NCBI GenBank assembly: GCA_965215265.1
Contig: OZ244048.1
Coordinates: 3,264,001-3,328,000 of the forward strand
Direction: 5' to 3'
DNA length: 64,000 nucleotides
From: Candidatus Poribacteria bacterium
Lineage (GTDB): Bacteria; Poribacteria; WGA-4E; WGA-3G
Shown here: piece after piece, positions 1 through 64,000 of the stretch
Layout of the letters: every line of letters begins with the position of its first letter
How positions within the stretch are numbered: position 1 is the stretch's first letter
Translations under genes and position numbers: made by a program
The notes under the pieces: model-generated
Seen by the model: the letters and a program-made list of their open reading frames with translations, nothing else
Told to the model about the DNA's origin: nothing
Databases searched by the model: none

Positions 1-2
1 TG

Positions 3-395
3 CGGGGTGGGCAGGAAGGACTGAAGTACCCGTGGGGCGACACGATAACGCCTGATGACACGAACTATGATTTGAATGTAGGGGATACGATGCTAGTGGG
101 GAGTTATGCGGCGAACGGATATGGGCTATATGACATGGCGGGCAACGTGTGGGAGTGGTGTCTGGACGAGTGGGAGCGGGATTTCTATTCTAAATCGCCG
201 TCGAGTAATCCGTTGAGTGGTGTGTCTGGTAGTACGCTAGCGAATGTGTATGAGATTGCAAATCATTTTACAGAAGTTAAGTCCTCTCGCGTGTAGCGCG
301 GCGGTAGCTGGTTCTCTGATAATCGCTACGGGCTTACTCCAACGTACGCGAGCGACTTCGGCGGGTTCCGGTGCACGAGGAGTGTAACGCCTTAA
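3..395 (+). pseudogene. 3' part of a formylglycine-generating-enzyme (FGE-sulfatase/SUMF1, C-lectin fold) domain gene with an in-frame TAG at 294-296; possible DGR target
   Basis: The frame from base 3 reads RGG..KYPWG..NGYGLYDMAGNVWEWC..SSRV*RGGSWFSDNRYGLTPTYASDFGGFRCTRSVTP*. The family motifs RGGSW and GFRC continue past the TAG. The 5' end is outside the window. Confidence 0.8.
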
Positions 396-437
396 ATCTT
401 TACCCCTTTACCCCTTCCGAGCCGCTGTTGCGCGGTT

Positions 438-513
438 TGTGAGCAGCCAAAGATAACGCCCGGGGTGTGATGGTGAGTAGGGCGTGTGCCGAATGCTATC
501 ACACCTCTTTCTC
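438..513 (+). repeat. ~75 bp stem-loop repeat, copy 1, upstream of the rpn gene
   Basis: ccaaagataa..cggggtgtgatggtgagtagg..tgtgccgaatgcta.. recurs at 1938-2012. ggggtgtgatggt can pair with gctatcacacctc. Confidence 0.85.
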
Positions 514-557
514 TTTCAGGCGATACCGATTTCTCTGCCTGATTTGTTTATCTCTGC

Positions 558-586
558 TTGATAATGATTCCCTGATGTGTTATCAT
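558..586 (+). promoter_or_regulatory. sigma70-type promoter, upstream member of a tandem pair
   Basis: TTGATA-17 nt-TATCAT with TGn extension. Confidence 0.45.
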
Positions 587-619
587 AAATAAAAAGTAGC
601 CGTTTTGAGAAAAAAGCAC

Positions 620-649
620 TTGACAACTGATACGTTTTAGGAGTATAAT
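620..649 (+). promoter_or_regulatory. sigma70 consensus promoter for rpn
   Basis: TTGACA(620-625)-18 nt-TATAAT(644-649). This makes ATG650 unlikely and favours ATG686. Confidence 0.75.
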
Positions 650-685
650 ATGCAGAAGGGGGACATCCACGACTTTTTGTCCGAG

Positions 686-1750
686 ATGTCTATTTCGAAC
701 TTTTCCGATCGGAGCATACGCCGCCTATTAGAAAACAAGGAAAACGTCCGGGGCTTGTTAGAAATCGTTGCGGCAGAACTCGCCGAACTGATTGACTTTG
801 AGCACCTGGTTCTAATCAATAGGAGTCTGCTGCCCGCCACTCTCCGAGAACAAGAGGCAGACATTGTGTATCGGGTGCCCTTCAAAAGTGATACGGATGA
901 GGGTAGTGAGGAGCTGCTCATCTATCTGCTGATTGAACACCAATCGACGGTAGATGCGACGATGGGGTTTCGTGTGCTTTTCTACATGATGCTGATTTGG
1001 GACGCAGAGCGGCGGCGGTGGGCGGCAGAGAAAGTGCCGAGAAGAGAGCGTGTATTGCCGCCGATTTTGCCCGTGGTGTTTTACACGGGGGAGCGGCGGT
1101 GGGAAAAGCCACTGACACTTGAGGCGCTGATGAATCTGCCCGCGGCGCTCTCTAGATTCGTTTCGAGATTTGACATCCTGTTTCTGAATCTGAAAGGCAC
1201 AGACAAGGCGACGCTGACAGAGGCGGCTCATCCGTTCGGGTGGCTGATGAGAGTGCTTCAACAAGGAGATTCAGACAAAGCGTCTATAAGGCGTGCCTTA
1301 GTGGAGACTTTGACGCAGTTGGCGACGCTTGATGCTGCGGATTCGGGGCAGCGTAGGGAAGCGATAATGTATCTGGTATCGCTGATTGTGCATCGGCGTT
1401 CAAAGGAAGAACAGGAAGAGTTGATAGAGTTGGTAGACCGGCATACGAGTGATATGGAGGTAGCACCGATGGCAGAGACAATGGCCGAATTCCTCTTCGA
1501 ACGAGGCATAGCACAAGGCATGGAAAAAGGGCGAGAAGAAGGGCGAGAAGAAGGGCGAGAACAGGGGGCGTGCCAGACGGCTATCAAAAATATAACCGCC
1601 GTCCTCAACGCGCGATTCCCTGACCGTGATATAGAGCCTGCCACGCAGAAACTCGAAACGCTTTCTAACCTAGAACACCTCGAGCAATTGCTGCTGACAG
1701 CCGTCAAAGCCGACAGTTTTGAAGCATTCCTACAAGCTTTAGAGTTATAG
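686..1750 (+). CDS. Rpn family recombination-promoting nuclease/putative transposase (YhgA-like PD-(D/E)XK); RpnL toxin
   Basis: Motifs EADIVY, LLIEHQS, PILPVVFYTG, and a C-terminal tail with GREE repeats. Confidence 0.9.
   Translation: MSISNFSDRSIRRLLENKENVRGLLEIVAAELAELIDFEHLVLINRSLLPATLREQEADIVYRVPFKSDTDEGSEELLIYLLIEHQSTVDATMGFRVLFYMMLIWDAERRRWAAEKVPRRERVLPPILPVVFYTGERRWEKPLTLEALMNLPAALSRFVSRFDILFLNLKGTDKATLTEAAHPFGWLMRVLQQGDSDKASIRRALVETLTQLATLDAADSGQRREAIMYLVSLIVHRRSKEEQEELIELVDRHTSDMEVAPMAETMAEFLFERGIAQGMEKGREEGREEGREQGACQTAIKNITAVLNARFPDRDIEPATQKLETLSNLEHLEQLLLTAVKADSFEAFLQALEL
1469..1750 (+). CDS. putative internally initiated RpnS antitoxin (93 aa, in frame with RpnL)
   Basis: GGAGGT(1456-1461), 7 nt spacer, ATG1469; MAETMAEFLFERG.. 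precedes the GREE repeats, as in characterised Rpn toxin-antitoxin genes. Confidence 0.65.
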   Translation: MAETMAEFLFERGIAQGMEKGREEGREEGREQGACQTAIKNITAVLNARFPDRDIEPATQKLETLSNLEHLEQLLLTAVKADSFEAFLQALEL

Positions 1751-1836
1751 GACGGCATGCCTGGAACACCATGGCCGGCACCGGGCTGCTCTTGTCGGGG
1801 TGTCAGGTAGGAACCCTACCATTATTATACCCCCTC

Positions 1837-1930
1837 ACAAGCGGAGCATGGAAGGTTGCGTACAGTTTTGAAGCGTTCCTACAAGCCTTGCACACTTAGA
1901 CTGACAAGCGGAGCATGGAAGGTTGCGTAC
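1837..1930. repeat. repeat(27)-spacer(40)-repeat(27) unit; the spacer resembles an rpn 3' end
   Basis: acaagcggagcatggaaggttgcgtac is identical at 1837-1863 and 1904-1930. 1862-1886 matches 1713-1737 at 24/25. Confidence 0.85.
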
Positions 1931-1937
1931 TATACCG

Positions 1938-2012
1938 TGTGAGATGAACCAAAGATAAACCCGGGGTGTGATGGTGAGTAGGCAATGTGCCGAATGCTAC
2001 TACACTTCTCTC
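1938..2012 (+). repeat. ~75 bp stem-loop repeat, copy 2, downstream of the rpn gene
   Basis: Diverged direct copy of 438-513. Confidence 0.85.
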
Positions 2013-2079
2013 GATCGTGATTCTCTGATTCCGACCTGCCCGTGCTAAATGCCCAAGGAATTCCATGCCGCCGCCATTC

Positions 2080-2108
2080 TTGACTTAAAATTGCGAAGTC
2101 GCTATAAT
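2080..2108 (+). promoter_or_regulatory. sigma70 promoter for the PhyH gene
   Basis: TTGACT-17 nt-TATAAT. Confidence 0.7.
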
Positions 2109-2146
2109 TCTCAAAAATCGGGCCAGATTAGGAAGGACAACCTATT

Positions 2147-2971
2147 ATGAAGTATTTGACGGATCTCCAGCGAAAGCAGTGGCAGGAAGAAGGTTTTCTA
2201 CTCATCAAGCAGGTGCTCTCACCTGCTGAAATTAAGGGACTTTTAACAGTTGTGGATGCAGTCATTGAAGCTTACTGCCAGCGGACATCAAGTTTACAAG
2301 GCACACGCTTTGGGAAAGGAGCCTATACGATTATCCGCGCGATTGAGCAGACAGCGGCGCTTGATGCGCTCACCGACCATCCCCGGACGTTCGGAACTAT
2401 CCTTTCGCTAATGGGTCCCTATCTTCAAATCATGGGCACGCAAATCTATGTGCGGCACCCTGATGAGGCAGCATTGATGGCCTTTCATACTGATGCAGGT
2501 CCTTCACTCCAGCACATCCACCCACACGCGGATAGTCTCCCACTGCAATTCAAAGTCCAATTCTTCTTGACAGAGCTTTCGCAACCTAACCAAGGCAACT
2601 TCATGTGTGTGCCGGGCAGTCATAAGCGGCCTTTTAAAGGGAATTTTGAGAAAGGCACCTACCCAGACGGTGCGATGCAACTGCTCGCAGAGGCGGGCGA
2701 CGCGGTTATCTTCCCTTGGGCTTTATGGCACGGGGTTGGCCCAAACCGGACAGGGCGCATCCGCAAAAGTGTGACGTTCCGATACGGGCAAATGTGGTGC
2801 CGCCCTTATGACTATGAGAGCCTACCGGTGGAGGTTCTGGACCGGATGACACCGCGCCGCCGCCGACTTTTTGGCGATATGGGAGAAAACCACCACCCCA
2901 CTGACTATTACAAGCCTCACGATCAGCTCGAAATTATCTGTGGCGATGAGTGGCACGTCTGGCAAGAGTAA
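2147..2971 (+). CDS. phytanoyl-CoA dioxygenase (PhyH) family Fe(II)/2OG oxygenase
   Basis: EEGFLLIKQVL start, HTD facial-triad motif, VPGSHK, AGDAVIF..LWHG..NRT..RKS. Confidence 0.9.
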   Translation: MKYLTDLQRKQWQEEGFLLIKQVLSPAEIKGLLTVVDAVIEAYCQRTSSLQGTRFGKGAYTIIRAIEQTAALDALTDHPRTFGTILSLMGPYLQIMGTQIYVRHPDEAALMAFHTDAGPSLQHIHPHADSLPLQFKVQFFLTELSQPNQGNFMCVPGSHKRPFKGNFEKGTYPDGAMQLLAEAGDAVIFPWALWHGVGPNRTGRIRKSVTFRYGQMWCRPYDYESLPVEVLDRMTPRRRRLFGDMGENHHPTDYYKPHDQLEIICGDEWHVWQE

Positions 2972-2993
2972 CCCCCGGTCATATCGCACCTGG

Positions 2994-3914
2994 CTAATTC
3001 GCGTGCTGCTCCAATTTCTGAAATAGGTCCCGGAAGATTGCATCTCGATTGACCCCTGTTGCAACGCGGATGAGGTGACGGCTGTCATCAAAACTCCACG
3101 TCATCGCATCTGTTAAGATGGGACTGTGGACAACCGAGCTCGGCACCCAATCGCTATTGAGCAGGTACGCTGTTGCAGAGATGTCCCATATCACTTTTGA
3201 CCAGGCGAAGTGGTCTGTCTGGTAAGCTTTGAAAATTTCAACGAGGTAATCCCCTACTTTTCCTTGTCCTTGGACGTAACGCTCCATTTCAGCGACAGTT
3301 GTAAGCAGGTGTGAGACAACCCCACGCGCGGGGAGATGGACAAAAGGCACACCGCAATCGAGTACGAGTTGTGCACTGCGTACATCTTGTTGAAGGTTAA
3401 ATTCTCTGGTGTGTTGCCAGTACAACGGATTGCCCCCCAACCAGACGACAACTATCCGTTTAATAATTTCCGGTTCAAGTAAAATGGCAGATGCAACGTT
3501 GGTTATTGCCCCGATGGCGACGACGTAGAGGGGTTCGGTTGTACTTGCCATCGCCCGTTCAATCAGGTGTGTTGTTGCATCGCTAGAAACGGGCTTGGCT
3601 ATATTTGTCAGAAATGCGTTTGCCCCGCGATAGACGAACCGATCGGCGGAAATATCCAAGAAATCTAACAGTCTAAGGATTTCAGCATAACTTTTTTCCA
3701 TGCCGTCCTCGGGTCCGTCGGCCCGATTGTTGTTAAAAGGGGCAGCATATATTGCTTCTACGTTGAGTTGTTCGGGCGATAACATTGCGTGAACAACGGC
3801 AAACTGGTCATCGATTTCATTATAGGTGTCGGTGTCAAGCACCATCCGGACACGCCCCGTTGGCGGATGTAGCATCTCCAGACGTTTTGCCTCAGTCAGC
3901 GGTGGGAAATTCAT
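2994..3914 (-). CDS. inosine/uridine-preferring nucleoside hydrolase family protein
   Basis: VLDTDTYNEIDD, AIGAITNVA, WLGG, EFNL, SKVIWD motifs. ATG3914 has AAGG upstream; TTG3920 is an alternative start. Confidence 0.9.
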   Translation of the reverse strand: MNFPPLTEAKRLEMLHPPTGRVRMVLDTDTYNEIDDQFAVVHAMLSPEQLNVEAIYAAPFNNNRADGPEDGMEKSYAEILRLLDFLDISADRFVYRGANAFLTNIAKPVSSDATTHLIERAMASTTEPLYVVAIGAITNVASAILLEPEIIKRIVVVWLGGNPLYWQHTREFNLQQDVRSAQLVLDCGVPFVHLPARGVVSHLLTTVAEMERYVQGQGKVGDYLVEIFKAYQTDHFAWSKVIWDISATAYLLNSDWVPSSVVHSPILTDAMTWSFDDSRHLIRVATGVNRDAIFRDLFQKLEQHAN

Positions 3915-4220
3915 TTTCAACCTTTCAAGTTTTTAGTATTCTACTTCTAAACTCTATGCTATAAAATGGATTTGTAATCTACGCCTAAAACAAGCCTCTA
4001 TCTTGAAGCTTACAGTGAGCAGTATATCACATTTTCATATTTTTTCCTATGATATGGCATTATTGATACCGTACCCAATAACAAGCTTATCCTCGCGCTT
4101 TTTCAGACCTCTACCGATAAATGATTCTGAGAAGTAGGACGTTATGTCTATAAAGATAGGCGACATAACGTTTAGCGAAGCTTTCACTTCACCCTATTAA
4201 AATTCAGATACGAGATTTTT

Positions 4221-4250
4221 TTGACATAAATCACGGTTTTAGTGTATAAT
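4221..4250 (+). promoter_or_regulatory. sigma70 consensus promoter
   Basis: TTGACA-18 nt-TATAAT, 40 nt upstream of the GT2 start. Confidence 0.75.
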
Positions 4251-4290
4251 TTTAAGATAATATAACGTTACTAAGATATAACGAAAATAA

Positions 4291-4953
4291 ATGAACGTGT
4301 GCTTGCTTCTGCCGGCTTACAATGAATCTCGTGCTATCGGTGTGATAATTCAGGAAGCATCAGAGTTCGTCAGTGATATAATTGTTATTGACGACGGTTC
4401 CACGGATAACACAGCCGAGATTGCAGCAGCAAAGGGTGCGCTCTGTTTGTCTAACCCGACTAATCGTGGAAAAGGGGTTGCCCTGCGAAAAGGCTTTGGA
4501 TACGCGCTCAACAAGGGATACGAACTCGTTTTGACGATGGACAGCGATGGACAGCATGAACCGTCGGATATACCGCGATTTTTTGAGCATTTCAAGCGGA
4601 CACAGCCAGATATACTCATTGGTGCCCGTCTCAAAGCCCGCGAGACGATGCCTTTGCTAAGACGGCTCAATAACGGGGTGATTTCGTCTGTAGGTTCCAA
4701 GTTATGTGGGCAGCGCATCCCTGATTTCCAATCCGGATATCGCCTGATTCAGACAGCAGTCTTACGACAGATATCTCTAAAAACAGAGCGGTATGAGACT
4801 GAGGCGGAGCTGCTGATTAAAGCTGCGCGGCTCGGTTTTCGTATAGAAAGTCTGCCGATTTACGCCCGCTATGGGGATTACATCAGTTATATTAAACCGT
4901 TCCGGGAGATACGTCTTTTTACGAAGTTATTGTTGTCGCTACGGGACATCTAA
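4291..4953 (+). CDS. glycosyltransferase family 2 (DPM1/polyprenol-phosphate glycosyltransferase-like)
   Basis: PAYNE, VIDDGSTD, NRGKG, MDSDGQH, DFQSGYR. Confidence 0.92.
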   Translation: MNVCLLLPAYNESRAIGVIIQEASEFVSDIIVIDDGSTDNTAEIAAAKGALCLSNPTNRGKGVALRKGFGYALNKGYELVLTMDSDGQHEPSDIPRFFEHFKRTQPDILIGARLKARETMPLLRRLNNGVISSVGSKLCGQRIPDFQSGYRLIQTAVLRQISLKTERYETEAELLIKAARLGFRIESLPIYARYGDYISYIKPFREIRLFTKLLLSLRDI

Positions 4954-5004
4954 TCTAAAAAAGGGCTTGCTGTGTCTAGAGTTGTCAAATCGTCTACGTG
5001 TGGG

Positions 5005-5083
5005 AGTGGCAGGATAGGTTTTCTTGTCTCTCCTGCAAGGAGAGAGGAGTTGGGCGGGTGGGAGCCACCTGCCACCCACTGGG
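5005..5083. repeat. palindromic REP/MITE-like family, copy 1
   Basis: agtggcaggatagg..tctctcctgcaaggagaga..acctgccacccactggg; related to 7538-7607, 9425-9550 and 13305-13441. Confidence 0.8.
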
Positions 5084-5114
5084 AGCCTCTTTATGCTATG
5101 CCCAAGGAATCTCC

Positions 5115-5176
5115 GACGAGATTTACACACGAGTGCTCACGACATAAGCGTTGACGGTACGGAGATATACGAAAAA
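5115..5176 (+). repeat. ~62 bp direct repeat, copy 1, before the DUF368 gene
   Basis: gacgagatttacacacg..cgttga(c/t)ggtacggagatatacgaaaaa recurs at 6291-6353. Confidence 0.85.
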
Positions 5177-6208
5177 ATGAATGCTATTCGGCACATTGTC
5201 AACGGTTTTCTGATAGGCCTAGCGAATATCATTCCCGGTATGAGCGGTGGAACCCTCGCGCTGGTTTTAGGAATTTATGAACGGCTTATCGCTGCATTAC
5301 GCAACATAGGTAAGCCATCAACTGTAAAAAAACTGCTTCGTGTTTTCACGTTGCGTAAGGAGTCAGTTAGGCAAGCGTTAGCAGAATTGCAGCATCGGGA
5401 TATTGGATTCCTTGCACTTTTAGGCGTGGGTGCCGTTGCCTCCGTATTGTTGACATCCAAACTCATCGTCTACGTGCTAAGTCACCATCATGATGCCACG
5501 TACGGCTTCTTTAGTGGCCTGATTCTGGCATCAATTTGGATACCTGCACGAATGCTTTCCCGGTTCGGCAGTAAGGAGTTACTCGTGCTGCTCGTCGCTG
5601 TGGCATTAATACTTAGCCTTTCTTTTACTACAGGAACAGCTGCTTTGGCAGAAGCAGAAGTTGCGAGTGATGGCTCTACGTCAGTTCCATCTCTCTTAGA
5701 GTTAGGAATATTTTTGGGCGGCGGTGCGCTTGCTATCTCCGCGATGATCTTGCCGGGCATCAGCGGTTCTTTTCTGATGTTGGCGTTTGGGCTCTACTTC
5801 CCGATGCTCGCCGCTATCCAGCATGTTTTGGACGGTGCAGCCCAAACCTTGACGACAGGACATTTAAACCCTGAGCTGTTAAGTAACGTTCTCCGATTGG
5901 TTTGCTTCGTGCTGGGATGTTTATTGGGGTTGGTGGCGTTTACACGTCTGCTGAATTATCTATTGGAAAGTTACCGTAATCTTACAATCGCTTTTCTAAT
6001 TGGCTTGATGGTGGGTTCACTCTACGGCCTGTGGCCATTCCGCGATTTTGAGATGGTTGCTGGCGAACGTATGGATACCACGCATCTTCTCCCGCAATTG
6101 GATACAAACTTCCTGATAACGCTAACAATGTTTCTAATTGGTGTCGGTGTTATTCTCGGTTTTATCTGCTTAGGAATGGGAAAGACGAACCTACGTAAAA
6201 ATCCGTAG
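5177..6208 (+). CDS. DUF368 membrane protein (undecaprenyl-phosphate translocase family)
   Basis: GLANIIPGMSGGTLALVLGIYE and AMILPGISGS repeats. Start moved to ATG5177 because the ORF-track extension lies in repeat DNA. Confidence 0.9.
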   Translation: MNAIRHIVNGFLIGLANIIPGMSGGTLALVLGIYERLIAALRNIGKPSTVKKLLRVFTLRKESVRQALAELQHRDIGFLALLGVGAVASVLLTSKLIVYVLSHHHDATYGFFSGLILASIWIPARMLSRFGSKELLVLLVAVALILSLSFTTGTAALAEAEVASDGSTSVPSLLELGIFLGGGALAISAMILPGISGSFLMLAFGLYFPMLAAIQHVLDGAAQTLTTGHLNPELLSNVLRLVCFVLGCLLGLVAFTRLLNYLLESYRNLTIAFLIGLMVGSLYGLWPFRDFEMVAGERMDTTHLLPQLDTNFLITLTMFLIGVGVILGFICLGMGKTNLRKNP

Positions 6209-6290
6209 TTTTTTTCCGATTTTACGATGTCCCGTGATTGAGGAGCTTGCGAGATAAAGTGATTGAGGAATCATAGCCTAGTGAGGCTCT

Positions 6291-6353
6291 GACGAGATTT
6301 ACACACGCACTTCCAAAATCATAGACGTTGATGGTACGGAGATATACGAAAAA
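6291..6353 (+). repeat. ~62 bp direct repeat, copy 2, before nadK
   Basis: Matches 5115-5176. Confidence 0.85.
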
Positions 6354-6409
6354 GCCAGAAAGGGAATGGCTGGCACCCATGCGACGATAAACAAGAAAAT
6401 TAGGTAGAC

Positions 6410-7399
6410 ATGAAGATCGGTTTTTTTGTCAATACTACCAAAGAAAACGCAGCAGAGCTGGTTGCAGAATTAACCCGATGGTTAAAGCAGCAGGATGTTG
6501 TCTCGCTGCTTCCGGATGAACAAGCAGAAAAACTTGGCTTTGCCAAAACAGGGTTGAGTACCGCCGAAATCGTGGAACGTTCGGACGTGCTTTTGGTGCT
6601 TGGTGGAGATGGTACCTTGCTGAGTGCGGCACATACCCCACGGATTGAAAAGGTCCCGATTCTCGCGATGAATCTCGGGACGCTCGGTTTTTTGACGGAT
6701 GCCTCGCTTGACGAACTTTACCCGACGTTGAAAGCGACGTTGAATGGGGACTATCGGGTAGAGCATAGGATGATGTTAGAAGTCGTTGTGAACGGTGATT
6801 TTCAGGGCAATTCCACGAAGCTCAGAAGTCAAACCGCTAGCAGTTTACCGCCGATGGTTGGGGAGCAGGGCTTTGCGCATGCCGATGAAAAACCGTTTCA
6901 AGCGTTCGCCCTTAATGATGTTGTGCTCCGGCACTATACACATCTGATTGAATTAGAGGCGTACATTGATGGGGAGTTTTTTATTCCATATAACGCTGAT
7001 GGACTGATTATCGCGACACCGAGTGGCTCGACTGGGTACTCGCTGTCGTGTGGGGGTACAATTGTCGCGCCGCAGGTGAAGGCGATGCTGATGACTCCCA
7101 TTGCGCCCCATAGCCTCACAGTGCGTCCTTTCATCGCCCATAGCGACGCGGAGATTCACGTCAAAATGCGTGCAGCAGATGGAAATGTTGATGTCTTCGT
7201 TGATGGGCAGCGGGAAACACACGCTTTGGGCACGGAGGCAATCATACGTGTCAGGAAGGCTGAACGGACTATTCAGCTCATCCGTTCACAACACCATAGT
7301 TATTATGGAGTGCTACGCGAGAAGCTAATGTTGGGGGAAAGTAGAAAGGGAACCGGGAGATATCGCAAACCTTTGCCTAAGGAAATGAATTTTTTGTAA
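6410..7399 (+). CDS. nadK: NAD(+) kinase
   Basis: LGGDGTLL, NLGTLGFL, ALND, DGLIIATPSGSTGYSLSCGG; next to recN as usual. Confidence 0.95.
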   Translation: MKIGFFVNTTKENAAELVAELTRWLKQQDVVSLLPDEQAEKLGFAKTGLSTAEIVERSDVLLVLGGDGTLLSAAHTPRIEKVPILAMNLGTLGFLTDASLDELYPTLKATLNGDYRVEHRMMLEVVVNGDFQGNSTKLRSQTASSLPPMVGEQGFAHADEKPFQAFALNDVVLRHYTHLIELEAYIDGEFFIPYNADGLIIATPSGSTGYSLSCGGTIVAPQVKAMLMTPIAPHSLTVRPFIAHSDAEIHVKMRAADGNVDVFVDGQRETHALGTEAIIRVRKAERTIQLIRSQHHSYYGVLREKLMLGESRKGTGRYRKPLPKEMNFL

Positions 7400-7416
7400 A
7401 GGGGAGCGCCATGAGA

Positions 7417-7530
7417 GCAGCTGCTTTGACAATGACTATACAAATCTCGTCAGAGGTTTTTTGTAGGTTGGCGTACCATAAAGGCAGCTGCTTTGATAGC
7501 AACTATACAAATCTCGTCAGAGGCTTTTTA
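7417..7530. repeat. imperfect tandem duplication, period 67 bp
   Basis: gcagctgctttga..actatacaaatctcgtcagagg at 7417 and 7484; a partial third copy near 7609-7636. Confidence 0.8.
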
Positions 7531-7537
7531 TGCCATT

Positions 7538-7607
7538 CCAGCGGGTGGCAGGTAAAAGGTAATCTTCTCTGTTCTTCAGGACAGACAAAGATACCTATCC
7601 TGCCACT
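7538..7607. repeat. palindromic REP/MITE-like family, copy 2 (inverted)
   Basis: The reverse complement of 7538-7564 matches 13414-13440; the copy ends in cctatcctgccact. Confidence 0.8.
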
Positions 7608-7669
7608 TGTAGACAAATCTCGCTAGAGGCTTTTTGTGCCGTGGTTACTTCTTGTTGAGCGGTAAAAAA

Positions 7670-9568
7670 ATGATAGAAACTTTCTTACTCCGCAACATTG
7701 CGCTTATTGACGAACTTGCTTTGGAACTCTCACCGGGGTTAAATATTTTCACTGGTGAGACAGGTGCGGGTAAATCCGTCATCCTCAAATCGGTGGGGCT
7801 GGTATTAGGCGAACGCGCCACAGCTGACATCGTCCGCGAAGGAGCAGATGTTGCCACGGTGGAAGTGGCTGTTGCCCCGCCCCAACAGCCCCGGGTAGCT
7901 GCAGGGTACGAAGATAGCGAACATCGGACAACTCAAGGCGATGCGTTTGAAAATAGATACATAGAATTAGCTGATGAAGATAGCCTCATCCTTTCTCGAC
8001 AGATAAATGCGTCGGGTCGAAGCCGGGGCTGTATAAACGGACGCCTGGCGACCTTAAAACAGTTACAAGCATTGGGTACACAGCTCGTAGATATTCATGG
8101 GCAACATGAACATCAATCGCTATTTAAAACCGAAACGCATCTTAATCTCTTAGATGCGTTTGGCGGGTGTGGTGAACTGCGGAAACAGATTCACAAATTA
8201 TACGAACATAGACAGAGATTGCAACAAGAGATCTCCGAGTTGAGACGAGACTTGCAAACTACCGCTCGCGAGAAGGAGCGACTCGAATTTGAGTGTGCGG
8301 AATTGGAGGCGGCGACTCTTGAAGAAGGGGAAGAAGAGAAACTGATAGCTGAAGCGCGAAGACTCACCCACGCAGAGACGCTGTTTGAATCTGCAAATCA
8401 GGTGTATGGCTGTTTAGACAGTGGCGGGCATCACACGCTCAGCGTGATGGAGCTGTTAAAAAGCACGACAAAAACGCTTACGTCATTAAGTGATGTGGAT
8501 GCATCTTTGTCCACGTTGAATCAGCAGTTGGAGTCAGCAAGTTATGAAATAGAGGATGTTGCGTTACAAATCCGCCGATACGCCGATACCGTAGAACTCA
8601 ATCCGATACGTCTTGCTGAAGTCAACGACCGGTTAGAACAACTCTCAAAACTGAAGCGGCGCTACGGCAATTCTGTCTCGGAAATATTAGCATACCACGC
8701 TGAGGCATCGGAGCAGCTGCAACGTTTAAACCTCAGCACCGAAAAAATGGCCTCCCTCGACGTTGAGATGGACAAAGTGAACCAGGAGGCACAACAGCTG
8801 TGTGCTGCCTTGTCAGCCAAACGAAAACAGGTCGCGAAACGGCTGTCGAGCTTGATTGAAAAAGAATTAAGGATGCTCAGCATGGACAAGGCAAGATTCC
8901 GCGTGTCTGTCGTGCCGAAAGTTGACGGTACCGGTCCGCTTCTAATTGATGGGCAGCGCTATGCTTTCGGTGCCGATGGGATGGACAGTGTTGAATTTTT
9001 AATCGCCCCCAACGTCGGTTCTACACTCCGGCCTATAGCCAGCATTGCCTCCGGTGGAGAGATTTCACGCATCATGCTGGCTCTAAAAACCGTCCTCGTC
9101 CAAGTTGACAATATCCGCACGTTGATATTTGATGAAATTGATAGTGGAATTGGTGGGAAGGTTGCCGATGTCATAGGGCAAAAACTGAAGGAACTGTCTG
9201 CATCTTCACAGGTTATTTGTATTACACACCTGCCGCAGCTAGCGCGATTCGCAGATCAGCATTTTCGTGTAGAGAAAAAAATTGTTGGACATAGAACGTT
9301 GATTACGGCGAAGCCTCTAACAGAAGAGGAACGCGTCTACGAGATTGCGAGAATGCACGGGGGTGAAGAGACGGAAATCGGGCTCGCCCATGCACGAGAG
9401 ATGCTGTCTGAATCTACTCAACCTGTGGTGGCGGGGATAAGGTATTCTTCTCTCATGGCAGAGAAAGAAAACGAAGTTGAGGGTAAAGGGTATTCAGGTC
9501 TCTCCTCGCAGGAGAGACAAGAAAACCTATCCCTCAACCGAACCCCGCCATCCGAGTGCGCCGGGTAA
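7670..9568 (+). CDS. recN: DNA repair protein RecN with a repeat-derived C-terminal extension
   Basis: TGETGAGKS, DIHGQHEHQ, ASGGEISR, LIFDEID, CITHLPQ. Confidence 0.95.
   Translation: MIETFLLRNIALIDELALELSPGLNIFTGETGAGKSVILKSVGLVLGERATADIVREGADVATVEVAVAPPQQPRVAAGYEDSEHRTTQGDAFENRYIELADEDSLILSRQINASGRSRGCINGRLATLKQLQALGTQLVDIHGQHEHQSLFKTETHLNLLDAFGGCGELRKQIHKLYEHRQRLQQEISELRRDLQTTAREKERLEFECAELEAATLEEGEEEKLIAEARRLTHAETLFESANQVYGCLDSGGHHTLSVMELLKSTTKTLTSLSDVDASLSTLNQQLESASYEIEDVALQIRRYADTVELNPIRLAEVNDRLEQLSKLKRRYGNSVSEILAYHAEASEQLQRLNLSTEKMASLDVEMDKVNQEAQQLCAALSAKRKQVAKRLSSLIEKELRMLSMDKARFRVSVVPKVDGTGPLLIDGQRYAFGADGMDSVEFLIAPNVGSTLRPIASIASGGEISRIMLALKTVLVQVDNIRTLIFDEIDSGIGGKVADVIGQKLKELSASSQVICITHLPQLARFADQHFRVEKKIVGHRTLITAKPLTEEERVYEIARMHGGEETEIGLAHAREMLSESTQPVVAGIRYSSLMAEKENEVEGKGYSGLSSQERQENLSLNRTPPSECAG
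9425..9550. repeat. palindromic REP/MITE-like family, copy 3, inside the recN reading frame
   Basis: gcaggagagacaagaaaacctatcc is the reverse complement of the copy-1 core. Confidence 0.75.
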
Positions 9569-9634
9569 AATAAACGTAATTTTAACCGGCACGCTTGCTC
9601 TCTATTTTCCAACTAAAGGTAGGAGCACAAAACT

Positions 9635-12600
9635 ATGGATGAAAGGTTTACACAACCCAACGGCACTCATGTCTATACCGGTTGCGAATTGTTAGTCAAA
9701 GGTGCCTTAGAGAGCGGTGTTAGTCTATTTACAGGGTACCCTGGTTCTCCGTTGGCCGAGGTATTTGATGTCATTCAACGCAACGCTGAGCTCTTCAAAG
9801 CCAACGGCATTGTCGCGCAGATAGCGAATAACGAAGCGTTGAGTATTGCCCGATTAAACGGTTCGCAAATGGCTGAGCTCCGTGCAATCGCTTTTATGAA
9901 AAGTGTAGGCTTGCATGTCGCCTCCGATGCACTCGCAATCAGTAACCTTGCGGGTACAACCGGCGGTGCTGTTGTGGTTGTAGGTGATGATACTTGGGGA
10001 CATAGTACTCAGGTTCCGGCAGATTCTCGTTACCTTGCGCGCCATCTCTATATGCCACTTGTTGAGCCTGCAACCTTTCAGGAGCTCAAAGATTGGGTCA
10101 AGCCTGCTTTTCAGATATCGAACCGGGCGAATCTTTATGTCTGTTATTTAGTTACACAGAACCAAGCCGATGGTGGTGGTAACGTCGAGCTTCATCCGAA
10201 TTCCTATCCGGACCTGAATGAACAGAACCAAACTGTTCTTGATACGAGTCTGATTGATGCGGAGCGACGCGTCGTCTTACCCCCGGATACAGCACGGATT
10301 GAGGTGGAAACATTACAGCACCGTCTACCGACTGCGCTGGAAACCGCACGTACACTGAACCTGAACCAGATTTGCTATAAACGGGATACACCGTATCAAT
10401 TTGGCTTTGTTACCGCCGGGCTCGCCTATAGTTATTTGCTGCACGCCCTCGGTGAACTGAATCTAGTTGGGGAAGTTCCGATCCTCAAATTGGGCATGAC
10501 CCACCCAATTGACACAGACATCCTTCGCGAATTTGCATCACAAGTAGACGAACTGTACGTGGTTGAAGAAAAGCGTCCACTGCTTGAAAATGAGCTCAAG
10601 GCGACGCTGACACAGATGTATCAAACTGGGGATATCAAGCAATTTATTAAGGTATGGGGCAAGGAATTTCCTGCCGGTTTACCGGGGTTCCCCAAAGAAG
10701 CGGGTTTGGATACCTCGATTATCATTCAACGGCTTCTGCCGCTCTTTAAAAATTTGGCGGCTCCGGCTCAGAGCAGTTCTCTTTTAGGAAAAGCAGAGCG
10801 GCGCTCGGCAAGGCTACAGATTGAAGAGGTTCGCTTTTCCAATGAAGCCGTGCTCCAAGAGGAGGTCTCTGCCAAGCAGTTTGACATTCCGCAACGCACG
10901 CCGACCTTCTGCCCTGGGTGCCCACATCGCGATTCTGCGAGCGTTCTTCAAGAAATCACTGAGCAATTTATGGACGCGGCGTATATGAAGAAGCATCACA
11001 ATACGGGGCCGGTCGATTTAGTATTTCACGGGGATATAGGCTGCTATTCTATGCTAAAATACGAACCTTTTCCCCGTTTGATGCACAACCTCTCCGCGAT
11101 GGCATTAGGTGGCGGTGCGGGTGCAGGCATAGACCCGTTTATTACTAACAAGCAAGTGGTTTTCATGGGAGATTCGACCTTTTTTCACGGTGGCATATCC
11201 GCTATCTCTGACTCCATCAAAAACAACCAGGACATCGCTTACATCATTTTAGATAACCAAACGACTGCGATGACAGGGCATCAACCGACACCCGCTGTAG
11301 ATATAGACATTCTGGGCAATCCCACGTTTGCCCAAGACATTGAGAAGGTCGTGCAAGGGCTCGCTGGTAATGCCGAAATAGACATCGTGCGGACCAACCC
11401 AGAGGATAGGGTTCACTATAAAACGTATCTGGAAAAAGTATTACTCAAAGAAGGCGTAAAAATTGTGATTGCCGATAAAGAGTGTGCGATTACCTATCAG
11501 CGCCGTCTGCGGCAGGAGCAACAAAAAACAGTCGCTAAACAAGGGTTTTTAAAGCATGAAAGGCATATCAACATCACCTCTGAGGTCTGTGAATTCTGCT
11601 TAGAATGCACAACGTCTACAGGCTGTCCGGCCCTAAAAATCATCAACACAGACTATGGCGATAAAATAGAAATTGACACGTCTACCTGCGTCTCCGATGG
11701 TGCGTGCGCGCGGATTAAGTTTGCCTGCCCTTCCTTTGAAGAAGTGCTGATTACGCGCAAACGTCCGCCTCGCCGTTTGTCACCGCTGCTTCACAACGAT
11801 ACTTCAAATTTTGATGTGCTGTCAGAGAGGTTACCGCCGCCTCGGCTCCAAGATTTTGAGAGAACCTGGAGTGTTTATGCAGCGGGTGTAGGTGGCATGG
11901 GCATCGGCACCATCTCAAAAATCCTCGTGGTGGCAGGATATCTCCAAGGTTACGATGTTAACTTCTGTGATAGAAAAGGTTTGGCGATCCGGAATGGCGG
12001 TGTCTATACGCACGTGACTTACACCAAGTCGGGTGTTCACGCTGCGCCGATTATACCTTACGGCAAGGCGGATCTGCTCTTAGGGCTAGATATTTTAGAA
12101 ACAGTCCGCGGTATCAATGCAAGCTCCCTGTTCCGTGTTGCAAGTCGGACACGCACTGCTGCTGTTATCAATACTGCGAAAACGGAAACGATGTCAACGC
12201 TCATCGGAAAAGACACCTTTGAAACTGCGACGCTTGAAGCCGCTATCCGGGAGAGCACTAGGGCGGACGCTTATGTGGGCCTAGATGTCTTTGCTATTTC
12301 AGAGCGGAGTTTCGGTAACAAGGTTTATGCGAACATCATGCTTCTTGGTACTGCCTTCCAACGCGGGTTGATTCCGCTTGAATTAAAACCGATCCAACTT
12401 GCTCTTAAACAGATGGTGCGCCCCGCGGATTTAGAAACAAACCTCAATGCTTTTACACTCGGGCGGCAATTGGGCTTAGAAAGGGGGACACGGCACGAGC
12501 AGGTTTCTGTCAGCAACGCCACTTATACAGAAATGCTTACCTCAAAACGTGCGATTTTGGAAAAACAGCGAAGTGGGCGGCGTGGCAAAAATTTAGCACA

Positions 12601-13264
12601 GACTTATGAGACTCTTGTCCAAAATACGGTTGACGAACTTTGTATGGACGAGAACGTAAACCGCATTCTCGCCCTCTACATCTACGATATGATTCAGTTT
12701 GAGAATCTGCGTTACGCCCAGCGATACGTTGAAAAGATTAAAAACATTTACGAACACGATAGTCAAACACAAGCCTATCGCGCCACTAAAGCCGCTATCC
12801 GAGGACTCCACAAGGTTATGCTGATTAAGGACGAAGTCTACGTTTCACATCTCCTTACCAGTGAAGAGAAATTTGAGCGCGATAAACAACGATATCAGAT
12901 TGATGAATCTAACGGAGATCGAATAAAGTATCTGCATCTGAACCGTCCGCATTTTCGCGTTATGGGTTTTGAGATTGAGATGGACATTGATACGCGAAAT
13001 TGGCAACTCAACATAATGAAGCGGATGAAGTTTCTCAGGCGATGGCTTTCGCAGTGGCATGCCAAAGAGCGGGCGTTCCGCGAGTGGTACCTCACTCACG
13101 TTATTGATACCTTCGCGCCGACTGATGACAGTGCTTACGAAACCCATGTTCGCGCAATAGAAACTGTTGAGCTCGTTCGTGGCTATAGACAAATTCGTTA
13201 TCCGAAAATGGAGCAGGCGCAGCAGACGATTCAAAAACTGCTTAAACCGGATCAAGATGGCTAA
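9635..13264 (+). CDS. fused indolepyruvate/2-oxoacid:ferredoxin oxidoreductase family protein (alpha + ferredoxin + beta + C-terminal domain)
   Basis: GYPGSP, FCPGCPHR, GDIGC, GDSTFFH, TAMTGHQP, CEFCLEC..GCPA, GVGGMG, NIMLLG. Confidence 0.9.
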   Translation: MDERFTQPNGTHVYTGCELLVKGALESGVSLFTGYPGSPLAEVFDVIQRNAELFKANGIVAQIANNEALSIARLNGSQMAELRAIAFMKSVGLHVASDALAISNLAGTTGGAVVVVGDDTWGHSTQVPADSRYLARHLYMPLVEPATFQELKDWVKPAFQISNRANLYVCYLVTQNQADGGGNVELHPNSYPDLNEQNQTVLDTSLIDAERRVVLPPDTARIEVETLQHRLPTALETARTLNLNQICYKRDTPYQFGFVTAGLAYSYLLHALGELNLVGEVPILKLGMTHPIDTDILREFASQVDELYVVEEKRPLLENELKATLTQMYQTGDIKQFIKVWGKEFPAGLPGFPKEAGLDTSIIIQRLLPLFKNLAAPAQSSSLLGKAERRSARLQIEEVRFSNEAVLQEEVSAKQFDIPQRTPTFCPGCPHRDSASVLQEITEQFMDAAYMKKHHNTGPVDLVFHGDIGCYSMLKYEPFPRLMHNLSAMALGGGAGAGIDPFITNKQVVFMGDSTFFHGGISAISDSIKNNQDIAYIILDNQTTAMTGHQPTPAVDIDILGNPTFAQDIEKVVQGLAGNAEIDIVRTNPEDRVHYKTYLEKVLLKEGVKIVIADKECAITYQRRLRQEQQKTVAKQGFLKHERHINITSEVCEFCLECTTSTGCPALKIINTDYGDKIEIDTSTCVSDGACARIKFACPSFEEVLITRKRPPRRLSPLLHNDTSNFDVLSERLPPPRLQDFERTWSVYAAGVGGMGIGTISKILVVAGYLQGYDVNFCDRKGLAIRNGGVYTHVTYTKSGVHAAPIIPYGKADLLLGLDILETVRGINASSLFRVASRTRTAAVINTAKTETMSTLIGKDTFETATLEAAIRESTRADAYVGLDVFAISERSFGNKVYANIMLLGTAFQRGLIPLELKPIQLALKQMVRPADLETNLNAFTLGRQLGLERGTRHEQVSVSNATYTEMLTSKRAILEKQRSGRRGKNLAQTYETLVQNTVDELCMDENVNRILALYIYDMIQFENLRYAQRYVEKIKNIYEHDSQTQAYRATKAAIRGLHKVMLIKDEVYVSHLLTSEEKFERDKQRYQIDESNGDRIKYLHLNRPHFRVMGFEIEMDIDTRNWQLNIMKRMKFLRRWLSQWHAKERAFREWYLTHVIDTFAPTDDSAYETHVRAIETVELVRGYRQIRYPKMEQAQQTIQKLLKPDQDG

Positions 13265-13304
13265 TGTTGCTGTAAAAGCGAGTTTATGAGATGAGCGCGA
13301 TGGT

Positions 13305-13441
13305 AGTGGCAGGATAGGTATTCTTTGTCTCTCCTACAAGGAGAGACAAGTGGCGAGATAGGTATCTTTCTCTGTCCATAAGAGAAGATAACCTTTTGTT
13401 CGCCACCCATTGGGATTACCTTTTACCTGCCACCCACTGGG
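13305..13441. repeat. palindromic REP/MITE-like family, copy 4 (nested/composite)
   Basis: agtggcaggataggt..tctctcctacaaggagaga, a second agtggcgagataggt start, and the end acctgccacccactggg. Confidence 0.8.
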
Positions 13442-13473
13442 CAGCAATCTCTAGTATGACTGCGTAGGAAAAA

Positions 13474-14382
13474 ATGGAAACTAATAGGACACGTACACAA
13501 GATATCCGCCCATACATCACCGGGCGTAGCCGTGTAGTCGGTGTAATCGGTTCCCCGGTTCAGCACAGCCGTTCGCCCCAAATGCACAACGCTGCGTTTG
13601 TTAAAGCTGGACTGGATTATGCCTATCTCCCATTTCACGTTCATCCTGCGGATATAGAGCAAGCGATTGCAGGATTTCAAGCGATAAACGTGGTTGGACT
13701 CAACGTCACTGTGCCACATAAACAGGCAGTTATCCCTTTTCTGACGAGTCTCTCGCGTGAAGCGGAACTTATTGGTGCTGTCAATACACTTATTTTTTCG
13801 GAGGGCACCATACACGGTGATAATACGGATGCCCGTGGATTTTTACACGCACTCGAAGAGGCTAGCAAGTCACCGATTAACAGTCCGGATGAAAGCAGTT
13901 TTATTAGAGGAGAACACATTGTGATCTTAGGTGCGGGTGGTTCTGCTCGCGCAGTTGTTGTTGCACTTGCGCTCGCCGGTGCCGCTTCGATTTTCATTGC
14001 CAACCGTACAGCTGCTAAAGCTATCGCCTTAGCAGACGAATTTCACCAAAAAACAGGCATCCCGATGTACGGCAGCGGACTCAACGATGGAAGATTGCCA
14101 AAGGCACTACACCAAAGTAGCCTACTCGTCAATACTGCAACTGCCAGCATGGATGCCTCACATCCGCTGCTTATTTCTGAAGAGTGGCTCCAGCCACACA
14201 CTTTCGTTTACGACATTGTCTATACTCCTCCTGTTACACCTCTGATGCACGCCGCTGTGAAACGTGGCTGCAAAACCCTGGGGGGGCTCGGAATGCTCGT
14301 CCATCAAGGTGCTATCGCCTTTGAAAAATGGACAGGTATCAGGCCTTGTATAGAGACAATGCGCCATGCACTTGAGTCATAA
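13474..14382 (+). CDS. aroE: shikimate dehydrogenase
   Basis: HSRSPQMHN, NVTVPHK, IGAVNT, GDNTD, GAGGSARA, GLGMLVHQG. Confidence 0.95.
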   Translation: METNRTRTQDIRPYITGRSRVVGVIGSPVQHSRSPQMHNAAFVKAGLDYAYLPFHVHPADIEQAIAGFQAINVVGLNVTVPHKQAVIPFLTSLSREAELIGAVNTLIFSEGTIHGDNTDARGFLHALEEASKSPINSPDESSFIRGEHIVILGAGGSARAVVVALALAGAASIFIANRTAAKAIALADEFHQKTGIPMYGSGLNDGRLPKALHQSSLLVNTATASMDASHPLLISEEWLQPHTFVYDIVYTPPVTPLMHAAVKRGCKTLGGLGMLVHQGAIAFEKWTGIRPCIETMRHALES

Positions 14383-14405
14383 TTTGAGGAGGTGCCGAAC
14401 AAAGC

Positions 14406-14687
14406 ATGCAAGAACAAGAAAATCAAGCCATTCGATTCGTCATTCTTGGAACGCCTTATTCTATCAAACCGAGTGATGATTTACCGCGTGAGGATATCCA
14501 CGAATTGATAGAATACGTTAAGGGCTTAGTTGAATCCTATACTCAAAAAGGTTTTGATGAACAAAAAATTCCGCTGCTCGTTGCTTTCCACGTTGCTGAT
14601 GAGATGCGGCGACTTCAACACTTTTATGAAGCCCCATTGCAGCAATTAGTGGATAAGTTACAGGGCGCAATTGAAGAAAAGGCTTAA
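14406..14687 (+). CDS. zapA: cell division protein ZapA family
   Basis: 93 aa with ILGTPYSIK and LLVAFHVADE followed by a coiled coil; GAGGAGG RBS. Confidence 0.65.
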   Translation: MQEQENQAIRFVILGTPYSIKPSDDLPREDIHELIEYVKGLVESYTQKGFDEQKIPLLVAFHVADEMRRLQHFYEAPLQQLVDKLQGAIEEKA

Positions 14688-14848
14688 CTGAGCACGAGCG
14701 ATAGCGGTTTGAATGAAACTAACGATTGGATAAGTTTTTAAGTCTTCTCAAATTTTGTGCGAGGTTGATGTCCCGCCTTGCTCAGAGACTTTCGTTCTTT
14801 TTAAGTTAAGCGGAGATTCAACTTGGAATCGAAAGTAGAATAAAAAAA

Positions 14849-14878
14849 ATGAAATTGTGTATGAAATTGTGGTATAAT
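14849..14878 (+). promoter_or_regulatory. extended -10 promoter overlapped by a 12-bp tandem repeat
   Basis: atgaaattgtgt/atgaaattgtgg directly before TATAAT (TGnTATAAT at 14870-14878). Confidence 0.55.
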
Positions 14879-14916
14879 ATTGACTTAATTTTAGATTTAC
14901 TCAGGGGGAGTTAATT

Positions 14917-16509
14917 TTGAAAACAAGGGTTCTCGTGCACCGAGGAATTAGTGTCTTAGCACAGCTAACGATTTTGATGTGTTTCGTTTCTTTTATTGTC
15001 ATACCTGCAACTGCCCAGGTGAGTTACCACGAACAGATTGTCCCTATTCTCAAGCGAAGCTGCCAAGGGTGCCATCACCCTGGCGATGCGAATGGCGATC
15101 TGATTGTCACAACATACGCTGAGCTCAAGCGGGGCGGAATGGCTGGCGAAGCCTTGATACCGGGAAAACCGGATGAAAGTCTAATCATCAAGCTTATTTC
15201 GGGCGATGAGCCCGCGATGCCACAGAACCAAGAACCACTGTCTACTGAAGAAGTGACTCTGTTCCGGCAGTGGATTCTGGAGGGCGCGAACGACGACACT
15301 CCCGCAGAAACTGATGCCCTGGATGAAGGGAACTATCCGGTATACACAGTGCCCCCCGTTATTTCTGCGATGGCGTATTCTCCAGATGGCAGCACGTTGG
15401 CGGTATCTGGGTTCCGCGAAGTTCTATTGTATGATACAGAAACTTTTGAAATCAGCGCACGATTGGTGGGAAAATCGCATCGTATTGAATCGCTTACCTA
15501 TACAACCGATGGAAAAATTTTAGGTGTCGCTGGCGGTTCGCCAGCACAATTCGGCGAAGTGCAATTGTGGGATACTGGAACGAATACGCTCATCAAGGCG
15601 ATGCGTTCGAGCTACGATACCATCTACGGGCTCTCTTTTTCTCCTGATGGGAGTCGAGTTGCATTCGGATGTGCAGACCAAACTGTCCGCGTTCTCTCCG
15701 TTGAAGATGAGACAGAGTTAATTAAATTTGACAATCATAGCGACTGGGTATTCGGGACTATTTTTTCTACCGATGGTTCGCATTTCGTCAGTTGTGGGCG
15801 CGATACAGCTTTAAAGTTGGTTGAAGTAGAAACCGGGTCGTTTGTGGATGATATCAATTCCAGCAATAAAGGGTATGGGGAAATTAATACGCTTGCACGG
15901 CATCCAGCCGCCGACCAGGTGCTAAGCGGAGGAGAGGATAGAATTCCGAGACTCTACAAGATTTTCCGGGAAATCCGGCGGGACGTTGGAAACACAGACT
16001 TCAATCTCATCAAAGCCTACGAAGCGCAATCCGGTTCAATTGAGGCAGTCGCATTCTCGGGAGACGGGAAAAGTTTTGCTGTTGGAAATGCGGCAGGTGA
16101 AGTGCGCGTTTATGATGTAGAAACTGGAACGCGATTATCAACTATGTCCGGGGACACCGTTGGTGTATTTGCAGTAACTTTTCATCCAGATGGTACAAAA
16201 GTCGCCGCCGGTGGTTTCGACGGGAAGATTCGTATCTTTGATGCCGCTACCGGGAAACTTGTCAAAGCCTTTATAGCCGTACCAATCGAAGCCTCAGCAA
16301 CCCAAGACATGGCTTTGACGGTAAGCGGGATGACGTGAGGGGCTTGTGTCGTTAAAGTGCAGGATGCACTCTCAAATCTCCAACACGTTATCAACGTTGA
16401 GGTTTCGCTGCCTGATAAGGCAGTGATTCAGGTTCGGAAGAACGCCATCACCGAAAATGAGCTGGCCAACGTCATTAAAGCAGCTGGGTTTAACGTGCCT
16501 AGGAAGTAG
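14917..16509 (+). CDS. signal peptide + planctomycete cytochrome c + WD40 propeller + C-terminal HMA domain with selenocysteine (UGA at 16336-16338); 530 aa with readthrough
   Basis: CQGCH and WD40 repeats. The frame continues LTVSGMT*GACVVKVQDALSNLQHVINVEVSLPDKAVIQVRKNAITENELANVIKAAGFNVPRK to TAG16509, a complete HMA fold with UGA at the first Cys of GMTCxxC. Confidence 0.88.
16336..16375 (+). promoter_or_regulatory. bacterial SECIS-like hairpin
   Basis: AGTGCA-GGA-TGCACT at 16356-16370, loop ~23 nt after the UGA; lower stem TGAGGG/CTCTCA possible. Confidence 0.7.
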
Positions 16510-16640
16510 AACGCATCATACTGTTTAAGTAAAAATTTAATACGGTATGGATTGCAGGGCACTAACGAAGATGCCCGGCGGAATTTACTGCTTTAATCAA
16601 GAAGGGGTGCTGCTTAAATAGACGACGAGGAGCTCGTAGA

Positions 16641-16686
16641 TTGACGGGAAAAGGTATTGACGTGAGGTCAATACCTTACCCGTCAA
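16641..16686. repeat. near-perfect 46 bp palindrome upstream of the sulfatase
   Basis: ttgacggg-aa-aaggtattgac-gtgag-gtcaatacctt-a-cccgtcaa. Confidence 0.8.
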
Positions 16687-16744
16687 CTGAACGAACATAA
16701 ACTGTTCAAACTTTCGTACGTACGTACATATAAAAGGCTAAATT

Positions 16745-18205
16745 ATGGCTGGTAAAACTCCAAATATCCTCTGGATTTGTACAGATCAGCAGCGTTACGA
16801 TACGATAGGCGTGCTCGGCAATTCCCACGTCTCAACACCGAATATCGATAGTCTGGTTGAAGAGGGCGTTGCCTTTACTCACGCATACTGCCAAAGTCCA
16901 ATATGTACGCCAAGTCGTGCCAGTTTTCTGACTGGTATGTATCCGAGTGCTGTCCATCTGAACGGCAATGGAAATGATTTCTTTCCGAGTACCTATCCCC
17001 TTGTAACTCGGACACTTGCTGATGCTGGGTACGATTGTGGGTTGATTGGGAAGCTACATCTTGCCAGTGCCTACCGGCGGATTGAGCCGCGAGCGGATGA
17101 CGGTTATCGGTATTGGCAATATAGCCACGCGCCGCGGGATGACTGGGAGGTTGGACATGATTATGCTGATTGGGTCCGTTCCAAAGGTTATATTCTCGGA
17201 GAATTGAATCGGGATGCCGCGGGTGTGCCCGCCGAGCTCCATCAAACAACGTGGTGCGCCGAAAAGACGATCGATTTTATACACGAGGAACGTGACGGAC
17301 CATGGCTAGCAAGTGTAAATATTTATGACCCGCATCCCCCCTTCAACCCCCCGCAAAGCCATAGAGAACGATTCAATCCGATCGAGATGCCTGCCCCGCT
17401 TTTCCAAGAGAGCGATCTGGAACAACAGAGACGATTGCAAAACGTCGATTTCCAATCATCCGGACGAACTCCGGACGAACTTGATATTCGGAATCCAATC
17501 TTACCAAAGCGCCCAGGAAGGCACTCATCCACAGAAATAGACTTAATGAGCGGAAGAGATGCACGAACCCTTAAAGCCGCCTATTATGCTATGATTCAAC
17601 TCCTTGATGAACAGATAGGAAGAATACTTGAAACCCTTAAGGAGACAGGTCAACGCGATAACACGCTTATCATCTTTACCAGCGATCACGGTGAAACCCT
17701 TGGTGACCACGGGCTAATTCAGAAAGGCTGTCGATTTTATGAGGGGCTTGTGCGTGTCCCGCTCATCTTCTCATATCCGGAGCAATTTGTCCAAGGCATG
17801 AAAAGCGATGCACTCGTTGAATTGACTGACAAAACCCCAACGTTATTGGAGTTAGTTGGACTTCCGGTGCCGGAAAATATGCACGGCCGTTCGCTACTCG
17901 CTATCCTACGTGGCGAGTCAAATCCGCACCACCATCGCGATTTTGTGCGATGCGAATACTATGATGCCCTTGATATGCCAAATCATACCTTCGCAACAAT
18001 GTACCGCGATAAGCGTTACAAATTAGTTGTGTATCACGGACACGAAGAAGGCGAGTTGTATGATTTAACCGAAGACCCGTGTGAGTTTGATAACTTATGG
18101 CACAGGGCGGAAAAGCAGAACGTCAAATACCAATTGTTGAAACGTAGTTTCGATGCCGCTATGTTTTGCATGGATAGGGGGCCTCGGCGAGTCGGTCCTA
18201 TGTGA
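16745..18205 (+). CDS. Cys-type sulfatase (S1 family)
   Basis: PNILWICTDQQR, CTPSRASFLTG, GKLH, DPHPP, TSDHGE, ELYDL..DP.E. Confidence 0.95.
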   Translation: MAGKTPNILWICTDQQRYDTIGVLGNSHVSTPNIDSLVEEGVAFTHAYCQSPICTPSRASFLTGMYPSAVHLNGNGNDFFPSTYPLVTRTLADAGYDCGLIGKLHLASAYRRIEPRADDGYRYWQYSHAPRDDWEVGHDYADWVRSKGYILGELNRDAAGVPAELHQTTWCAEKTIDFIHEERDGPWLASVNIYDPHPPFNPPQSHRERFNPIEMPAPLFQESDLEQQRRLQNVDFQSSGRTPDELDIRNPILPKRPGRHSSTEIDLMSGRDARTLKAAYYAMIQLLDEQIGRILETLKETGQRDNTLIIFTSDHGETLGDHGLIQKGCRFYEGLVRVPLIFSYPEQFVQGMKSDALVELTDKTPTLLELVGLPVPENMHGRSLLAILRGESNPHHHRDFVRCEYYDALDMPNHTFATMYRDKRYKLVVYHGHEEGELYDLTEDPCEFDNLWHRAEKQNVKYQLLKRSFDAAMFCMDRGPRRVGPM

Positions 18206-18367
18206 AAAAGTAAAAACATCGGCATCTCCTTTTTTTCTAGGTGAATTTATACATGCAGTCAGCAAAAACGAATACGGACTATCTGTCAACTGATATTGTA
18301 AAAGTCTCCAAGGTTGTGTTGTAGAGAATTGTATCGGCCTACTTAGACCTATTTGATATAAAAGGGT

Positions 18368-19162
18368 ATGATGCTTCAACTAAATACTATCCATTGCGGG
18401 GACACGTTTGAATTACTAAACAGTTTGGAAGATGACTCAATAGATTTAATTGTCTGTGACGGTCCCTATGGTGTAACAGAGAAGGCATGGGATAAGATTC
18501 CGTCGATTCAAGAATTTAACCTAAACCTCATGAAGCGTTTTGCGCCGAAATTAAAACGGGGCGGCTCGTTGTATCTCTTTGGGAAACCTGATTGCATTGA
18601 CTTTATAGATTATCGGCAATTCTTAACGCTGCGTGCAAAGATTGTCTGGTATCAGCCAAGTAGACTCGCGCAAGGACGAATCAATTACACCAATAACTAC
18701 GACATTATCTGCTACTTCATTAAAGGCAAACGCCCAAGGTGCTATAATATTGATGCAATCCGAGTGGATCAACTTGCCGGGTTGACGCACCGGAGACGTT
18801 GCGAGAATGTGCCCTCTGTGGTGAACGGCAAGTTTGGCAAGACGAAATATAATCCGAACGGGAAGAACCCGGGCGATGTGTGGGGTGATATAAAACAGTT
18901 AACCTATAACTCGAAGGAGTTAGTAAGTCGGGAGGCTCTTAATACCATCCAAAAGCCGGAGCGGTTAATTGAACGGATTGTGTTAGCCAGTTCGTCACCG
19001 AGGGATCTGGTCTTGGATGCGTTTGCAGGGGTGGGGACGTGTGCTGTGGTGTGCAAGCGGCATCGGCGGGATTTTATCGGGTTTGAAATGGATCCGGACT
19101 TCGTAAAAATAGGCAATGAACGCCTGTTCTGCGGAGCTAACTCGCCAGAGCTATTTTTCTAA
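18368..19162 (+). CDS. orphan beta-class N6-A/N4-C DNA methyltransferase
   Basis: Motif IV DGPY precedes motif I (LDAFAGVGT); also QKPERL and GDVW. Confidence 0.88.
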   Translation: MMLQLNTIHCGDTFELLNSLEDDSIDLIVCDGPYGVTEKAWDKIPSIQEFNLNLMKRFAPKLKRGGSLYLFGKPDCIDFIDYRQFLTLRAKIVWYQPSRLAQGRINYTNNYDIICYFIKGKRPRCYNIDAIRVDQLAGLTHRRRCENVPSVVNGKFGKTKYNPNGKNPGDVWGDIKQLTYNSKELVSREALNTIQKPERLIERIVLASSSPRDLVLDAFAGVGTCAVVCKRHRRDFIGFEMDPDFVKIGNERLFCGANSPELFF

Positions 19163-19189
19163 ACAGATACAAAATTTGTAGTAAGAATT

Positions 19190-19218
19190 TTGACAAAAAC
19201 ATTAGCGCATGATAATCT
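19190..19218 (+). promoter_or_regulatory. sigma70 promoter facing the repeat-spacer units
   Basis: TTGACA(19190)-17 nt-TAATCT with TGn extension. Confidence 0.55.
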
Positions 19219-19302
19219 CTATGTTATAGAAGAAGAAGGTACAGGACTTGGAGGCTCAAGTTGCTTAACAGTGCATGATAATCTCTATGTTATAGAAGAA
19301 GA
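19207..19302. repeat. repeat(30)-spacer(36)-repeat(30) unit A
   Basis: gcatgataatctctatgttatagaagaaga is identical at 19207-19236 and 19273-19302. Confidence 0.9.
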
Positions 19303-19304
19303 GG

Positions 19305-19402
19305 GTTTTAACCAAACAGTGGTATTTCCACCAACTATTACTGTGATTAATGCCATAGTTTTTTTCAATAAGTTTTAACCAAACAGTGGTATTTCCACCA
19401 AC
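19305..19402. repeat. repeat(31)-spacer(36)-repeat(31) unit B, CRISPR-like repeat
   Basis: gttttaaccaaacagtggtatttccaccaac is identical at 19305-19335 and 19372-19402; GTT..AAC ends and an internal GTGG/CCAC hairpin. No cas genes in the window. Confidence 0.9.
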
Positions 19403-19500
19403 AAAGGCGTTAAATTCCGCACTGATAACGGACAAGTGAAAAATGAAAAACAAATTTCCCCGGCTTGCAGCGGCGGATAAGAGATGTGAAGAGGTAAATT

Positions 19501-22221
19501 ATGAAGCATCACACTGATGAATGCATCGTGCATGAACAGACATTTGAAATAATGAAAGACGTTAAGTTAGCAGTAATTGTGTTTATATTGACTGCAGCGT
19601 TCAATTTAAGTTCCTGGTGTGAAACGTTCACGTACCACTGGGAGATATCTGAGATGCCTTCAGGGGTTGAAACGGTCTCCGTTGTCCAACCGATACAGGT
19701 TGACATACTGGGGAATCTTATACAAGCGAGTTCGGACAGTGCAGCTTTGAAACTCGCAAATTACTACTCTGTCTACCTGTCGCAGCAATGGGAACCTAAT
19801 CAAGCGTACCTATTGCTTCAGATGCTGGAGGCTATACCGCAGCATCGAAATTATCTCGGCAATCCGGAGAGACAAAAAGATCTGAGTTTCTGGTTTATAA
19901 TTGACGGATATGTAGAGAACGATATTCGGTTCAGTGAAATAGGAGGTACGAGGTTTGTTACTATATCGTCTGAGGTGTTTAACTATGCTGATCAGAAGCT
20001 TGCTCGAATCGAAGGTGTGCGTGGGCGCTTCTTCTCCAAGCGACTCCATCACGCCGTCGTTCGGTACGTGACTGACAACGGGGCAGACCGATATGCTATC
20101 GAACGTATCCTACGGGATAGGTATGATGTGCGTGTGAGCGTGCCGGATTATCAGGAACTGACCCGCAACACAACGGGTGAACACGCCGGACGCTTTTCAG
20201 AGTTTAAGAATGAAGAGTTGATCGATATAGTGTCGATGCTGGAGGAATTTCCTTCGGGGATGCTCAAAACCCCGGGGCTGCAGTATCTGGTCCGTCGCCT
20301 GGATGGTACCCCACATCCGTTGCATCCTGAGGCGGGGGCAGTGGCTTGGCCCTCAGCGGGCTACATAGAGTTTATGGAAGGGGCTTTTAAAGGCGGGAGC
20401 CCGGACAGTATTCATCGGTTGATTCTGCATGAGAAAGCACATTTCTTATGGGCACATCTGTTCGATGACCAGCTCAAACAAGATTGGATAGAACTAGGCG
20501 GATGGTTTGAAACTCCAGACGATGGCGATGGGTGGGCTACCACGAAGCAGATTGAATTTGTTTCTGCTTACGCGCACGGGAAAAATCCGAACGAGGATAT
20601 GGCGGAGAGTATCAGTTTTTACATCGTGAATCCGGATAAACTCCGTTCTCGGTCTCCTGCGAAATATGAGTTTATCCAGAATAGAGTGATGCACGGCACG
20701 CGCTACATCTCACGGATACGTGAAGACCTCACTTTCCATGTCTATAACCTCTATCCGGATTATGTCTATCCCGGTAAGATTATACGGGTAGATATCACCG
20801 CGGACGGGGGGCCGGAGGAAGATAAACTGGTAACAGTCGAGATCGAAATTCATGGGGAAAGCGATTTAGATGCGGCACGTTCGCTCTATGTACGGATATT
20901 TAGTGAGGCAGGCACCTTTAACGATATCCGACTATATGCGATAGATGAGAACGGGCGGAACGTCCCAGAGGGGCATGTGTTCAGAGGACAGGAAGTCTTC
21001 TCTCGATATGCTAAAAGTGGGTACTGGGCTCCTGACCAGATTAGCTTTGAAGATGCACACGGTCATGAGAGACATCAGTCGGAGCGTGATTTCGGGTGGA
21101 AACTTTACATAGATAACCCGCTTGAAGATTTAGCCCCGCCTGAATATGTGAAGGACTCGATGGGTCTTGCCTTGTCTCAAGCGGTTACCTCTGATGGCAG
21201 ACCGTATCAGATCGTTACGGCGAGCTGGGAAGTGATAGAGGCCTCCGGTATAGCCAGAGTGAACGCTGCATTGAATGATAATTTTCAGGAGACATATTCG
21301 ACGCTGAACGAATTTGAATATGGCGGCTATGTGCCTGAATTAGGTAAGGTGGTGGTTAAGTTCAATCTACCTGACTATATGCCAAGCGGTATGTACGCGT
21401 TAAACAAAATAGGAATGTTGGATGTTGCGAGAAACTCTTCAAAAGTCTATTTCACTGCTGGTGGCAAGGATGAAGCACCGAAGACGATTCGGGTGGAAAC
21501 GTCACGTCCGGATCTGTCGCCTCCGGTTTTGGATATTAATCGGATAACGGTTCGCGCAGAACCGACTATACCTGAGGCACCTAACGGTGAGACTATCGTC
21601 GATATTAGTTTCTGGATTAAGGACAACATCAGCGGTTATGCCAAAAGTGGGATGTATTTACGGGATCCGCACGGTGTTATGCATCATTTTTGGCATTTGC
21701 CGCCCGGGCGTGGCAGCTTGTATTTCAACGGGGATCCGACAGTTTTTAAGGAATATCACCAACGGATAGTTCTACCCGTAGGTAGCACCCCCGGCACATG
21801 GGGCTTAGCCGAAATGACACTGTTCGATAAAGCGAGTAACATCCTGAAATTGGACTTTACCGAGATTGTTAGATTTGAGGTCGGTGATAATCCGGCCGCT
21901 CCGACATTGCTGCTGACGAGCATACCTGAAAGGACTCAACTCTTGACTAACTATCCGAATCCGTTTAATCCTGAGACATGGATCCCGTATCATTTATCTG
22001 AAGGCACAGATGTCAAAATCAGAATTTGCGATATTACGGGCTCGCTGGTACGCTTAATCGATGTAGGTTTCCAACCTGCGGGGTTCTATGAGTCAAGTAG
22101 CAGAGCAGCAAGGTGGGATGGGCGTAACGGTTTCGGTGAGCAGGCTGCGAACGGCATTTACTTCTATCAGCTAGATGCCGGCAGTCTATCCGATTTACGA
22201 AAAATGGTGATATTGAAATAG
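19501..22221 (+). CDS. secreted HEXXH zinc-metallopeptidase-like protein with a C-terminal FlgD-Ig/T9SS-like sorting domain
   Basis: LILHEKAH..EDMAES; C-terminus NYPNPFNPETWIPY..WDGRN..GIYFYQL..RKMVILK. The true start may be ATG19552. Confidence 0.75.
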   Translation: MKHHTDECIVHEQTFEIMKDVKLAVIVFILTAAFNLSSWCETFTYHWEISEMPSGVETVSVVQPIQVDILGNLIQASSDSAALKLANYYSVYLSQQWEPNQAYLLLQMLEAIPQHRNYLGNPERQKDLSFWFIIDGYVENDIRFSEIGGTRFVTISSEVFNYADQKLARIEGVRGRFFSKRLHHAVVRYVTDNGADRYAIERILRDRYDVRVSVPDYQELTRNTTGEHAGRFSEFKNEELIDIVSMLEEFPSGMLKTPGLQYLVRRLDGTPHPLHPEAGAVAWPSAGYIEFMEGAFKGGSPDSIHRLILHEKAHFLWAHLFDDQLKQDWIELGGWFETPDDGDGWATTKQIEFVSAYAHGKNPNEDMAESISFYIVNPDKLRSRSPAKYEFIQNRVMHGTRYISRIREDLTFHVYNLYPDYVYPGKIIRVDITADGGPEEDKLVTVEIEIHGESDLDAARSLYVRIFSEAGTFNDIRLYAIDENGRNVPEGHVFRGQEVFSRYAKSGYWAPDQISFEDAHGHERHQSERDFGWKLYIDNPLEDLAPPEYVKDSMGLALSQAVTSDGRPYQIVTASWEVIEASGIARVNAALNDNFQETYSTLNEFEYGGYVPELGKVVVKFNLPDYMPSGMYALNKIGMLDVARNSSKVYFTAGGKDEAPKTIRVETSRPDLSPPVLDINRITVRAEPTIPEAPNGETIVDISFWIKDNISGYAKSGMYLRDPHGVMHHFWHLPPGRGSLYFNGDPTVFKEYHQRIVLPVGSTPGTWGLAEMTLFDKASNILKLDFTEIVRFEVGDNPAAPTLLLTSIPERTQLLTNYPNPFNPETWIPYHLSEGTDVKIRICDITGSLVRLIDVGFQPAGFYESSSRAARWDGRNGFGEQAANGIYFYQLDAGSLSDLRKMVILK

Positions 22222-22262
22222 TCAGGTGCGTATTAGTTTGCGTAAACAGATGAGGAGGCAAT

Positions 22263-23084
22263 ATGGGACGGAAAATTGGAATTTATTTGACTTTTATGCT
22301 GCTTTGTGTTATAAATATTAGCAATGCGGCTGTGAAAGTAGGATTTGTTTATCTGGGTGATAATGGACCATTTACCTCGCCTGCATTGGAATTCGCAGAG
22401 AAGGCATTCGAAACCACACAGTTGGCGAAAGGCGACCTGAAGAGCGGGACGTTTAAACAGTACGGTGTGGTGTGGTGGCATGAAGGCGACAGCGACCCGG
22501 GGGCTCTGTCCAATGCAGAAATTCAAGCGTTTTTGGATTATGCCGAGAGCGGTGGTGCGGTGCTATTGACAGGGTGGGCGATTCGCTATGCAACGCCCAT
22601 GGGGCTTGAAAAGGCAGAAGCCCGTGCCTTCGGGCCCGTCGCGGAAGATGGAATCAACGTTGGCATTACCGTGCTAGAGCAGACGCTGGATCTCGGTTTG
22701 GTGGAAGGACTCGAAAATATAGATGGAAAAATCCCACAAGTCGACGATAGAATTCAGGTGAATTCAACAGGTTACCCTAAAAGCGGGGATTATTATGACA
22801 AAATTTGGACGGATTTCATTACGCTCGCGAATGCGTGGGGTCCGCCTGCTAACGATTGGGGAGACCGAATTGCAGCTTTTGGGTATTGGGAAGCTGGCAA
22901 CGGAAAAATCTTCAATATGAATTGGCGGCTCCCAAACTACCACAAAAATAACAAGGATATTGAGCAGCTGGAACGACTGACAGAAAACGTTATCAATTGG
23001 TTGGCGAGTGAATCAGAATTCGCTGAAGTTTCTCCCGCCGATAAGTTATCGATGGTCTGGGGAGAGTTGAAAAACCAGAGGTAA
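22263..23084 (+). CDS. secreted protein with class I GATase/ThuA-like fold and C-terminal 'KLxxxWGxLK' motif
   Basis: Signal peptide; VVWWH, FLDYAESGGAVLLTG; tail VSPADKLSMVWGELK; GAGGAGG RBS. Confidence 0.6.
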   Translation: MGRKIGIYLTFMLLCVINISNAAVKVGFVYLGDNGPFTSPALEFAEKAFETTQLAKGDLKSGTFKQYGVVWWHEGDSDPGALSNAEIQAFLDYAESGGAVLLTGWAIRYATPMGLEKAEARAFGPVAEDGINVGITVLEQTLDLGLVEGLENIDGKIPQVDDRIQVNSTGYPKSGDYYDKIWTDFITLANAWGPPANDWGDRIAAFGYWEAGNGKIFNMNWRLPNYHKNNKDIEQLERLTENVINWLASESEFAEVSPADKLSMVWGELKNQR

Positions 23085-23213
23085 ACACAACTCGGACAAT
23101 CAGCATTTTTGAATTTTACACGGTTCTAACTGAAAATTTCGGTGATACGAATAGAGTCTGTCCCAGGGGGTAGACACCTAACGAAAAGTTTCATATCACG
23201 CTTGGAGGATAAT

Positions 23214-25694
23214 ATGAAACCCAACTTTAACTTTGTCACGGCACTCCTTATGGCAATAACATACACCATCTGTTTTAGCTGTCCGCTAATAGGTTGGTGT
23301 CAAATGGAGAACGCCGGGCACGTCGAAATTCCCAAAGTTACGGCGTTGAAAGTTCAACCCATGTCCCTGACACTGGAACACGCACGCGATGGCCGCCGTG
23401 TTGTTGTATCAGGACGTACACAAGATGGTAGCTGGATCGATGTAACGCGCTGGGCGATCCTTACAGCCACGGATGCTAAAGTCGAAGTGCAACAAGATGG
23501 CTATATCTACCCGAAAGCAACCGGTGCTACTAAAGTTGCTGTCACGCTCAAGGGCCTCACTACAGAGTTACCGGTTGAAGTGAAGAGCATGGATGCCCCT
23601 GCAGTCAGTTTCGTACGAGATGTCATGCCGGTCTTGAGTCACGCTGGTTGTAACAACGGCACTTGCCACGGTGCTGCTAAGGGAAAAAATGGATTCAAGT
23701 TGTCCCTGCGCGGCTATGATCCGGAGTTTGACTATGAGCTCTTAATTGCAGATATCTCTGGACGCCGCTTTAACCGCGCATTTCCTGAACAGAGTTTAAT
23801 GCTGCTCAAGCCGACATCCGAAGTCCCGCATAAAGGTGGCCAGGTGATTGTCCCTGGTTCTAAGGACTACCGGCTTATCCACCAATGGATATCTGAAGGG
23901 GCTGTTTCTGACGTAAAGACCACTCAGCGGGTAGAACGTTTAGAGGTACTGCCCAATTCGTCTGAGTTGGCAATGCCCGGAGCAAAGCAACAGTTAATAG
24001 CGATTGCGCATTATCCTGATGGAACGATGCGTGATGTTACCCGCGAGGCGAAATTTACGAGCAGCGTTAATGAAGTGGCGAAAGTAAATGACGACGGAGT
24101 CGTCACGGCTGAACGTCGCGGCGAAACCGCGATACTGACGCGTTACGAAGGTGCTTATAGTACAAATGGCATCATCGTGATGGGCGATCGAAGCGGCTAC
24201 AAGTGGGTTGAAACCGCGGAATATAACTATATTGATACACACGTCCACAACAAACTCAAGCGGATGAAAATTCTGACATCTGAGCTTTGTACGGATGAAG
24301 AATTTGTGCGTCGAATCTATCTTGATTTAACCGGCATCCCGCCGACACCAGACCAGGTACGTAGTTTCCTTAATGACGGTACCCCGTCCAAGGCGAAGCG
24401 CGAACAGTTAATTGATGTCTTGGTTGAAACGCCAGAGTTTGTCGACCATTGGGCACATAAATGGGCAGATTTGTTGCAGTCTAACCGTAAGTTTCTAGGA
24501 GAACGCGGGGTGTGGCTTTTCCAGCAATGGATTCATGAGTCGATTGCTGAGAATCGTCCGTACGATCAGTTTGTCCGCGACCTGATTACTGCAACAGGGA
24601 GTAGTTACACCAACCCGGCTGCTAATTATTTCCGCGTTTCCCGTGAGTATACTGCTGCTGTGGAAAATACGACGCAACTCTTCTTGGGTGTTCGTTTTTC
24701 ATGTAATAAGTGCCACGATCATCCGTTTGAAAAGTGGACGCAAAACCAGTATTATGAGTTCGGTGCGTTCTTCGCGGATGTCAAGGTAAAGCCGGGGCAG
24801 CTGCCCGGTGATGAGGTGGTTTATGCGAGTTTCGCCGAAACGCCTGTGAAACACCCGCGAACCCTTGCCGTGGTTGAACCAACAGTACCTTTTGGCAAAG
24901 TAAATTCAGAGACTGAGGATAAACGTGCAATGCTCGCAGAGTGGCTCACAGATGCCGACAATCCTATGTTCGCACGGGCAGGTGTGAATCGCCTCTGGAG
25001 TTATTTCATGGGACGCGGTATTATTGAGCCCGTTGATGATATTCGAACGAGTAACCCGCCGACCAATCCTGAGCTTCTTGATGCGCTGACACAAGATTTT
25101 GTGACGAGTGGTTTCGATCTCAAGCACATGATGAAAACCATTACACGTTCCAGAACCTATCAGCAGAGCATCAAAACCAACAAGTGGAACAAGGCAGACA
25201 CCATTAATTTTTCTCATGCTGTTGCGAGACGTTTGACAGCAGAACAGTTGCTGGATTCCATCGGTGTTGCAACTGGGAGCCGCCCGAAATTTGAGTCGAT
25301 GCCCAAAAGCTTCAGAGCCGTTCAATTGCCGGATAGTAAGGTCAAAGATGATGGGTTTTTGAAGTTGTTCGGTCGTCCGGAACGTGAGACTTCGTGTGAA
25401 TGCGAACGGACTACAGAAGTCAGCCTTGCACACGCGATGAACCTTATTAACGGGCCGACGGTTGCGGATGCGCTGATAGATAAAAACGGCCGGATTGCAC
25501 AACTCCTTAAAAAGAATGTGGATAACCGAACTATAGTTGAGGAGTTGTACCTTGCGACGTTTTCGCGGTTGCCATTGGAGCATGAGTACAAAGTAGCAGT
25601 TGAACATCTCGCAAACGCCGAATCAAAGGAAGCAGGCGCGCAAGATTTGTTGTGGGCGTTGATTAACAGCCCCGCATTTTTATTTAATCGGTAA
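23214..25694 (+). CDS. DUF1549/DUF1553 (planctomycete cytochrome PSCyt2/PSD1) protein with Ig-like domains
   Basis: GCNNGTCHG, EFVRRIYLDLTG, CNKCHDHPFEKW, NRLW..GRGIIEPVDD, FGRPER..CECER, WALINSPAFLFNR. GGAGG RBS before ATG23214. Confidence 0.92.
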   Translation: MKPNFNFVTALLMAITYTICFSCPLIGWCQMENAGHVEIPKVTALKVQPMSLTLEHARDGRRVVVSGRTQDGSWIDVTRWAILTATDAKVEVQQDGYIYPKATGATKVAVTLKGLTTELPVEVKSMDAPAVSFVRDVMPVLSHAGCNNGTCHGAAKGKNGFKLSLRGYDPEFDYELLIADISGRRFNRAFPEQSLMLLKPTSEVPHKGGQVIVPGSKDYRLIHQWISEGAVSDVKTTQRVERLEVLPNSSELAMPGAKQQLIAIAHYPDGTMRDVTREAKFTSSVNEVAKVNDDGVVTAERRGETAILTRYEGAYSTNGIIVMGDRSGYKWVETAEYNYIDTHVHNKLKRMKILTSELCTDEEFVRRIYLDLTGIPPTPDQVRSFLNDGTPSKAKREQLIDVLVETPEFVDHWAHKWADLLQSNRKFLGERGVWLFQQWIHESIAENRPYDQFVRDLITATGSSYTNPAANYFRVSREYTAAVENTTQLFLGVRFSCNKCHDHPFEKWTQNQYYEFGAFFADVKVKPGQLPGDEVVYASFAETPVKHPRTLAVVEPTVPFGKVNSETEDKRAMLAEWLTDADNPMFARAGVNRLWSYFMGRGIIEPVDDIRTSNPPTNPELLDALTQDFVTSGFDLKHMMKTITRSRTYQQSIKTNKWNKADTINFSHAVARRLTAEQLLDSIGVATGSRPKFESMPKSFRAVQLPDSKVKDDGFLKLFGRPERETSCECERTTEVSLAHAMNLINGPTVADALIDKNGRIAQLLKKNVDNRTIVEELYLATFSRLPLEHEYKVAVEHLANAESKEAGAQDLLWALINSPAFLFNR

Positions 25695-25731
25695 TAGGTT
25701 TGTAGTATAGAAAAAATGGAGGAAACAACTG

Positions 25732-27177
25732 ATGTTATCGTTACCTCAAATGCCTGGACGCTTGTGTGACGGGTTTTCTCGTCGTGAATTTATCCGCGTC
25801 GGCGGTGCAGCAATGCTGGGCATCAGTCTACCACAAGTTTTGGCGCTCCAAGCCGAAGCGAATACGACAGTCGATCCCGCGAAACCTCTAAACGGATGGG
25901 GAAAAGCAAATGCTGTTATTCTCCTCTTTTTGCAAGGCGGCCCGAGCCATCTGGATATCTGGGACCCGAAGCCGGAAGCGCCATCTAATATCCGGGGGGA
26001 ATTCAACCCGATTCCGACGAACGTCCCGGGGATACAGTTGTCTGAAACCATGCCCCGTTTGGCACAGCAGATGGATAAAGCGTGCCTCATCCGATCGGTA
26101 AGTTATACCCCGGCAGGTCTTTTCAACCATACGGCGGCGATGTATCAGATGGTGACGGGCGAAACGCCGGATAAGGTTGCTCCATCTGGGCAGCTTGACC
26201 CGCCGTCCCCTGCAGATCATCCCAACGCCGCGGCACACATCGCAAACTTCCGTCCGCCCGATGAACCGATGCTGGCGGCTGTCCAACTCCCACGCCCGAT
26301 GCAGGAAAGTAACATCATCGGTAAGGGCGGGAATGCTGGCTTCCTCGGTAGGGCCTATGATCCGTATTTCCTATTCCAGGATCCAAATCAAGAGATTAAT
26401 CTTGACGATTTGACGTTGAGGCCGGAAGTGCCGCCTGTGCGTCTGAAACGACGGAAAAACCTACTAGAAACGATTAACGCCGGTATGCCGGAAATTGATA
26501 AGGTTGCTGACTCTTACGCGCTCAATGAATATTATGAGAAGGCGTATAACCTCATCTTGTCCCAACGTGCGCGTAATGCATTTGATTTGTCTCAAGAATC
26601 CGATGAAATGCGTGACCGTTACGGCCGGCATACCTTCGGGCAAAGTGCGCTGCTTGCACGCCGTCTAGTTGAAGCTGGTACGCGTTTTGTGCAGGTGAAC
26701 TGGCCCTCTGTTGCTAACGGTGATCCGAACACGACAGCCTGGGATACGCACGCCACCAATTTCGGACCGCTCAAAAACTTGCACTGTCCGAAATTAGATA
26801 GTGCGGTTTCTTCACTCTTGGAAGACTTGGATGGGCGTGGCATGTTAGATGATACCCTGGTGTTGGCTATCGGTGAATTTGGCCGTTCTCCACGGATGGG
26901 CATTAGTACCTCCGGAAATAGCAATGCCCCCGATGGGCGTGATCACTGGCCGTATTGCTATACTGGCTTAATTGCGGGTGCCGGTGTACAGGGTGGGCAG
27001 GTTTACGGCAAGTCGGATGCCACTGGCTCAACACCACTTGAGAACCCGGTGCATCCACGCGATATTCTTGCGACAGTCTACCATACGCTCGGAATCGATC
27101 CGCATACTATCGTGTTAAATCACTTAGAACAACCTCGCGAATTGGTGAAAGGCGAACCGATTGCTGGGATTTTCTAA
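25732..27177 (+). CDS. DUF1501 domain protein (Tat signal)
   Basis: SRREFIRVG, GGPSHLDIWDPKP, ARRLVEAG, WDTH, GEFGRSP, GRDHWP. Confidence 0.93.
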   Translation: MLSLPQMPGRLCDGFSRREFIRVGGAAMLGISLPQVLALQAEANTTVDPAKPLNGWGKANAVILLFLQGGPSHLDIWDPKPEAPSNIRGEFNPIPTNVPGIQLSETMPRLAQQMDKACLIRSVSYTPAGLFNHTAAMYQMVTGETPDKVAPSGQLDPPSPADHPNAAAHIANFRPPDEPMLAAVQLPRPMQESNIIGKGGNAGFLGRAYDPYFLFQDPNQEINLDDLTLRPEVPPVRLKRRKNLLETINAGMPEIDKVADSYALNEYYEKAYNLILSQRARNAFDLSQESDEMRDRYGRHTFGQSALLARRLVEAGTRFVQVNWPSVANGDPNTTAWDTHATNFGPLKNLHCPKLDSAVSSLLEDLDGRGMLDDTLVLAIGEFGRSPRMGISTSGNSNAPDGRDHWPYCYTGLIAGAGVQGGQVYGKSDATGSTPLENPVHPRDILATVYHTLGIDPHTIVLNHLEQPRELVKGEPIAGIF

Positions 27178-27261
27178 CCCGAATCACTTCCTCTATAGGG
27201 GCGGATTCGCATATCCGTCCCTATCCAATCTTCGCCAGGATAAACAGAAATTAAAGTAGAT

Positions 27262-27802
27262 ATGGACATCTCCTTTAATAGCCAATTTAGGCTAAAAAGC
27301 AATGCCAAAAGCGATGCAGAACTCTCCGTAAAAGGTTTCATTACCCCAATTGAATACATGAAACCTAACTTTCACGTGGAATGGGGTGCATTGGCGAATT
27401 TGCGTGTTGCTGAGCCTGAAAAAAATATCCTGCATCAATTTTCTGAGATTTTCTCCCGCCTAAGGCCGTTCTCGTTGGTGAATGCTGGCCGATTCAAAAA
27501 CACGGCGTGCTTGCATTGTTATACTCCGTTTCTACAAATCCCAACAAATTCATTGGATACCGTTTGAAGAATCTTTGGAAATAGTGCCTGCACAATAGAA
27601 GTTTGATGTACTTCTGACTGATGAATCGTGCTGAGGAAGTGGCAAAAACTTGAGGGCAGTTGTCCTCTCTGATAGACAGAATATTGAATTTTTGAATGAC
27701 AATTTCATCGACGGATGGGTGCGTAATACTGCACTAAGGCGACAGCGTGATACCAAAGGACTTGACCGAATGCGAGTCTTGGCAAGTATAGTCATTAATT
27801 AA
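27262..27802 (+). pseudogene. fragmented selenoprotein N (SELENON)-like gene with SCUG motif (UGA at 27632-27634)
   Basis: Three frames give ..WGALANLR.. / YPASIF*DFLPPKAVLVGECW.. / RFYKSQQIHWIPFEESLEIVPAQ*KFDVLLTDESC*GSGKNLRAVVLSDRQNIEFLNDNFIDGW. The last resembles SELENON [27 protein letters not shown] (recalled). Confidence 0.75.
27632..27667 (+). promoter_or_regulatory. SECIS-like hairpin of the SelN-like remnant
   Basis: GAGGGC-AGTT-GTCCTC at 27652-27667, loop ~23-24 nt after the UGA. Confidence 0.55.
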
Positions 27803-27826
27803 TCTCAAAACATGAGGTAATCAGAA

Positions 27827-30424
27827 ATGCATGACAGGTTATTTCATAGGAAAAAGCGTGACAATTTTTTATATAGTGTTCAAACAGAGGTATCTCAGTG
27901 CGAAAAAAGGATTATCAAGTTCGTGAGAGATAGTGCGGCATGCTTGCTACAATACTTCTACTTCTTAGCAACGCGGTTATCTATCGTCTTTTTCATCTTT
28001 TTCATGGATATCGGGATGGTGCAAGCACAACGGCCGCCTGAACTGACTGACATTTTTCCACAAGGTGGACAGCAAGGGAACGTTGTTGAAGTGGCACTAA
28101 GCGGTAAAAATTTTGGAGCGGGCGCAACGTTATGGTTCAGTGGGGATGGCATTGCTGGCGAAATCAAAGAAAAAATGGGCGAAGCTGCGGTGCTGTTTAA
28201 CGGTGCAGGCATCTCAGGGCATATCCCAAAAGATGAAAGTTTGGTTGCATCTTTGACAATCGCGCCCACCACACCCTTAGGTATACAGCAGATACGTATT
28301 GTTACCCCACACGGTGTCTCTAATGCACGAAGTTTTGTGGTTGGGGCTCTTCCAGAAATAATAGAGGATGACACGGCTGCTACGCGCGATTCAGATAACT
28401 GGCTGGAGTTACCTGTCACGGTAAACGGCAGCATCGCTTCAATTGATGATGTGGATGCCTACAACTTTAGCCTAAAAAAAGACGCGAGACTGATCTGTGA
28501 TGTGACGGCACAGCGCATAGGTTCTTTACTCGATTCTTACCTTGTATTGCGAAATGCTGATGGCACTGAAGTTGCAACCAGCGGACTCGGAAATGGGTTT
28601 GATTCATTATTGGATTACACCGCAACCGTCGCTGGAAAATATACACTTCAGATTCGAGATATCCGATATAAAGGGGGCGGAGGTTACGGCTATCGGTTAA
28701 GCGTTGGAGAATTGCCCTATCTTGAAACTATATTCCCGCTTGGTGGACAGCGCGGTTCAGAAAACACAATTGCCCTCAGTGGTGCCAACCTTGGAACGTT
28801 TGAGTCTATAGAGATATCGATCGGAGGAAAAACGGAGGTAGGCAACCAGTCGTTGAGAGTAAAAACCTCGTCTGGATTAGTTACGAATCCACACGCTTTT
28901 GCCATAGGACACTTAGCGGAAATGACCGAGGCTGAGCCCAACAACATTTTCGAAAAAGCAACTCCTATCACGCTACCTCTAACCGTCAACGGGAAAATTG
29001 ATAAACCGGGGGATGTTGACCAGTTCTCATTTGAGATAAAAACGGCGCAACGTCTCGTATTTGTCGTGAATGCGCTTTCCTTGGGTTCACAACTGGATGC
29101 ACTGCTCACGCTTTACGATGCAGAGAATACGGCTGCAGAGTCCGACGAAGGTATGGACGGCGAGAATCTGAAAAAGACTAATGTTTTGATGTTCAATGAC
29201 GATGCAAGCGGTGCGGATGCCCGCATTGAATGGATGTTTGAAAAGGCTGGGAAGTATTCGATCTCTGTCCGAGATTTGAATAACCATGGTGGCACGGATT
29301 ATCCGTACCGGCTTAGCATCCGGCCGTTACAACCAGATTGTGAACTCGCGGTAGTTGCGCTTGATAACCGTAACCGCCCTATAACCTTGGATACGCCTCG
29401 TGTTTATCGTGGGGGTAGTGTCGCAATGGAGGTTGACGTAACACGACTTGATAGTTTTGATGGCCCAATTCACTTAACTTGTCCGGCGTTGCCAAAAACG
29501 TTTGAGGTGAGCCACACCGTTGTTGAAGCAGGACAAAATCGGGCGCTTCTGACGGTAACTGCGCCGTCGGATGCGCCGCTTGGGCTAATACCGGTTTCTG
29601 TCGTCGGCGTTTATGCTGTTGGCAATAAACAGATGGAACGTGCTGCTACGCCGAATCCTATTCTACTCACCGTAATGGACAAACCGCAATTTTCGCTAAC
29701 ACTTGCTGAAATTAGTTTAAGCATTGTTCACAACAAGACTGCTAATCTTCACGTAACTGCAGAGCGAAGCGACGGTTTTGTCGGCCCGATTGTCTTGTCA
29801 GTCTTAGGACTTCCCAATCGTGTTTCCGCCATACCTATTACGATAACTGAAGGGAAAACCGAATCAACACTTTCGATTAAAGCCGGAAGTTTTGAGCGAA
29901 GGGAGCAATTCTCTGTTGTACCACCACCCGGCACAAATTATATTTCGGTCATCGGGAGCGCGACTATCAATGGCGACACCGTCAAACAGAGCACGCCTGC
30001 CATCCCATTGACAATTGTCGAGGCACCTTTCATTGTAACCGTGGAACCGTTACGCTTTAGTATGGTCTTCCCTGCAACTGCGGCACCGGAAGCGGAAACC
30101 GTACCAATTGCCGGTACAACCCAAGCCGAGGGCGGAACGGGGGAGCAAAGTGCTACCACAAAGGAGGCGATATTAACGTTGAGTGTGGTACGGCAAGGCG
30201 GCTTCACAGATGAAGTAACGCTTACACCGTTAGGTTTGCCCAAAGGCATCACGACTTCTAAAGCGACAATTCCTGCTAACGAAACCGAGGTTAAGATTCC
30301 GCTACACGCAGTTAGTTCCTTAACGCCGGATACATACCAGTTTAAGTTCCATGGCTCGGCGATGATTAACGGGACGCTTTTTGAACAAGAGAGTCCGGTT
30401 ATCAGTGTTAAGATTATTCACTAA
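27827..30424 (+). CDS. planctomycete-type pre-peptidase C-terminal (PPC) repeat protein; start uncertain
   Basis: IFPQGGQQG/IFPLGGQRG, EAEPNN, LPxTVNGxI..DVDxF, DARIEW, YRLSI. Confidence 0.85.
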   Translation: MHDRLFHRKKRDNFLYSVQTEVSQCEKRIIKFVRDSAACLLQYFYFLATRLSIVFFIFFMDIGMVQAQRPPELTDIFPQGGQQGNVVEVALSGKNFGAGATLWFSGDGIAGEIKEKMGEAAVLFNGAGISGHIPKDESLVASLTIAPTTPLGIQQIRIVTPHGVSNARSFVVGALPEIIEDDTAATRDSDNWLELPVTVNGSIASIDDVDAYNFSLKKDARLICDVTAQRIGSLLDSYLVLRNADGTEVATSGLGNGFDSLLDYTATVAGKYTLQIRDIRYKGGGGYGYRLSVGELPYLETIFPLGGQRGSENTIALSGANLGTFESIEISIGGKTEVGNQSLRVKTSSGLVTNPHAFAIGHLAEMTEAEPNNIFEKATPITLPLTVNGKIDKPGDVDQFSFEIKTAQRLVFVVNALSLGSQLDALLTLYDAENTAAESDEGMDGENLKKTNVLMFNDDASGADARIEWMFEKAGKYSISVRDLNNHGGTDYPYRLSIRPLQPDCELAVVALDNRNRPITLDTPRVYRGGSVAMEVDVTRLDSFDGPIHLTCPALPKTFEVSHTVVEAGQNRALLTVTAPSDAPLGLIPVSVVGVYAVGNKQMERAATPNPILLTVMDKPQFSLTLAEISLSIVHNKTANLHVTAERSDGFVGPIVLSVLGLPNRVSAIPITITEGKTESTLSIKAGSFERREQFSVVPPPGTNYISVIGSATINGDTVKQSTPAIPLTIVEAPFIVTVEPLRFSMVFPATAAPEAETVPIAGTTQAEGGTGEQSATTKEAILTLSVVRQGGFTDEVTLTPLGLPKGITTSKATIPANETEVKIPLHAVSSLTPDTYQFKFHGSAMINGTLFEQESPVISVKIIH

Positions 30425-30426
30425 AG

Positions 30427-30462
30427 GCTCTTGCGTTTTCTTCAACTTGAAAGGGCAAGAGC
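30427..30462. terminator. hairpin directly after the PPC gene stop
   Basis: gctcttgc..gcaagagc 8-bp stem; no clear U-tract. Confidence 0.4.
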
Positions 30463-30473
30463 AGGTGTAAAAG

Positions 30474-30648
30474 CGTAGTTTTTTTAGACCTGATTTTAGG
30501 ATGTACTTTATAGTAAAGTTTTAGAATTAACCGGACACCGTCGCTCGGCACGCTTTGATAACGATTACGAGTGTCATCCGGGAATGTCCGTGCCGGTGGC
30601 GGTTCCGAAATGGATGCGGGGCAGCGTGTCCTAAAAGTCTTGAACGCC
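30474..30648 (+). ncRNA. candidate 6S-like structured RNA
   Basis: Closing stem ttttaggatgt/gtgtcctaaaa, central bubble, ~19 bp inner stem (cgga, accgtcgc, cggcacg with cgtgccg, gtggcggt, tccg). G-U pairs favour the + strand. No promoter found. Confidence 0.35.
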
Positions 30649-30938
30649 TCTAATTTGACTAATGTTTTGCTACAGAGAACTTTTACAAGAAAACGCCCAT
30701 GCAAATGAATACCCAACGTAACGTCAATATCTCAACGCCTCAGAATTTGAATGTCTCTTCATTGATGCACTCGGTTAGGACACTCATACACAAATGCTCA
30801 ACATAACGGTAAGAGAGTTAACCTTTTCTCGTTGAGATTTCTTTTGCATAAGTTGAATATCTCACATAAATCAAAGAAAATGTCCATATATTTTTAGCGT
30901 TTACTATAATGTTTCTATGAATAAGCATAAAAAAAATT

Positions 30939-30967
30939 TTGACAAATCTTAAAAAATATGATATAAT
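30939..30967 (+). promoter_or_regulatory. consensus sigma70 promoter of the respiratory cluster
   Basis: TTGACA-17 nt-TATAAT with TGn extension and AT-rich upstream DNA. Confidence 0.8.
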
Positions 30968-31132
30968 AATTAACGCCAAACGCTCGAGATTACTTAAAGA
31001 TGCGTCATTTAATCGACTCAGCATGGGATTTTGGATCTCATCTTAATAGTAATGTCAATACGAGTGCTCTGACGTAGCTGTCAGACAAGGCGATTCTATC
31101 AAAAAGCGACAGAAGTTGAATCATTCAAGAGA

Positions 31133-31639
31133 TTGGGGGCAGAGACAGAAGTGGTATCTCGACGTAAATTTTTCAAATTTTTGGGTTGGGGGAATTTCAC
31201 AGCGGCACTGGGTCTGAGTTTTGGGCCGGGTTTGGTTCGCTACCTATATCCACGTGTGTTGTTTGAACCGTCTTCTATTTTTAAAGCGGGCTTCCCAGCC
31301 GAGTACCCGCCGGGAAGCGTGAGTGAAAAATTTAAAAAAGAACCTTTTGGTGTTTGGATTGTCCGCCGGGAAGATGGCGAGTTCTATGCGTTGTTAACGA
31401 TTTGTACGCATTTGGGCTGTACGCCCCGTTGGCTCGGTTCGGAAAATAAATTCAAGTGTCCATGCCACGGGAGTGGTTTTGACCGAGATGGGTTAAACTA
31501 TGAAGGTCCAGCGCCTCGTCCTCTTGAGCGCGTTAAAATTACCTTGGCAGAAGATGGCCAGATTGAAATCGACAAATCAGTTAAGTTTTTAGGTGAAAAG
31601 GGCCAGTGGGGCGATCCAGGTTCCTTTTTGAAAGTTTAG
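31133..31639 (+). CDS. Rieske iron-sulfur subunit of a Rieske/cytochrome b complex
   Basis: Tat motif SRRKFF; CTHLGC, CPCHGS, GPAPRPL. Confidence 0.95.
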   Translation: MGAETEVVSRRKFFKFLGWGNFTAALGLSFGPGLVRYLYPRVLFEPSSIFKAGFPAEYPPGSVSEKFKKEPFGVWIVRREDGEFYALLTICTHLGCTPRWLGSENKFKCPCHGSGFDRDGLNYEGPAPRPLERVKITLAEDGQIEIDKSVKFLGEKGQWGDPGSFLKV

Positions 31640-31789
31640 CATCAGCGGACTTTGGTATCTACTGAAGATAACGGTAGTTGATGTTTCGTTTATCAACTTT
31701 TAAATTGCTCTATTTTCAGTGCATACAAAGATATCCGTGCGTGCGGAAAGGAGACTATCTGTGTCTGGCTCGGATCAGACAGAAAAAGT

Positions 31790-32560
31790 ATGAACGAAGA
31801 ACGTAAAGGGCTAAAAGAAAAAATTACCAATTCCGATATTTGGCGCTCTATATTTCGACATGGGTATGAAAACACCGGGCGTCGCTATACCTTGCAGATT
31901 CTCCAAAACGTCTGGCTGCATTTGCATCCGCCGCGGGTTTCCCGTCATGCGCTGAACTTCCGCTTCACGTGGTGTATGGGTGGGATAACCTTCCTCATGT
32001 TTCTTGTTACAGCTGTAACGGGCGTACTTCTCATGTTCTACTACCGTCCAACAGCCGAGTACGCCTTTCATGATGTGCAGTATCTTGAATTTGATATACC
32101 GTTCGGCATGCTTTTGCGGAACATGCACCGCTGGGCTGCACATGGGATGGTTATTTCTGTGATGTTACATATGTTCAGAGTTTTCTTGACCGGTTCGTAT
32201 AAGAAGCCGCGGGAATTCAATTGGGCTGTTGGTGTGATTTTGCTGCTAGTCACTTTTTTCCTCAGTTTTACCGGCTATCTGTTACCATGGGACCAGCTGG
32301 CTTTTTGGGCTGTGACCGTGGGTACGAATATGGCACGCGCAACCCCTGTACTTGGGCATGAAGGACCGTTTGCGCCGGACCCTATCACTCAAGCAAATGA
32401 TGTGAGATTCGCTTTGCTCGCAGGAACGATTGTCGGTCCCTCAACTCTGTTAAGGTTCTATATTTTACACTGCGTTGCCGTCCCGCTGTTAGCAAGTGTC
32501 TTAATGGCTTTGCACTTCTGGCGTGTGCGCAAAGATGGAGGTATCTCCGGGCCACTATAA
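31790..32560 (+). CDS. cytochrome b6-type N-terminal subunit
   Basis: WCMGGIT (heme ci Cys), RNMHRW..MLH, GYLLPWDQ, and an H-x14-H pair in helix D. Confidence 0.93.
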   Translation: MNEERKGLKEKITNSDIWRSIFRHGYENTGRRYTLQILQNVWLHLHPPRVSRHALNFRFTWCMGGITFLMFLVTAVTGVLLMFYYRPTAEYAFHDVQYLEFDIPFGMLLRNMHRWAAHGMVISVMLHMFRVFLTGSYKKPREFNWAVGVILLLVTFFLSFTGYLLPWDQLAFWAVTVGTNMARATPVLGHEGPFAPDPITQANDVRFALLAGTIVGPSTLLRFYILHCVAVPLLASVLMALHFWRVRKDGGISGPL

Positions 32561-32637
32561 CCCTATTAGGAAAGGATGGATGGCGGATTGGTGTTCAAAG
32601 GGAGAACATAGAAAGATATATCCGCATACGGAAAAAT

Positions 32638-33504
32638 ATGGAACATTTCATAGCACTGTTGACGAAGCCCGATAATGTCCCGATTGTGGCTATCCTCTTT
32701 TTGATACCTTATTTTATTTGGCTCTCCTACCGACAAGCCCGCCAGACTGACATGACAGGTGTCCCCTCAGATGCGGCACTAAATGATAAAGTCTACGTCT
32801 GGCCCTATCTCTGCCGAAACGAGTTTATCTGTGCGATTATTGTGATGCTAGTCCTCGGTGTGTGGTCTGTTACAATTGACGCGCCGCTTGAGGAACCGAG
32901 CGATCCGACTAAAACCCCGAACCCGTCCAAAGCCCCCTGGTATTTTCTCGCGCTACAAGAAATGCTGGTTTACTTTGATCCGTGGATTGCAGGGGTCGTA
33001 CTCCCGGGGCTCATCATTGCGGGCCTGATTGCTATTCCCTACATCGACACGAACCCGAAAGGAAAGGGCTATTATACGCTCAAAGAACGCCCGTTCGCGC
33101 TTTCGGTGTTCTGTTTCGGCTTTATTATTTTATGGATTGTTTTGATGATAGTCGGGACCTTCCTCAGGGGCCCCGGATGGAACCTCTTTGCGCCTTGGGA
33201 GAAATGGGATCCGCATCTAGTTGTCCCCTTAACAAATGTCAATTTATCCTATCTCTTTGGAATTAGAGATGAGCAGACAGCTAACTTCTTTGGATTTGTT
33301 GTCGTAGCGGGTTATTTTTCATTGGGACCGATTTTCTATTTTTGGAAGTCCAAAACTAGCCGTTTCCTACAAGAGCTCGGACTCGTTCGATATATCATCG
33401 TTTCATTTCTGTTCTTAACCATGCTTGCACTGCCCATAAAAATGGCACTGCGCTGGGGGTTGAATATTAAATACGTTTGGGTATCGCCGTGGTTCAATAT
33501 CTAA
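32638..33504 (+). CDS. cytochrome b C-terminal subunit (subunit IV-like)
   Basis: TPNPSKAPWYF (PEWY equivalent), IPYID, RPFA. Confidence 0.88.
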   Translation: MEHFIALLTKPDNVPIVAILFLIPYFIWLSYRQARQTDMTGVPSDAALNDKVYVWPYLCRNEFICAIIVMLVLGVWSVTIDAPLEEPSDPTKTPNPSKAPWYFLALQEMLVYFDPWIAGVVLPGLIIAGLIAIPYIDTNPKGKGYYTLKERPFALSVFCFGFIILWIVLMIVGTFLRGPGWNLFAPWEKWDPHLVVPLTNVNLSYLFGIRDEQTANFFGFVVVAGYFSLGPIFYFWKSKTSRFLQELGLVRYIIVSFLFLTMLALPIKMALRWGLNIKYVWVSPWFNI

Positions 33505-33588
33505 GAGTCTGCTTTGAAAACGCAATGCAAATAGGTATGAGCTGCCTTGTGGATAAGCCAATCTGAAAATGTGGAGGTTAAAAATTTC

Positions 33589-36500
33589 GTGAGGAGTAAA
33601 AGAGAGATTCCAGCTGAAAATAAATCGTATTCTGCTCTGTTTTTTATTTTATCAGGGCTATTAGGACTGGTGACGTTATGGGGATTTTGGAGTGAAATGA
33701 TTACGCGCCGGCCCTGGAAGCAGATTCAGCAAGAGTTTTATCAATACGAATACGAAAAGACACGCGCAGCATTGGAAAAGATCGAGTTGGAACTCCCTGA
33801 GCGCACGAGTCCGAAAAAGGCTGAGCCCAAAGTCCTAAGTCAATTAATGAGGAATGTGGAGACTGCACAAGTTACGCTTGACGAAGCTATGCAAGAACGG
33901 AAATTCCGACAGAGTGAATCCGATGCGATTAATTATAAATATCAACATAGCCTCCATGGCGCTAAAGCACATGGCGCAGGGGAACGGGATGAAACCGTTA
34001 AAAAGTGGGCGATGAAATTAGCTGAGTTTGAGTCTGCCATTGAAGGTGAGTTAACAGCAGCCGTCTTGCAGGCTGAAACAGGATTTGCAGCTGCAAACAA
34101 AGCCTTGGCGCAGTTCTATCAAAGCAACAGCGATTGGGAAAATGCACTCAGCACTTACTTAATCGCACAGAAATATAACTCCGCTGATACCGAAATTTCT
34201 GACAGTATTGCAACGGTTCAGATGGAGCTGAGTGCGCTTAAAGCCGTGAAAGCAACACATGAAGAGGTCGCTCGGCTCCAAGAAAAACAGGATTCCGTGA
34301 GCGGCATTAAACGTTCATTTCTTGGAAGTCTGTTAGAGAACCCTTTCCACAAAACACGCACTATTGTTCAACATTATCTAGAAGAATTTGATTATACCGC
34401 TGATAGGTGCGAAACATGCCACTTCTCTGCAGATAGAAGCGGGTACGAAACATCTGCCCGTGAAACGTTTGAGGTAGAAGGCGACGGAGAAAACAAGGTA
34501 AGCTATCAACTAGAGCATTCGCGCATTAAACCGGGTAGTGAAAGTGTTGTCATTGATGGGTTTGAAGCTGAAGAGGATGAGTATACTTTAGAGGACAACG
34601 GCACCATTACGTTCAACGATGTGGATGTATTCGGAGAAGTGGAGATTGAATACGAAACCGCGTACCGCCCTGTCCTGCAGACACATCCTCATCGGGATGT
34701 TCTCCTCGCGAAACATCCTATCGATAGATTCGGATGCACGCCATGCCACGGTGGACAAGGCCAGGCGCTCACAGCAAAGTCAGCACACGCCTTGACGCAC
34801 GCCGAATATTGGCTCACCCCGGTCCTCGGATTAGATGAACACACTGGTAGAATTTCTGAAGAAACAAAGGGGTACATGGAATCTAACTGCCGCAGGTGTC
34901 ACGATGGTGTGATGATGTTAGACGCTAAAAATCCTGAAACAGGTGAGCAACAGGATTATGCGCCAAATTTAACCAAAGGCTTGGGTCTCTTTGAAGATCT
35001 GGGGTGTCACGGCTGCCATGCTGTTGAAGGATATAGTGCTATTGAAACGATTAACAAGGTTGGGCCCTCGCTTGCGAAAGTCGGAAGTAAGGTTCAGGAT
35101 ATCGCGTGGCTTGAAAACTGGCTTAAGAAACCTGAGGCCTATATGCCTGATACGAAAATGCCTAACTTCTTTCCAACCGCCGGAATGAGTCAGATAGTCT
35201 ACCTCAAGAATGGTGGAAAGCGGATAGGTGCTGTAACCAAAACTGCTGACGGCATCATTATTAAAACAGACGATGGAACCGAGTATCCTTACCCTAACAG
35301 TTACGTAACGCGTATCGTTGACGAAGTGAAATCGATCGCTGCGTACCTCGCGCAGATGCAGGATGATTCTCTTGATACCGTGCAAACCTACCCTACATCC
35401 GAAAAAGCGATTAAAGCCGGTGAAGAGACTGTCAAAACGGTTGGCTGTCTCACATGCCATGCTGTTGATGGACTCGGCAGCGACTTCGGGCCGGCATTAG
35501 ATAGTGTGGGTGCAAAGGTTACGGCCGGCTACCTCCGTCAATGGGTGACGGATCCGCAGGCTTATGATGCGGATACTGCCATGCCGAGTTTGAGGCTGAG
35601 TCAGACAGAGATTGACAACGTTGTTGCCTACCTGATGAGTCTAAAGCAGCCAACACCTGTTGCTGTCTCAGAATCGGTTGGGGACGTAGATGTAACCGAG
35701 GGCGAGGTTCTCGTCAGAACGTACGGATGCTTCGGGTGCCACGAAATCCCCGGCTTTGAAAATGAATCGAAAGTCGGTGCAGATCTTGGTGAATTTGGTG
35801 GGAAGACAGTAGAGGAATTTGACTTTGGTGACACAGTGGACGTTGAACACAGTTGGACAGGTTGGACCCTAGGGAAAATTACAAATCCGCGCCGTTACCA
35901 AACCCGCCGTATTGTTTCTCGCATGCCGGTTTTTCAACTTGATGAAGAAGAGGCGAAGGCACTCGCTGTCTTGCTAAAAAGTTTCCAAGCGGCAAAGTAC
36001 CCGCTAAGTTATATCCATCAGAGATCAGAGAAGCTAAATCATATTGATGCCGGTAGACGATTGGTGAAAAAATATAACTGCTCAGGGTGCCACGAGATTG
36101 AAGGGAAAGGTGGCAGTTATGTTGATGTTGTGATGGCTCACGAAGGGTTAGATGCGATTAATGCCAAGCAATTCTCACCGCCAACCCTGCAGTCTGAAGG
36201 CGCGAAGGTTTATCCGGATTGGTTGTTTGAATTCCTTAAAGTGCCGTCGGATATCCGATACGGGCTCAAAGTGCGCATGCCGACGTTCGGACTATCTGAT
36301 GATGAAGCTACAACCTTTGTCAAGTACTTCTCTGCGTTAGACGATGAACCGTTCCCATATGAGACGCTCGAACTGCCCGTGGCAACGCGTGCCGAATTGC
36401 GTGTCGGAAAACAGGTTTTTGACGTACTTCAATGTATTTCCTGCCATCCTGCTAAGGGCGAGGTAATTCCAGAGGGCAGTGACAAAGCGGGGCGCCCTGA

Positions 36501-36705
36501 CCTCTCCCTTGCAAAAGAACGGCTCAAAGCAGATTGGCTTATTGACTGGCTCAAAGATCCGCAGTCGTTCCAACCCGGCACAGCGATGCCGCAAGCATGG
36601 CCGCTTGTCGGAGGACAGTACATGCCGCTTGAAGGGTACGCTGATGATGATGCGGAGAAGCAGATCCGACTGGTACGAGATTATCTAATTTCGTTAGGCC
36701 GTTAA
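33589..36705 (+). CDS. membrane-anchored octaheme cytochrome c
   Basis: Eight CxxCH motifs: CETCH, CTPCH, CRRCH, CHGCH, CLTCH, CFGCH, CSGCH, CISCH; N-terminal TM and coiled coil. GGAGGT before GTG33589. Confidence 0.92.
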   Translation: MRSKREIPAENKSYSALFFILSGLLGLVTLWGFWSEMITRRPWKQIQQEFYQYEYEKTRAALEKIELELPERTSPKKAEPKVLSQLMRNVETAQVTLDEAMQERKFRQSESDAINYKYQHSLHGAKAHGAGERDETVKKWAMKLAEFESAIEGELTAAVLQAETGFAAANKALAQFYQSNSDWENALSTYLIAQKYNSADTEISDSIATVQMELSALKAVKATHEEVARLQEKQDSVSGIKRSFLGSLLENPFHKTRTIVQHYLEEFDYTADRCETCHFSADRSGYETSARETFEVEGDGENKVSYQLEHSRIKPGSESVVIDGFEAEEDEYTLEDNGTITFNDVDVFGEVEIEYETAYRPVLQTHPHRDVLLAKHPIDRFGCTPCHGGQGQALTAKSAHALTHAEYWLTPVLGLDEHTGRISEETKGYMESNCRRCHDGVMMLDAKNPETGEQQDYAPNLTKGLGLFEDLGCHGCHAVEGYSAIETINKVGPSLAKVGSKVQDIAWLENWLKKPEAYMPDTKMPNFFPTAGMSQIVYLKNGGKRIGAVTKTADGIIIKTDDGTEYPYPNSYVTRIVDEVKSIAAYLAQMQDDSLDTVQTYPTSEKAIKAGEETVKTVGCLTCHAVDGLGSDFGPALDSVGAKVTAGYLRQWVTDPQAYDADTAMPSLRLSQTEIDNVVAYLMSLKQPTPVAVSESVGDVDVTEGEVLVRTYGCFGCHEIPGFENESKVGADLGEFGGKTVEEFDFGDTVDVEHSWTGWTLGKITNPRRYQTRRIVSRMPVFQLDEEEAKALAVLLKSFQAAKYPLSYIHQRSEKLNHIDAGRRLVKKYNCSGCHEIEGKGGSYVDVVMAHEGLDAINAKQFSPPTLQSEGAKVYPDWLFEFLKVPSDIRYGLKVRMPTFGLSDDEATTFVKYFSALDDEPFPYETLELPVATRAELRVGKQVFDVLQCISCHPAKGEVIPEGSDKAGRPDLSLAKERLKADWLIDWLKDPQSFQPGTAMPQAWPLVGGQYMPLEGYADDDAEKQIRLVRDYLISLGR

Positions 36706-36731
36706 CGCATAAAGCACAGCCTCTGGGAACA

Positions 36732-37088
36732 ATGAAGCATCTTACCGTTGTTATCGTCATGGTTATTGTCTGGCTTAACGGCTTAATCTGGTTAGGTAAA
36801 CAGGTTGACCCGAGCACGAGGTATCAGTCGCAAGTAGAATACAGATATGCCCGGTACTGTGCAGGCTGTCACGGAAATAGTGGTGAAGGCAACGGACGAA
36901 TAGGCAGATTCAAAAGGCTAGAACCGGCTAATCTCACTGATGTCACTTTGTGGGAAATGCACAGTGATGAACAATTGCTGGACAGTATTAATGCCGGAAA
37001 GAACAATATGCCTGCATTTCATTACTACCTTAGTGATGAGGAGCAACGAGAGATTCTCGCCTATATTAAGGAAACGTTTCTCCGGTAA
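36732..37088 (+). CDS. small monoheme cytochrome c
   Basis: CAGCH, PANLT, MPAF. Confidence 0.9.
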   Translation: MKHLTVVIVMVIVWLNGLIWLGKQVDPSTRYQSQVEYRYARYCAGCHGNSGEGNGRIGRFKRLEPANLTDVTLWEMHSDEQLLDSINAGKNNMPAFHYYLSDEEQREILAYIKETFLR

Positions 37089-37254
37089 ATTTCCAAGAGA
37101 CAGATATAAAACTGTCATGTTGAATTATTTGCTTTTTGGATTCTTGTGGTGTTAACATGTTATGGTGATTTTTTTTTGTAGGACCGAACGTTCAGCAGTG
37201 TCCTACATGACTCTTTTGTAATAGATTGAATTTTACTAAAATGGAGGAAAAGTC

Positions 37255-38007
37255 ATGAAAATTATAGTTGCGTTGCTTGTCTTGGGTTTAATCGCGAGTG
37301 CTGCTTATGCCGGTAATATCACCGGTACGGTTCTCTACGAAGGGGATGCTCCTGCACGCGCGATGTTAACAGCTACCAACGACCAGCATTGCATTGACGC
37401 TGTAAAAGGCACAAAATCCGAGACACTCGTTGTCTCAAAAGGGAAGGGTATTAAGAACGTTGTTATTTACGCCCGCGTACGCGGTGCGAAAGTTACCGTT
37501 CCCGATAAAAATCCAGTTATGGACCAAAAGGGATGTGCGTATTTCCCGCATGTGCTCGCAGTTGTAGCAGGTTCCACCGTGGATATTACGTCCAGTGATC
37601 CGATAGCACACAACGTCCATTCGCACGCACAAAAGAATGAAGCAATAAACTATCAAATTCCGCAACCCGGGAAAGTTATCCCGCACAAAATAGAAAAAGC
37701 AGAGCAGATTAAGTTTACTTGTGATATCCACGCGTGGATGACAGGCTATATTGTTGCTGTTGCCAGTAACTTTTTTGCTGTGACCGGTGATAAAGACGAT
37801 GAAGGGAATTGGCTGAGTTCAGATGCGTATGAAGCCTCGGAGGACAAAGGTACCTACACTCTGGCAGAGGTCCCTGCAGGTAAAGTCCGGGTCATTGCTT
37901 GGCATGAAGAGCTTGGTTCTGCGAACAAAACGGTTGAAGTGCCGGCGAGCGGTGATATTAATGTAAACTTTACGAGTGCTGATTTTAAAAAGCGCGCGAG
38001 GAAATAA
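37255..38007 (+). CDS. secreted cupredoxin-like / carboxypeptidase-regulatory-like domain protein
   Basis: Signal peptide; DQKGC, HNVH, CDIHAWM, AWHE. Confidence 0.8.
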   Translation: MKIIVALLVLGLIASAAYAGNITGTVLYEGDAPARAMLTATNDQHCIDAVKGTKSETLVVSKGKGIKNVVIYARVRGAKVTVPDKNPVMDQKGCAYFPHVLAVVAGSTVDITSSDPIAHNVHSHAQKNEAINYQIPQPGKVIPHKIEKAEQIKFTCDIHAWMTGYIVAVASNFFAVTGDKDDEGNWLSSDAYEASEDKGTYTLAEVPAGKVRVIAWHEELGSANKTVEVPASGDINVNFTSADFKKRARK

Positions 38008-38182
38008 ATTTTTCATATTTTGGTATATGGCCTACTGTACGTCTTCTTCGCGTGAATGGCTTGACTTTCATCTCGTCAGGGGTAGTTTTGCTGATAGATA
38101 ATCGTCAAAACGTCTTTCGTGAGTGGCCGTCGGCTGTTTGATACCGAGCAAGCCTAAAAAAAAGACTGAGAGAAATAAAAGA

Positions 38183-40072
38183 ATGCGTTGTTGCTCTTCC
38201 GTAATAACAAAGAAGTTCTATTTGCTACTTGGCTGTTTTCTACTCGTTTATGCCTTGCTGGCAGTTGTGCCAGCCTTTGCACAAGATATGAGCGATGCTG
38301 AATATCGCACTTTCCCGAAGATTGGTAGCCGTAATGCGGCGTGGATTGCAGCACAACTGCACCTACTATTTGGCTCTTTCATCCTCGGTGTTCCAATGTT
38401 CGCAGTTATCATTGAATTTATAGGTTGGAAGAGCAAAGATCCGCGCTACGATAGAATGGCGCAAGAGTTTATTAAACTCTGTATGGGTGCATTTTCGACA
38501 ACAGCGCTCCTCGGTGGTGTGCTTGTCTTTATCCTAATCTGGTGCTATCCGAAAGTGATGAGCAAGCTGAGTGGCATCTTCGGTCCCACGATGATTTTCT
38601 ATGTTGTCCTATTCTTCGGTGAAACGTTTACCCTCTATCTCTATTCGTACGGCTGGGATAAAATGCAAGGCAGACATAAAGGTTGGCACCTCTTCCTCGG
38701 TGTACTGCTTAATGTGTTCGGTACTGCGATAATGTTTGTTTCAAATTCGTGGCTCACCTATCAGACAAGCCCTGCGACGCAATACGGCAAACTGTCTGAA
38801 TCAACACGGCAAGCGTGGTTAGAAAATCAATTGTCCCAGAATCCTGAGTTGACACGAACTGAAGTCATGGAGGGGATCACCGACGCAACCGTGATTCCAC
38901 TCCATAACGAGACAACCGGAGAGTTTTTAGCTACCGTTTGGGAAGCAGTGAATAATTTTACGTGGATGCCGGTTAACATTCACCGGCTCATCGGGAATAT
39001 TGCGTTCGGGGGTTCAATTGTTGCGGCCTATGCAGCGTTCCGATTCCTCGTTGCGAAAACGAAAGAGGATAAGGCTCACTATGACTGGATGGGTTATACT
39101 GGTAATTTCATCGCCCTATGTGGGCTCATTCCACTGCCTTTCGCTGGTTACTGGCTGGGGCGAGAAATCTACATGTTTAACAATACGATGGGCATCAACA
39201 TGATGGGGAGTCTGTTTTCCTGGCTGTTTATCATCCAAGCCGTCATGATTGGTGTGCTCTTTATCGGCGCGAACTATTATCTCTGGTCGGGAATGGGAAG
39301 GATTGACGGTGCGCAGATATACGCTCGTTATCGTCCGTATATGATCACGATTATTGTTATCTGTGTGGCTATCTGGATGACACCCCGTACCTTATCAAAA
39401 ATTTCTACTTCAAGTGAACTGAGCGCGATGGGTGGAGCCAATCATCCGCATCTTGGCCTGTTCGGATTAATGACTGCAAAAAACACGGCGGTTAACATTA
39501 TTATTTTAACCACGTTTTTGAGTTTCCTTTTTTATAGACGTTCAGGTAAGTCGCCTACAGCAAGTTGGAAAAAAGTGGGGAACATCGCGATTTCTTCTAT
39601 TTTCTTCTTCTCTGTTGTCTCGATTGTGGTTATCGGCATCGTTGGGTTTACCGTTCCAACGGATTTGCGTGTCAACGTGTTGACTCCGTATCAAGTTCTG
39701 ATTGCGCTCGCCGTTATGGTAGCCGTGACAGTGATTGATATTTTTATGTATAGAAAAGCGACTATGGCTGGCACGATTAAATGGGGTGAGATGTCAGACC
39801 GGTCGCAGTACGTGTTAATCCTATTGGCAATCACCTTTACGTCTTTGATGGGCTTGATGGGGTATGCCCGTTCGGGTCTTCGCGAAGCATGGCACATCTT
39901 CGGTGTAATGCAGGATACATCGCCTGATGCGTTTACCCCGCTCTTGAGTGAAGCCGTGAACATCGTTGCAATTATCATGGTCCTTTTCTTTGCCCTCGTG
40001 GGGTTCATCTTCTGGCTGGGTTTATGGGGCGAAAAGAAGAAGGAAAAAGCTGTTCCAATGGAAACAGAATGA
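38183..40072 (+). CDS. cytochrome bd subunit I-like ('bd-like oxidase') membrane protein
   Basis: AQLHLLFGSFILGVP, NIHRLIGNIAFGG, MGLMGYARSGLR..WHI; many TM helices; no cydB nearby. Start uncertain (38123 or 38183). Confidence 0.82.
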   Translation: MRCCSSVITKKFYLLLGCFLLVYALLAVVPAFAQDMSDAEYRTFPKIGSRNAAWIAAQLHLLFGSFILGVPMFAVIIEFIGWKSKDPRYDRMAQEFIKLCMGAFSTTALLGGVLVFILIWCYPKVMSKLSGIFGPTMIFYVVLFFGETFTLYLYSYGWDKMQGRHKGWHLFLGVLLNVFGTAIMFVSNSWLTYQTSPATQYGKLSESTRQAWLENQLSQNPELTRTEVMEGITDATVIPLHNETTGEFLATVWEAVNNFTWMPVNIHRLIGNIAFGGSIVAAYAAFRFLVAKTKEDKAHYDWMGYTGNFIALCGLIPLPFAGYWLGREIYMFNNTMGINMMGSLFSWLFIIQAVMIGVLFIGANYYLWSGMGRIDGAQIYARYRPYMITIIVICVAIWMTPRTLSKISTSSELSAMGGANHPHLGLFGLMTAKNTAVNIIILTTFLSFLFYRRSGKSPTASWKKVGNIAISSIFFFSVVSIVVIGIVGFTVPTDLRVNVLTPYQVLIALAVMVAVTVIDIFMYRKATMAGTIKWGEMSDRSQYVLILLAITFTSLMGLMGYARSGLREAWHIFGVMQDTSPDAFTPLLSEAVNIVAIIMVLFFALVGFIFWLGLWGEKKKEKAVPMETE

Positions 40073-40094
40073 TAAATTATTTAGGTACATATTA

Positions 40095-41609
40095 ATGTTA
40101 AACACGTTCATAAAAATTGCCGGTTTAGTCTTAATGGTCGTGAGTTTCATCGCGTATATCGCAGGTGCAGCTGCCTTTCCAATTGCCTCAGAGAACCTGC
40201 TGCCGTGGTCGGTCTGGTTTCTCATTGCGGTAATTGTAAACATTATTGTGTGGTCTAACGTTGTAAAATTGCTAACATTCTCGCTAGCTGTGATATGGTT
40301 TTATGCATTTGTCGCGGGACTCGTTCCGGAATCCTCTACGGCGGTAAATTTAACCACTCTTGATTGGAGTGACCCGGATGCAGTAGCGGAGCAAGGTGCC
40401 TTAGTTTTCAACGGGAAGGGCCAGTGCGCTGCGTGCCATACTGTAGACACGAGTGCCCCGAAAGGTAGATGTCCCGATTTGACAGACATAGGTATTAACG
40501 CGGCGAGTCGGGTTGCCGGGATGGATGCAAAGACATATCTGATTGAGTCGCTATATAAACCTGAGAATTATCTCGTACCGGGTTATGGCAAGATTATGCC
40601 GGCGGTGTGGAAGGCCCCGATCGCGTTATCAAAGTTGGAGATTGAAGCTGTCATCGCTTATTTGCAGAGTCAAGGTGGGGAAATAGACTCCACTCCGTAT
40701 GATGAACCTATTAATAGAGCTGACCCCGGTACGGTAGCAGCGGCCCTTCCCCCATTGCTTACCGGGGATGCAGAGCAGGGCAAAAAAGTTTTTGTTTCAG
40801 CGGCATGTATCTCCTGCCATGCAGTAAAAGGGATAGAAAGTCCTGCAGCCGGCGAAGTCAGTGAAGACTTTGAAGTCGTCACTGCACCCGATCTCTCTGA
40901 AATTGCAGCCTTTAACGACATGCGGTACATTGAGGAGTCGATCCTGAACCCTGGTGTGCAAATTGTGAGTGGTTACGGTGCAGTAACCGTCCGGGCGAAC
41001 GGGGCGAGTTTACAAGGCACCCTGGTCTCACAAGATACTGAACAAATCGTTGTCCGTACCAAAACGGCCGATGGCGTAGAGGAGGAACACACCCTCCAAT
41101 TGATGGAACTGGATGATGAACCTATTGAGGATTTGGCAAATCTGAAAGCGAAGGGCTATTTTACATTAACACTAACACCAACAGATGCAGATGCGCCTGT
41201 GAGCGGTGAAATTGTTGAAGAGAGCGAAGACACCGTAACCCTCAAGGTAGGTGAAGAAAACCGAACGTTGTCTAAAGTTGATGTGAAAAGTCAATTGACG
41301 GTTCTCACCTATGATGGAGACGAAATTGTCGGAGCCGTAGTATCAGGAACGCCGGACGACGATGAAATCGTTTTAAGCGTTGACGGTAGCGAGGTGGTAA
41401 TTGATACGTTTGACATTGAGGAAGCCACTTTCACCCGTGCATTCGGTAAGAAGCTTCTTGTGACATCACCGATGCCTGAAAATTTTCCACTTCTTCTATC
41501 AGTAGCGGATCTGAGCCATCTGCTTGCTTTCTTAAGTTCACTTACAGGGGAAACAGCAACAGCAGAAGCTTCCGCTTCTACTGATGCCTCGGAAGTTTCA
41601 TCGGAATAA
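40095..41609 (+). CDS. membrane-bound diheme cytochrome c with inserted beta-rich repeats
   Basis: Three N-terminal TM segments; GKGQCAACH..CPDL, CISCH..SPMP. Confidence 0.85.
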   Translation: MLNTFIKIAGLVLMVVSFIAYIAGAAAFPIASENLLPWSVWFLIAVIVNIIVWSNVVKLLTFSLAVIWFYAFVAGLVPESSTAVNLTTLDWSDPDAVAEQGALVFNGKGQCAACHTVDTSAPKGRCPDLTDIGINAASRVAGMDAKTYLIESLYKPENYLVPGYGKIMPAVWKAPIALSKLEIEAVIAYLQSQGGEIDSTPYDEPINRADPGTVAAALPPLLTGDAEQGKKVFVSAACISCHAVKGIESPAAGEVSEDFEVVTAPDLSEIAAFNDMRYIEESILNPGVQIVSGYGAVTVRANGASLQGTLVSQDTEQIVVRTKTADGVEEEHTLQLMELDDEPIEDLANLKAKGYFTLTLTPTDADAPVSGEIVEESEDTVTLKVGEENRTLSKVDVKSQLTVLTYDGDEIVGAVVSGTPDDDEIVLSVDGSEVVIDTFDIEEATFTRAFGKKLLVTSPMPENFPLLLSVADLSHLLAFLSSLTGETATAEASASTDASEVSSE

Positions 41610-41620
41610 GGAGGTAAACC

Positions 41621-42397
41621 ATGAAGCGGCTATCGCTTTTCACAAAATGTCTCATAATTTTCGTTGGGTGCTGGGTATTCTTGCGCTTTATCGTTGGGGG
41701 CTTTATCTCAGTACCGATACCGGGTAGCGTAATTTCGATGTATATGGGGCTGGTTGTCTTGGCTATCTTGGTGCATGTCTCCGTTGAAGATTCTCGTTTT
41801 AGTGAGTTTCTCCGCCCTATTCTTGAAACGGTTGTTGATGAGAATAGACGTATCCGCCGGCGAGTTATAGCGGTGCTGATTCCGCTAGCTTTACTCGGTT
41901 ATACCTATTCGATTTTCGCACAACGCACAAACCCTCCGGGCAATCCACGTGATGCACACCCATCGCCGCCTCTTGAACTCACCTACAAAGATGAGGTTAT
42001 TGGTAAAATGCAGGAGGTGGAAAACCCCTTCCGACACTATGAAAAAGACGACCCGGATGCGTTTAAGGCACATGTAGAAAACGGCAGGCGTGTCTACTAC
42101 CAGAACTGCTTTTACTGCCACGGTGATGATTTAGATGGGCAAGGTCATTTCGCACCGCATCTGCAGCCACTGCCTGCGAATTTCCAGGATCCGGGTATCA
42201 TTCCAAACTTTCAGGAATCTTTCTTGTTTTGGCGAATTAGCAAAGGAGGTCCGGGTTTACCTGCAGCAGGTACGCCGTGGGATTCTGCTATGCCTATTTG
42301 GGAGGATTATTTGACAAAAGATGAAATTTGGGATGTCATTCTATTCCTATCGGATTATACTGGTTATCATCCGCGGACTTTTGGGGAAGGACACTAG
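41621..42397 (+). CDS. membrane-bound monoheme cytochrome c
   Basis: CFYCHGD, PANF, FWRISKGGPGLP, SAMP; AGGAGG RBS. Confidence 0.9.
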   Translation: MKRLSLFTKCLIIFVGCWVFLRFIVGGFISVPIPGSVISMYMGLVVLAILVHVSVEDSRFSEFLRPILETVVDENRRIRRRVIAVLIPLALLGYTYSIFAQRTNPPGNPRDAHPSPPLELTYKDEVIGKMQEVENPFRHYEKDDPDAFKAHVENGRRVYYQNCFYCHGDDLDGQGHFAPHLQPLPANFQDPGIIPNFQESFLFWRISKGGPGLPAAGTPWDSAMPIWEDYLTKDEIWDVILFLSDYTGYHPRTFGEGH

Positions 42398-42400
42398 ACA

Positions 42401-44131
42401 ATGTTACGTGTATATAGAAAAATAACCTGCTTGATGATGTTCTTGGGGTGTAGTGTTCTGTTTGCAGAAATATCAAATTTCTCGTTAATATATGCTCAAA
42501 ACGCGCCACAGGCCTCCGAAAAAGGAAAAGCGATTTATGAAAAAAGCTGCGCACACTGCCACGGTATTGAGGGCCGCGGCGATGGTTCTGCTGCTGAAAA
42601 TCTCCTTCCAAGACCGAGAGATTTCACACGTGGCTTGTACAAAATCCGTTCAACTCAGGCTGGAGAGCTTCCGACCGATCAGGATTTGTTTGACATTATC
42701 AACAAAGGAATGCCTGGTTCTTCAATGCCCGGTTGGGAAACCTCCCTGAGTGCTGCTGACCGCTGGGAGGTTGTCGCCTATATTAAAACATTTTACGATG
42801 ACTTTGAAGAGAACGAAATACCGCCGCGGCAAATAGATTTCTCTGGGAAAATCCCGTACTCAGAACAGAGCGTTGAAACGGGCAAAGTACTTTATGTAGA
42901 GCTTGGTTGCGTAGAATGCCACGGCAATATCGGCCGTGGCGACGGTACTTCTGCACCGACGCTCACCGATGAATGGGGATTTCAGACATGGCCGGCAAAT
43001 CTGACACAGGGTTGGAATTTCAGAGGTGGCAGTGGCACCGAGGACATCTTCAAACGGTTCATCGGCGGCATTGCCGGTTCGCCTATGCCTGCTTTTGAGG
43101 GTGACAGTTTCCTACACTTCGGACTCACTGCAGCGGAATCCAAACGTCTTACCGAATTAGAAGGCAAAGATGAGATGACAGAAGCCGAAGAAGAGGAATC
43201 CGGACAATTTTACGAGAAAATGGATGCTGCTGTTGACATTGCCCTCAATATAGCGGAAGGTACAGAATTGAGTGCTGATGAACAACGTACCTTTGATGAA
43301 GCTATGAAAGTTGTGTATGAAAAGAGTTGGCATTTGGCGAACTATGTCAAATCCCTTTCGCCGGAAAAACGCCCAGAGTCGGCGATTGGAAACCGTGTCC
43401 TCCGGGCACAATATTTAACCGGAGACCTGCCGCGAATGGGTGACGCTGCATGGGACACACTAAGATCTAGCCACTTCCCACTTGTTGGACAAATCATCAT
43501 TGAACCCCGGCAATTCAACCCGACAATTGACTCGGTTAACGTCAAAGCGTTCTATAATGACAAAGAGGTGGCATTCCTTTTCACGTGGGATGATAGGACG
43601 CACACCACTGAATTAGAGGATGAACAAACCGGCAATGTCTTTGAAGATGCGCTGGCAATTCAATTTCCGGTGAAGATTCCTCAGGGACCAACATCCCCGA
43701 AGCCGTATTTTCTCTGGGGTGGACGACTTCCCGTCTATTTATGGCATTGGAAAGCTTCCGCACCAACCGATGTGACAGAGTTTACCGCTAAGGGAATTAA
43801 CAACGCAGAAACACAAGCCGTGCAAAGCGACATCCAAGCAGAAGGGACGTACGCAGATGGACAATACAGACTATGGGTAAAACGTGCCTTAGAAACTGAC
43901 GATAAGAAGGATCTGCAGCTTGAGCCGGGAGTGTTTGTGCCGATAGCGTTCTCTGCCTGGGATGGCGCGAATGGTGATATTAACACAAAACGTGCGATTT
44001 CTAGTTGGTATACTTTCGTACTTGAACCTGTTCCCTCTGCAAAAAGGTTTGTCTATCCACCTTTAGTGGCGCTACTCTCAGTCTGTGCGCTATTCGGCTT
44101 GCGCATGTTCATACGGCGGAGAAATGTATAA
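42401..44131 (+). CDS. diheme cytochrome c fused to an ethylbenzene-dehydrogenase-gamma (EB_dh/NxrC-like) domain with C-terminal TM
   Basis: CAHCH, CVECH, PRPRDF; DALAIQFP, PIAFSAWDG..SSW. Confidence 0.85.
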   Translation: MLRVYRKITCLMMFLGCSVLFAEISNFSLIYAQNAPQASEKGKAIYEKSCAHCHGIEGRGDGSAAENLLPRPRDFTRGLYKIRSTQAGELPTDQDLFDIINKGMPGSSMPGWETSLSAADRWEVVAYIKTFYDDFEENEIPPRQIDFSGKIPYSEQSVETGKVLYVELGCVECHGNIGRGDGTSAPTLTDEWGFQTWPANLTQGWNFRGGSGTEDIFKRFIGGIAGSPMPAFEGDSFLHFGLTAAESKRLTELEGKDEMTEAEEEESGQFYEKMDAAVDIALNIAEGTELSADEQRTFDEAMKVVYEKSWHLANYVKSLSPEKRPESAIGNRVLRAQYLTGDLPRMGDAAWDTLRSSHFPLVGQIIIEPRQFNPTIDSVNVKAFYNDKEVAFLFTWDDRTHTTELEDEQTGNVFEDALAIQFPVKIPQGPTSPKPYFLWGGRLPVYLWHWKASAPTDVTEFTAKGINNAETQAVQSDIQAEGTYADGQYRLWVKRALETDDKKDLQLEPGVFVPIAFSAWDGANGDINTKRAISSWYTFVLEPVPSAKRFVYPPLVALLSVCALFGLRMFIRRRNV

Positions 44132-44367
44132 GTTATTGGCGTAGACAGTCTGTTCTCGCCATCTTAGTAAAATGATGCAGGTCGCTTTGGGCGAGATGAG
44201 TACACGAATCTTCAACCAAAAAAGTCTGACCGCTTTAACCGACGAAAATTGCATAAGCGTTTGGTTTATGCAACAATAGATGGCACTGCTGCTATCTATC
44301 ACAATAACCCGTGCGAATCAAAGTAGATTCGTGCACACAAAGAACCGATAATAAAGGAGAGAAAAAG

Positions 44368-45156
44368 ATGAAAATCCGGATGTTTGCAGGCTTCGCGCTT
44401 CTACTCGCGTGTTGTTATGTTATAACTGTCTTTGCCGACCACCACGAGGAAGGCGAGATGAAAATGCTCGCGTTTCCTGAATCATATAAAGCCATGGCGG
44501 TAAGCAATGGTGGAACTATCACCGGTACCGTAACGTTTGAGGGCGACGTACCGGAGATGAAAATGCTGGAAATTACCAAAGACCAGGCGGTTTGTGCTGC
44601 TACAGAAAAGTACGATGAATCCCTTGTCGTCGGCGAAGGCGACGCTTTAAAAAATACAATTGTCTACTTAATAGACGTTAAACAGGGCAAAGATTTTGAC
44701 AAAGCGGTTAAACCAGAAATCGACCAGCAGGGGTGTCAGTTCACCCCACACGTTCAGATTGTTCCGGTCGGTACGCGCCTGATAATGCTGAATAGCGACA
44801 AAGTTAATCACAATGTCCATATCTTCAGCAGCATTAACAAACCGGTTAACAAACAGCAGACGAAAAATCGAAAAAAGATGCCGCTCGCTGGTGTCAAAAA
44901 AGCAGAGGGCCCGGTAGCGGTTAAGTGCGATATCCACGGCTGGATGTCCGCGTGGGTCGCTTACGTTCCACATCCCTATTTTGCCGTAAGCGATGAGAAG
45001 GGAAAGTTTACACTTGAAAATGTGCCCCCCGGTACCTATAAACTCGGATATTGGCATGAAACGTGCGGTACGAATAACGAATCGCCGGCTTCTGTTACAG
45101 TTGAGGCAGGCGGCACAGTCACGCAGGACTTCACGCTGAAAGTCGAGAAAATGTAG
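44368..45156 (+). CDS. second cupredoxin-like / carboxypeptidase-regulatory-like protein
   Basis: DQQGC, HNVH, CDIHGWM, HPYFAV, YWHE; AAGGAG RBS. Confidence 0.8.
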   Translation: MKIRMFAGFALLLACCYVITVFADHHEEGEMKMLAFPESYKAMAVSNGGTITGTVTFEGDVPEMKMLEITKDQAVCAATEKYDESLVVGEGDALKNTIVYLIDVKQGKDFDKAVKPEIDQQGCQFTPHVQIVPVGTRLIMLNSDKVNHNVHIFSSINKPVNKQQTKNRKKMPLAGVKKAEGPVAVKCDIHGWMSAWVAYVPHPYFAVSDEKGKFTLENVPPGTYKLGYWHETCGTNNESPASVTVEAGGTVTQDFTLKVEKM

Positions 45157-45162
45157 TAGACG

Positions 45163-46101
45163 GTGAAAAACACGCTTGAGGTAGAAAATCTTTCGCATAC
45201 ATATCAGACTAAGTCTGCACTGTGTGACGTGAGTTTTAGCGTGACATGCGGTGAAATTTTTGGACTCCTCGGACCCAACGGAAGCGGAAAAACAACCCTT
45301 TTCCGAATTCTCTCTACGCTGATGCGCCCAACTTCTGGACATGTCAAATTACTTGGTTACCAGTTAGCTACCGAATCAAAAGCGATTAGGAAGTTATTGG
45401 GGGTTGTTTTTCAACATCCAGGGCTGGATGGTAAACTGACGGTACGCGAAAATTTGCTGCATCATGGGCATCTTTACGGGCTCCTCGGTGCACCACTCCG
45501 GCACCGAATCGTCGAAATTCTTGAGCGCTTCGGTGTCGGGGACAGAGCGGATGAACGCGTTGAAATCCTCTCAGGCGGTTTGCAGCGGCGGGTTGAAATT
45601 GCTAAGGCACTGCTGCATGCTCCTCGTGTTTTGCTCCTTGATGAACCGAGCAGTGGATTGGATGTAGGTGCGCGTCAACAACTACGTGCCTACCTGAAAA
45701 TACTCGCTGGAACCGAAAACATCCTTGTGCTGCTAACGACGCACCTTTTGGATGAGGCAGAAGCATGCCACCGGGTCGGAATTCTGGATGCCGGCTGCTT
45801 AGTAGGGCTTGGCACACCGGATGAACTCAAAACGCAAGTCGGCGGTGATGTTGTACTGATTGAGAGTAGTAACGAACAAGGCGGCTTGCCCAACCTTGAG
45901 CCCTTCTGTACTCAGATTGCGGAGCAGTTTGGCGTTACAGCCTACGTCACCGAAAATCGTTTGCGTATTGAGTGTGAAAACGGACATGAGTTTGCGAGAG
46001 ACGTAGTCGCCGCTTTTCCTGATAAAATTCAGGCAGTGCGTTTCGGAAAACCGACGCTGGAGGATGTCTTTACAAAACTGACAGGGAATTCGCTGTTGTA
46101 G
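45163..46101 (+). CDS. ABC transporter ATP-binding protein (ABC-2/DrrA-like)
   Basis: GPNGSGKT, LSGG, LLLDEP, TTH. Confidence 0.93.
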   Translation: MKNTLEVENLSHTYQTKSALCDVSFSVTCGEIFGLLGPNGSGKTTLFRILSTLMRPTSGHVKLLGYQLATESKAIRKLLGVVFQHPGLDGKLTVRENLLHHGHLYGLLGAPLRHRIVEILERFGVGDRADERVEILSGGLQRRVEIAKALLHAPRVLLLDEPSSGLDVGARQQLRAYLKILAGTENILVLLTTHLLDEAEACHRVGILDAGCLVGLGTPDELKTQVGGDVVLIESSNEQGGLPNLEPFCTQIAEQFGVTAYVTENRLRIECENGHEFARDVVAAFPDKIQAVRFGKPTLEDVFTKLTGNSLL

Positions 46102-46127
46102 CGGAAGAATAACATGCTGAGATTCAG

Positions 46128-46979
46128 ATGATGGCTAAGGTTTCTCTGGTGAGATGGCGACACAAAAGTTCAGGTCAAACACGCCTGACCACTTTAATCG
46201 CCGAAAATCTGCTACCGATTACAACAATATGGTGGCGTGAAATCATCAGGTTTTATCGCCAACGGAGCCGGCTTTTCAGTGCAATTGCACAACCGTTGGT
46301 TTTTTGGCTTCTCATCGGTAGCGGGTTAAGTGCATCTTTTAAACCTGCAGGTGTCTCGGACCAGGCGGACTACATCGAGTATTTTTATCCTGGCATCGTT
46401 GTTTTAGTCTTGCTTTTTACAGCTATTTTCGCTACAATATCCGTTGTACATGATAGGCACGAAGGTTTCTTGCAAGGGGTACTCGTCACGCCGGTAGCAC
46501 GGTGGCGAATTATCATCGGCCAAGCACTCGGAGGCACCACATTAGCTTTCATACAAGGGCTGCTTCTACTGGTGCTCGCACCGCTAATAGGCATCAAACT
46601 TAGTATCATATCAGGATTTCTAACTATAGGCGTGATGGCCCTCTTAGCCTTTGGTTTGACAAACCTCGGCCTGCTCCTCGCGTGGCGGATGGATTCAACG
46701 CAAGGGTTTCATGCAATTATGAATCTTTTGTTGATTCCGATCTGGTTACTGTCTGGTGCATTTTTCCCGAGTACGGGGGCACCAGTGTGGTTAAAATGGA
46801 CGATGAAACTGAATCCGTTAACGTATGGACTCGCAGCACTAAGGCACAGTCTCTATTTTACCACTGGAACGACGGTTAGCGACGTGCCCCCTTTTTTGAT
46901 GTCTGTGCTGATAACAGGGCTATTTTGTCTTTTGACATACGCATGGGCGACTTTCAGTGCTTCTTTCCAAACTGACTAA
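46128..46979 (+). CDS. ABC-2 type permease
   Basis: WWREIIRF, DRHEGFL, LSGAFFP, NPLTY. Confidence 0.9.
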   Translation: MMAKVSLVRWRHKSSGQTRLTTLIAENLLPITTIWWREIIRFYRQRSRLFSAIAQPLVFWLLIGSGLSASFKPAGVSDQADYIEYFYPGIVVLVLLFTAIFATISVVHDRHEGFLQGVLVTPVARWRIIIGQALGGTTLAFIQGLLLLVLAPLIGIKLSIISGFLTIGVMALLAFGLTNLGLLLAWRMDSTQGFHAIMNLLLIPIWLLSGAFFPSTGAPVWLKWTMKLNPLTYGLAALRHSLYFTTGTTVSDVPPFLMSVLITGLFCLLTYAWATFSASFQTD

Positions 46980-47149
46980 GTGGTCTGGAGCTCGCGTACG
47001 TACGAGAGATTTTTTTTCATCGAGAAATCAGGCTAAAATTTAGAAGTGCTTTGTCAAGCACGCAACAAGGTTTTTCTGGCGGAATGGCCACACAAGCTTT
47101 CACGCTAAATAAATCTTAACACTTTAATCGAAGAAAAAAGGAGGACTAA

Positions 47150-47815
47150 ATGCTTCAATGGCTTCCACCAAACGTATCAACGTTCGGGCAAGGTGTTGAT
47201 AATATCTTCCATATCATCTATTATATTACGGTAGTTGTCTTTGTTCTTGTGACGGCGACTCTGATTGCTTTCCTTATTAAATACCGGCATCAAGAAGGGC
47301 GCAAAGCTACCTACATTGAAGGCAGCACGACACTTGAAATCGTCTGGACAGTAGTGACTGCAGCGATTGTTTTTATCCTCGCCATGCTCAGTCTGCCTCA
47401 ATGGAATAAAATTAAATCGCCAACGGATTTCCCGGTGAACCCGGATGTGCTGGTGCAGGTTAGCGGTAAGCAGTTTAACTGGGATATGACGTACCCTGGT
47501 CCGGACAATGAGTTAGGAACAGACGATGACCTGCAATTGGAAAATGAACTGCATGTCCCTGTTAACGCGATTGTGCATATCCGATTAACGGCGGAAGATG
47601 TCATCCACAGTTTCTTTGTCCCTCAATTACGGCTAAAACAGGACACGTTGCCCAACCGGTTCATCGACGTCTGGTTTGAAGCCACCAAAGCCGGACGTTA
47701 TGAAATTCCGTGTGCAGAACTTTGTGGTTTTGGACACTCAGGCATGCTCGGTTACCTCAATGTACATTCGCAGGAAGACTATGATGCCTGGGTGAGGGAA
47801 CGTTGGCCCCAATAG
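47150..47815 (+). CDS. coxB: cytochrome c oxidase subunit II (CuA)
   Basis: LEIVWT, DVIHSF, CAELCGFGHSGM. Confidence 0.95.
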   Translation: MLQWLPPNVSTFGQGVDNIFHIIYYITVVVFVLVTATLIAFLIKYRHQEGRKATYIEGSTTLEIVWTVVTAAIVFILAMLSLPQWNKIKSPTDFPVNPDVLVQVSGKQFNWDMTYPGPDNELGTDDDLQLENELHVPVNAIVHIRLTAEDVIHSFFVPQLRLKQDTLPNRFIDVWFEATKAGRYEIPCAELCGFGHSGMLGYLNVHSQEDYDAWVRERWPQ

Positions 47816-47835
47816 GCAATAAGGAGTAAATAACC

Positions 47836-49659
47836 ATGAACGATAATGAACATACGTCACATCATCACGAACAAAGTTTTATTAGCAAATACATCTTCTC
47901 GCTTGATCACAAGACTATAGGGAAGCAGTTCCTCATTTACGGGCTGATAATGTTTTTTGTTGGAGGTGGGCTCGCGCTCCTCTTTAGATGGCAACTCGCT
48001 TATCCTGAAAAACCTTTGCCTATCATAGGGGCATCGCCAGGGTACCTTGAGGATGGCGAAGTTACCACTGGTGCAGATAGGATGTGGGAGCGGATTTATG
48101 AGTCAGAAAAGGAAGAGTGGCTTGAGGTAAATATGCCCAACGGGGTCGTTGAACCTGCTTTTTACAACATGCTGTTTACGATGCATGCAACCGTGATGAT
48201 TTTCTTTGTCGTTGTCCCTATTTTGGTCGGCGCGTTCGGAAACTTCCTCATACCTCTGATGATTGGTACACGAGACATGGCTTTCCCTATTCTCAATATG
48301 CTCTCCTTTTGGCTTGCAGTGCTTGCTGCGATTGTGATGGCGATTGGGTTTTTCGTCCCCGGTGGCCATGCAGCATCAGGATGGACGGGCTATGCGCCGC
48401 TCTCAGCTGACGCACAATGGACCGGTGTAGAATGGGGGCAAAATCTCTGGGCGATAAGCCTCTTAATTCAAGGGTTCTCCTCGTTAGTCGGCTCTATTAA
48501 TTACATCACGACGATTATTAATATGCGTGCCCCTGGAATGACGTTATTCCGGATGCCGTTAGTCATCTGGTCTCTGTTCATCGTCGCGATCCTCCTGCTA
48601 CTCGCCTTTCCTGTCTTTTCTTCTGCATTGGCACTACTCATATTTGATAGGCTTGCGGGTACGACCTTCTTCACTGCTACGGCTGAAGGGGGCGGAGATC
48701 CGCTCTTATGGCAACATTTATTCTGGTTTTTCGGACATCCTGAAGTTTACATCCTTATTTTGCCAGGAATGGGTATCGCATCCGAATTAATCGCTGTCTT
48801 TTCACGTAAACCGATTTTCGGTTATCGTTCTATGGTATACGCTATGATCGCCATCGCCTTTTTGGGATGGATTGTTTGGGGACACCATATGTTCCAAAGC
48901 GGGATGCGCCCTGGATTGGGTTCAGCCTTCATGACAACAACGATGCTCATCGCTGTACCGTCCGCAATTAAAACGTTTAACTGGCTCGGAACGATGTACA
49001 AGGGTTCCATCCGATTTACGACGCCGATGCTACACGCTATCGCCTTCGTGTCAATGTTTGTAATTGGGGGGCTCAGTGGTATCTATATGGCAAATACACC
49101 CGTTGACATCTTTATCCACGATACCTACTACATTGTCGCACACATTCACTACGTTGTCTTCGGTGGGAGTCTGTTCGCTATCTTCGGGGGCATCATCTTT
49201 TGGTTTCCGAAAATGTTTGGACGCTACATGAACGACACACTTAGCAAAATTCACTTTTGGTTGACGTTCATCTCGTTCAATTGCACCTTCTTCCCGATGC
49301 ATATTCTGGGTGTAGGTGGACACATGCGGCGTATCTCTAATCCGATGCAATATGAATTCCTCCAAGGGTTTGAAGGAATGAACATCTTTATTACAATGAG
49401 TGCGTTCACACTCGGCATAGTCCAACTGATACTTGTCTTTAACTTTTTCTGGAGTATGTACCGCGGCAAAGTTGCAGAGCAAAATCCGTGGCATGTAAAC
49501 ACATTGGAATGGGAGGCTCCGACGCCAGTACCGCATGGTAATTTTGGGCAAATCCCCACCGTTTATCGCGGTCCGTATGAATACAGCGTGCCGGGGGCAG
49601 AATCTGATTGGATTCGGCAAGCGGATCCAGAGCATGTGCCGGCAAGTGCTGGAGACTAA
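47836..49659 (+). CDS. coxA: cytochrome c oxidase subunit I, A1 type
   Basis: DHKTIG, FTMHA, WFFGHPEVY, WGHHM, VAHIHY. Confidence 0.96.
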   Translation: MNDNEHTSHHHEQSFISKYIFSLDHKTIGKQFLIYGLIMFFVGGGLALLFRWQLAYPEKPLPIIGASPGYLEDGEVTTGADRMWERIYESEKEEWLEVNMPNGVVEPAFYNMLFTMHATVMIFFVVVPILVGAFGNFLIPLMIGTRDMAFPILNMLSFWLAVLAAIVMAIGFFVPGGHAASGWTGYAPLSADAQWTGVEWGQNLWAISLLIQGFSSLVGSINYITTIINMRAPGMTLFRMPLVIWSLFIVAILLLLAFPVFSSALALLIFDRLAGTTFFTATAEGGGDPLLWQHLFWFFGHPEVYILILPGMGIASELIAVFSRKPIFGYRSMVYAMIAIAFLGWIVWGHHMFQSGMRPGLGSAFMTTTMLIAVPSAIKTFNWLGTMYKGSIRFTTPMLHAIAFVSMFVIGGLSGIYMANTPVDIFIHDTYYIVAHIHYVVFGGSLFAIFGGIIFWFPKMFGRYMNDTLSKIHFWLTFISFNCTFFPMHILGVGGHMRRISNPMQYEFLQGFEGMNIFITMSAFTLGIVQLILVFNFFWSMYRGKVAEQNPWHVNTLEWEAPTPVPHGNFGQIPTVYRGPYEYSVPGAESDWIRQADPEHVPASAGD

Positions 49660-49712
49660 GTATTTGTGAATTGTAGGCGCGGTTTCTAACCGTACCTAGA
49701 ACCTGTTTCGTT

Positions 49713-50654
49713 ATGCAGAATTCTACGACTTATAGCCCTTGGCTCCACCGATTTGCACGCCTCACCGTAGGTGCAACTTTCCTACTCATTGTGATAGGCG
49801 GAATTGTCACTAGTACCGAATCCGGTCTGGCTGTTCCCGATTGGCCGACGACCTTTGGCTATAATATGTTCTTATATCCGTTATCGGAGATGGTTGGTGG
49901 CGTGCTTTATGAGCATAGCCATCGGCTGATGGGTTCCCTTGTCGGGCTCCTAACAGTGGTTCTCTTCATTATGCTATGGGCAAAAAAGTCTAGTATGTGG
50001 CTACGGTGGCTCGGCTGCATTGCTCTCGTAGGTGTGATTGTGCAAGGTGTACTGGGTGGCCTTCGAGTGACGCAGCTTTCGCTCGTCCTGGCAATAATCC
50101 ATGCGTGTCTTGCACAAGCGTTCTTTGCACTTCTATGTGGAATTGCCTGGTTTACCTCCCGTGATTGGTTGAATACCACACTGAGGGATAACCCATCAGG
50201 TAATTTACCGGCCAAGAAGTTACGCCGGTTAAGTCTAATTACAACCTGCTTAATTTACGTTCAACTCATTTTCGGTGCGATTTTGCGGCATACAGGGAGC
50301 CGATTGGAGTTACACCTCCTTTTCGCCTTCTTGGTAACACTTCATATTTTCCTTATTGCAAGAAGAATATGGCAAGAAGAGGTACTGTTTCGTTCGGTTT
50401 CGGCATTAATCGGCTTACTTGCTGTCCAATTGCTGCTCGGCACCGGGGCATTCTTTGTGAAATTTACAACCCTCGGTGAAACGATGGCAGTGGCACTGAC
50501 AGTCGCAATAACGACAGGGCACGTCGCGTTCGGCGCGCTCATGTTGGTTATGAGTTTTGTGTTAACTCTGAAAATCTATAGGCTTACTGCCGCCTCAACT
50601 ATCTCATCTGAGTCCCAGGAAGTCATTGCTACTGCAGATGGAGAATTAGTGTAA
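49713..50654 (+). CDS. ctaA: heme A synthase (CtaA/COX15)
   Basis: SGLAVPDWP, YEHSHR, QGVLGG, IIHACLA. Confidence 0.9.
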   Translation: MQNSTTYSPWLHRFARLTVGATFLLIVIGGIVTSTESGLAVPDWPTTFGYNMFLYPLSEMVGGVLYEHSHRLMGSLVGLLTVVLFIMLWAKKSSMWLRWLGCIALVGVIVQGVLGGLRVTQLSLVLAIIHACLAQAFFALLCGIAWFTSRDWLNTTLRDNPSGNLPAKKLRRLSLITTCLIYVQLIFGAILRHTGSRLELHLLFAFLVTLHIFLIARRIWQEEVLFRSVSALIGLLAVQLLLGTGAFFVKFTTLGETMAVALTVAITTGHVAFGALMLVMSFVLTLKIYRLTAASTISSESQEVIATADGELV

Positions 50655-50665
50655 AAAAAATTATT

Positions 50666-51592
50666 ATGCGTTCTACACCGGCAAGCTTAGAAAACAGTGT
50701 TAATGAGCCTAAACCCCCGCCGATGGGCAGTTTTGCGCTGAGCCGTGCGACTGATTATCTGGAACTTGTCAAACCGCGGCTGGTTTTGATGGTGCTCATG
50801 ACAACAGCTGCTGGCTTCTATATTGGGGCATCTGCTCCGGTCAATTGGGTACGCTGCCTGCATACCCTCATAGGCGCGGGACTAACAGCCGCGGGTGTTT
50901 TAGGTTTAAATCAGTATATGGAACGTGATATAGATGCACGGATGGAACGGACACAAGCCAGACCATTGCCCGGTGGAAGGATGCTCCCCCTGGAAGCGCT
51001 CCTTTTCAGTGCGGCCCTCACAAGCAGCGGAATGCTTTACCTGACATTGGTTGTTAATCCGCTGAGTGGGTTCGTACTCTCGTTGATAGTGGCAACTTAC
51101 CTGTTTCTCTATACACCGCTCAAGCAGAAGACATCTCTTTGTACACTCGTTGGGGCGTTCCCAGGGGCATTACCGCCGGTAGTGGGCTGGGCAGCAGCCC
51201 GCGGAACGGTTGCCGGAGAAACGTGGGTGCTATTTGCGATCCTATTTTTGTGGCAATTGCCGCATTCCCTCGCTATAGCATACATCTACCGTGCGGACTA
51301 TGCCAAGGCAGGGCTCCGTTTGTTGCCTGTCATCCATCCGGACGGTGCCAGCACACGTCGTCAGATTATTATCAACTGTGCTGCACTCCTCGGAATTGGA
51401 TTGCTGCCGGCTCTCCTCAATATCGCCGGGAGTATCTATTTTTGCACTGCGCTCCTGGCAGGACTCGTGTTTCTAGCGTTTGGGTTCTATTTGGAACGCG
51501 AGCGTTCGGTAACAGCAGCACGATATATCATGTACGCGTCTCTCCTTTATCTACCACTGATATTTATAACGATGGCAATTGATAAAATTTAG
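50666..51592 (+). CDS. ctaB: protoheme IX farnesyltransferase (heme O synthase)
   Basis: LVKPR, ERDIDARMERT..RPLP, YTPLK, WQLPH. Confidence 0.95.
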   Translation: MRSTPASLENSVNEPKPPPMGSFALSRATDYLELVKPRLVLMVLMTTAAGFYIGASAPVNWVRCLHTLIGAGLTAAGVLGLNQYMERDIDARMERTQARPLPGGRMLPLEALLFSAALTSSGMLYLTLVVNPLSGFVLSLIVATYLFLYTPLKQKTSLCTLVGAFPGALPPVVGWAAARGTVAGETWVLFAILFLWQLPHSLAIAYIYRADYAKAGLRLLPVIHPDGASTRRQIIINCAALLGIGLLPALLNIAGSIYFCTALLAGLVFLAFGFYLERERSVTAARYIMYASLLYLPLIFITMAIDKI

Positions 51593-51705
51593 GTTAGTTG
51601 AGAGTGAAGAATCTTTTATCTTAATTTTGAACTTTTAGCACCAATGTTAACTGGAATGACTACGAATAGTTTGAATAGTTTGGGATTGCATCCATTGGAT
51701 AACTC

Positions 51706-51813
51706 ATGAACAGACCAAATGAACGTACACGAAATCGCCGACTCGGATTCACGCTGTTTTTACTGTTTGTAATTCTGGTTATCATTGCCACCATTGCAAT
51801 TGTGAACGGCTGA
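51706..51813 (+). CDS. 35-aa single-TM small protein, not in the ORF track
   Basis: MNRPNERTRNRRLGFTLFLLFVILVIIATIAIVNG*; its stop abuts the GGAG RBS of the next gene. Confidence 0.6.
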   Translation: MNRPNERTRNRRLGFTLFLLFVILVIIATIAIVNG

Positions 51814-51821
51814 GGAGAAGT

Positions 51822-52406
51822 TTGATGGTGCCTAATACCTCAGAAGTCCGTCCGATCAGTAACGCCCGGTTAGGCATATTAATTCTACTGGGTGCAGAGA
51901 TGATGCTGTTTTCCGGGCTTGTCGGTGCGTTTCTCGTGTTTCGGATGGGAAATGTCACATGGCCGCCCCCATCGCATATAGACATCCAGCTGCCTCGTGC
52001 CGTGACTGGGTTCAACACGGTTCTTTTGCTCATAAGCGGTTACACGATGTTTCGGGCACTGCGTGCAATTCAACAAGAACTGATATCGCAGCTCCGGAAT
52101 TGGCTGCTACTTACCGGTGCGTTAGGTTTACTTTTCCTTGTTATACAAGGAAGCGAATGGGCACAACTCATTAGCAATGGACTCACCCTCCAGTCGGGTG
52201 TCTATGGCGGTATCTTTTATGTGCTAATCGGGTGCCATGCGGTTCATGTGCTTGGTGCAGTTGTTTGGCTGCTTATCGTCTTGGGGCTGGCAATAGCTGG
52301 GTGCTTCTCGGCGGAGCGTCACACCGGGGTTGAGACGTGTGCCATCTACTGGATTTTTGTGGTTGCGCTTTGGCCGATGTTGTATGTTTTGGTGTATTTA
52401 CTATAG
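51822..52406 (+). CDS. cytochrome c oxidase subunit III, copy 1
   Basis: AEMMLFSGL, NTVLLLISG, QGSEW, GCHAVHV, YWIFV. Confidence 0.9.
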   Translation: MMVPNTSEVRPISNARLGILILLGAEMMLFSGLVGAFLVFRMGNVTWPPPSHIDIQLPRAVTGFNTVLLLISGYTMFRALRAIQQELISQLRNWLLLTGALGLLFLVIQGSEWAQLISNGLTLQSGVYGGIFYVLIGCHAVHVLGAVVWLLIVLGLAIAGCFSAERHTGVETCAIYWIFVVALWPMLYVLVYLL

Positions 52407-52420
52407 TGGAGGCTTCCATT

Positions 52421-52663
52421 ATGAAGTTAATATTTTGGGGTTCTGTCCTGATGCTCGTTATTCTGATTGCCCCGGCATGTCTTGAGGCATGCCCAGCTTG
52501 TAAAAATCTTGACGAGCCGATAGGAAGAGGTTTTAATTCAAGTATCTTTTTCCTGATGGCGATGCCGTTTACGGTTGTAGGGGTGATTGGTGGGAGCGTT
52601 TTCTATCATTATCGTCGAGCGAATCGAATATCGCCTAAAAAGGAGGCCGGTTTAGAGAAATAA
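52421..52663 (+). CDS. small membrane protein with signal-like N-terminus and CxxC (ACPACK)
   Basis: GGAGG RBS before ATG52421; SIFFLMAMPF TM; lies in the cox operon. Confidence 0.65.
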   Translation: MKLIFWGSVLMLVILIAPACLEACPACKNLDEPIGRGFNSSIFFLMAMPFTVVGVIGGSVFYHYRRANRISPKKEAGLEK

Positions 52664-52789
52664 ATGACATGTTAGATTGCAAATTTCATCCTTCAAATAA
52701 TCTGGCAAAATACCGCAAATAAACGGAAAAAGAGTGGATTTGAGTCCTGATATTATGCTAACATGTAAACACGAAAGGAGTTAAGTATA

Positions 52790-53440
52790 GTGGAACACGC
52801 TAACAGTTTAGAGCAGACTGAAGACGTATATGAACCCTCGCTGACACCCGATAGCCTCGGCAAGCTCGGCATGTGGATTTTTCTCGTTGGGGATACGATG
52901 TCGTTTGGGGCGTTGCTCGCAGCCTATGCCGCTATCCGTGCTGGCGCGGGTGCTGTAGGCTGGTTACCGCCAAGCGAGGTGCTCGGGATTAACCTTACCG
53001 CTGCGATGACGTTTCTGCTGATTTGCAGCAGTGTCACAATGGTTAAGGCGCTCGAGTCAATTCAGAACGGTAACGTTTCAAGAATGTGTACCTTTCTCGG
53101 GTTAACCATCGCTGGAGGTATCATCTTCCTCGGCTTGCAAGCGTATGAATGGACGGAGTTAATTAAACACGGGTTGACGCTAACCAGCATTCCTGACCAC
53201 GGGTTATCAGGCGCGGCGATTAGCGGTTCAACGCTTTTCGGCCCCACCTTTTATACTATCACCGGATTTCACGGATTGCACGTCACGGGTGGTGTCATCT
53301 ATCTCATCGTTATACTGATACACGGTTTACGGGGCAGGTATACTGCCGAGTTTAACCATGAAGTTGAAATCGTCGGCTTGTATTGGCACTTCGTCGATCT
53401 CATTTGGATTATGGTTTTCACCTTTATCTATCTACTCTAG
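52790..53440 (+). CDS. cytochrome c oxidase subunit III, copy 2
   Basis: KLGMWIFL, SSVTM, QAYEW, TGFHGLHV, GLYWHFVD. Confidence 0.92.
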   Translation: MEHANSLEQTEDVYEPSLTPDSLGKLGMWIFLVGDTMSFGALLAAYAAIRAGAGAVGWLPPSEVLGINLTAAMTFLLICSSVTMVKALESIQNGNVSRMCTFLGLTIAGGIIFLGLQAYEWTELIKHGLTLTSIPDHGLSGAAISGSTLFGPTFYTITGFHGLHVTGGVIYLIVILIHGLRGRYTAEFNHEVEIVGLYWHFVDLIWIMVFTFIYLL

Positions 53441-53452
53441 GAGGACATAACA

Positions 53453-53791
53453 GTGGCAGATACGCCTCACAAAGAGCATCCGAAATACATAAAAATATTC
53501 GTGTGGCTTGCAGTACTGACTGCGGTTGAAATTTTTGTTGCAATGCCAGAATATTCTACTGTTCTCAAAGCAATCTTACTAATCGGCTTGGCCTGTTCGA
53601 AGGCAATCTTAGTGGCTAACTATTTCATGCACCTGAAATTTGAGAGGCGGACGTTGGCCTGGATAGTGATAACTCCGTTTCTTATCTGTGTTTTGCTGGT
53701 TCTGATGCTGATGCCGGACCTGACCTCAAAAGGGCGGCATGATGCGCTGGTTGCACCAACAACCGAAGTTGTCGATACGTCGTCTCATTAA
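53453..53791 (+). CDS. prokaryotic cytochrome c oxidase subunit IV
   Basis: LAVLTAVE, KAILVANYFMHLKFE. Confidence 0.9.
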   Translation: MADTPHKEHPKYIKIFVWLAVLTAVEIFVAMPEYSTVLKAILLIGLACSKAILVANYFMHLKFERRTLAWIVITPFLICVLLVLMLMPDLTSKGRHDALVAPTTEVVDTSSH

Positions 53792-53958
53792 CTTAATTAT
53801 CGGAAAGATGATGTGGCGTTGAGGCATAATAGAATTTCTTGGAAGTAAAACCGCGTGTTGCTGCGAGTGTGTGATATAGGGCATCCCGCTTCCGAGATGG
53901 GATTCTAATTCTCTTGAGAATTGAATAGCACTGCTAACTATTAGCTAGGTTCGGAAAT

Positions 53959-54618
53959 ATGGAAACACAAACAGGTAGCGCCAGCGAGTCTGAACGGCGA
54001 ATTGACAAAAGTACCTTGATCTGGGTGGCGCTAGGCATCATCATCGTAGGTGTCGCCGGCTTCAATCTGTGGGCTGTGCTCGGTAAAAAACCGGTGCCAA
54101 CATCTCAGCTTGCCCCGGCTCCTGTACCGGACTTTACCTTAATCAACCAGCTGGGGCAGCCATTAGGGCTGGAAGAGCTGATAGGCAAAATTTGGGTTGC
54201 TGATTTCATTTTTACACATTGTCCAACAATTTGCCCAATGATGACACAAGAAATGGCACGTCTGCAATCTGAATTTGTAGACAAACCTATCTACTTCGTC
54301 TCTTTCTCTGTAGATGCTGAGCGGGATAGCCCGGAGGTCCTTTCTCGGTACGCAGCGCAATACGGTGCAGACGCGAGACGGTGGTATTTCCTTACGGGCG
54401 AAAGGGAGAGAATTTACGAGTTAGCAAAGAAAGGCTTTAAATTAGCCGCCGGACATCGAGGGAGTGAAATTCTACATAGTACGCGGTTTGTTCTGGTTGG
54501 CCGAGATGGGAACATCTATGGCCGATATGATAGTCGCAGTAAACCGGCGCTTTCGCGTCTCCGGCGTGACATCAACCTCCTTCTTGGGGGCTCGTTCTCG
54601 CCCACTGTGAATCAATGA
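53959..54618 (+). CDS. SCO/SenC copper chaperone
   Basis: FIFTHCPTICP, SFSVD, HSTRFVLV. Confidence 0.93.
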   Translation: METQTGSASESERRIDKSTLIWVALGIIIVGVAGFNLWAVLGKKPVPTSQLAPAPVPDFTLINQLGQPLGLEELIGKIWVADFIFTHCPTICPMMTQEMARLQSEFVDKPIYFVSFSVDAERDSPEVLSRYAAQYGADARRWYFLTGERERIYELAKKGFKLAAGHRGSEILHSTRFVLVGRDGNIYGRYDSRSKPALSRLRRDINLLLGGSFSPTVNQ

Positions 54619-54881
54619 TAAATAACTTGCCTCCTGGGTTGATTTCCTGCGTAATCTTTTTGATTCACGTCCCTTTTGGTTTTTTGCGCGTCAGATATAA
54701 AAAATTCAGTCGTCCTTGGGGCCGATGCCTCTACATTCCGATTATGCTGAATATCATTGCCCGGCGGTTTATCCTTAACTGGGATTGGAAAACTGCCATA
54801 GTTTACTTATGGACGGCAACTCTATTAGCCCATATCATCGCGGGGTATTGGGGTTCGCAACGTAAATCCGATGGCACGTAG
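54615..54881 (+). CDS. small hydrophobic hypothetical protein
   Basis: 88 aa, HVPFGFLR..KKFS, about three TM segments; ATGA overlap with the SCO gene. Confidence 0.6.
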   Translation: MINNLPPGLISCVIFLIHVPFGFLRVRYKKFSRPWGRCLYIPIMLNIIARRFILNWDWKTAIVYLWTATLLAHIIAGYWGSQRKSDGT

Positions 54882-54936
54882 AAGATCCGATGAGATTTTT
54901 CGACAACATCCCTTTGATGCGAAGCAAGGACTAAAA

Positions 54937-56835
54937 ATGCTTAAGAAAATTTATGTTCCTGTTGATAATTCTGACTACTCAGACGCAAGTATCGCCTTAG
55001 GCGTTGAATTCGCAAGGAAATTTGGTTCTCACCTTGTGGGTTCGCACGTCTATGCAGCGAAAATGCATGACGTGCGCTTTAAACAGATGGAATATACCCT
55101 ACCTGAAGAGTACCAAGACGAGGTTGAACTAGAAAAGCAACGGCGTATCCACGATACTCTCATCACTATGGGGCTGCAACTCATTTCTGATTCATACCTT
55201 GAGGTGATGAAGCAGAAATGCGAACAGTTTAACATCCCCTTTGAAGCGAAGATGCCGGAAGGGAAGCATTTCATCAAATTGGTGGAAGATATTCACCAGA
55301 GTGACTACGATCTGGTTATTATGGGTGCACTGGGAATGGGAGCGGTGAAGGATAGTCTGATAGGGGGTGTTTGTGAACGTGTTGTCCGACGGACCAGAAC
55401 GGATACATTGATTGTCCGGAATCTTGAACCTGTCGAAGAGCAAACCGGCAACATCCTCGTCGGCATTGACGGGAGTCCCGAATCTTTCGCTGGATTAAAA
55501 ACCGCTATCAAACTCGGACAAGCGTTTAATAAACAGGTCGAAGCTGTTGGTGTTTATGATCCTTACTTACACTACATTGTTTTCAATTCGGTTGTTAATG
55601 TCCTAACCGAACGTGCGGCTAGAACCTTCAGATTTAAAGAACAAGAGCAATTACATGAAGAAGTCATTGATACGGGCTTAGCAAAAATTTATCAGTCTCA
55701 CCTTGAAGTTGCACGCGCAATCGCTAAAGAAGAGCACGATTACACGCTAAAAATCACCTTGCTTGATGGAAAGGCCTACGAAAAGATTCTGCAATACATC
55801 CGTAAAACAGATACCTGGCTCCTTGTCCTCGGTAGGATCGGTGTCCACAGCGAGCAAGATATGGACATTGGCAGTAACACCGAGAATTTATTACGTCTCG
55901 TGCCCTGTAACGTTCTACTCTCAAGCGAACGTTACTTTCCACAGATTGATATCAAGGCGGAAGAGACGCTTGTCTGGACGCAAGAGGCGTTAGATAGAAT
56001 GGAAAAAGCGCCGCCCCTCGTACGGGGTATTGCCAAAACAGCGGTGCATCGGTTTGCAATTGAGCGCGGGCATTCTGTGATTACGGAGAGTGTCATAGAC
56101 AAAGCGATGGAGGCGATTATGCCGCAACGTGCCTCTGAAAAGTTGACGCGTGTCGCCAAAGAAATTGCAGAACAGCAGGTTTTAGAGTCGGATGCCGTGC
56201 GTACCTATATCTGTGGTGAGTGCGGTTATGCAGCACACAATCAACAACCGATCAAGTGCCCTGTCTGCAGTGCTTCTCCTGAGCGTTTTCAAATGGTTGA
56301 CAAAAGTTCGCTTGAGCATATCGCCGTTGACGAAGGGGGGGCTGCTGAAGAGGAGACGTTTGATGGTGTGCGCCTGAAATGGTCTGAAGAGTCTAAAAAA
56401 GCGCTGCGGCGTGTGCCGCGCGGCTATATGCGGCGGAACGTTAAGGCACGCATTGAGAAATCTGCACGTTCACAAAAAATCGGTACCATCACGAACGCCT
56501 TCGCAACACAGATTATTGATGAAAATATGGGCGAAGCAGCCGCTGTTAGAGAAGACGCACCTGAGCTTCGGGCAGTCGGTGCAACAGCACGCACACAATC
56601 CGAATCCAGCGTTGAGAATTTTGAAAGTCCTCTCGAATGGACAGAGGCAGCAGTTGAACGATTGAATTTAGTACCCGCCGGTTTTATGCGAAATATTACC
56701 AAAACTCGTATTGAACAGCGAGCACAAGAAACAGAGATTGAACAAGTAACGCTTGACTTCGCCGCACGTGTCATTGAAGATGGACGCAGCCTCGCTAATG
56801 AAATCCTCGGACAGTATTATCAACAACCCAGTTAA
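54937..56835 (+). CDS. tandem universal stress protein domains + rubredoxin-like CxxC..CxxC + three PCP_red (BchB C-terminal-like) domains
   Basis: VPVDNSDYS, DLVIMGALG, VGIDGSPES, CGECG..CPVC; WTQEA, WSEES and WTEAA repeats. Confidence 0.85.
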   Translation: MLKKIYVPVDNSDYSDASIALGVEFARKFGSHLVGSHVYAAKMHDVRFKQMEYTLPEEYQDEVELEKQRRIHDTLITMGLQLISDSYLEVMKQKCEQFNIPFEAKMPEGKHFIKLVEDIHQSDYDLVIMGALGMGAVKDSLIGGVCERVVRRTRTDTLIVRNLEPVEEQTGNILVGIDGSPESFAGLKTAIKLGQAFNKQVEAVGVYDPYLHYIVFNSVVNVLTERAARTFRFKEQEQLHEEVIDTGLAKIYQSHLEVARAIAKEEHDYTLKITLLDGKAYEKILQYIRKTDTWLLVLGRIGVHSEQDMDIGSNTENLLRLVPCNVLLSSERYFPQIDIKAEETLVWTQEALDRMEKAPPLVRGIAKTAVHRFAIERGHSVITESVIDKAMEAIMPQRASEKLTRVAKEIAEQQVLESDAVRTYICGECGYAAHNQQPIKCPVCSASPERFQMVDKSSLEHIAVDEGGAAEEETFDGVRLKWSEESKKALRRVPRGYMRRNVKARIEKSARSQKIGTITNAFATQIIDENMGEAAAVREDAPELRAVGATARTQSESSVENFESPLEWTEAAVERLNLVPAGFMRNITKTRIEQRAQETEIEQVTLDFAARVIEDGRSLANEILGQYYQQPS

Positions 56836-56909
56836 GAATAAACTCTAACAGAGACGTTCAGAGCCGCAATGGGGATTGCTACAGCACATCTCAAAACAGA
56901 AGGTAAATT

Positions 56910-57338
56910 ATGAACGGGTATCCGACGGTCACTATCCACATTCTAGGGCCGAACGAAGGGATAGCAGAAGGCAAAAATAAGGGCTTATGGTTTAAGCTAA
57001 GATCAGAGCCGCCACCGACAAAAGACCTTGTCGTAGGCTTGAAGGTCCAGTCGTCTAACGGAGAGGTTAAACAGTTCAACACAATCGTAATCCCTAAACA
57101 TGAAACCTATTCCGCTGATCTTTTTTACAAAACAGTGGAAGGGCACACCGACGTATGGCTGGAAATAGAACCGGTTGCTTCGCTTTCCGCAATAGAGTTG
57201 CCTACTGTTACAAATGAAGGCTACGTTATAGAGGCGAGGCATGAGTTTTCAGAGTACAGCATAGGAGACTTATCGAAAATAGTTCCTTACCAGTGGAATG
57301 GACCCGAGAGAGGGCTATGGACAGATGAAAAACTTTAA
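56910..57338 (+). CDS. hypothetical protein (beta-rich, Calx-beta/Ig-like fragment)
   Basis: 142 aa ORF with GAAGGT RBS; PTVTI..IAEG..PPPTKDLVV. Confidence 0.5.
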   Translation: MNGYPTVTIHILGPNEGIAEGKNKGLWFKLRSEPPPTKDLVVGLKVQSSNGEVKQFNTIVIPKHETYSADLFYKTVEGHTDVWLEIEPVASLSAIELPTVTNEGYVIEARHEFSEYSIGDLSKIVPYQWNGPERGLWTDEKL

Positions 57339-57405
57339 ACTTGGGTAGCAACGTATACGGCTAAATCCTCCGCTCAATGTGATTCACTAAAAAAACGGAG
57401 TTTTC

Positions 57406-58689
57406 ATGATGCAAAAACAGATTTTAAGAAACACCTTAATTCTCTTATTCTTGGTGCTGCCGCTAATCAGCAGCAGTTTCGCGGAAAACTGGCCCCGTTG
57501 GCGTGGACCGAGAAACGATGGTACAAGCGCCGAAACCGGTGTTCCCACCCACTGGTCCGGTACCGAGAATGTGCGCTGGCGTTTGGCTCTTCCGGGCGAA
57601 GCGGCTTCAACCCCGATCGTGTGGGGAGACCGGATTTTCCTCACGACTGCCGACGGCAGAGATGAGCTCGCACTCCTCTGTATCACGACTGAGGGCAGCA
57701 TTTTGTGGAAACAGACCTTAGGGAGCGGCAATCGCAGTATCCGGCGGGGTGAAGCCAACCTTGCAGCCCCCTCCCCGTCAACCGATGGCGAACACGTCTG
57801 GACCTTCATTGGAAACGGTAACCTCGCGTGCCATGACGTGGAAGGAAACCGGGTCTGGGAAATAAACCTACAGGAACGTTACGGCACTTTTAACCTCTAC
57901 TTTGTTATGTCGACCTCCCCGCTGCTGGACAGAGACAGGCTATACATCCAACTTATTCACAGCAACGCGTGGCTGGTGCTGGCCTTGGACAAAGCAAACG
58001 GTTCAGAGATCTGGAGGCATGAACGTCAAAGCGATGCGACCTCTGAATGCGAACAAGCTTATACCTCGCCGGTTCTCTACCGTGACGCTGAGCGTGAATT
58101 TCTGGTTGTTCATGGTGCGGACTACGTTACCGCCCATAGTCTTGAAGATGGTAGTGAAATATGGCGCTGCGGCGGGCTAAATCCGGTTTCGAGTTATAAC
58201 TATTCACTCCGTTTTGTGGCTTCCCCGGTCGTAAGGGATGGGCTTATTGTGGTTCCTTCTGCAAAAAACGGTCCTGTTTTAGGCATTGATCCGGCGGCAC
58301 AGGATAAGGACATAACCGATAGCAGATGGCAACTCTGGAAGCTTTCAAAAGGTACGCCGGACGTTCCTTCTCCACTCATCCACGACGGCTTAGTCTATCT
58401 GTGCCGGGAAAACGGTGACCTGCTATGCATTGATGCCAAAACAGGTGAGCAGCTTTACCGTGAACGTACTCATCGGCATAGACATCGTGCGTCGCCGGTT
58501 TACGCAAACGGTTTTATCTATCTAACCGCCCGCGATGGCGTGGTCAGCGTCGTCAAAGCAGGGCGTGAATTTGAATTAGTTGCAACCAATTCGATAGGCG
58601 AAGAGGTTGCCGCTTCGCCTGTTGTCGCGAATGGTACACTCTACCTCCGCAGCTACGACGCGCTCTATGCTATCGGGGTGAAAAAGTGA
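57406..58689 (+). CDS. PQQ-binding-like (BamB-type) beta-propeller protein
   Basis: Signal peptide, NWPRWRGP, STPIVWG, SPSTDG, ASPV repeats. Confidence 0.92.
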   Translation: MMQKQILRNTLILLFLVLPLISSSFAENWPRWRGPRNDGTSAETGVPTHWSGTENVRWRLALPGEAASTPIVWGDRIFLTTADGRDELALLCITTEGSILWKQTLGSGNRSIRRGEANLAAPSPSTDGEHVWTFIGNGNLACHDVEGNRVWEINLQERYGTFNLYFVMSTSPLLDRDRLYIQLIHSNAWLVLALDKANGSEIWRHERQSDATSECEQAYTSPVLYRDAEREFLVVHGADYVTAHSLEDGSEIWRCGGLNPVSSYNYSLRFVASPVVRDGLIVVPSAKNGPVLGIDPAAQDKDITDSRWQLWKLSKGTPDVPSPLIHDGLVYLCRENGDLLCIDAKTGEQLYRERTHRHRHRASPVYANGFIYLTARDGVVSVVKAGREFELVATNSIGEEVAASPVVANGTLYLRSYDALYAIGVKK

Positions 58690-59561
58690 AAAGTTACAAG
58701 GAACTACCGGGTGATGCGGGGTCCAACATTGTGGGGCAAGTTAGCGCCCAACACGCCCGTCTTCGAAAGCGGCTCGGCACGGTAAAACATACCGTCGCTG
58801 TTATGAGTGGAAAAGGTGGTGTTGGTAAAAGTGCTGTCACGGCAAATCTGGCGAATGCACTCGCATTACTAGGGCTTTCTATTGGTGTCGTGGATGCGGA
58901 TATCAACGGTCCCACACTAGCGAAAATGATGGGTGTGCGACATGCGGCAGTCAATGCGACAACTAACGGGGTTAAACCTGCGATTAACACGCTCGGTGTC
59001 AAAGTCATCTCAATGGATTTACTGCTCGCTGAAGACGATGCGCCTGTGTTGTGGCATGCTCCTACTCAGAAAGATGCATTCACATGGCGCAGCACAATGG
59101 AAGTAGGCGCGCTGCGAGAATTCATCGCTGACACCGAGTGGGGAACGCTTGATTACCTTCTCCTCGATCTTCCCCCAGGAACCGATAGGCTCCCCAATGT
59201 CGTAGAGCTTATACCGGACCTCGGTGGTGTCATCGTTGTAACGATACCCTCTGATATTTCGCAATTCATCGTAAAAAAATCGGTGACAATGGCACATAAC
59301 ATCCTCAACGTTCCTATTATCGATATTGTGCAAAATATGACAGTTTATGTGTGTCAGCACTGTGGTAAACAAGAGCCGCTCTTTGCAACAGATCACCCGA
59401 TCAGCAAGGAGGGCCCGCTGAGTCAGATACCGTTTGACCCGGATCTCTCACGTTGTAGTGATAAAGGTACACCTTATGTGCATCAATACCCAGAACGTCC
59501 CGCGAGCAAAGCATTCACCGGGGTTGCCGAAAAACTTCAACGTTTCTTTAAAAAGGAGTAA
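58686..59561 (+). CDS. Mrp/NBP35 family Fe-S carrier ATPase
   Basis: SGKGGVGKS, DADINGP, WGTLDYLLLDLPPGT, CQHC. Confidence 0.93.
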   Translation: MKSYKELPGDAGSNIVGQVSAQHARLRKRLGTVKHTVAVMSGKGGVGKSAVTANLANALALLGLSIGVVDADINGPTLAKMMGVRHAAVNATTNGVKPAINTLGVKVISMDLLLAEDDAPVLWHAPTQKDAFTWRSTMEVGALREFIADTEWGTLDYLLLDLPPGTDRLPNVVELIPDLGGVIVVTIPSDISQFIVKKSVTMAHNILNVPIIDIVQNMTVYVCQHCGKQEPLFATDHPISKEGPLSQIPFDPDLSRCSDKGTPYVHQYPERPASKAFTGVAEKLQRFFKKE

Positions 59562-59564
59562 AAA

Positions 59565-60092
59565 TTGAAATTCTTATGCCGCGAATGCGATACCGCCATG
59601 AAATTTAAAGAGGTCATGCGCCCGGAGCAAGGATCTGTGACTGCAGTTTTTGAGTGCCCCGACTGTTTCACTGAGATTGCTATGTTTCTCAATCCTTGGG
59701 AGACGCAGATGCTCAAATCCTTGGATGTACAATTAGGTGGGAGCAACGAATCGGCGCAGCCGATGCAGATGATCCGGTCTCAACTTGAAACTGCGAAGCG
59801 TGAACCGATGCCTAATCCGGTTCCTATGGAAATAAGTTCAGGAGAAACCGCTGAGGGCGGCAGATGTCCCTTCACCTCCGTGATTTCGGAGGCTTTTGAG
59901 GAAGCACCTAAACCCGAACCGACAGCTCCCACTTGGTCAACTGAAGCCTTAGAACGGCTAGAAAGGATTCCGAGTTTCGTGCGCCCCATGGCAAAGATGG
60001 GTATTGAAAGTTTCGCAAAAGAGAATGGGCACACTGAAATTACGGCAGAAGTTATGGATGCTGCACGTGGAAATTTTCCCACACAGGTCTAA
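59565..60092 (+). CDS. zinc-ribbon + PCP_red domain protein
   Basis: CREC..CPDC, NPWETQ, CPF, WSTEALERLERIPSFVR. Confidence 0.8.
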   Translation: MKFLCRECDTAMKFKEVMRPEQGSVTAVFECPDCFTEIAMFLNPWETQMLKSLDVQLGGSNESAQPMQMIRSQLETAKREPMPNPVPMEISSGETAEGGRCPFTSVISEAFEEAPKPEPTAPTWSTEALERLERIPSFVRPMAKMGIESFAKENGHTEITAEVMDAARGNFPTQV

Positions 60093-60215
60093 ATTTTATA
60101 ATAGTGCAATTGTTGACGCATCCCTATGCCCTCTTTATAAGGATTTTTACCAAACGCTGGAGCATTTCGAGCGCTGGATCCGGTTGTTGATAATCTATAA
60201 AAAAAGGAAATATCC

Positions 60216-63119
60216 GTGAACCGTAATAGTGAAGATACTATCACTACCCTTTTCGTTGAAATCTTGATACCCATGAGCTCTACATGGCAAATTGATGAAC
60301 AGATAACGAAACCTTTCATCGAAAATAGGCGCAAACCGGATGCGATTGTCCGCACAATTGAAAAATATCCACTCGCAATTGAGCTCAAAATTGACTTTGC
60401 ACGCGGTGCTAATGAAACCGGGGAGCCGGAGGTGCGCAAATATTACTTGGGCAAAACGCTTGAGGCCACAACGGAACGGGTTATAAATAGCATGGCTGTC
60501 CGTATCCCTTACCGGTTTCGCACGATGCCGAGGCATGAAATTCCTCAAGAATTACAGGCCGCGACAGACATCGCGTATGTACTGCTGAATCTTGAGGAAC
60601 CACACCGATTTCCACAGGAAGGCTGGCTCCAGGGCAGCATCGCCGACATTGCAACTGCTATCCGTATCGGCGCGACACCTATTGCCAAAATTGAGAGAGC
60701 CGCAGAGGTTCTGCAGCAGGGTATCAATAGAGCAGCTGCTATCGTTCACCGTGCGATTCAACAGCGGCCACATATTGCTGAAAAGATAGGTGAACATCTC
60801 GTGCAAGAGCCCGGACAACAAGCTAACCAGATGGCGATGCTCATTATCAGTAACGCCCTCGTTTTTCAGAGCAGCCTCGCACGCAAGCCTGATATGGAAG
60901 CTGTTCCATCCCTCAGTGAACTCACTGCAAGCTACGGAAAACTCGATTCAGACGTGATCTTGCAGGCCTGGCGAGAAATCCAAAGGGTGAACTACGCACC
61001 AATTTTCGACGTTGCCTACAAGCTTGTTGAGACGCTTGCCGCAGACGATCAATTGGTGGGTGAGGTGCTGAGCGTGCTACGAGACACTTCACGCGAATTG
61101 GAGATGATGGGACTTGCCCAGGAACATGAACTTGCTGGCATCGTTTTCCAGCGACTTATCGCCGACCGGAAGATTCTCAAAGCCAACTACACCCGCCCAG
61201 AGTCCTCTGCCTTGCTTTGTGCCCTTGTGCTACCTGAATTGAACAGAGATGCTAAGAAATTGAAAATTGCAGATTTTGCATGTGGTACGGGCACTCTCCT
61301 CAACGGTGTTTATCAACGGCTCCTCATGCTCCACGAGCAGGCGGGGGGTAGCGGTGAAGATATCCATCAATACATGATGGAGCGGAATCTCGTGGGCTGT
61401 GATGTTCTGCCTAACGCCGCGCACCTCACAGCGGCGATTATCGCCAGTACTTATCCTGATGCGAAAATCGGCACCACACGCATCCACACTATGCCGTACG
61501 GTACGCGCCGCGCAGATGGGCTCTACGGTATCGGCGTGCTGAATCTCCTCAGCGATCCGGAAGGGACGCTTCCGTTGCATCTGGGCACAGCCGAAACTAC
61601 CACAGGACACGGCACCAGAACCACAAGTATGCAGCAAGCCTTCCGACATGGCGAATTCGACATCGTTATCCAGAATCCACCGTATACCCGAAGCGGTGCC
61701 GATGGCAACTCCAATATGCCCAAAAGTGTTTTTGGTGATAAACAGGTAGCGGCCGCCATGCGCGAAACCTTACGTGCGCAGCAGCCTCGGCTCACTGGCA
61801 ATAATACCGGGCTCGGTGCCTATTTTGTTGATCTTGCCGACAAGATGCTGAAACGCAACGGTAAGATGGCGTTTGTCCTTCCGCTAACCGTCATAACCGG
61901 AAATAGTTGGTACAAGGTACGAAATTTGTGGGCAGAGGAGTACCGCGATCTTGTTGTCATCACGATTGCCCATGAAAACATTGAGGAGTGCACGTTTTCA
62001 GCGGATACTGCCCTGGCAGAGTGCCTCGTTGTTGCAACAAAAGGGAAAGGAGAAACCACGGGCCGAGGAACGTTCGTTTGTCTCAAGCGCTGCCCTCACG
62101 GTGAGTTGGAAGCACTCGAAATAGCCAAGCAAATTCATGAACTGAAGTGTATCCGAAGCCTTGAAGATAATCTACTCACCGGGGGCTCCCCTCTCAAGGT
62201 AGGCGATGAGATTGTAGGACAGGTCATGATGGCATCCCTTTGCGGAAGTAACGCAGGCTGGTCCATCTCACGTGTTAAAGAGATGGCTGTTGTGCAATCG
62301 GCTTACCATCTTGCGAATCAAATAGTACGGCTCCCCCAACAAACCGAAGATATTCGACTTCCTCTACTTCCTGTATCAGAAATCGCAACGTTAGGCATTG
62401 GCACTAAGGATATCATCGGGGGTGGGGGTAGAGGGGCTTTTGACGCTGAAGATGGTTGTTCGGATACCGCAATTTATCCATGTCTGTGGCATTTAGACTC
62501 AAGTCGAGACGGACAGCGGGCAATGGTTGTGCCCCCAAATGCGCATGCACGGCCCCGCCCGAATTCGGTTGAAAAGGTGGAGAAAATAATGCAGTTAAAC
62601 AGTAGGGTTCATTACAACATGGAATTACAGTTTAATGCCAATGCGTTAGGAATAATGTTTACGGAACAGCCCTCTATTGGCGTAAATAAACTCCCGAATG
62701 TTGTCTTTAAGGATAGATGCCACGAATATGCGTGGACGCTGTGGGGCAATTCAACGTTTGGTTTGCTCTGTCACTGGTATCAAAGCAGCAAGCAACAACA
62801 AGGCAGAGGGATCCTGAGTCGTGCCACTTTCAATTCTATGCCCACCCTGGATGTTCGTAAACTCTCTGCTGAGGCCTTAGCGAATGCGGAACAGATTTTC
62901 AATGAACTGAAGCATCAGAGAATGTTACCGTTTAATGAGATGGATGCGGATCCGGTGCGTCACGAGCTCGATCGGTTGTTATTATCCAGGGTCCTCGGCA
63001 TTACCGAGGCGGAACGTCCGGATGTGCATGAGGGGCTCGCGCTGCTACGGAAGATGCTCGTCGAAGAACCGAGCATCCATGGCGGGAAGAAGTCAAAGGT
63101 TAAGCTGGATGAATCTTAG
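60216..63119 (+). CDS. fused restriction-modification-like enzyme (type IIG-like: PD-ExK nuclease + gamma-class N6 MTase + C-terminal recognition region)
   Basis: RKPD..IELK; NYTRP; DFACGTGTLL; IQNPPY; AFVLP. Confidence 0.8.
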   Translation: MNRNSEDTITTLFVEILIPMSSTWQIDEQITKPFIENRRKPDAIVRTIEKYPLAIELKIDFARGANETGEPEVRKYYLGKTLEATTERVINSMAVRIPYRFRTMPRHEIPQELQAATDIAYVLLNLEEPHRFPQEGWLQGSIADIATAIRIGATPIAKIERAAEVLQQGINRAAAIVHRAIQQRPHIAEKIGEHLVQEPGQQANQMAMLIISNALVFQSSLARKPDMEAVPSLSELTASYGKLDSDVILQAWREIQRVNYAPIFDVAYKLVETLAADDQLVGEVLSVLRDTSRELEMMGLAQEHELAGIVFQRLIADRKILKANYTRPESSALLCALVLPELNRDAKKLKIADFACGTGTLLNGVYQRLLMLHEQAGGSGEDIHQYMMERNLVGCDVLPNAAHLTAAIIASTYPDAKIGTTRIHTMPYGTRRADGLYGIGVLNLLSDPEGTLPLHLGTAETTTGHGTRTTSMQQAFRHGEFDIVIQNPPYTRSGADGNSNMPKSVFGDKQVAAAMRETLRAQQPRLTGNNTGLGAYFVDLADKMLKRNGKMAFVLPLTVITGNSWYKVRNLWAEEYRDLVVITIAHENIEECTFSADTALAECLVVATKGKGETTGRGTFVCLKRCPHGELEALEIAKQIHELKCIRSLEDNLLTGGSPLKVGDEIVGQVMMASLCGSNAGWSISRVKEMAVVQSAYHLANQIVRLPQQTEDIRLPLLPVSEIATLGIGTKDIIGGGGRGAFDAEDGCSDTAIYPCLWHLDSSRDGQRAMVVPPNAHARPRPNSVEKVEKIMQLNSRVHYNMELQFNANALGIMFTEQPSIGVNKLPNVVFKDRCHEYAWTLWGNSTFGLLCHWYQSSKQQQGRGILSRATFNSMPTLDVRKLSAEALANAEQIFNELKHQRMLPFNEMDADPVRHELDRLLLSRVLGITEAERPDVHEGLALLRKMLVEEPSIHGGKKSKVKLDES

Positions 63120-63156
63120 TGCTGCGACGTGTTATATTTGAGGTAATGATATGCGG

Positions 63157-63186
63157 TTGACATCTTTTTATTTGATGTGTTATCAT
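63157..63186 (+). promoter_or_regulatory. sigma70 promoter downstream of the RM gene
   Basis: TTGACA-18 nt-TATCAT with TGn extension. Confidence 0.6.
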
Positions 63187-63227
63187 TTTTTTATAGGAAT
63201 TGCATCCACAAAAAGAGGTACGGACAG

Positions 63228-63686
63228 ATGCGCGCAATTGTTGAACTATTTATCCGCACCATCCACCTTATAGCCGCAATAATTTGGTTCGGGGGTGTTG
63301 TCTTTTCTACTTTGATTGCGACACCGATCGTGCAGAAAAATTTATCGACACAAAATGTGTTAGCAATTCACAACCGGTTCCGTGGTCTAATTCGGTTTAC
63401 GATTCATATCCTGTTGATTACTGGGGCGATGGTCTTCTTTATTGTAGCGTGGAACAATAACATGCGTTTTGATGCGACTTATATGGTGTTCTTTGTCGCC
63501 AAGCTTGCTGCGTTCGGATTGATGACGCTGTTTTGGGGGTTACACGCTTCACTCTATCGGCGGCAGCTTGAGGGAGTGCTGCCCGGTGGAAAAACAGATT
63601 ATCCGAGACCTATCAACTTATTGAGGGGTTTGACCTTAATTTCTGGCGGAATTGTCTTCGCGCTTTCGTTATATTTGAGAAACTAA
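63228..63686 (+). CDS. CopD/DUF4149-like four-TM membrane protein
   Basis: IHLIAAIIWFGG, LLITG, AKL; GAGGT RBS before ATG63228. Confidence 0.7.
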   Translation: MRAIVELFIRTIHLIAAIIWFGGVVFSTLIATPIVQKNLSTQNVLAIHNRFRGLIRFTIHILLITGAMVFFIVAWNNNMRFDATYMVFFVAKLAAFGLMTLFWGLHASLYRRQLEGVLPGGKTDYPRPINLLRGLTLISGGIVFALSLYLRN

Positions 63687-64000
63687 TGGAACATCCAAAA
63701 ATTCAGGCGGTTTCATGGAATATTACCCGTCTGTGCAATCTGAAATGTACCCACTGCTATCTGCCTGCGGGGTTTGTGGACACAAATGAGTTCCCGCGGG
63801 GCTATTCCCGGGATGGTGAATTAAGTCAATCAGACTGTTTTCGGGTTATTGATGAGATAGCGGATATTAATCCGAACATTCTTCTGATTCTGACTGGTGG
63901 CGAGCCGTTGCTTCGGCCAGATATTTTGAAAATATCGAAGTATGCCTCTGACACCGGATTTCTCGTTGTGATGGGTACAAACGGTGTTTTACTCAACGAT
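63686..64000 (+). CDS. radical SAM protein, 5' part (AhbC/AhbD/NirJ-like); runs off the window
   Basis: MEHPKIQAVSWNITRLCNLKCTHCY..LILTGGEPLLRPD..MGTNG; TAATG overlap with the previous stop. Confidence 0.88.
   Translation, partial: MEHPKIQAVSWNITRLCNLKCTHCYLPAGFVDTNEFPRGYSRDGELSQSDCFRVIDEIADINPNILLILTGGEPLLRPDILKISKYASDTGFLVVMGTNGVLLND

Follow-up and report, generated by a model that had tools for sequence, protein, structure and literature searches.

The window analysed here, a 64,000-nt stretch of the genome of a Candidatus Poribacteria bacterium, carries on its forward strand an open reading frame (14917-16338) that begins with a TTG codon at 14917 and is closed by a TGA at 16336-16338, giving a product of 473 residues ending in ...LTVSGMT. 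Past this TGA the frame continues for another 56 codons up to a TAG at 16507-16509, which brings the product to 530 residues [Table 1]. The first-pass annotation had described an ORF ending on this TGA with 56 further open codons, and both the coordinates and the translation bear this out. Upstream of the gene lies a promoter-like site that is a consensus match only, as the whole region contains seven such sites against 5.7 expected.

Table 1. Features of the predicted selenoprotein gene and of its ancestral neighbours (positions refer to the window).
Feature	Position	Strand	Basis or remark
Promoter-like site, ATGAAA / 18 nt / TG-TATAAT, upstream of the gene	14849..14878	+	10/12 consensus matches
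Full (predicted) selenoprotein gene	14917..16509	+	TTG start; Sec-UGA as codon 474; true stop TAG 16507-16509; 530 aa
Signal-peptide-like N-terminal segment, residues 1-34 (...IPATA/QV)	14917..15018	+	By eye; AF2 helix at residues 2-25
PSCyt1 monoheme cytochrome c domain	15061..15222	+	PF07635, 37.5 bits; CQGCH (C49, C52, H53) and M101 invariant
Seven-bladed WD40 beta-propeller, residues ~150-460	15364..16296	+	Pfam WD40 models, AF2, Foldseek
C-terminal HMA domain, residues ~461-530, loop G-M-T-U474-G-A-C477	16297..16506	+	PF00403, AF2
Putative Sec-encoding UGA, codon 474	16336..16338	+	Column kept across orthologs; Cys codons in relatives
Putative SECIS core hairpin, AGUGCA-GGA-UGCACU	16356..16370	+	Conservation; a weaker lower helix may extend across 16339-16381
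DUF1549/DUF1553 (PSCyt2-PSD1) gene and DUF1501 gene	23142..27177	+	Ancestral direct neighbours of the selenoprotein gene

The readthrough product combines three recognisable domains. The PSCyt1 model of Pfam covers residues 49-102 (cut-off 22 bits), and the two cysteines and the histidine of its CxxCH heme motif are invariant in 43 sequences, as is the column of M101. For the propeller, the top Foldseek matches are seven-bladed WD40 propellers (target TM up to 0.92), and a search with the whole model returned generic WD40 propellers only and no enzyme-like fold. The heavy-metal-associated (HMA) model PF00403 aligns with residues 467-525 over positions 2-61 of its 62-position profile, scoring 39.1 bits against a gathering cut-off of 24.8, and the matched domain opens before the UGA and closes after it, spanning GMT-U-GAC. 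In the AF2 model this tail has the beta-alpha-beta-beta-alpha-beta (ferredoxin-like) pattern at a pLDDT of about 90, with strands at 462-468, 491-497 and 501-507, helices at 475-486 and 513-522, a short last strand, and the metal loop placed ahead of helix 1. The linker between propeller and HMA domain varies in length among orthologs. The fusion that had been proposed for this locus, an exported protein with heme c, beta-propeller and UxxC-type HMA domain, is thus matched in all three of its domains, export being predicted from the signal segment recognised by eye.

Judging from its sequence, we infer that the GMT-U-GAC tail binds metal. An alternative, which we regard as improbable, is that the tail serves as a redox module instead of carrying metal: by alternating between a selenenylsulfide and a selenol/thiol pair, U474 and C477 would exchange electrons with the heme or with some partner, like the UxxC motifs of thiol-oxidoreductase selenoproteins. 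The heme c on the same chain would suit such a role, but both the fold and the motif are those of HMA metal-binding domains and are not thioredoxin-like, and the nearest NCBIfam and PDB relatives are all metal chaperones or transporter domains (the nearest solved structures being domains of ATP7B, CopA, MerP and CopZ). Also speaking against it is the ortholog of genome G081, which has two tandem Sec-HMA domains and so mirrors the arrays of metal-binding domains found, for instance, in Cu-ATPases.

The position of the UGA is strongly conserved. An ortholog was found in 110 of the 112 genomes of the same family (f1), each with exactly one TGA and a match reaching to about residue 527. At the GM[TM]-U-xxC column, TGA occurs in 41 orthologous loci, in three more, and then in all 80 loci of a named genome collection, these three sets overlapping in their genomes. 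At the same column, 10 relatives have TGT or TGC. The TGA itself (16336-16338) is covered by contigs of four other studies with no listed difference; among the sequencing runs listed as containing the sequence there is no RNA run. The suspicion that the codon might be private to this assembly is thereby removed, since it is fixed throughout family f1 and interchanges with cysteine codons in relatives. The expected purifying selection downstream of the UGA was likewise found: dN/dS (NG86) is 0.14 for codons 475-530, with the cytochrome part at 0.08 and the WD40 part at 0.05 for comparison; dS is about 1.3-1.5, and downstream of the UGA it is saturated.

These observations bear directly on the possibility that the UGA is a true stop and that the HMA-like sequence behind it is either a relic that is not translated or a small ORF of its own. 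It is true that every Sec-form ortholog found is cut off at the UGA by gene callers, so that the public entries are stored at 449-490 aa as 'hypothetical' or 'WD40 repeat', and that an ORF of 50 aa with a GTG start exists at 16357-16509. However, the HMA domain starts before the UGA, with strand 1 and the GMT residues, so neither piece alone makes up a domain; the downstream codons are under the selection just described; more than 110 genomes keep the frame open as far as a conserved end; and cysteine codons replace the TGA in 10 genomes. We therefore give termination as the sole fate of this codon very little credence.

The tail can nevertheless be missing altogether, as HMA-less orthologs occur in three genomes of family f4, five of f8 and one of f3, which indicates that it is dispensable for the core function. 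Selenocysteine is similarly not obligatory for the protein, because two genomes with the Cys form (G044 and G098) also contain SelA. For the same reason, the idea that the change from Sec to Cys tracks the loss of the Sec trait was rejected; among the Cys-form genomes only G083, which is 90% complete, is without a strong SelA match.

All four components of the selenocysteine machinery whose presence had been made a test of the proposal are found in the genome: SelA (515.7 bits), SelB with its wing domain (57.1 bits), a tRNA-Sec gene (selC) directly 3' of selB, and SelD (359.6 bits), whose own gene contains one TGA.

The hairpin announced by the first-pass annotation, with its loop about 23 nt past the UGA, is also present. 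It consists of AGTGCA (16356-16361), a GGA loop (16362-16364) and TGCACT (16365-16370), spans codons 480-485 (K-V-Q-D-A-L), and lies 23 nt from UGA to loop. Its upper stem is paired in 99.6% of alignment cells and the lower helix in 78%, and GG opens the loop in 41 of 42 rows and throughout the 80 loci of the named collection. The hairpin coincides with the strongest suppression of synonymous variation in the gene: among 291 five-codon windows, synonymous entropy is lowest at codons 480-484 (0.09 vs a gene mean of 0.75), and the six lowest windows all begin at codons 478-483. The 10 Cys forms have a loop without GG, with GCA changed to GCG and, in two of them, GTG to GTA. The available part of the published bSECIS model gives a loop of 3-9 nt, a stem of 4-16 bp, a G in the first two loop positions, a spacing of 16-37 nt and a minimum free energy of at most -7.5 kcal/mol (PMC13188914). 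Compared with that account, the loop of 3 nt (GGA), the stem of 6-7 bp, the GG and the spacing of 23 nt all fit, whereas the core alone, at -6.2 kcal/mol, is weaker than the energy limit and reaches -9.6 only together with the less conserved lower helix. Covariation in the hairpin and lower helix does not exceed that of shuffled alignments (the observed score was reached in 324 of 500 shuffles), only one pair shows compensatory changes, and the 71-nt fold is not better than its shuffles (z = -0.65). The hairpin lacks covariation because it is almost invariant, and the RNA evidence thus rests on conservation and not on compensatory change. A search of Rfam gave chance-level miRNA and snoRNA matches only (E = 2 to 3.6) and no SECIS-type match. 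Note also that two unrelated small Sec-HMA genes of the same genome carry an identical hairpin at an identical offset; no metal-resistance genes were found among their neighbours.

Taken together, sequence comparison indicates that the UGA at 16336 almost certainly encodes selenocysteine, and that the cytochrome c/beta-propeller protein carries a conserved Sec-HMA domain. Decoding of this UGA by a non-Sec route, be it a reassigned code (UGA as Trp or Gly) or near-cognate readthrough, is scarcely credible: nothing specific speaks for it, an open frame under a changed code being no evidence for that code. Against it, TGA is an ordinary stop elsewhere: it closes the neighbouring sulfatase ORF, whose product can be aligned over its full length with its orthologs, and in several orthologs of the present gene it is the true stop after the HMA domain. 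Relatives have Cys, the counterpart of Sec, at the aligned position, and the full Sec machinery is present together with a SECIS-type hairpin.

Selenocysteine-containing HMA proteins as such are already known, as had been stated, and the catalogued cases, in the portions of these sources that were available, have other architectures; the fusion described here fits none of the models for these cases. Closest in principle is the Sec-containing P1B ATPase, which, according to the accessible part of its description, likewise has an HMA domain, tethered to a larger protein, in whose CxxC loop the first Cys is replaced by Sec (UxxC). There the HMA domain is N-terminal on a cytoplasm-facing pump, whereas here it is C-terminal on a heme c/WD40 protein predicted to be exported; among the best 25 of 50 Pfam matches there is none to the E1-E2 ATPase (PF00122) or hydrolase (PF00702) domains, and residues 1-460 are cytochrome and WD40. 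The 'UxxU_metal_bind' (seleno)protein family NF041115 resembles the tail in its HMA fold and matches weakly within residues 461-526 (37.8 bits vs a cut-off of 95), but its motif is UxxU and not UxxC. The same fold is found in the MerT/CopZ fusion-like heavy-metal transport selenoprotein NF045683, which matches the tail only (15.6 vs 375 bits) and includes a MerT part that is lacking here. MerP (which is periplasmic), CopZ and NmerA share with the tail both the fold and the GMTCxxC loop, with scores below both equivalog cut-offs (31 vs 92.55 bits for MerP, 38.7 vs 91 for CopZ); the present protein differs from them in having Sec in place of Cys and in being joined to a WD40 propeller and a cytochrome c domain. 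NmerA is the tethered N-terminal HMA domain of mercuric reductase, which passes metal to the redox core.

The PSCyt1-WD40 proteins of Poribacteria and Planctomycetes share with the present protein an orthologous core (51-85% identity) and the DUF1549/DUF1553 partner gene. Cys-HMA forms with the same three-domain architecture make up 19 public clusters, but the public PSCyt1-WD40 proteins have either Cys or no HMA domain at all, and none was found named as a selenoprotein. The first-pass annotation had assigned the protein to a planctomycete family; this label does not hold, as the best 80 relatives are all titled Candidatus or uncultured Poribacteria or 'uncultured bacterium', and 'planctomycete' is true of the Pfam domain names only. 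Literature searches on selenoproteins with HMA/MerP, Planctomycetes/SECIS, cytochrome selenoproteomes and Poribacteria Sec did not retrieve this protein. Among the candidates in Supplement S9 of PMC4807772 there is no cytochrome, WD40 or HMA protein, and the terms 'WD40', 'HMA' and 'Planctomyc' do not occur in the available text of a 2026 review.

Genes for DUF1549/DUF1553 and DUF1501 proteins were said to accompany the gene. They are indeed present at 23-27 kb, separated from it by a sulfatase, a methylase, a 906-aa gene and a 273-aa gene, but describing them as accompanying genes understates the association: in other families the orthologs of both immediately follow the gene, that of DUF1549/DUF1553 in 14 loci (families f3, f4 and f8), and in 71 of the 80 f1 loci the latter is found a few kb downstream. 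The sulfatase was considered as a functional partner and rejected; it is the next gene in 71 of the 80 f1 loci, but it has no signal peptide by eye, is absent in G001 and is not a neighbour in other families, and it is treated as an insertion. No mer or cop genes were found near the selenoprotein gene.

The explanation that best covers the whole, and that we consider highly likely, is that of a single exported selenoprotein of 530 residues, with SECIS-directed Sec insertion and a tethered Sec-HMA arm that may capture metal. SelB and Sec-tRNA(Sec) would read UGA 16336 as Sec, a step that has comparative support, the signal probably being the short SECIS hairpin formed by codons 480-485. The predicted product would comprise a signal peptide, a monoheme cytochrome c in which the invariant Met101 is the probable sixth heme ligand beside CQGCH, a seven-bladed WD40 propeller and, on a linker of about 10 residues, an HMA domain whose metal-binding loop would be U474-x-x-C477. 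By analogy with the tethered HMA domains found in mercuric reductase and in Cu(I) P-type ATPases, the Sec-HMA domain may use its selenolate-thiolate pair to capture a soft metal ion (of the Cu(I)/Hg(II) class) and offer it to partners or to the other parts of the chain. The remainder would be a periplasmic electron carrier and scaffold, grouped with the DUF1549/DUF1553 and DUF1501 proteins. Under selenium shortage, a 473-residue form without HMA domain might arise from termination at the UGA; it would resemble the natural HMA-less orthologs.

A wider and considerably more speculative proposal, which we think rather unlikely in its entirety, is that the Sec-HMA domain is the substrate-capturing arm of a periplasmic PSCyt1-WD40 + DUF1549/DUF1553 + DUF1501 module of the PVC group, that in sponge tissue this module carries out redox chemistry on a soft metal or metalloid (a species of Cu, Hg, Ag, As or Se), and that Sec-HMA and SECIS have spread as one mobile coding unit. 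The last point is suggested by the occurrence of the same hairpin in the fused tail, in the tandem copy and in free lipoproteins. If the substrate-arm reading were true, it would provide the first clue to what a very large, uncharacterised gene family does.

For annotation, Sec decoding gives back 57 residues, and with them an entire domain, to a protein that is conserved among sponge symbionts in at least 115 species-level genomes. Genes of this kind can easily be spotted in metagenomes by the nearly invariant UGA-N17-AGUGCA-GGN-UGCACU. A predicted exported heme c and propeller architecture joins the short list of Sec-HMA proteins, and its Sec, Cys, HMA-less and double-Sec forms are natural controls for asking what selenium adds to a metal loop. 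A domain of soft-metal-binding type is now tied to the uncharacterised DUF1549/DUF1553/DUF1501 module.

Translated through TGA 16336, the gene under study gives a product in which, as the first-pass annotation had read it, 56 further open codons complete a full HMA domain with the motif GMT-U-GAC; the initial observation holds in every detail. Pfam places a PSCyt1 match at residues 49-102 (37.5 bits against a cut-off of 22), WD40 propeller models over approximately residues 150-460, and HMA PF00403 at residues 467-525 (profile positions 2-61 of 62; 39.1 bits against a cut-off of 24.8). This HMA match spans the UGA: strand 1 and G-M-T are encoded 5' of it, G-A-C and the remainder 3' of it, and the UGA takes the position of the first Cys of GMTCxxC in HMA domains. 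C49, C52, H53 and M101 belong to the invariant residues of the aligned orthologs; blades 3-5 add numerous others, both charged and aromatic. An AlphaFold2 model built on a 43-sequence alignment (mean pLDDT 85.2, pTM 0.76; no heme included, cytochrome part at lower confidence) predicts a seven-bladed propeller and a beta-alpha-beta-beta-alpha-beta tail (pLDDT ~90) in which residue 474 would open helix 1. With this model, Foldseek returned generic WD40 propellers only; by sequence, the tail is closest, among solved structures, to the metal-binding domains of ATP7B and CopA, followed by MerP and CopZ.

Features of the selenoprotein gene, its surroundings and related loci (C1 of the source genome, G000, is its single 4.83 Mb contig; the window is G000:C1:3264001-3328000)
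Feature	Coordinates	Strand	Remarks
ORF up to the TGA	window 14917 to TGA 16336-16338	+	TTG start preceded by GGGGGAG; 473 aa, ends ...LTVSGMT
Readthrough frame	window 14917-16509	+	530 aa; TAG 16507-16509
Hairpin	window 16356-16370		AGTGCA/GGA/TGCACT; loop 23 nt from UGA
ZapA-like ORF	window 14406-14687		93 aa; PF05164, 25.6 bits
Intervening genes	window 16745-23084		sulfatase, N6/N4 DNA methylase, 906-aa gene, 273-aa gene
DUF1549/DUF1553 gene	window 23142-25694		
tRNA-Sec	C1:2081521-2081614		anticodon tca; directly 3' of selB; locus L003 at C1:2081335-2081614
SelD	G000:C1:4044330 (locus L004)		359.6 bits; one in-frame TGA; motif ...KCAG-U-ASK
Small Sec-HMA gene 1	C1:2909770-2910201		143 aa, lipoprotein-like
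Small Sec-HMA gene 2	C1:2910264-2910617		117 aa, lipoprotein-like; adjoins gene 1
Both small genes, as locus	L053:4771-5618		outside the window
Third HMA-like ORF, following these	L053:6001-6483		without Cys
Tandem ortholog in G081 (genus g15)	G081:C1:395950-398688 (L058)		two Sec-HMA domains, one TGA apiece
Partial copy in G010	G010:C53:3599-8148 (L009/L052)		residues 339-528, TGA included

The machinery for Sec insertion, whose presence had been left to be checked, is encoded as a whole set in the source genome: SelA (515.7 bits), a 656-aa frame with a SelB winged-helix domain (57.1 bits), tRNA-Sec and SelD. SelD is itself a selenoprotein; a short hairpin with a G-rich loop can be drawn by eye 3' of its UGA and is absent from the computed fold there. 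Elsewhere TGA is a normal stop: it ends the neighbouring sulfatase ORF, which aligns over its full length with its orthologs, and several orthologs of the gene under study use it as a true stop behind the HMA domain.

When 176 genomes of the phylum were searched in six frames, 133 proved to have the gene (ortholog: E <= 1e-90). The source's own family (f1) has it in 110 of 112 genomes, the source included, with exactly one TGA and a match to approximately residue 527; completeness is 95% and 84% in the two that lack a match. Tail states were read from the translated loci. Family f4 has the ortholog in 7/7 genomes (four Sec-HMA with a longer linker, three without HMA), f3 in 11/29 (nine Cys-HMA, of which eight in genus g11 and one in g17; one Sec, G081; one without HMA), and f8, from a different order, in 5/8, without HMA. 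TGA occupies the GM[TM]-U-xxC column in 41 loci, 3 additional loci and 80/80 named-collection loci, sets that share genomes. TGT or TGC was counted there in ten genomes, nine of them named (G044, G083, G086, G088, G095, G096, G098, G099, G100), the tenth Cys locus being L062 or L061, out of G099 or G098; the Cys/UGA interchange sought by the first-pass annotation is thus found among relatives, with TGA across f1. Four other studies have contigs across 16336-16338, and no difference is listed for them. The second, partial copy in G010 sits behind a 75-aa sulfatase fragment and has arisen either by local duplication or as an artefact of assembly.

Purifying selection extends 3' of the UGA, where its absence would have spoken against readthrough. 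Pairwise Nei-Gojobori dN/dS among 41 Sec forms is 0.08 for the cytochrome part, 0.05 for the propeller, 0.14 for codons 475-530 and 0.13 for codons 487-530, values that use only pairs with usable dS (295 to 626 of 820 by region), dS being saturated at ~1.3-1.5. Judging from these substitution patterns, the tail is translated and constrained.

The hairpin described by the first reading is likewise present, and in spacing, G position, stem length and loop size it lies within the bSECIS constraints of PMC13188914 (Fig. 2 legend). Its core, at only -6.2 kcal/mol, falls short of the -7.5 kcal/mol MFE limit of that model; -9.6 is reached once a lower helix, paired in 78% of cells, is added. Across 42 aligned sequences, 99.6% of stem cells are paired, and every row has a GGN loop except L042, whose closing pair is broken (loop AGGAC); a GGA loop occurs in 55 of the 80 named loci, GGG in 11 and GGC in 9, and the other five carry single variants, mainly wobble or closing-pair changes. 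No covariation was detected in the hairpin (shuffles reached the observed score in 324/500 trials; one pair only has a compensatory change), because the element is almost invariant. It is synonymous sites that argue for constraint at the RNA level: Val481 is GTG and Gln482 CAG in 41/41 sequences, Ala484 is GCA in 40/41, normalised codon entropy averages 0.75 over the gene but is 0.09 over codons 480-484, and of 291 windows the six lowest in entropy all begin at codons 478-483. The Cys forms, a natural control but close kin, have loops without GG (GAA/AAC-type), Ala as GCG in 10/10 and Val as GTA in two; the region looks like the 'remnant SECIS' described for Cys forms that arose from Sec forms (PMC1794560). 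Metagenome run X6 contains contigs from other organisms whose match is confined to 16330-16370 (41 nt), with unlike flanks, so that nucleotide conservation is far higher in the UGA-SECIS unit than elsewhere in the gene.

Five HMA matches occur in the source genome, three with TGA. Both small Sec-HMA genes have a C-terminal HMA with the motif VTGMT-U-GAC and a hairpin GGUGCA-GGC-UGCAC at the same offset as in the cytochrome-WD40 gene, and Sec-HMA may be a reusable unit. Both products score under the cut-off of all NCBIfam HMA models (NF041115, ~50 bits against 95). Sec-HMA proteins of other architectures are already known: the GOS selenoproteome (PMC2398784) contains a UxxC 'cation-transporting ATPase' as well as a Sec 'MerP', a 2026 review table (PMC13188914) lists NF041115 (UxxU metal-binding protein) and the ATPase, and NCBIfam includes NF045683, a MerT/CopZ fusion selenoprotein. 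The cytochrome c/WD40/HMA selenoprotein fits none of these models, and its domain architecture is new among Sec-HMA proteins; no printed example was found in the literature searched, which included passages of the PMC13188914 table. In public collections, all entries for Sec-form orthologs are truncated, 449-490 aa long and called 'hypothetical' or 'WD40 repeat protein'; Cys forms appear at full length with PF00403, in 19 clusters with no meaningful name. The planctomycete label given earlier to the cytochrome c/WD40 family did not hold: the best 80 loci are all titled Candidatus or uncultured Poribacteria, or 'uncultured bacterium', and the host belongs to a lineage of sponge symbionts and is no planctomycete.

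Upstream of the gene lies aroE, with the ZapA-like ORF between the two and syntenic in the same-genus genome only, and downstream a sulfatase with a CTPSR motif and no evident signal peptide. Over 80 family loci, the sulfatase, the 273-aa gene and DUF1549/DUF1553 lie downstream in 71 each, the DNA methylase in 50 and DUF1501 in 22, a count limited by flank length. The 906-aa gene, with a Por_Secre_tail-like end, was found in 0/80 and adds to the gap in the source genome. In f3, f4 and f8 the DUF1549/DUF1553 ortholog stands directly 3' of the cytochrome-WD40 gene (14 loci), which makes the genes at 23-30 kb, proposed from the outset as its companions, its ancestral partners; in f1, insertions have moved them away.

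The gene is a real, conserved, unannotated selenoprotein gene. Decoding of its UGA as Sec is well supported, as is the original reading of the product as an exported heme c, WD40 and Sec-HMA (UxxC) fusion. The main rival concerns function and holds that the selenol serves a selenenylsulfide redox role instead of metal binding. We infer that the tethered U-x-x-C loop would bind a soft metal ion, in the manner of the HMA domains tethered to Cu-ATPases and to mercuric reductase. The Sec-HMA arm may serve the periplasmic module that the protein would make up together with DUF1549/DUF1553 and DUF1501. Under selenium shortage, termination at the UGA would yield an isoform lacking HMA, comparable to the orthologs that naturally have none. 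For the family as a whole, the 41-nt UGA-SECIS stretch could act as a nucleotide probe.

Follow-up and report, generated by a model that had tools for sequence, protein, structure and literature searches.

The locus lies in a window of 64,000 nucleotides, corresponding to bases 3264001-3328000 of a single 4,833,177-base contig, a Poribacteria chromosome; positions are those of the window unless given as genome positions. An N6/N4 DNA methylase gene (264 aa; 18368-19162, + strand) lies upstream and a gene for a 906-aa protein with a C-terminal secretion sorting domain (19501-22221, + strand) lies downstream. Between these genes, and presumably within the 5′ leader of the 906-aa protein gene, which would place them in its 5′ UTR, are two neighbouring repeat-insert-repeat units, A and B, that together span 19207-19402.

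Unit A (+ strand) consists of a 30 bp repeat (copy 1, 19207-19236, the left copy of the original target site), an insert or ‘spacer’ of 36 nt (19237-19272) and a second repeat copy (19273-19302) identical to the first at 30/30 positions. A GG dinucleotide (19303-19304) separates the units and forms with the start of B the junction GG|GTTT, a motif common to other sites described below. Unit B (+ strand) consists of a 31 bp repeat (copy 1, 19305-19335), an insert of 36 nt (19336-19371) and a second copy (19372-19402; 31/31 identical); the repeat measures 30 bp if its final C is assigned to the insert. Our analysis thus confirmed the two repeat-36 nt-repeat units reported in the initial annotation. 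The likeness between the two A copies extends to 37 nt with 2 mismatches (19204-19240 versus 19270-19306), and we took the additional 3-4 nt on each side of the 30 bp as chance. Chance cannot account for exact 30-mers 66 nt apart.

Neither repeat was recognised as a member of a known family, and neither recurred as an array. Repeats A and B had no third site in the 4,833,177-base genome at ≤3 mismatches, repeat B was absent from 175 further genomes of the phylum and had 0 exact matches in the genome_contigs collection, and an Rfam scan of 19100-19520 (E ≤10) returned chance-level matches only and no CRISPR family. Repeat B starts with GTT, ends with AAC and contains a 4-bp GUGG/CCAC hairpin. 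Both the ends and the hairpin had been pointed out before, but the fold (−4.6 kcal/mol, z −0.99) was no better than that of shuffled sequences, and we rejected the hairpin as evidence. The leader of ~200 nt that is common to array 1 and a mini-array (both described below) has no counterpart at the A/B locus, where only the TAGC| preceding A recalls leader ends.

A promoter-like block precedes and overlaps unit A (19190-19218, + strand). It comprises TTGACA (19190-19195), 17 nt and TAATCT (19213-19218), and this second hexamer falls inside A copy 1, in line with the proposal that repeat A duplicates the −10 region of a TTGACA promoter. A consensus promoter scan, on the other hand, did not call TTGACA...TAATCT, the second hexamer matching at 3/6 positions only. 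We retained the promoter-like block despite this result because it is conserved in 6/8 related loci. In these loci, which belong to other genera, the block TTGACAAAAAC.TTA..GCATGATA occurs once, 3′ of the methylase ortholog.

Together with the first half of A, the block is single-copy in the same proportion of related loci (6/8), so that the search for a single-copy state of A, which had been proposed, was successful at the distance of other genera. The same-genus genome G001 has a different, non-alignable sequence after the methylase gene and is uninformative on A. A 29-mer spanning promoter and A, used as a probe for an A-empty strain, had 0 matches in metagenome_contigs.

Resident CRISPR-Cas systems and the chromosomal footprint

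A k-mer scan of the genome located three large arrays. In array 1 (genome 524241-535578), 170 repeats of 30 nt alternate with spacers of 33-40 nt (mode 36); two pairs of its spacers are internal duplicates (59 = 61 and 159 = 163). Genes for Cas1b, Cas2, Cas4 and the type I-B effector as well as a type III-A module adjoin this array, and Cas1b scored 453 bits against a cut-off of 304, identifying a cognate adaptation module. The Csm2 gene of the type III-A module (L007:4192-4905, + strand) encodes a fusion protein of 237 aa in which a cold-shock (CspA-like) domain at the N terminus (49-111) precedes the Csm2 domain (153-234). In array 2 (genome 622351-624111), spacers of 35-39 nt separate 27 repeats of 30 nt. 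The repeats of arrays 1 and 2 differ, but the arrays have one spacer in common (36/37) and therefore seem to be supplied by one adaptation module; both leaders end in TAGC. Array 3, with 64 repeats of 36 nt, adjoins a type I-G Cas4/Cas1 fusion gene. This fusion and Cas1b are the only two Cas1 genes of the genome, and both are located outside the window, consistent with the earlier statement that the window contains no cas genes.

The lengths of units A and B agree with those of the type I-B arrays. The duplications (30 bp in A, 31 or 30 bp in B) equal the repeat length of 30 nt, and the inserts of 36 nt fall within the spacer-length distribution, at its mode. The comparison with the genome's true arrays that had been suggested for the two units thus gave a fit. 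For E. coli type I-E, the corresponding lengths are a 28-bp repeat and a 33-nt spacer.

The same footprint recurs across the chromosome. We scanned for near-exact repeats on every diagonal from 30 to 130 nt, leaving out the three arrays. Segments of 27-33 bp occurred 28 times at spacings of 65-68, versus 29 times over the 97 other spacings combined. Five of the 28 segments represent one mini-array, and the remaining 23 stand alone as solo units whose repeats are unrelated, at spacings of 67 (11 units), 66 (7), 65 (3) and 68 (2). All but two of the solo units (21/23) are intergenic, in a genome of which ~84% lies in ORFs of ≥150 aa. In five solo units the inserts match multi-copy repeats; these units are ambiguous and may be of other origin, which leaves ~18 clean units. 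No segments of 35-38 bp were found at spacings of 70-81, the geometry expected of the type I-G system, and we rejected the type I-G module as the source of the units.

The genome also contains long runs of diverged 66-nt (22-codon) tandem repeats, which had to be separated from the units (genome 1073660, 2498923, 2604197, 3456262, 4464716 and 4634008) that share motifs such as CGAGATATCCGACACT. These are probably genes for repeat proteins, whose 66-nt period is shared with CRISPR arrays by coincidence.

The mini-array (genome 4319418-4319777, reverse strand; L012:13419-13778) has six repeats of 29 nt and five spacers, and is preceded by ~200 nt, reaching to about genome 4320000, that are almost identical to the array 1 leader. 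Its 29-nt repeat was found as a single copy, with 2-3 mismatches, in 3/175 other genomes of the phylum, as the 5′ region of an HSDR_N-domain gene. In one of these (G161) the 29-nt sequence directly precedes the ortholog of this gene, and the surroundings are free of repeats. The mini-array has the appearance of an array that arose from non-repeat DNA next to a copy of a leader, and it supports the view that the integrase measures its target rather than reads it. The mini-array is one of five repeat-insert-repeat structures within 22 kb (genome 4311497-4333089), together with the solo units at 4311497, 4331532 and 4332992 and a three-repeat remnant with the array 1 repeat (4318527-4318687). This stretch may be a local hot region.

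Origin of the inserts and strain comparison

Both inserts were compared with the genome, and insert A also with viral and metagenomic contigs. A search of this kind had been proposed for both spacers and was successful for one of them. Insert B is an exact copy (36/36), in reverse complement, of genome 3581264-3581299, which is 298 kb away. The match increases to 37/37 when the ambiguous C of the repeat is included; this permits a reading of unit B as 30 bp duplicated and 37 nt inserted, in which the discrepancy between 31 and 30 bp disappears. The source comprises the ribosome-binding region and ATG of a sulfotransferase-family gene, and the plus strand of insert B is complementary to both. 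A homologue of this source is present in the same-genus genome G001. For insert A, we found no match elsewhere in the genome, none at ≤3 mismatches in the 175 other genomes of the phylum, and none for a 28-mer of the insert in viral_contigs or metagenome_contigs.

Four further solo inserts match single-copy places of the genome (36/36, 34/34 and 35/36), and one spacer of the mini-array matches its own genome at 36/37. By comparison, full-length self matches were absent from the canonical spacers (0/257), so that self-derived inserts are strongly enriched in solo units (5/23 versus 0/257; Fisher's test, P=2.4×10−6). Such a contrast would be expected if capture of self DNA were frequent and tolerated only in units that play no part in interference. 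In plus orientation, which need not be that of the units, a C is present at −1 in 5/5 self-derived sources, a sample too small to define a PAM. Canonical spacer ends, examined for a PAM, showed no bias.

Six sequencing runs from two studies, none of them an RNA run, contain the stretch, and we aligned X1 and X2 from one study and X3 and X6 from the other. X1 and X2 each yielded one contig (9,120 and 5,870 nt; depth 49 and 119) with ~15 differences over 1.4 kb, representing a strain that is ~99% identical. Both contigs run unbroken through unit A and then join 19304 to 19372. This junction skips 67 nt, and 31 nt fit on either side of it, as expected of a precise empty site of B. The allele with a single copy of B, a search for which had been proposed, is thus present in a sister strain. 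Evidence for an empty A site comes only from a distance, from the 6/8 loci of other genera. In X1 and X2, a C>A difference at 19217 affects A copy 1 only, and copy 2 is unchanged; this substitution changes the presumed −10 element from TAATCT to TAATAT.

In X3 and X6 one contig crosses unit A and matches it throughout. The short-read unitigs are interrupted at the B copies, and both junctions between repeat and insert of B are bridged by pieces of 59-60 nt with a depth like that of the flanks. Contigs from runs of two studies thus carry the units or their junctions, which disposes of the concern that the units might be an assembly artefact, although X3-X6 possibly derive from the sample behind the genome assembly, in which case their support would not be independent. 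In all four runs we detected the source locus of insert B, as loose ends. Unit A is present in both strains and unit B in one, so A is older than the divergence of the strains and B the younger of the two. We infer that B was gained in the lineage of this genome, a polarity that takes the empty B not to be a precise secondary loss by recombination between the 31-bp copies.

Target sites

The duplicated sequences resemble canonical repeats at their ends. With motifs that were chosen after viewing the data and with statistics that are accordingly post hoc, 8/23 duplications start with GTT or end with AAC, as canonical repeats do (background 3.6%, P=8.5×10−7), 9/23 have GG|GT or AC|CC at a boundary (background 0.58%), and AGC| directly adjoins 4/23 on the outside, A among them (P=0.003). 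AGC| resembles the TAGC| that closes the leaders of arrays 1 and 2 and of the mini-array.

At least six units lie in the 30-31-nt core of one intergenic repeat family of ~60 nt, and the units are therefore not independent. The family is characterized by the flanks CGAGATTT and AAATCTCG around a 30-31-nt core with GTTT...AAC-type ends, and it occurs genome-wide (for example at 1680511, 555347, 2322504, 4332992 and 3840775). Since at least six stray insertions duplicate exactly their core, these elements apparently serve the integrase as decoys. It is plausible that the A/B site is a hotspot, too: the TAGC| before A and the GG|GTTTT...CAAC in B may form one small hotspot, which would explain two events 2 bp apart.

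Proposed off-target integration and alternative explanations

We propose that both units are off-target spacer integrations (‘neo-CRISPR’ units) made by the genome's own type I-B adaptation module, A being the older and B a recent event. We base this reading on the geometry and the resident cas system, on the source found for insert B and the allele that lacks it, and on the single-copy A in related loci, and assign to it a probability of roughly 0.85. The integrase would be encoded by the Cas4-Cas1b-Cas2 genes next to the 170-repeat array and would be loaded with a captured fragment of ~36 nt. Staggered attacks ~30 bp apart would hit ordinary DNA and not the first CRISPR repeat, and gap repair would then duplicate the 30 bp on both sides of the insert. 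Unit A would have been created first and unit B later, 2 bp downstream, from a fragment of the cell's own chromosome. Anchors resembling repeat ends (TAGC| before A; GG|GTTT...AAC in B) probably make the site a hotspot. Most likely, both units are now inert, as scars in the 5′ leader of the gene downstream. The unknown short-insert integrase considered in the initial annotation is not needed, as the resident type I-B module fits the geometry.

Replication slippage and tandem duplication typically leave short direct repeats close together, and the breaks of short-read unitigs at the B copies might point to an assembly artefact. Slippage, however, duplicates contiguous sequence and cannot set an exact copy from 298 kb away between repeats, so the earlier preference for two fixed-length integration events over slippage was justified. 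An artefact is at odds with the contigs of two studies that carry unit A in one piece and with the 59-60-nt unitigs that bridge both B junctions at flank-like depth. We see practically no chance that either process produced the units. It is also highly improbable that true arrays, or mini-arrays of two other CRISPR types gained by horizontal transfer, decayed to a single spacer each and left these units as remnants. The CRISPR-like GTT...AAC ends and small hairpin of B would suit such an origin, and orphan or isolated arrays are common (proposed origins are listed in the introduction of PMC13142298). Yet repeat A is a local promoter region that is single-copy in 6/8 related loci, a sister strain carries exactly one copy of B and no insert, and B is absent from the 175 phylum genomes and lacks an Rfam CRISPR match. 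Moreover, ~20 more units each have their own repeat and exactly one insert, and insert B is the start of one of the cell's own genes.

Another process might add ~67 nt as a DNA copy plus a compensating duplication of the target, mediated by a non-Cas integrase or a repair pathway. Repeat and insert lengths do trade off against each other, from 27+40 to 33+32 with sums of 65-68, many inserts are the genome's own DNA, and one self-derived unit measures 32+34. Most of the trade-off is nevertheless boundary ambiguity: knowledge of the source gives lengths of 30+37 or 31+36 for B and for the unit at 4332992, and of 30+36 for that at 4458115. The periods fall within the distribution of the type I-B arrays, the duplicated sites favour canonical repeat ends, and the array beside the copy of the array 1 leader grew in the same way. 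For a 30+36 footprint no candidate enzyme other than Cas1 is known, and we consider such a process unlikely. Off-target integration could also have created units that are now functional, with a crRNA-like or antisense RNA expressed from the conserved promoter-like block. Insert B, which is antisense to the start of the sulfotransferase gene and complementary to its RBS and ATG, could then guide the type III-A (RNA-targeting) complex of this genome or act as a small regulatory RNA. The repeats of A and B share little with canonical repeats, which makes processing by Cas6 doubtful, and an antisense orientation has a chance of 1 in 2. The sister strain lives without unit B, and the enrichment of self-derived inserts in stray units and their absence from canonical arrays are as expected without use in interference. 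The chance of a present function is accordingly slim.

Off-target integration by the type I-B module, as we propose it here, resembles the neo-CRISPR loci formed by off-target activity of E. coli Cas1-Cas2 (Nivala, Shipman and Church 2018, as cited in 10.1101/148544 and PMC6698737). These loci also contain a spacer-length insert between repeat-length duplications of ordinary DNA outside an array, their sites weakly resemble leader or repeat ends, and new arrays can grow there. In contrast to our case, those events involved over-expressed type I-E Cas1-Cas2, whereas the events described here have the 30+36 geometry of a natural type I-B system. They comprise ~20 events fixed in one wild genome, two of them 2 bp apart, with an exact chromosomal source and a strain with an empty site. 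For two other species, the relevant passages of 10.1101/148544 mention only ‘circumstantial evidence’ and call the natural frequency unclear.

Compared with canonical type I-B acquisition, the units share the 30-bp duplication ruler, the insert length (33-40 nt, mode 36, in arrays 1 and 2) and the presence of the Cas4-Cas1b-Cas2 genes. Unlike canonical acquisition, the A/B site had no leader and no prior repeat; a promoter region (A) and unique intergenic DNA (B) were duplicated instead, and the stray inserts include self DNA, which was found in 0/257 canonical spacers. Orphan or isolated arrays, for which off-target acquisition is one of three proposed origins (attributed to Shmakov et al. 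2020 in the introduction of PMC13142298), are likewise repeat-spacer units far from cas genes. Such arrays mostly keep the repeat of a known system and several spacers, whereas each unit described here has a locally made repeat and one insert. Virus-borne mini-arrays (Medvedeva et al. 2019, PMC6858448) also have a single spacer between two repeats, which are identical or very similar to those of the host in the cases covered by the cited section of PMC8616872. Such mini-arrays are located on viruses, however, and units A and B have repeats unrelated to the host's and lie in ordinary chromosomal DNA, with the methylase gene on one side and the gene for the secreted protein on the other.

The kind of reaction is thus already known, and this natural case is unusually complete. 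Judging by the sources cited above, off-target integration has so far been shown mainly with over-expressed E. coli Cas1-Cas2, and here ~20 natural events occur beside a type I-B system. They provide a natural data set on the targets of a type I-B integrase, with GTT/AAC ends, GG|GT junctions and cores of a repeat family. The events also bear on the cost of adaptation, through the capture of self DNA and the survival of 21/23 events only between genes, and on the birth of new repeat families and arrays. It is doubtful that the genome is making new CRISPR repeat families with stray units such as A and B as raw material, the mini-array, 1 Mb away, as a grown example and unit B already yielding, from the conserved promoter-like block, an antisense RNA for use by the type III-A complex or by simple pairing. 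If it were, stray integrations would be a source of new regulators and new arrays, beyond scars.

For annotation, our findings are a warning that a lone repeat-spacer-repeat unit need not be an array. Two further structures of similar outline occur in the window. At 1837-1930, an exact 27-bp duplication surrounds an insert of 40 nt that matches ~10 other places in the genome, and this structure represents either a neo-CRISPR unit whose insert derives from a repeat or a section of a repeat family. At 7435-7529, a 28-bp duplication (1 mismatch) and its 39-nt insert both belong to the intergenic repeat family of ~60 nt (AAATCTCGTC... ends), and probably represent tandem elements rather than a spacer insertion.

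Follow-up and report, generated by a model that had tools for sequence, protein, structure and literature searches.

Mutations in the gene of selenoprotein N (SELENON, SEPN1) lead to human congenital myopathies. Thioredoxins, whose fold forms part of this protein, carry a CxxC motif at the start of the first helix, and bacterial selenoprotein genes such as E. coli fdhF contain a stem-loop (SECIS) in the coding sequence shortly 3' of the UGA, the loop of the fdhF element being GGUC. The portions of the reviews available to us describe SELENON as a protein lacking a solved structure, whose direct substrates and catalytic cycle still are unclear; searching the PDB by sequence, we found no SELENON structure either. 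No description of bacterial SelN homologues was found in the accessible parts of the literature; the lists of BSepDB and deep-Sep may hold the family under another name. Matches to 'selenoprotein n' in the accessible text of the BSepDB paper (PMC13326102) proved to be the words 'selenoprotein name' and do not refer to SelN.

The window considered here is the whole stretch of 64,000 nucleotides taken from a Poribacteria genome. Its positions 27262-27802 on the forward strand are very probably what remains of a dead bacterial selenoprotein gene from the same family as animal SELENON. A first-pass annotation, made from the letters alone, had proposed such a decayed SelN homologue at this site, and all features on which it was built (DESC-TGA, the A7 run, TGA27444, TAG27596 and a hairpin) are present where it had placed them.

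The pseudogene and its site in related genomes

The stretch consists of pieces of one gene lying in three reading frames. The genes on either side, encoding a DUF1501 protein upstream (25732-27177, + strand; Pfam PF07394, E 2.2e-102) and an 865-aa protein with a PPC domain downstream (27827-30424, + strand; PF04151, E 9.6e-10), provide the context and are not part of the pseudogene. Fragment 1 (27262-27423, frame 1, MDISF...ELSVKGFITPIEYMKPNFHVEWGALANLRVAEPEK) corresponds to about residues 7-51 of an intact 542-aa paralogue, with 43-53% identity (E 1e-14 to 6e-17) in tblastn searches using P0003, P0002 and the protein of a same-site gene in genome G012. Within the A7 run (27419-27425), where the tblastn alignments in two frames overlap, frame 1 shifts to frame 3, and fragment 2 (27420-27545, KKYPASIF-TGA-DFLPPKAVLVGECWPIQKHGVLALL) continues over about residues 51-92, interrupted by a nonsense TGA at 27444-27446. 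The frame 3 alignment stops at about 27545-27578 and the one in frame 2 begins at 27518-27527; between them, about 125-130 codons (approximately residues 93-222 of P0003) are gone. A frame change near 27521, as reported earlier, therefore does exist, but is better described as the junction of this internal deletion, lying within 27518-27545. Fragment 3 (27518-27598, frame 2, FYKSQQIHW...VPAQ, with ...FYKSQQIHWIPFEESLEIVPAQ before the stop) ends at a nonsense TAG (27596-27598), which replaces a Gln and is followed by a deletion of six codons just before the motif. Fragment 4 (27599-27802, frame 2) reads KFDVLLTDESC-TGA-GSGKNLRAVVLSDRQNIEFLNDNFIDGWVRN...VIN, its motif piece being DESC-TGA-GSGKNLRAVVLS with the former Sec codon at 27632-27634, and is truncated by a TAA at 27800-27802, after which about 70 (compared with P0002) to 220 codons (compared with the G012 gene) are missing. 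According to tblastn, the remnant contains nothing that would correspond to the intact proteins beyond about residue 320-341; neither this loss nor the six-codon deletion had been listed before.

Two other readings of single lesions were considered and rejected. The A7 run is hardly a site of programmed frameshifting, as nonsense codons and large deletions come after it. TGA27444 might be taken for a second Sec codon, since the residue opposite it is Cys in P0003; the corresponding residue of P0002 is Gln, the codon lies downstream of the frameshift, and no hairpin follows it.

That the gene is intact in the organism, the lesions being errors of assembly or sequencing such as homopolymer miscalls in long reads, has next to no probability. 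It is true that one lesion sits in an A7 homopolymer and that the genome, a single 4.83-Mb contig, suggests the use of long reads. However, contigs from runs of three other studies show no difference at the A7 run, TGA27444, TAG27596 or TGA27632: those of X5 cover all of the stretch with 0 gaps, the X6 contig covers it entirely with 8 substitutions and 0 gaps, and those of X8 cover 27255-27441 and 27448-27900, again with 0 gaps. Moreover, a homopolymer error cannot account for two nonsense codons, for deletions of about 125 and of six codons, or for the absent 3' half. As the same lesions recur without gaps in these contigs, 27262-27802 is a real pseudogene: its reading frame has shifted, it contains two nonsense codons, two internal stretches have been deleted and the 3' part is missing. 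This agrees with the pseudogene claimed earlier and with the comparison to the intact paralogues and the same-site gene of G012.

In G012, the orthologues of the DUF1501 gene and the PPC gene flank an intact 542-aa gene that contains a TGA and measures 1629 nt, compared with an intergenic space of 650 nt in our window. Two further genomes (G016 and G004) have nothing at this site, and in G001 it is occupied by an ORF of the RRXRR family. Fragment 4 is 45.6% identical to the same-site gene of G012, 51.5% to P0002 and 49.6% to P0003. The window copy thus is no closer to the G012 gene than to the paralogues, and orthology with that gene is a matter of position only.

One might ask whether the remnant is still in use, either as a short product (the 101-aa ORF at 27262-27567 or the 50-aa ORF at 27650-27802) or as a regulatory RNA, for example one titrating SelB. 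The UGA and the hairpin are perfectly kept in an otherwise badly damaged copy, and the stretch is only about 1% diverged among strains from four studies, which could both be counted in favour of such a use. Yet the short time scale implied by this divergence already predicts such preservation, the pieces lack most of both domains, and other genomes have either nothing at the site (G016 and G004) or the RRXRR element written over it (G001), so that we judge continued use to be improbable. The window copy has lost its function: besides the frameshift and the two nonsense codons, most of the beta domain is gone, and so is the C-terminal half of the thioredoxin domain. Its UGA and hairpin are kept as relics, the function presumably being carried by three intact paralogues elsewhere in the genome.

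Intact members, the UGA codon and a candidate SECIS

When compared with its own genome, the 67-residue motif piece matched three other places (E 3.9e-20, 3.8e-12 and 5.1e-6), all of which have a TGA in frame at the corresponding position; judged by these E-values, the matches are far beyond chance. They belong to three intact paralogues of 410, 542 and 841 aa, the 410-aa one lying at about 1,018,280-1,019,510 of the contig, and intact genes of the kind searched for thus do occur in this genome, the motif DES/AC-TGA-GS/TG being shared by the window copy and all three (3/3). Among 31 related genomes, one in-frame TGA was present at 109 of 111 matching places, distributed over 24 genomes with up to 14 per genome, in the same column as TGA 27632-27634 and with the sequence kept on both sides of it. 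The genome also encodes the machinery for Sec, all components scoring above the curated cut-offs: selA (588.6 bits), selD (359.6 bits), selB (336.5 bits) and, adjoining the latter, a tRNA-Sec (80 bits; anticodon tca according to ARAGORN). The closest named records are those of 'Candidatus Poribacteria bacterium', in accordance with the earlier guess of a sponge symbiont.

It should be noted that gene callers split the members of this family at the UGA, as had been predicted: among the best 150 database representatives, 98 have the Cys preceding the UGA as their last residue, and 17 begin directly behind the UGA. With 98 of 150 truncated in this way, the selenoproteomes of these symbionts are undercounted. 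Five of the same 150 (P0126, P0127, P0130, P0138, P0148) have CC at the Cys-Sec position, and G, W, T or A can be found in place of Sec in other homologues. Searching GTDB genomes with alignment A3 yielded 12 loci, 11 of them titled Poribacteria and one 'uncultured bacterium', and all ten inspected contain TGA, not CC; the Cys-form P0148 alone found nothing in the same genomes. One Sec form and one Cys form were recovered in a metagenome scan, and the ESM Atlas, queried with P0007, returned only one Poribacteria cluster (score 0.78), a result that tells little. Metagenome clades designated 'DDQSC' and 'DDESC' also belong to the family.

When the fragment and the three paralogues were scanned against Pfam and NCBIfam, no family was assigned to the SelN-like part, for which the PDB sequence search gave no match either. 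At the C-terminus, P0003 has an additional beta-sandwich repeat, and P0004 has TPR together with a TlpA/ResA-like domain; within the bacterial branch, fusions with TlpA/ResA-like thioredoxin, ECF sigma factors and LRRs occur. The AF2 model of P0002 (pLDDT 92, pTM 0.88) places C285-U286 just before a helix (287-296). Its C-terminal domain best matches DsbH-type thioredoxin domains, AGR2/AGR3 and ERp19 (Foldseek E 1.4e-4 to 1.4e-2, probability 1.00), and no convincing PDB match was obtained for the N-terminal beta domain of about 200 residues. Hydrophobic or lipobox sequences at the N-terminus were recognised by eye in P0002, P0007, P0160, P0193 and P0226, suggesting that many members may be exported; as P0003 and the G012 protein have no obvious signal peptide, export is not general.

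A hairpin (27652-27667), composed of GAGGGC (27652-27657), the loop AGTT and GTCCTC (27662-27667), starts 17 nt after TGA 27632-27634. The similar spacing noticed earlier in an HMA-type gene of the same window is confirmed, with a TGA at 16336 and a hairpin 18 nt after it. In 47 aligned copies, 98.6% of 282 cells are paired vs 47-77% in slid controls, and five cells in two of the six pairs have changed on both sides, a covariation score reached in 0 of 500 shuffles; two copies (L030:4044 and L041) break two pairs. Five of the six codons of hairpin and loop have an entropy of 0-0.42 bits at the third position, compared with 0.8-2.0 bits in most codons outside, the exceptions being the Cys before the TGA (0.15) and a Lys (0.34). 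The Arg codon of the hairpin is AGG in 43 of the 47 copies, while AGG makes up 8% of the Arg codons in the long ORFs of the window. A second subfamily and a metagenome contig rich in GC have the same hairpin, with a stem longer by one pair. From this conservation, the covariation, the frozen synonymous sites and the Sec machinery we infer a SECIS of the bacterial type, as suggested in the first-pass annotation. Caution should be exercised in one respect, however: a similar hairpin is possible in two relatives without Sec, the Gly-form L018 and L088, the only Cys-form for which DNA was obtained, so that the hairpin is not exclusive to UGA genes and by itself is no proof of a SECIS. It may be a fossil, or may in part result from the R-A-G/V-x-L peptide encoded there. 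An Rfam E-value search of 27200-27850 returned two chance-level hits only and no SECIS match.

The intact members are proteins of 400-840 aa, with an N-terminal beta-rich domain followed by a domain of thioredoxin fold, at the start of whose first helix lies a vicinal Cys-Sec pair (D-E-S/A-C-U-G-S/T-G-K). The UGA would be read as Sec by SelB and tRNA-Sec, directed by the short hairpin in the coding sequence, and the protein would act as a thiol/selenol oxidoreductase cycling via a Cys-Sec selenenylsulfide.

Relationship to animal selenoprotein N

A phmmer search of 1.84 billion proteins with P0002 retrieved animal proteins at E 8.1e-19 (wombat), 1.8e-20 (Nematostella) and 1.6e-16 (P0245), the wombat protein being 64-68% identical to proteins named Selenoprotein N. 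In BLASTP, P0002 aligned with a named Selenoprotein N (P0276) at 2e-29 (64-398 / 151-545), and the 67-residue fragment of the window alone still reached 8e-7 in a pairwise comparison. The SelN homology put forward at first sight is thereby borne out. A shared thioredoxin fold combined with a convergent C-U-G motif would demand no family-level homology, and the low identity (26-33%), the lack of any Pfam or NCBIfam model linking the bacterial proteins with SelN and the missing EF-hand would fit such an explanation. It is nevertheless very improbable: the alignment spans about 340 residues, runs well past the motif and includes the non-thioredoxin beta domain (FRIHAEF, P.QF.G and LP....G..W blocks); the E-values are 1e-16 to 1e-20 against the 1.84 billion proteins and 2e-29 to 2e-31 in pairwise comparisons; the animal sequences fall inside the same tree as the bacterial ones, a tree without an outgroup, from which the direction of transfer cannot be read; and in JGI/IMG one fragment truncated at the UGA already bears the name 'selenoprotein N'. 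By sequence comparison, the homology of the bacterial proteins to animal selenoprotein N at the level of the family is solid.

The idea that the locus bears on gene exchange between animals and bacteria is only weakly borne out, as the relationship, with 26-33% identity, is an old one and the animal clade has nearer relatives than the Poribacteria proteins; a recent exchange involving sponge symbionts is not indicated by these sequences. Tentatively, and with more doubt than conviction, one may consider SelN to be at its root a bacterial redox module (beta domain plus C-U thioredoxin fold), widespread and deeply diversified in bacteria, which was acquired once by animals (and a few algae) and then supplied with EF-hand and membrane anchor, while sponge symbionts of the Poribacteria type expanded it to a dozen or more Sec genes per genome in tandem arrays. 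If true, these symbionts would be among the most selenoprotein-rich bacteria, and the family would lend itself as a model for studying the chemistry by which human SELENON acts on its substrates. The bacterial branch offers soluble proteins free of the EF-hand for structural work and enzymology, a natural set of Sec, Cys and dead (Gly/Trp) forms to be compared, and fusion partners hinting at function, in short a simple handle on a poorly understood protein of human muscle disease. The pseudogene itself is of value only because it leads to the family and illustrates the turnover in an expanding and contracting selenoprotein family.

Comparison with known redox proteins and SECIS elements

Like the SECIS of fdhF, the hairpin described here is a stem-loop in the coding sequence shortly 3' of the UGA, and the loops of the bacterial SelN-like hairpins, AGKU or GGUC with invariant G and U, can be compared with those of bacterial SECIS elements. 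Unlike these, the candidate stem is short (6-9 bp) and matches no Rfam model, and binding of SelB is a prediction. SELENON, on the other hand, has its SECIS in the 3'-UTR.

With DsbH, AGR2/AGR3, ERp19 and other proteins of the DsbH/Thioredoxin_7 type, the family shares the location of the redox residues at the start of helix 1; these proteins have CxxC or CxxS instead of the vicinal C-U, and sequence profiles do not match. An adjacent Cys-Sec pair able to form a selenenylsulfide is also present in the C-terminal G-C-U-G of mammalian thioredoxin reductase. There, however, it lies in the flexible tail of a flavoenzyme, whereas the C-U pair of the bacterial family is predicted inside a thioredoxin fold, and the two are not homologous. 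In the sections available, a review on SelN draws the same parallel to the redox centre of thioredoxin reductase (PMC12839072).

Compared with SELENON, of which there is one per genome, the bacterial family has many paralogues per genome, extra C-terminal modules in P0003 and P0004 and, in our window, a dead copy. Pfam detected no EF-hand in P0002, P0003 or P0004 at E<=1, the bacterial proteins beginning directly with the beta domain; they also appear to have no type II membrane anchor, some showing signal-peptide or lipobox N-termini by eye and others none. Without EF-hand and, apparently, without the anchor, they are architecturally not the same as SELENON. Common to both are the beta-rich and thioredoxin-like domains, homologous over the aligned length, and the motif S-C-U-G-S-G-(K/R)-x-L-R with Sec in the same column. 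Four positions beyond Sec, the bacterial family has a basic residue, K, that corresponds to Arg466 of human SELENON, whose exchange for Gln is reported as pathogenic in the accessible part of the same review (PMC12839072). Both the animal protein and its bacterial relatives are found mostly as Sec forms.

Remnant and its chromosomal site

Read in three frames, the stretch 27178-27830 of the window holds pieces of one gene in frames 1, 3 and 2, and the fragments and lesions described at 27262-27802 by the first-pass annotation were seen exactly as stated. On the forward strand, the frame 1 piece (MDISF...ELSVKGFITPIEYMKPNFHVEWGALANLRVAEPEK) runs from ATG 27262 to an A7 run at 27419-27425, the frame 3 piece follows this run (KKYPASIF-TGA(27444)-DFLPPKAVLVGECWPIQKHGVLALL) and the frame 2 piece (FYKSQQIHWIPFEESLEIVPAQ-TAG(27596)-KFDVLLTDESC-TGA(27632)-GSGKNLRAVVLSDRQNIEFLNDNFIDGW...VIN-TAA) extends to TAA 27800. 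This order is collinear with intact paralogues of the same genome, whose residues 7-51 tblastn places in frame 1 of the window, 51-92 in frame 3 and, after a jump, ~223-333 in frame 2. The damage therefore comprises a frameshift in the A7 run, TGA27444 (Cys in paralogue P0003, Gln in P0002), an internal deletion of ~125-130 codons, TAG27596 instead of Gln, the loss of six codons (PIHxxS) immediately 5' of the motif and a 3' truncation after residue ~341 of P0002. Judged by its sequence the stretch is one broken gene, a pseudogene as had been claimed.

An assembly artefact was rejected, as Logan contigs from sequencing runs of three studies, none of them the likely source study, carry the same lesions: X5 contigs cover the whole stretch without substitutions or gaps, an X6 contig spans all 801 bases (8 substitutions, 0 gaps) and X8 contigs span 27255-27441 and 27448-27900 (6 substitutions, 0 gaps), the A7 run and all three stop codons being free of differences in the contigs of all three.

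The remnant lies between a DUF1501 protein gene upstream (PF07394, E 2e-102) and a gene for a PPC-domain protein of 865 aa downstream (PF04151). In G012, a genome of another genus of the same family, an intact 542-aa gene whose frame includes one TGA (ADETCUGSGKSLRAG) lies between the flanking orthologues. The last, 67-residue piece of the remnant (P0001) is 45.6% identical to this gene versus 51.5% and 49.6% to paralogues; the window copy is thus no closer to the G012 gene than to its own paralogues, and the two are orthologous on position only. In the related genomes G016 and G004 only an empty gap of ~400 and ~260 nt, respectively, separates the flanking genes, and in G001, of the same genus, a 266-aa RRXRR-family ORF (PF14239, E 3e-27; L074 3212-4012 on G001:C1, minus strand), likely a mobile element, sits between the DUF1501 and PPC orthologues, and no more than ~50 nt from the start of the remnant can still be recognised. 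The pseudogene itself is ordinary; the interesting part is the family which it reveals.

Intact family, its decoding and its annotation

Searching the 4.83-Mb genome of the window with P0001 revealed three other places (E 3.9e-20, 3.8e-12 and 5.1e-6), each with a long frame open but for one TGA at the same column. The intact paralogues that had been sought are thus present, with the TGA at the motif in each; read with TGA as selenocysteine (Sec, U), they are P0002 (410 aa, DESCUGSGKTLRAVVLS), P0003 (542 aa, DESCUGSGKNLRAGVLS) and P0004 (841 aa, DESCUGTGKSLRAGPLS; L004, G000:C1:1710396-1713527, 7-2529, minus strand). Among 31 genomes, this one and 30 relatives of the same order, the same query matched 111 places in 24 genomes, with one in-frame TGA at the motif in 109 and none in two; up to 14 copies occur in one genome, tandem arrays are frequent, and none of the four genomes of family f4 has a match. 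Searching with a full-length query led to the same result.

Several members deserve separate mention. P0118, a 541-aa database protein, starts just after one member's UGA and continues through the C-terminal domain into the next member's N-terminal half, up to the next UGA, and shows either tandem copies without a stop between them or a two-module protein. One or two modules of ~130 residues (QDYTVV.ID.TAFENGGTL.I.I.VG...NAF.A.ISV), for which no match was found in Pfam, stand at the C-terminus of many Poribacteria members (P0003, residues ~400-542; P0005, P0112 and others) and are absent from selenoprotein N (SelN, SELENON) and P0002. Loci L024/L025 and L026 belong to one orthologous group (75-86% identity to P0007), in which the TGA is kept in G016 (L026) and Gly (GGC) stands there in G018 and G012 (L024/L025); these Gly forms are recent Sec losses without Cys replacement.

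The genome encodes the complete Sec machinery, with tRNA-Sec (80 bits, cut-off 47 bits; ARAGORN anticodon tca) immediately 3' of selB (336.5 bits), as well as selA (588.6 bits) and selD (359.6 bits). The latter (L064, G000:C1:4044300-4045226) has an in-frame TGA within, and SelD is probably a selenoprotein itself.

The family's UGA contexts share a hairpin. The consensus fold, present in all 20 contexts sampled first, is a 6-bp stem occupying columns 21-36 downstream of the U of UGA. Alignment of the main subfamily (47 distinct copies) gives pairing in 98.6% of 282 cells, in comparison to 47-77% in partner-slid controls; both-side changes (G-C to A-U) occur in two of six pairs (five cells), and none of 500 shuffles reached the covariation score. 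Within hairpin and loop there is almost no variation at third codon positions: one Leu is TTG/CTG in 46/47 copies and a further Leu CTC in 46/47, while Arg is AGG/AGA, Ala/Thr end in A and Val/Gly in T in 47/47. Outside, third-position entropy is mostly 0.8-2.0 bits (exceptions: Cys before TGA, 0.15; Lys, 0.34), and AGG makes up only 8% of Arg codons in the window's long ORFs. The hairpin recurs, one pair longer and with a GGUC loop, in a second subfamily (WGPLDDESCUANGK) and on a GC-rich contig from a metagenome; no Rfam family matches the element. Pairing, covariation and frozen synonymous sites speak for the bacterial-type SECIS proposed earlier, but the hairpin is still possible in the Gly-form L018 and in L088, the single Cys-form with DNA, and two pairs are broken in 2/47 copies; it should therefore be regarded as a probable, unproven SECIS.

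A second selenoprotein gene is probably present in the window at 14917-16509 (+), where TGA 16336 must be read through for a 530-aa frame to be open; this frame combines a CQGCHH N-terminus resembling cytochrome c with a WD40-like middle and, at the C-terminus, an HMA-like GMT-U-GAC, and a hairpin (GTGCA-GGA-TGCAC) lies 18 nt 3' of the TGA.

As had been anticipated, public protein sets cut the family at the UGA: among the best 150 of 367 phmmer matches, 98 stop at the Cys preceding the Sec position, 17 start just after this position and five have CC there. The closest named matches are 'Candidatus Poribacteria bacterium' hypothetical proteins starting just after the UGA, one of which is misnamed BrnA antitoxin; there are also Poribacteria forms of full length in which Gly, Trp or Thr takes the Sec position. 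Pfam and NCBIfam (June 2026) hold no model for the family. We found no description of bacterial SelN homologues in literature searches or in portions of the main text of the BSepDB paper, two prokaryotic selenoproteome reviews (PMC9312934, 2022; PMC13188914, 2026), a review on SelN and a paper on ER-calcium evolution. A metagenome fragment truncated at the UGA (P0142) is already labelled 'selenoprotein N' by JGI/IMG.

Relationship to animal selenoprotein N

The proposed homology to SelN is well supported. Against 1.84 billion representatives, phmmer with P0002 matched a Nematostella protein (E 1.8e-20, query residues 110-371 aligned), a wombat protein (E 8.1e-19), which shares 64-68% identity with UniRef/NCBI entries named Selenoprotein N, and an animal or animal-like fragment bearing an EF-hand (E 1.6e-16). 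BLASTP aligned P0002 residues 64-398 with 151-545 of a Rhinopithecus protein named Selenoprotein N (2e-29) and P0004 with the Nematostella protein (2e-31), and the window fragment alone matched named Selenoprotein N at 8e-7. Given these alignment extents, the likeness spans both domains and not just the motif.

A quick maximum likelihood tree of 101 rows was built from 97 of the best 150 representatives (>=255 aa) and nine added rows (three own paralogues, the G012 protein, P0007, P0043 and three named SelN), five rows with too few columns being dropped by the program. It is unrooted and its base is unresolved. The animal sequences group as a single clade (7 rows, SH-aLRT 100) within the 'DDQSC' half, alongside two clades of fragments with bacterial lipoprotein-type N-termini, and the Poribacteria proteins stand in the opposite, 'DDESC', half. 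SelN is reported from Amphimedon, a sponge, and from most of the other animals sampled (PMC3473315) as well as from a few algae (PMC7539508). Taken together, placement and distribution argue that the animal-bacterial relationship is old, and a bacterial origin of SelN is plausible given how deep the bacterial diversity runs. The suggested animal-bacterium exchange finds weak backing here, and neither the tree nor the distribution gives any sign of recent transfer involving a sponge symbiont.

Fold, proposed function and comparison with SELENON

A confident AlphaFold2 model of P0002 from a 123-row alignment (pLDDT 92, pTM 0.88) predicts a beta-rich domain (~30-220), for which Foldseek gave no convincing match, and a thioredoxin fold (~235-390), in which helix 287-296 carries C285-U286 at its N-terminus; Foldseek matches of the second domain are DsbH-type thioredoxin domains, AGR2/AGR3 and ERp19. 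Based on this fold and on established vicinal Cys-Sec centres, the intact proteins may be thiol/selenol oxidoreductases cycling via a selenenylsulfide. P0004 adds to its SelN-like module a TPR region and also a thioredoxin domain of AhpC/TSA-, ResA/TlpA-like type with WSSFC, possibly a built-in redox partner of the module. In the metagenome representatives P0127 and P0205, ECF sigma-70 regions 2 and 4 lie N-terminal to such a module, as do leucine-rich repeats in P0210; these three may be genuine fusions or products of merged gene calls. The partners are compatible with an envelope redox or sensing role, at which they only hint.

In comparison to SELENON, the bacterial proteins lack the EF-hand (Pfam). 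Several members look exported, judging by eye from hydrophobic or lipobox N-termini; if so, this would parallel the location of SELENON in the ER lumen.
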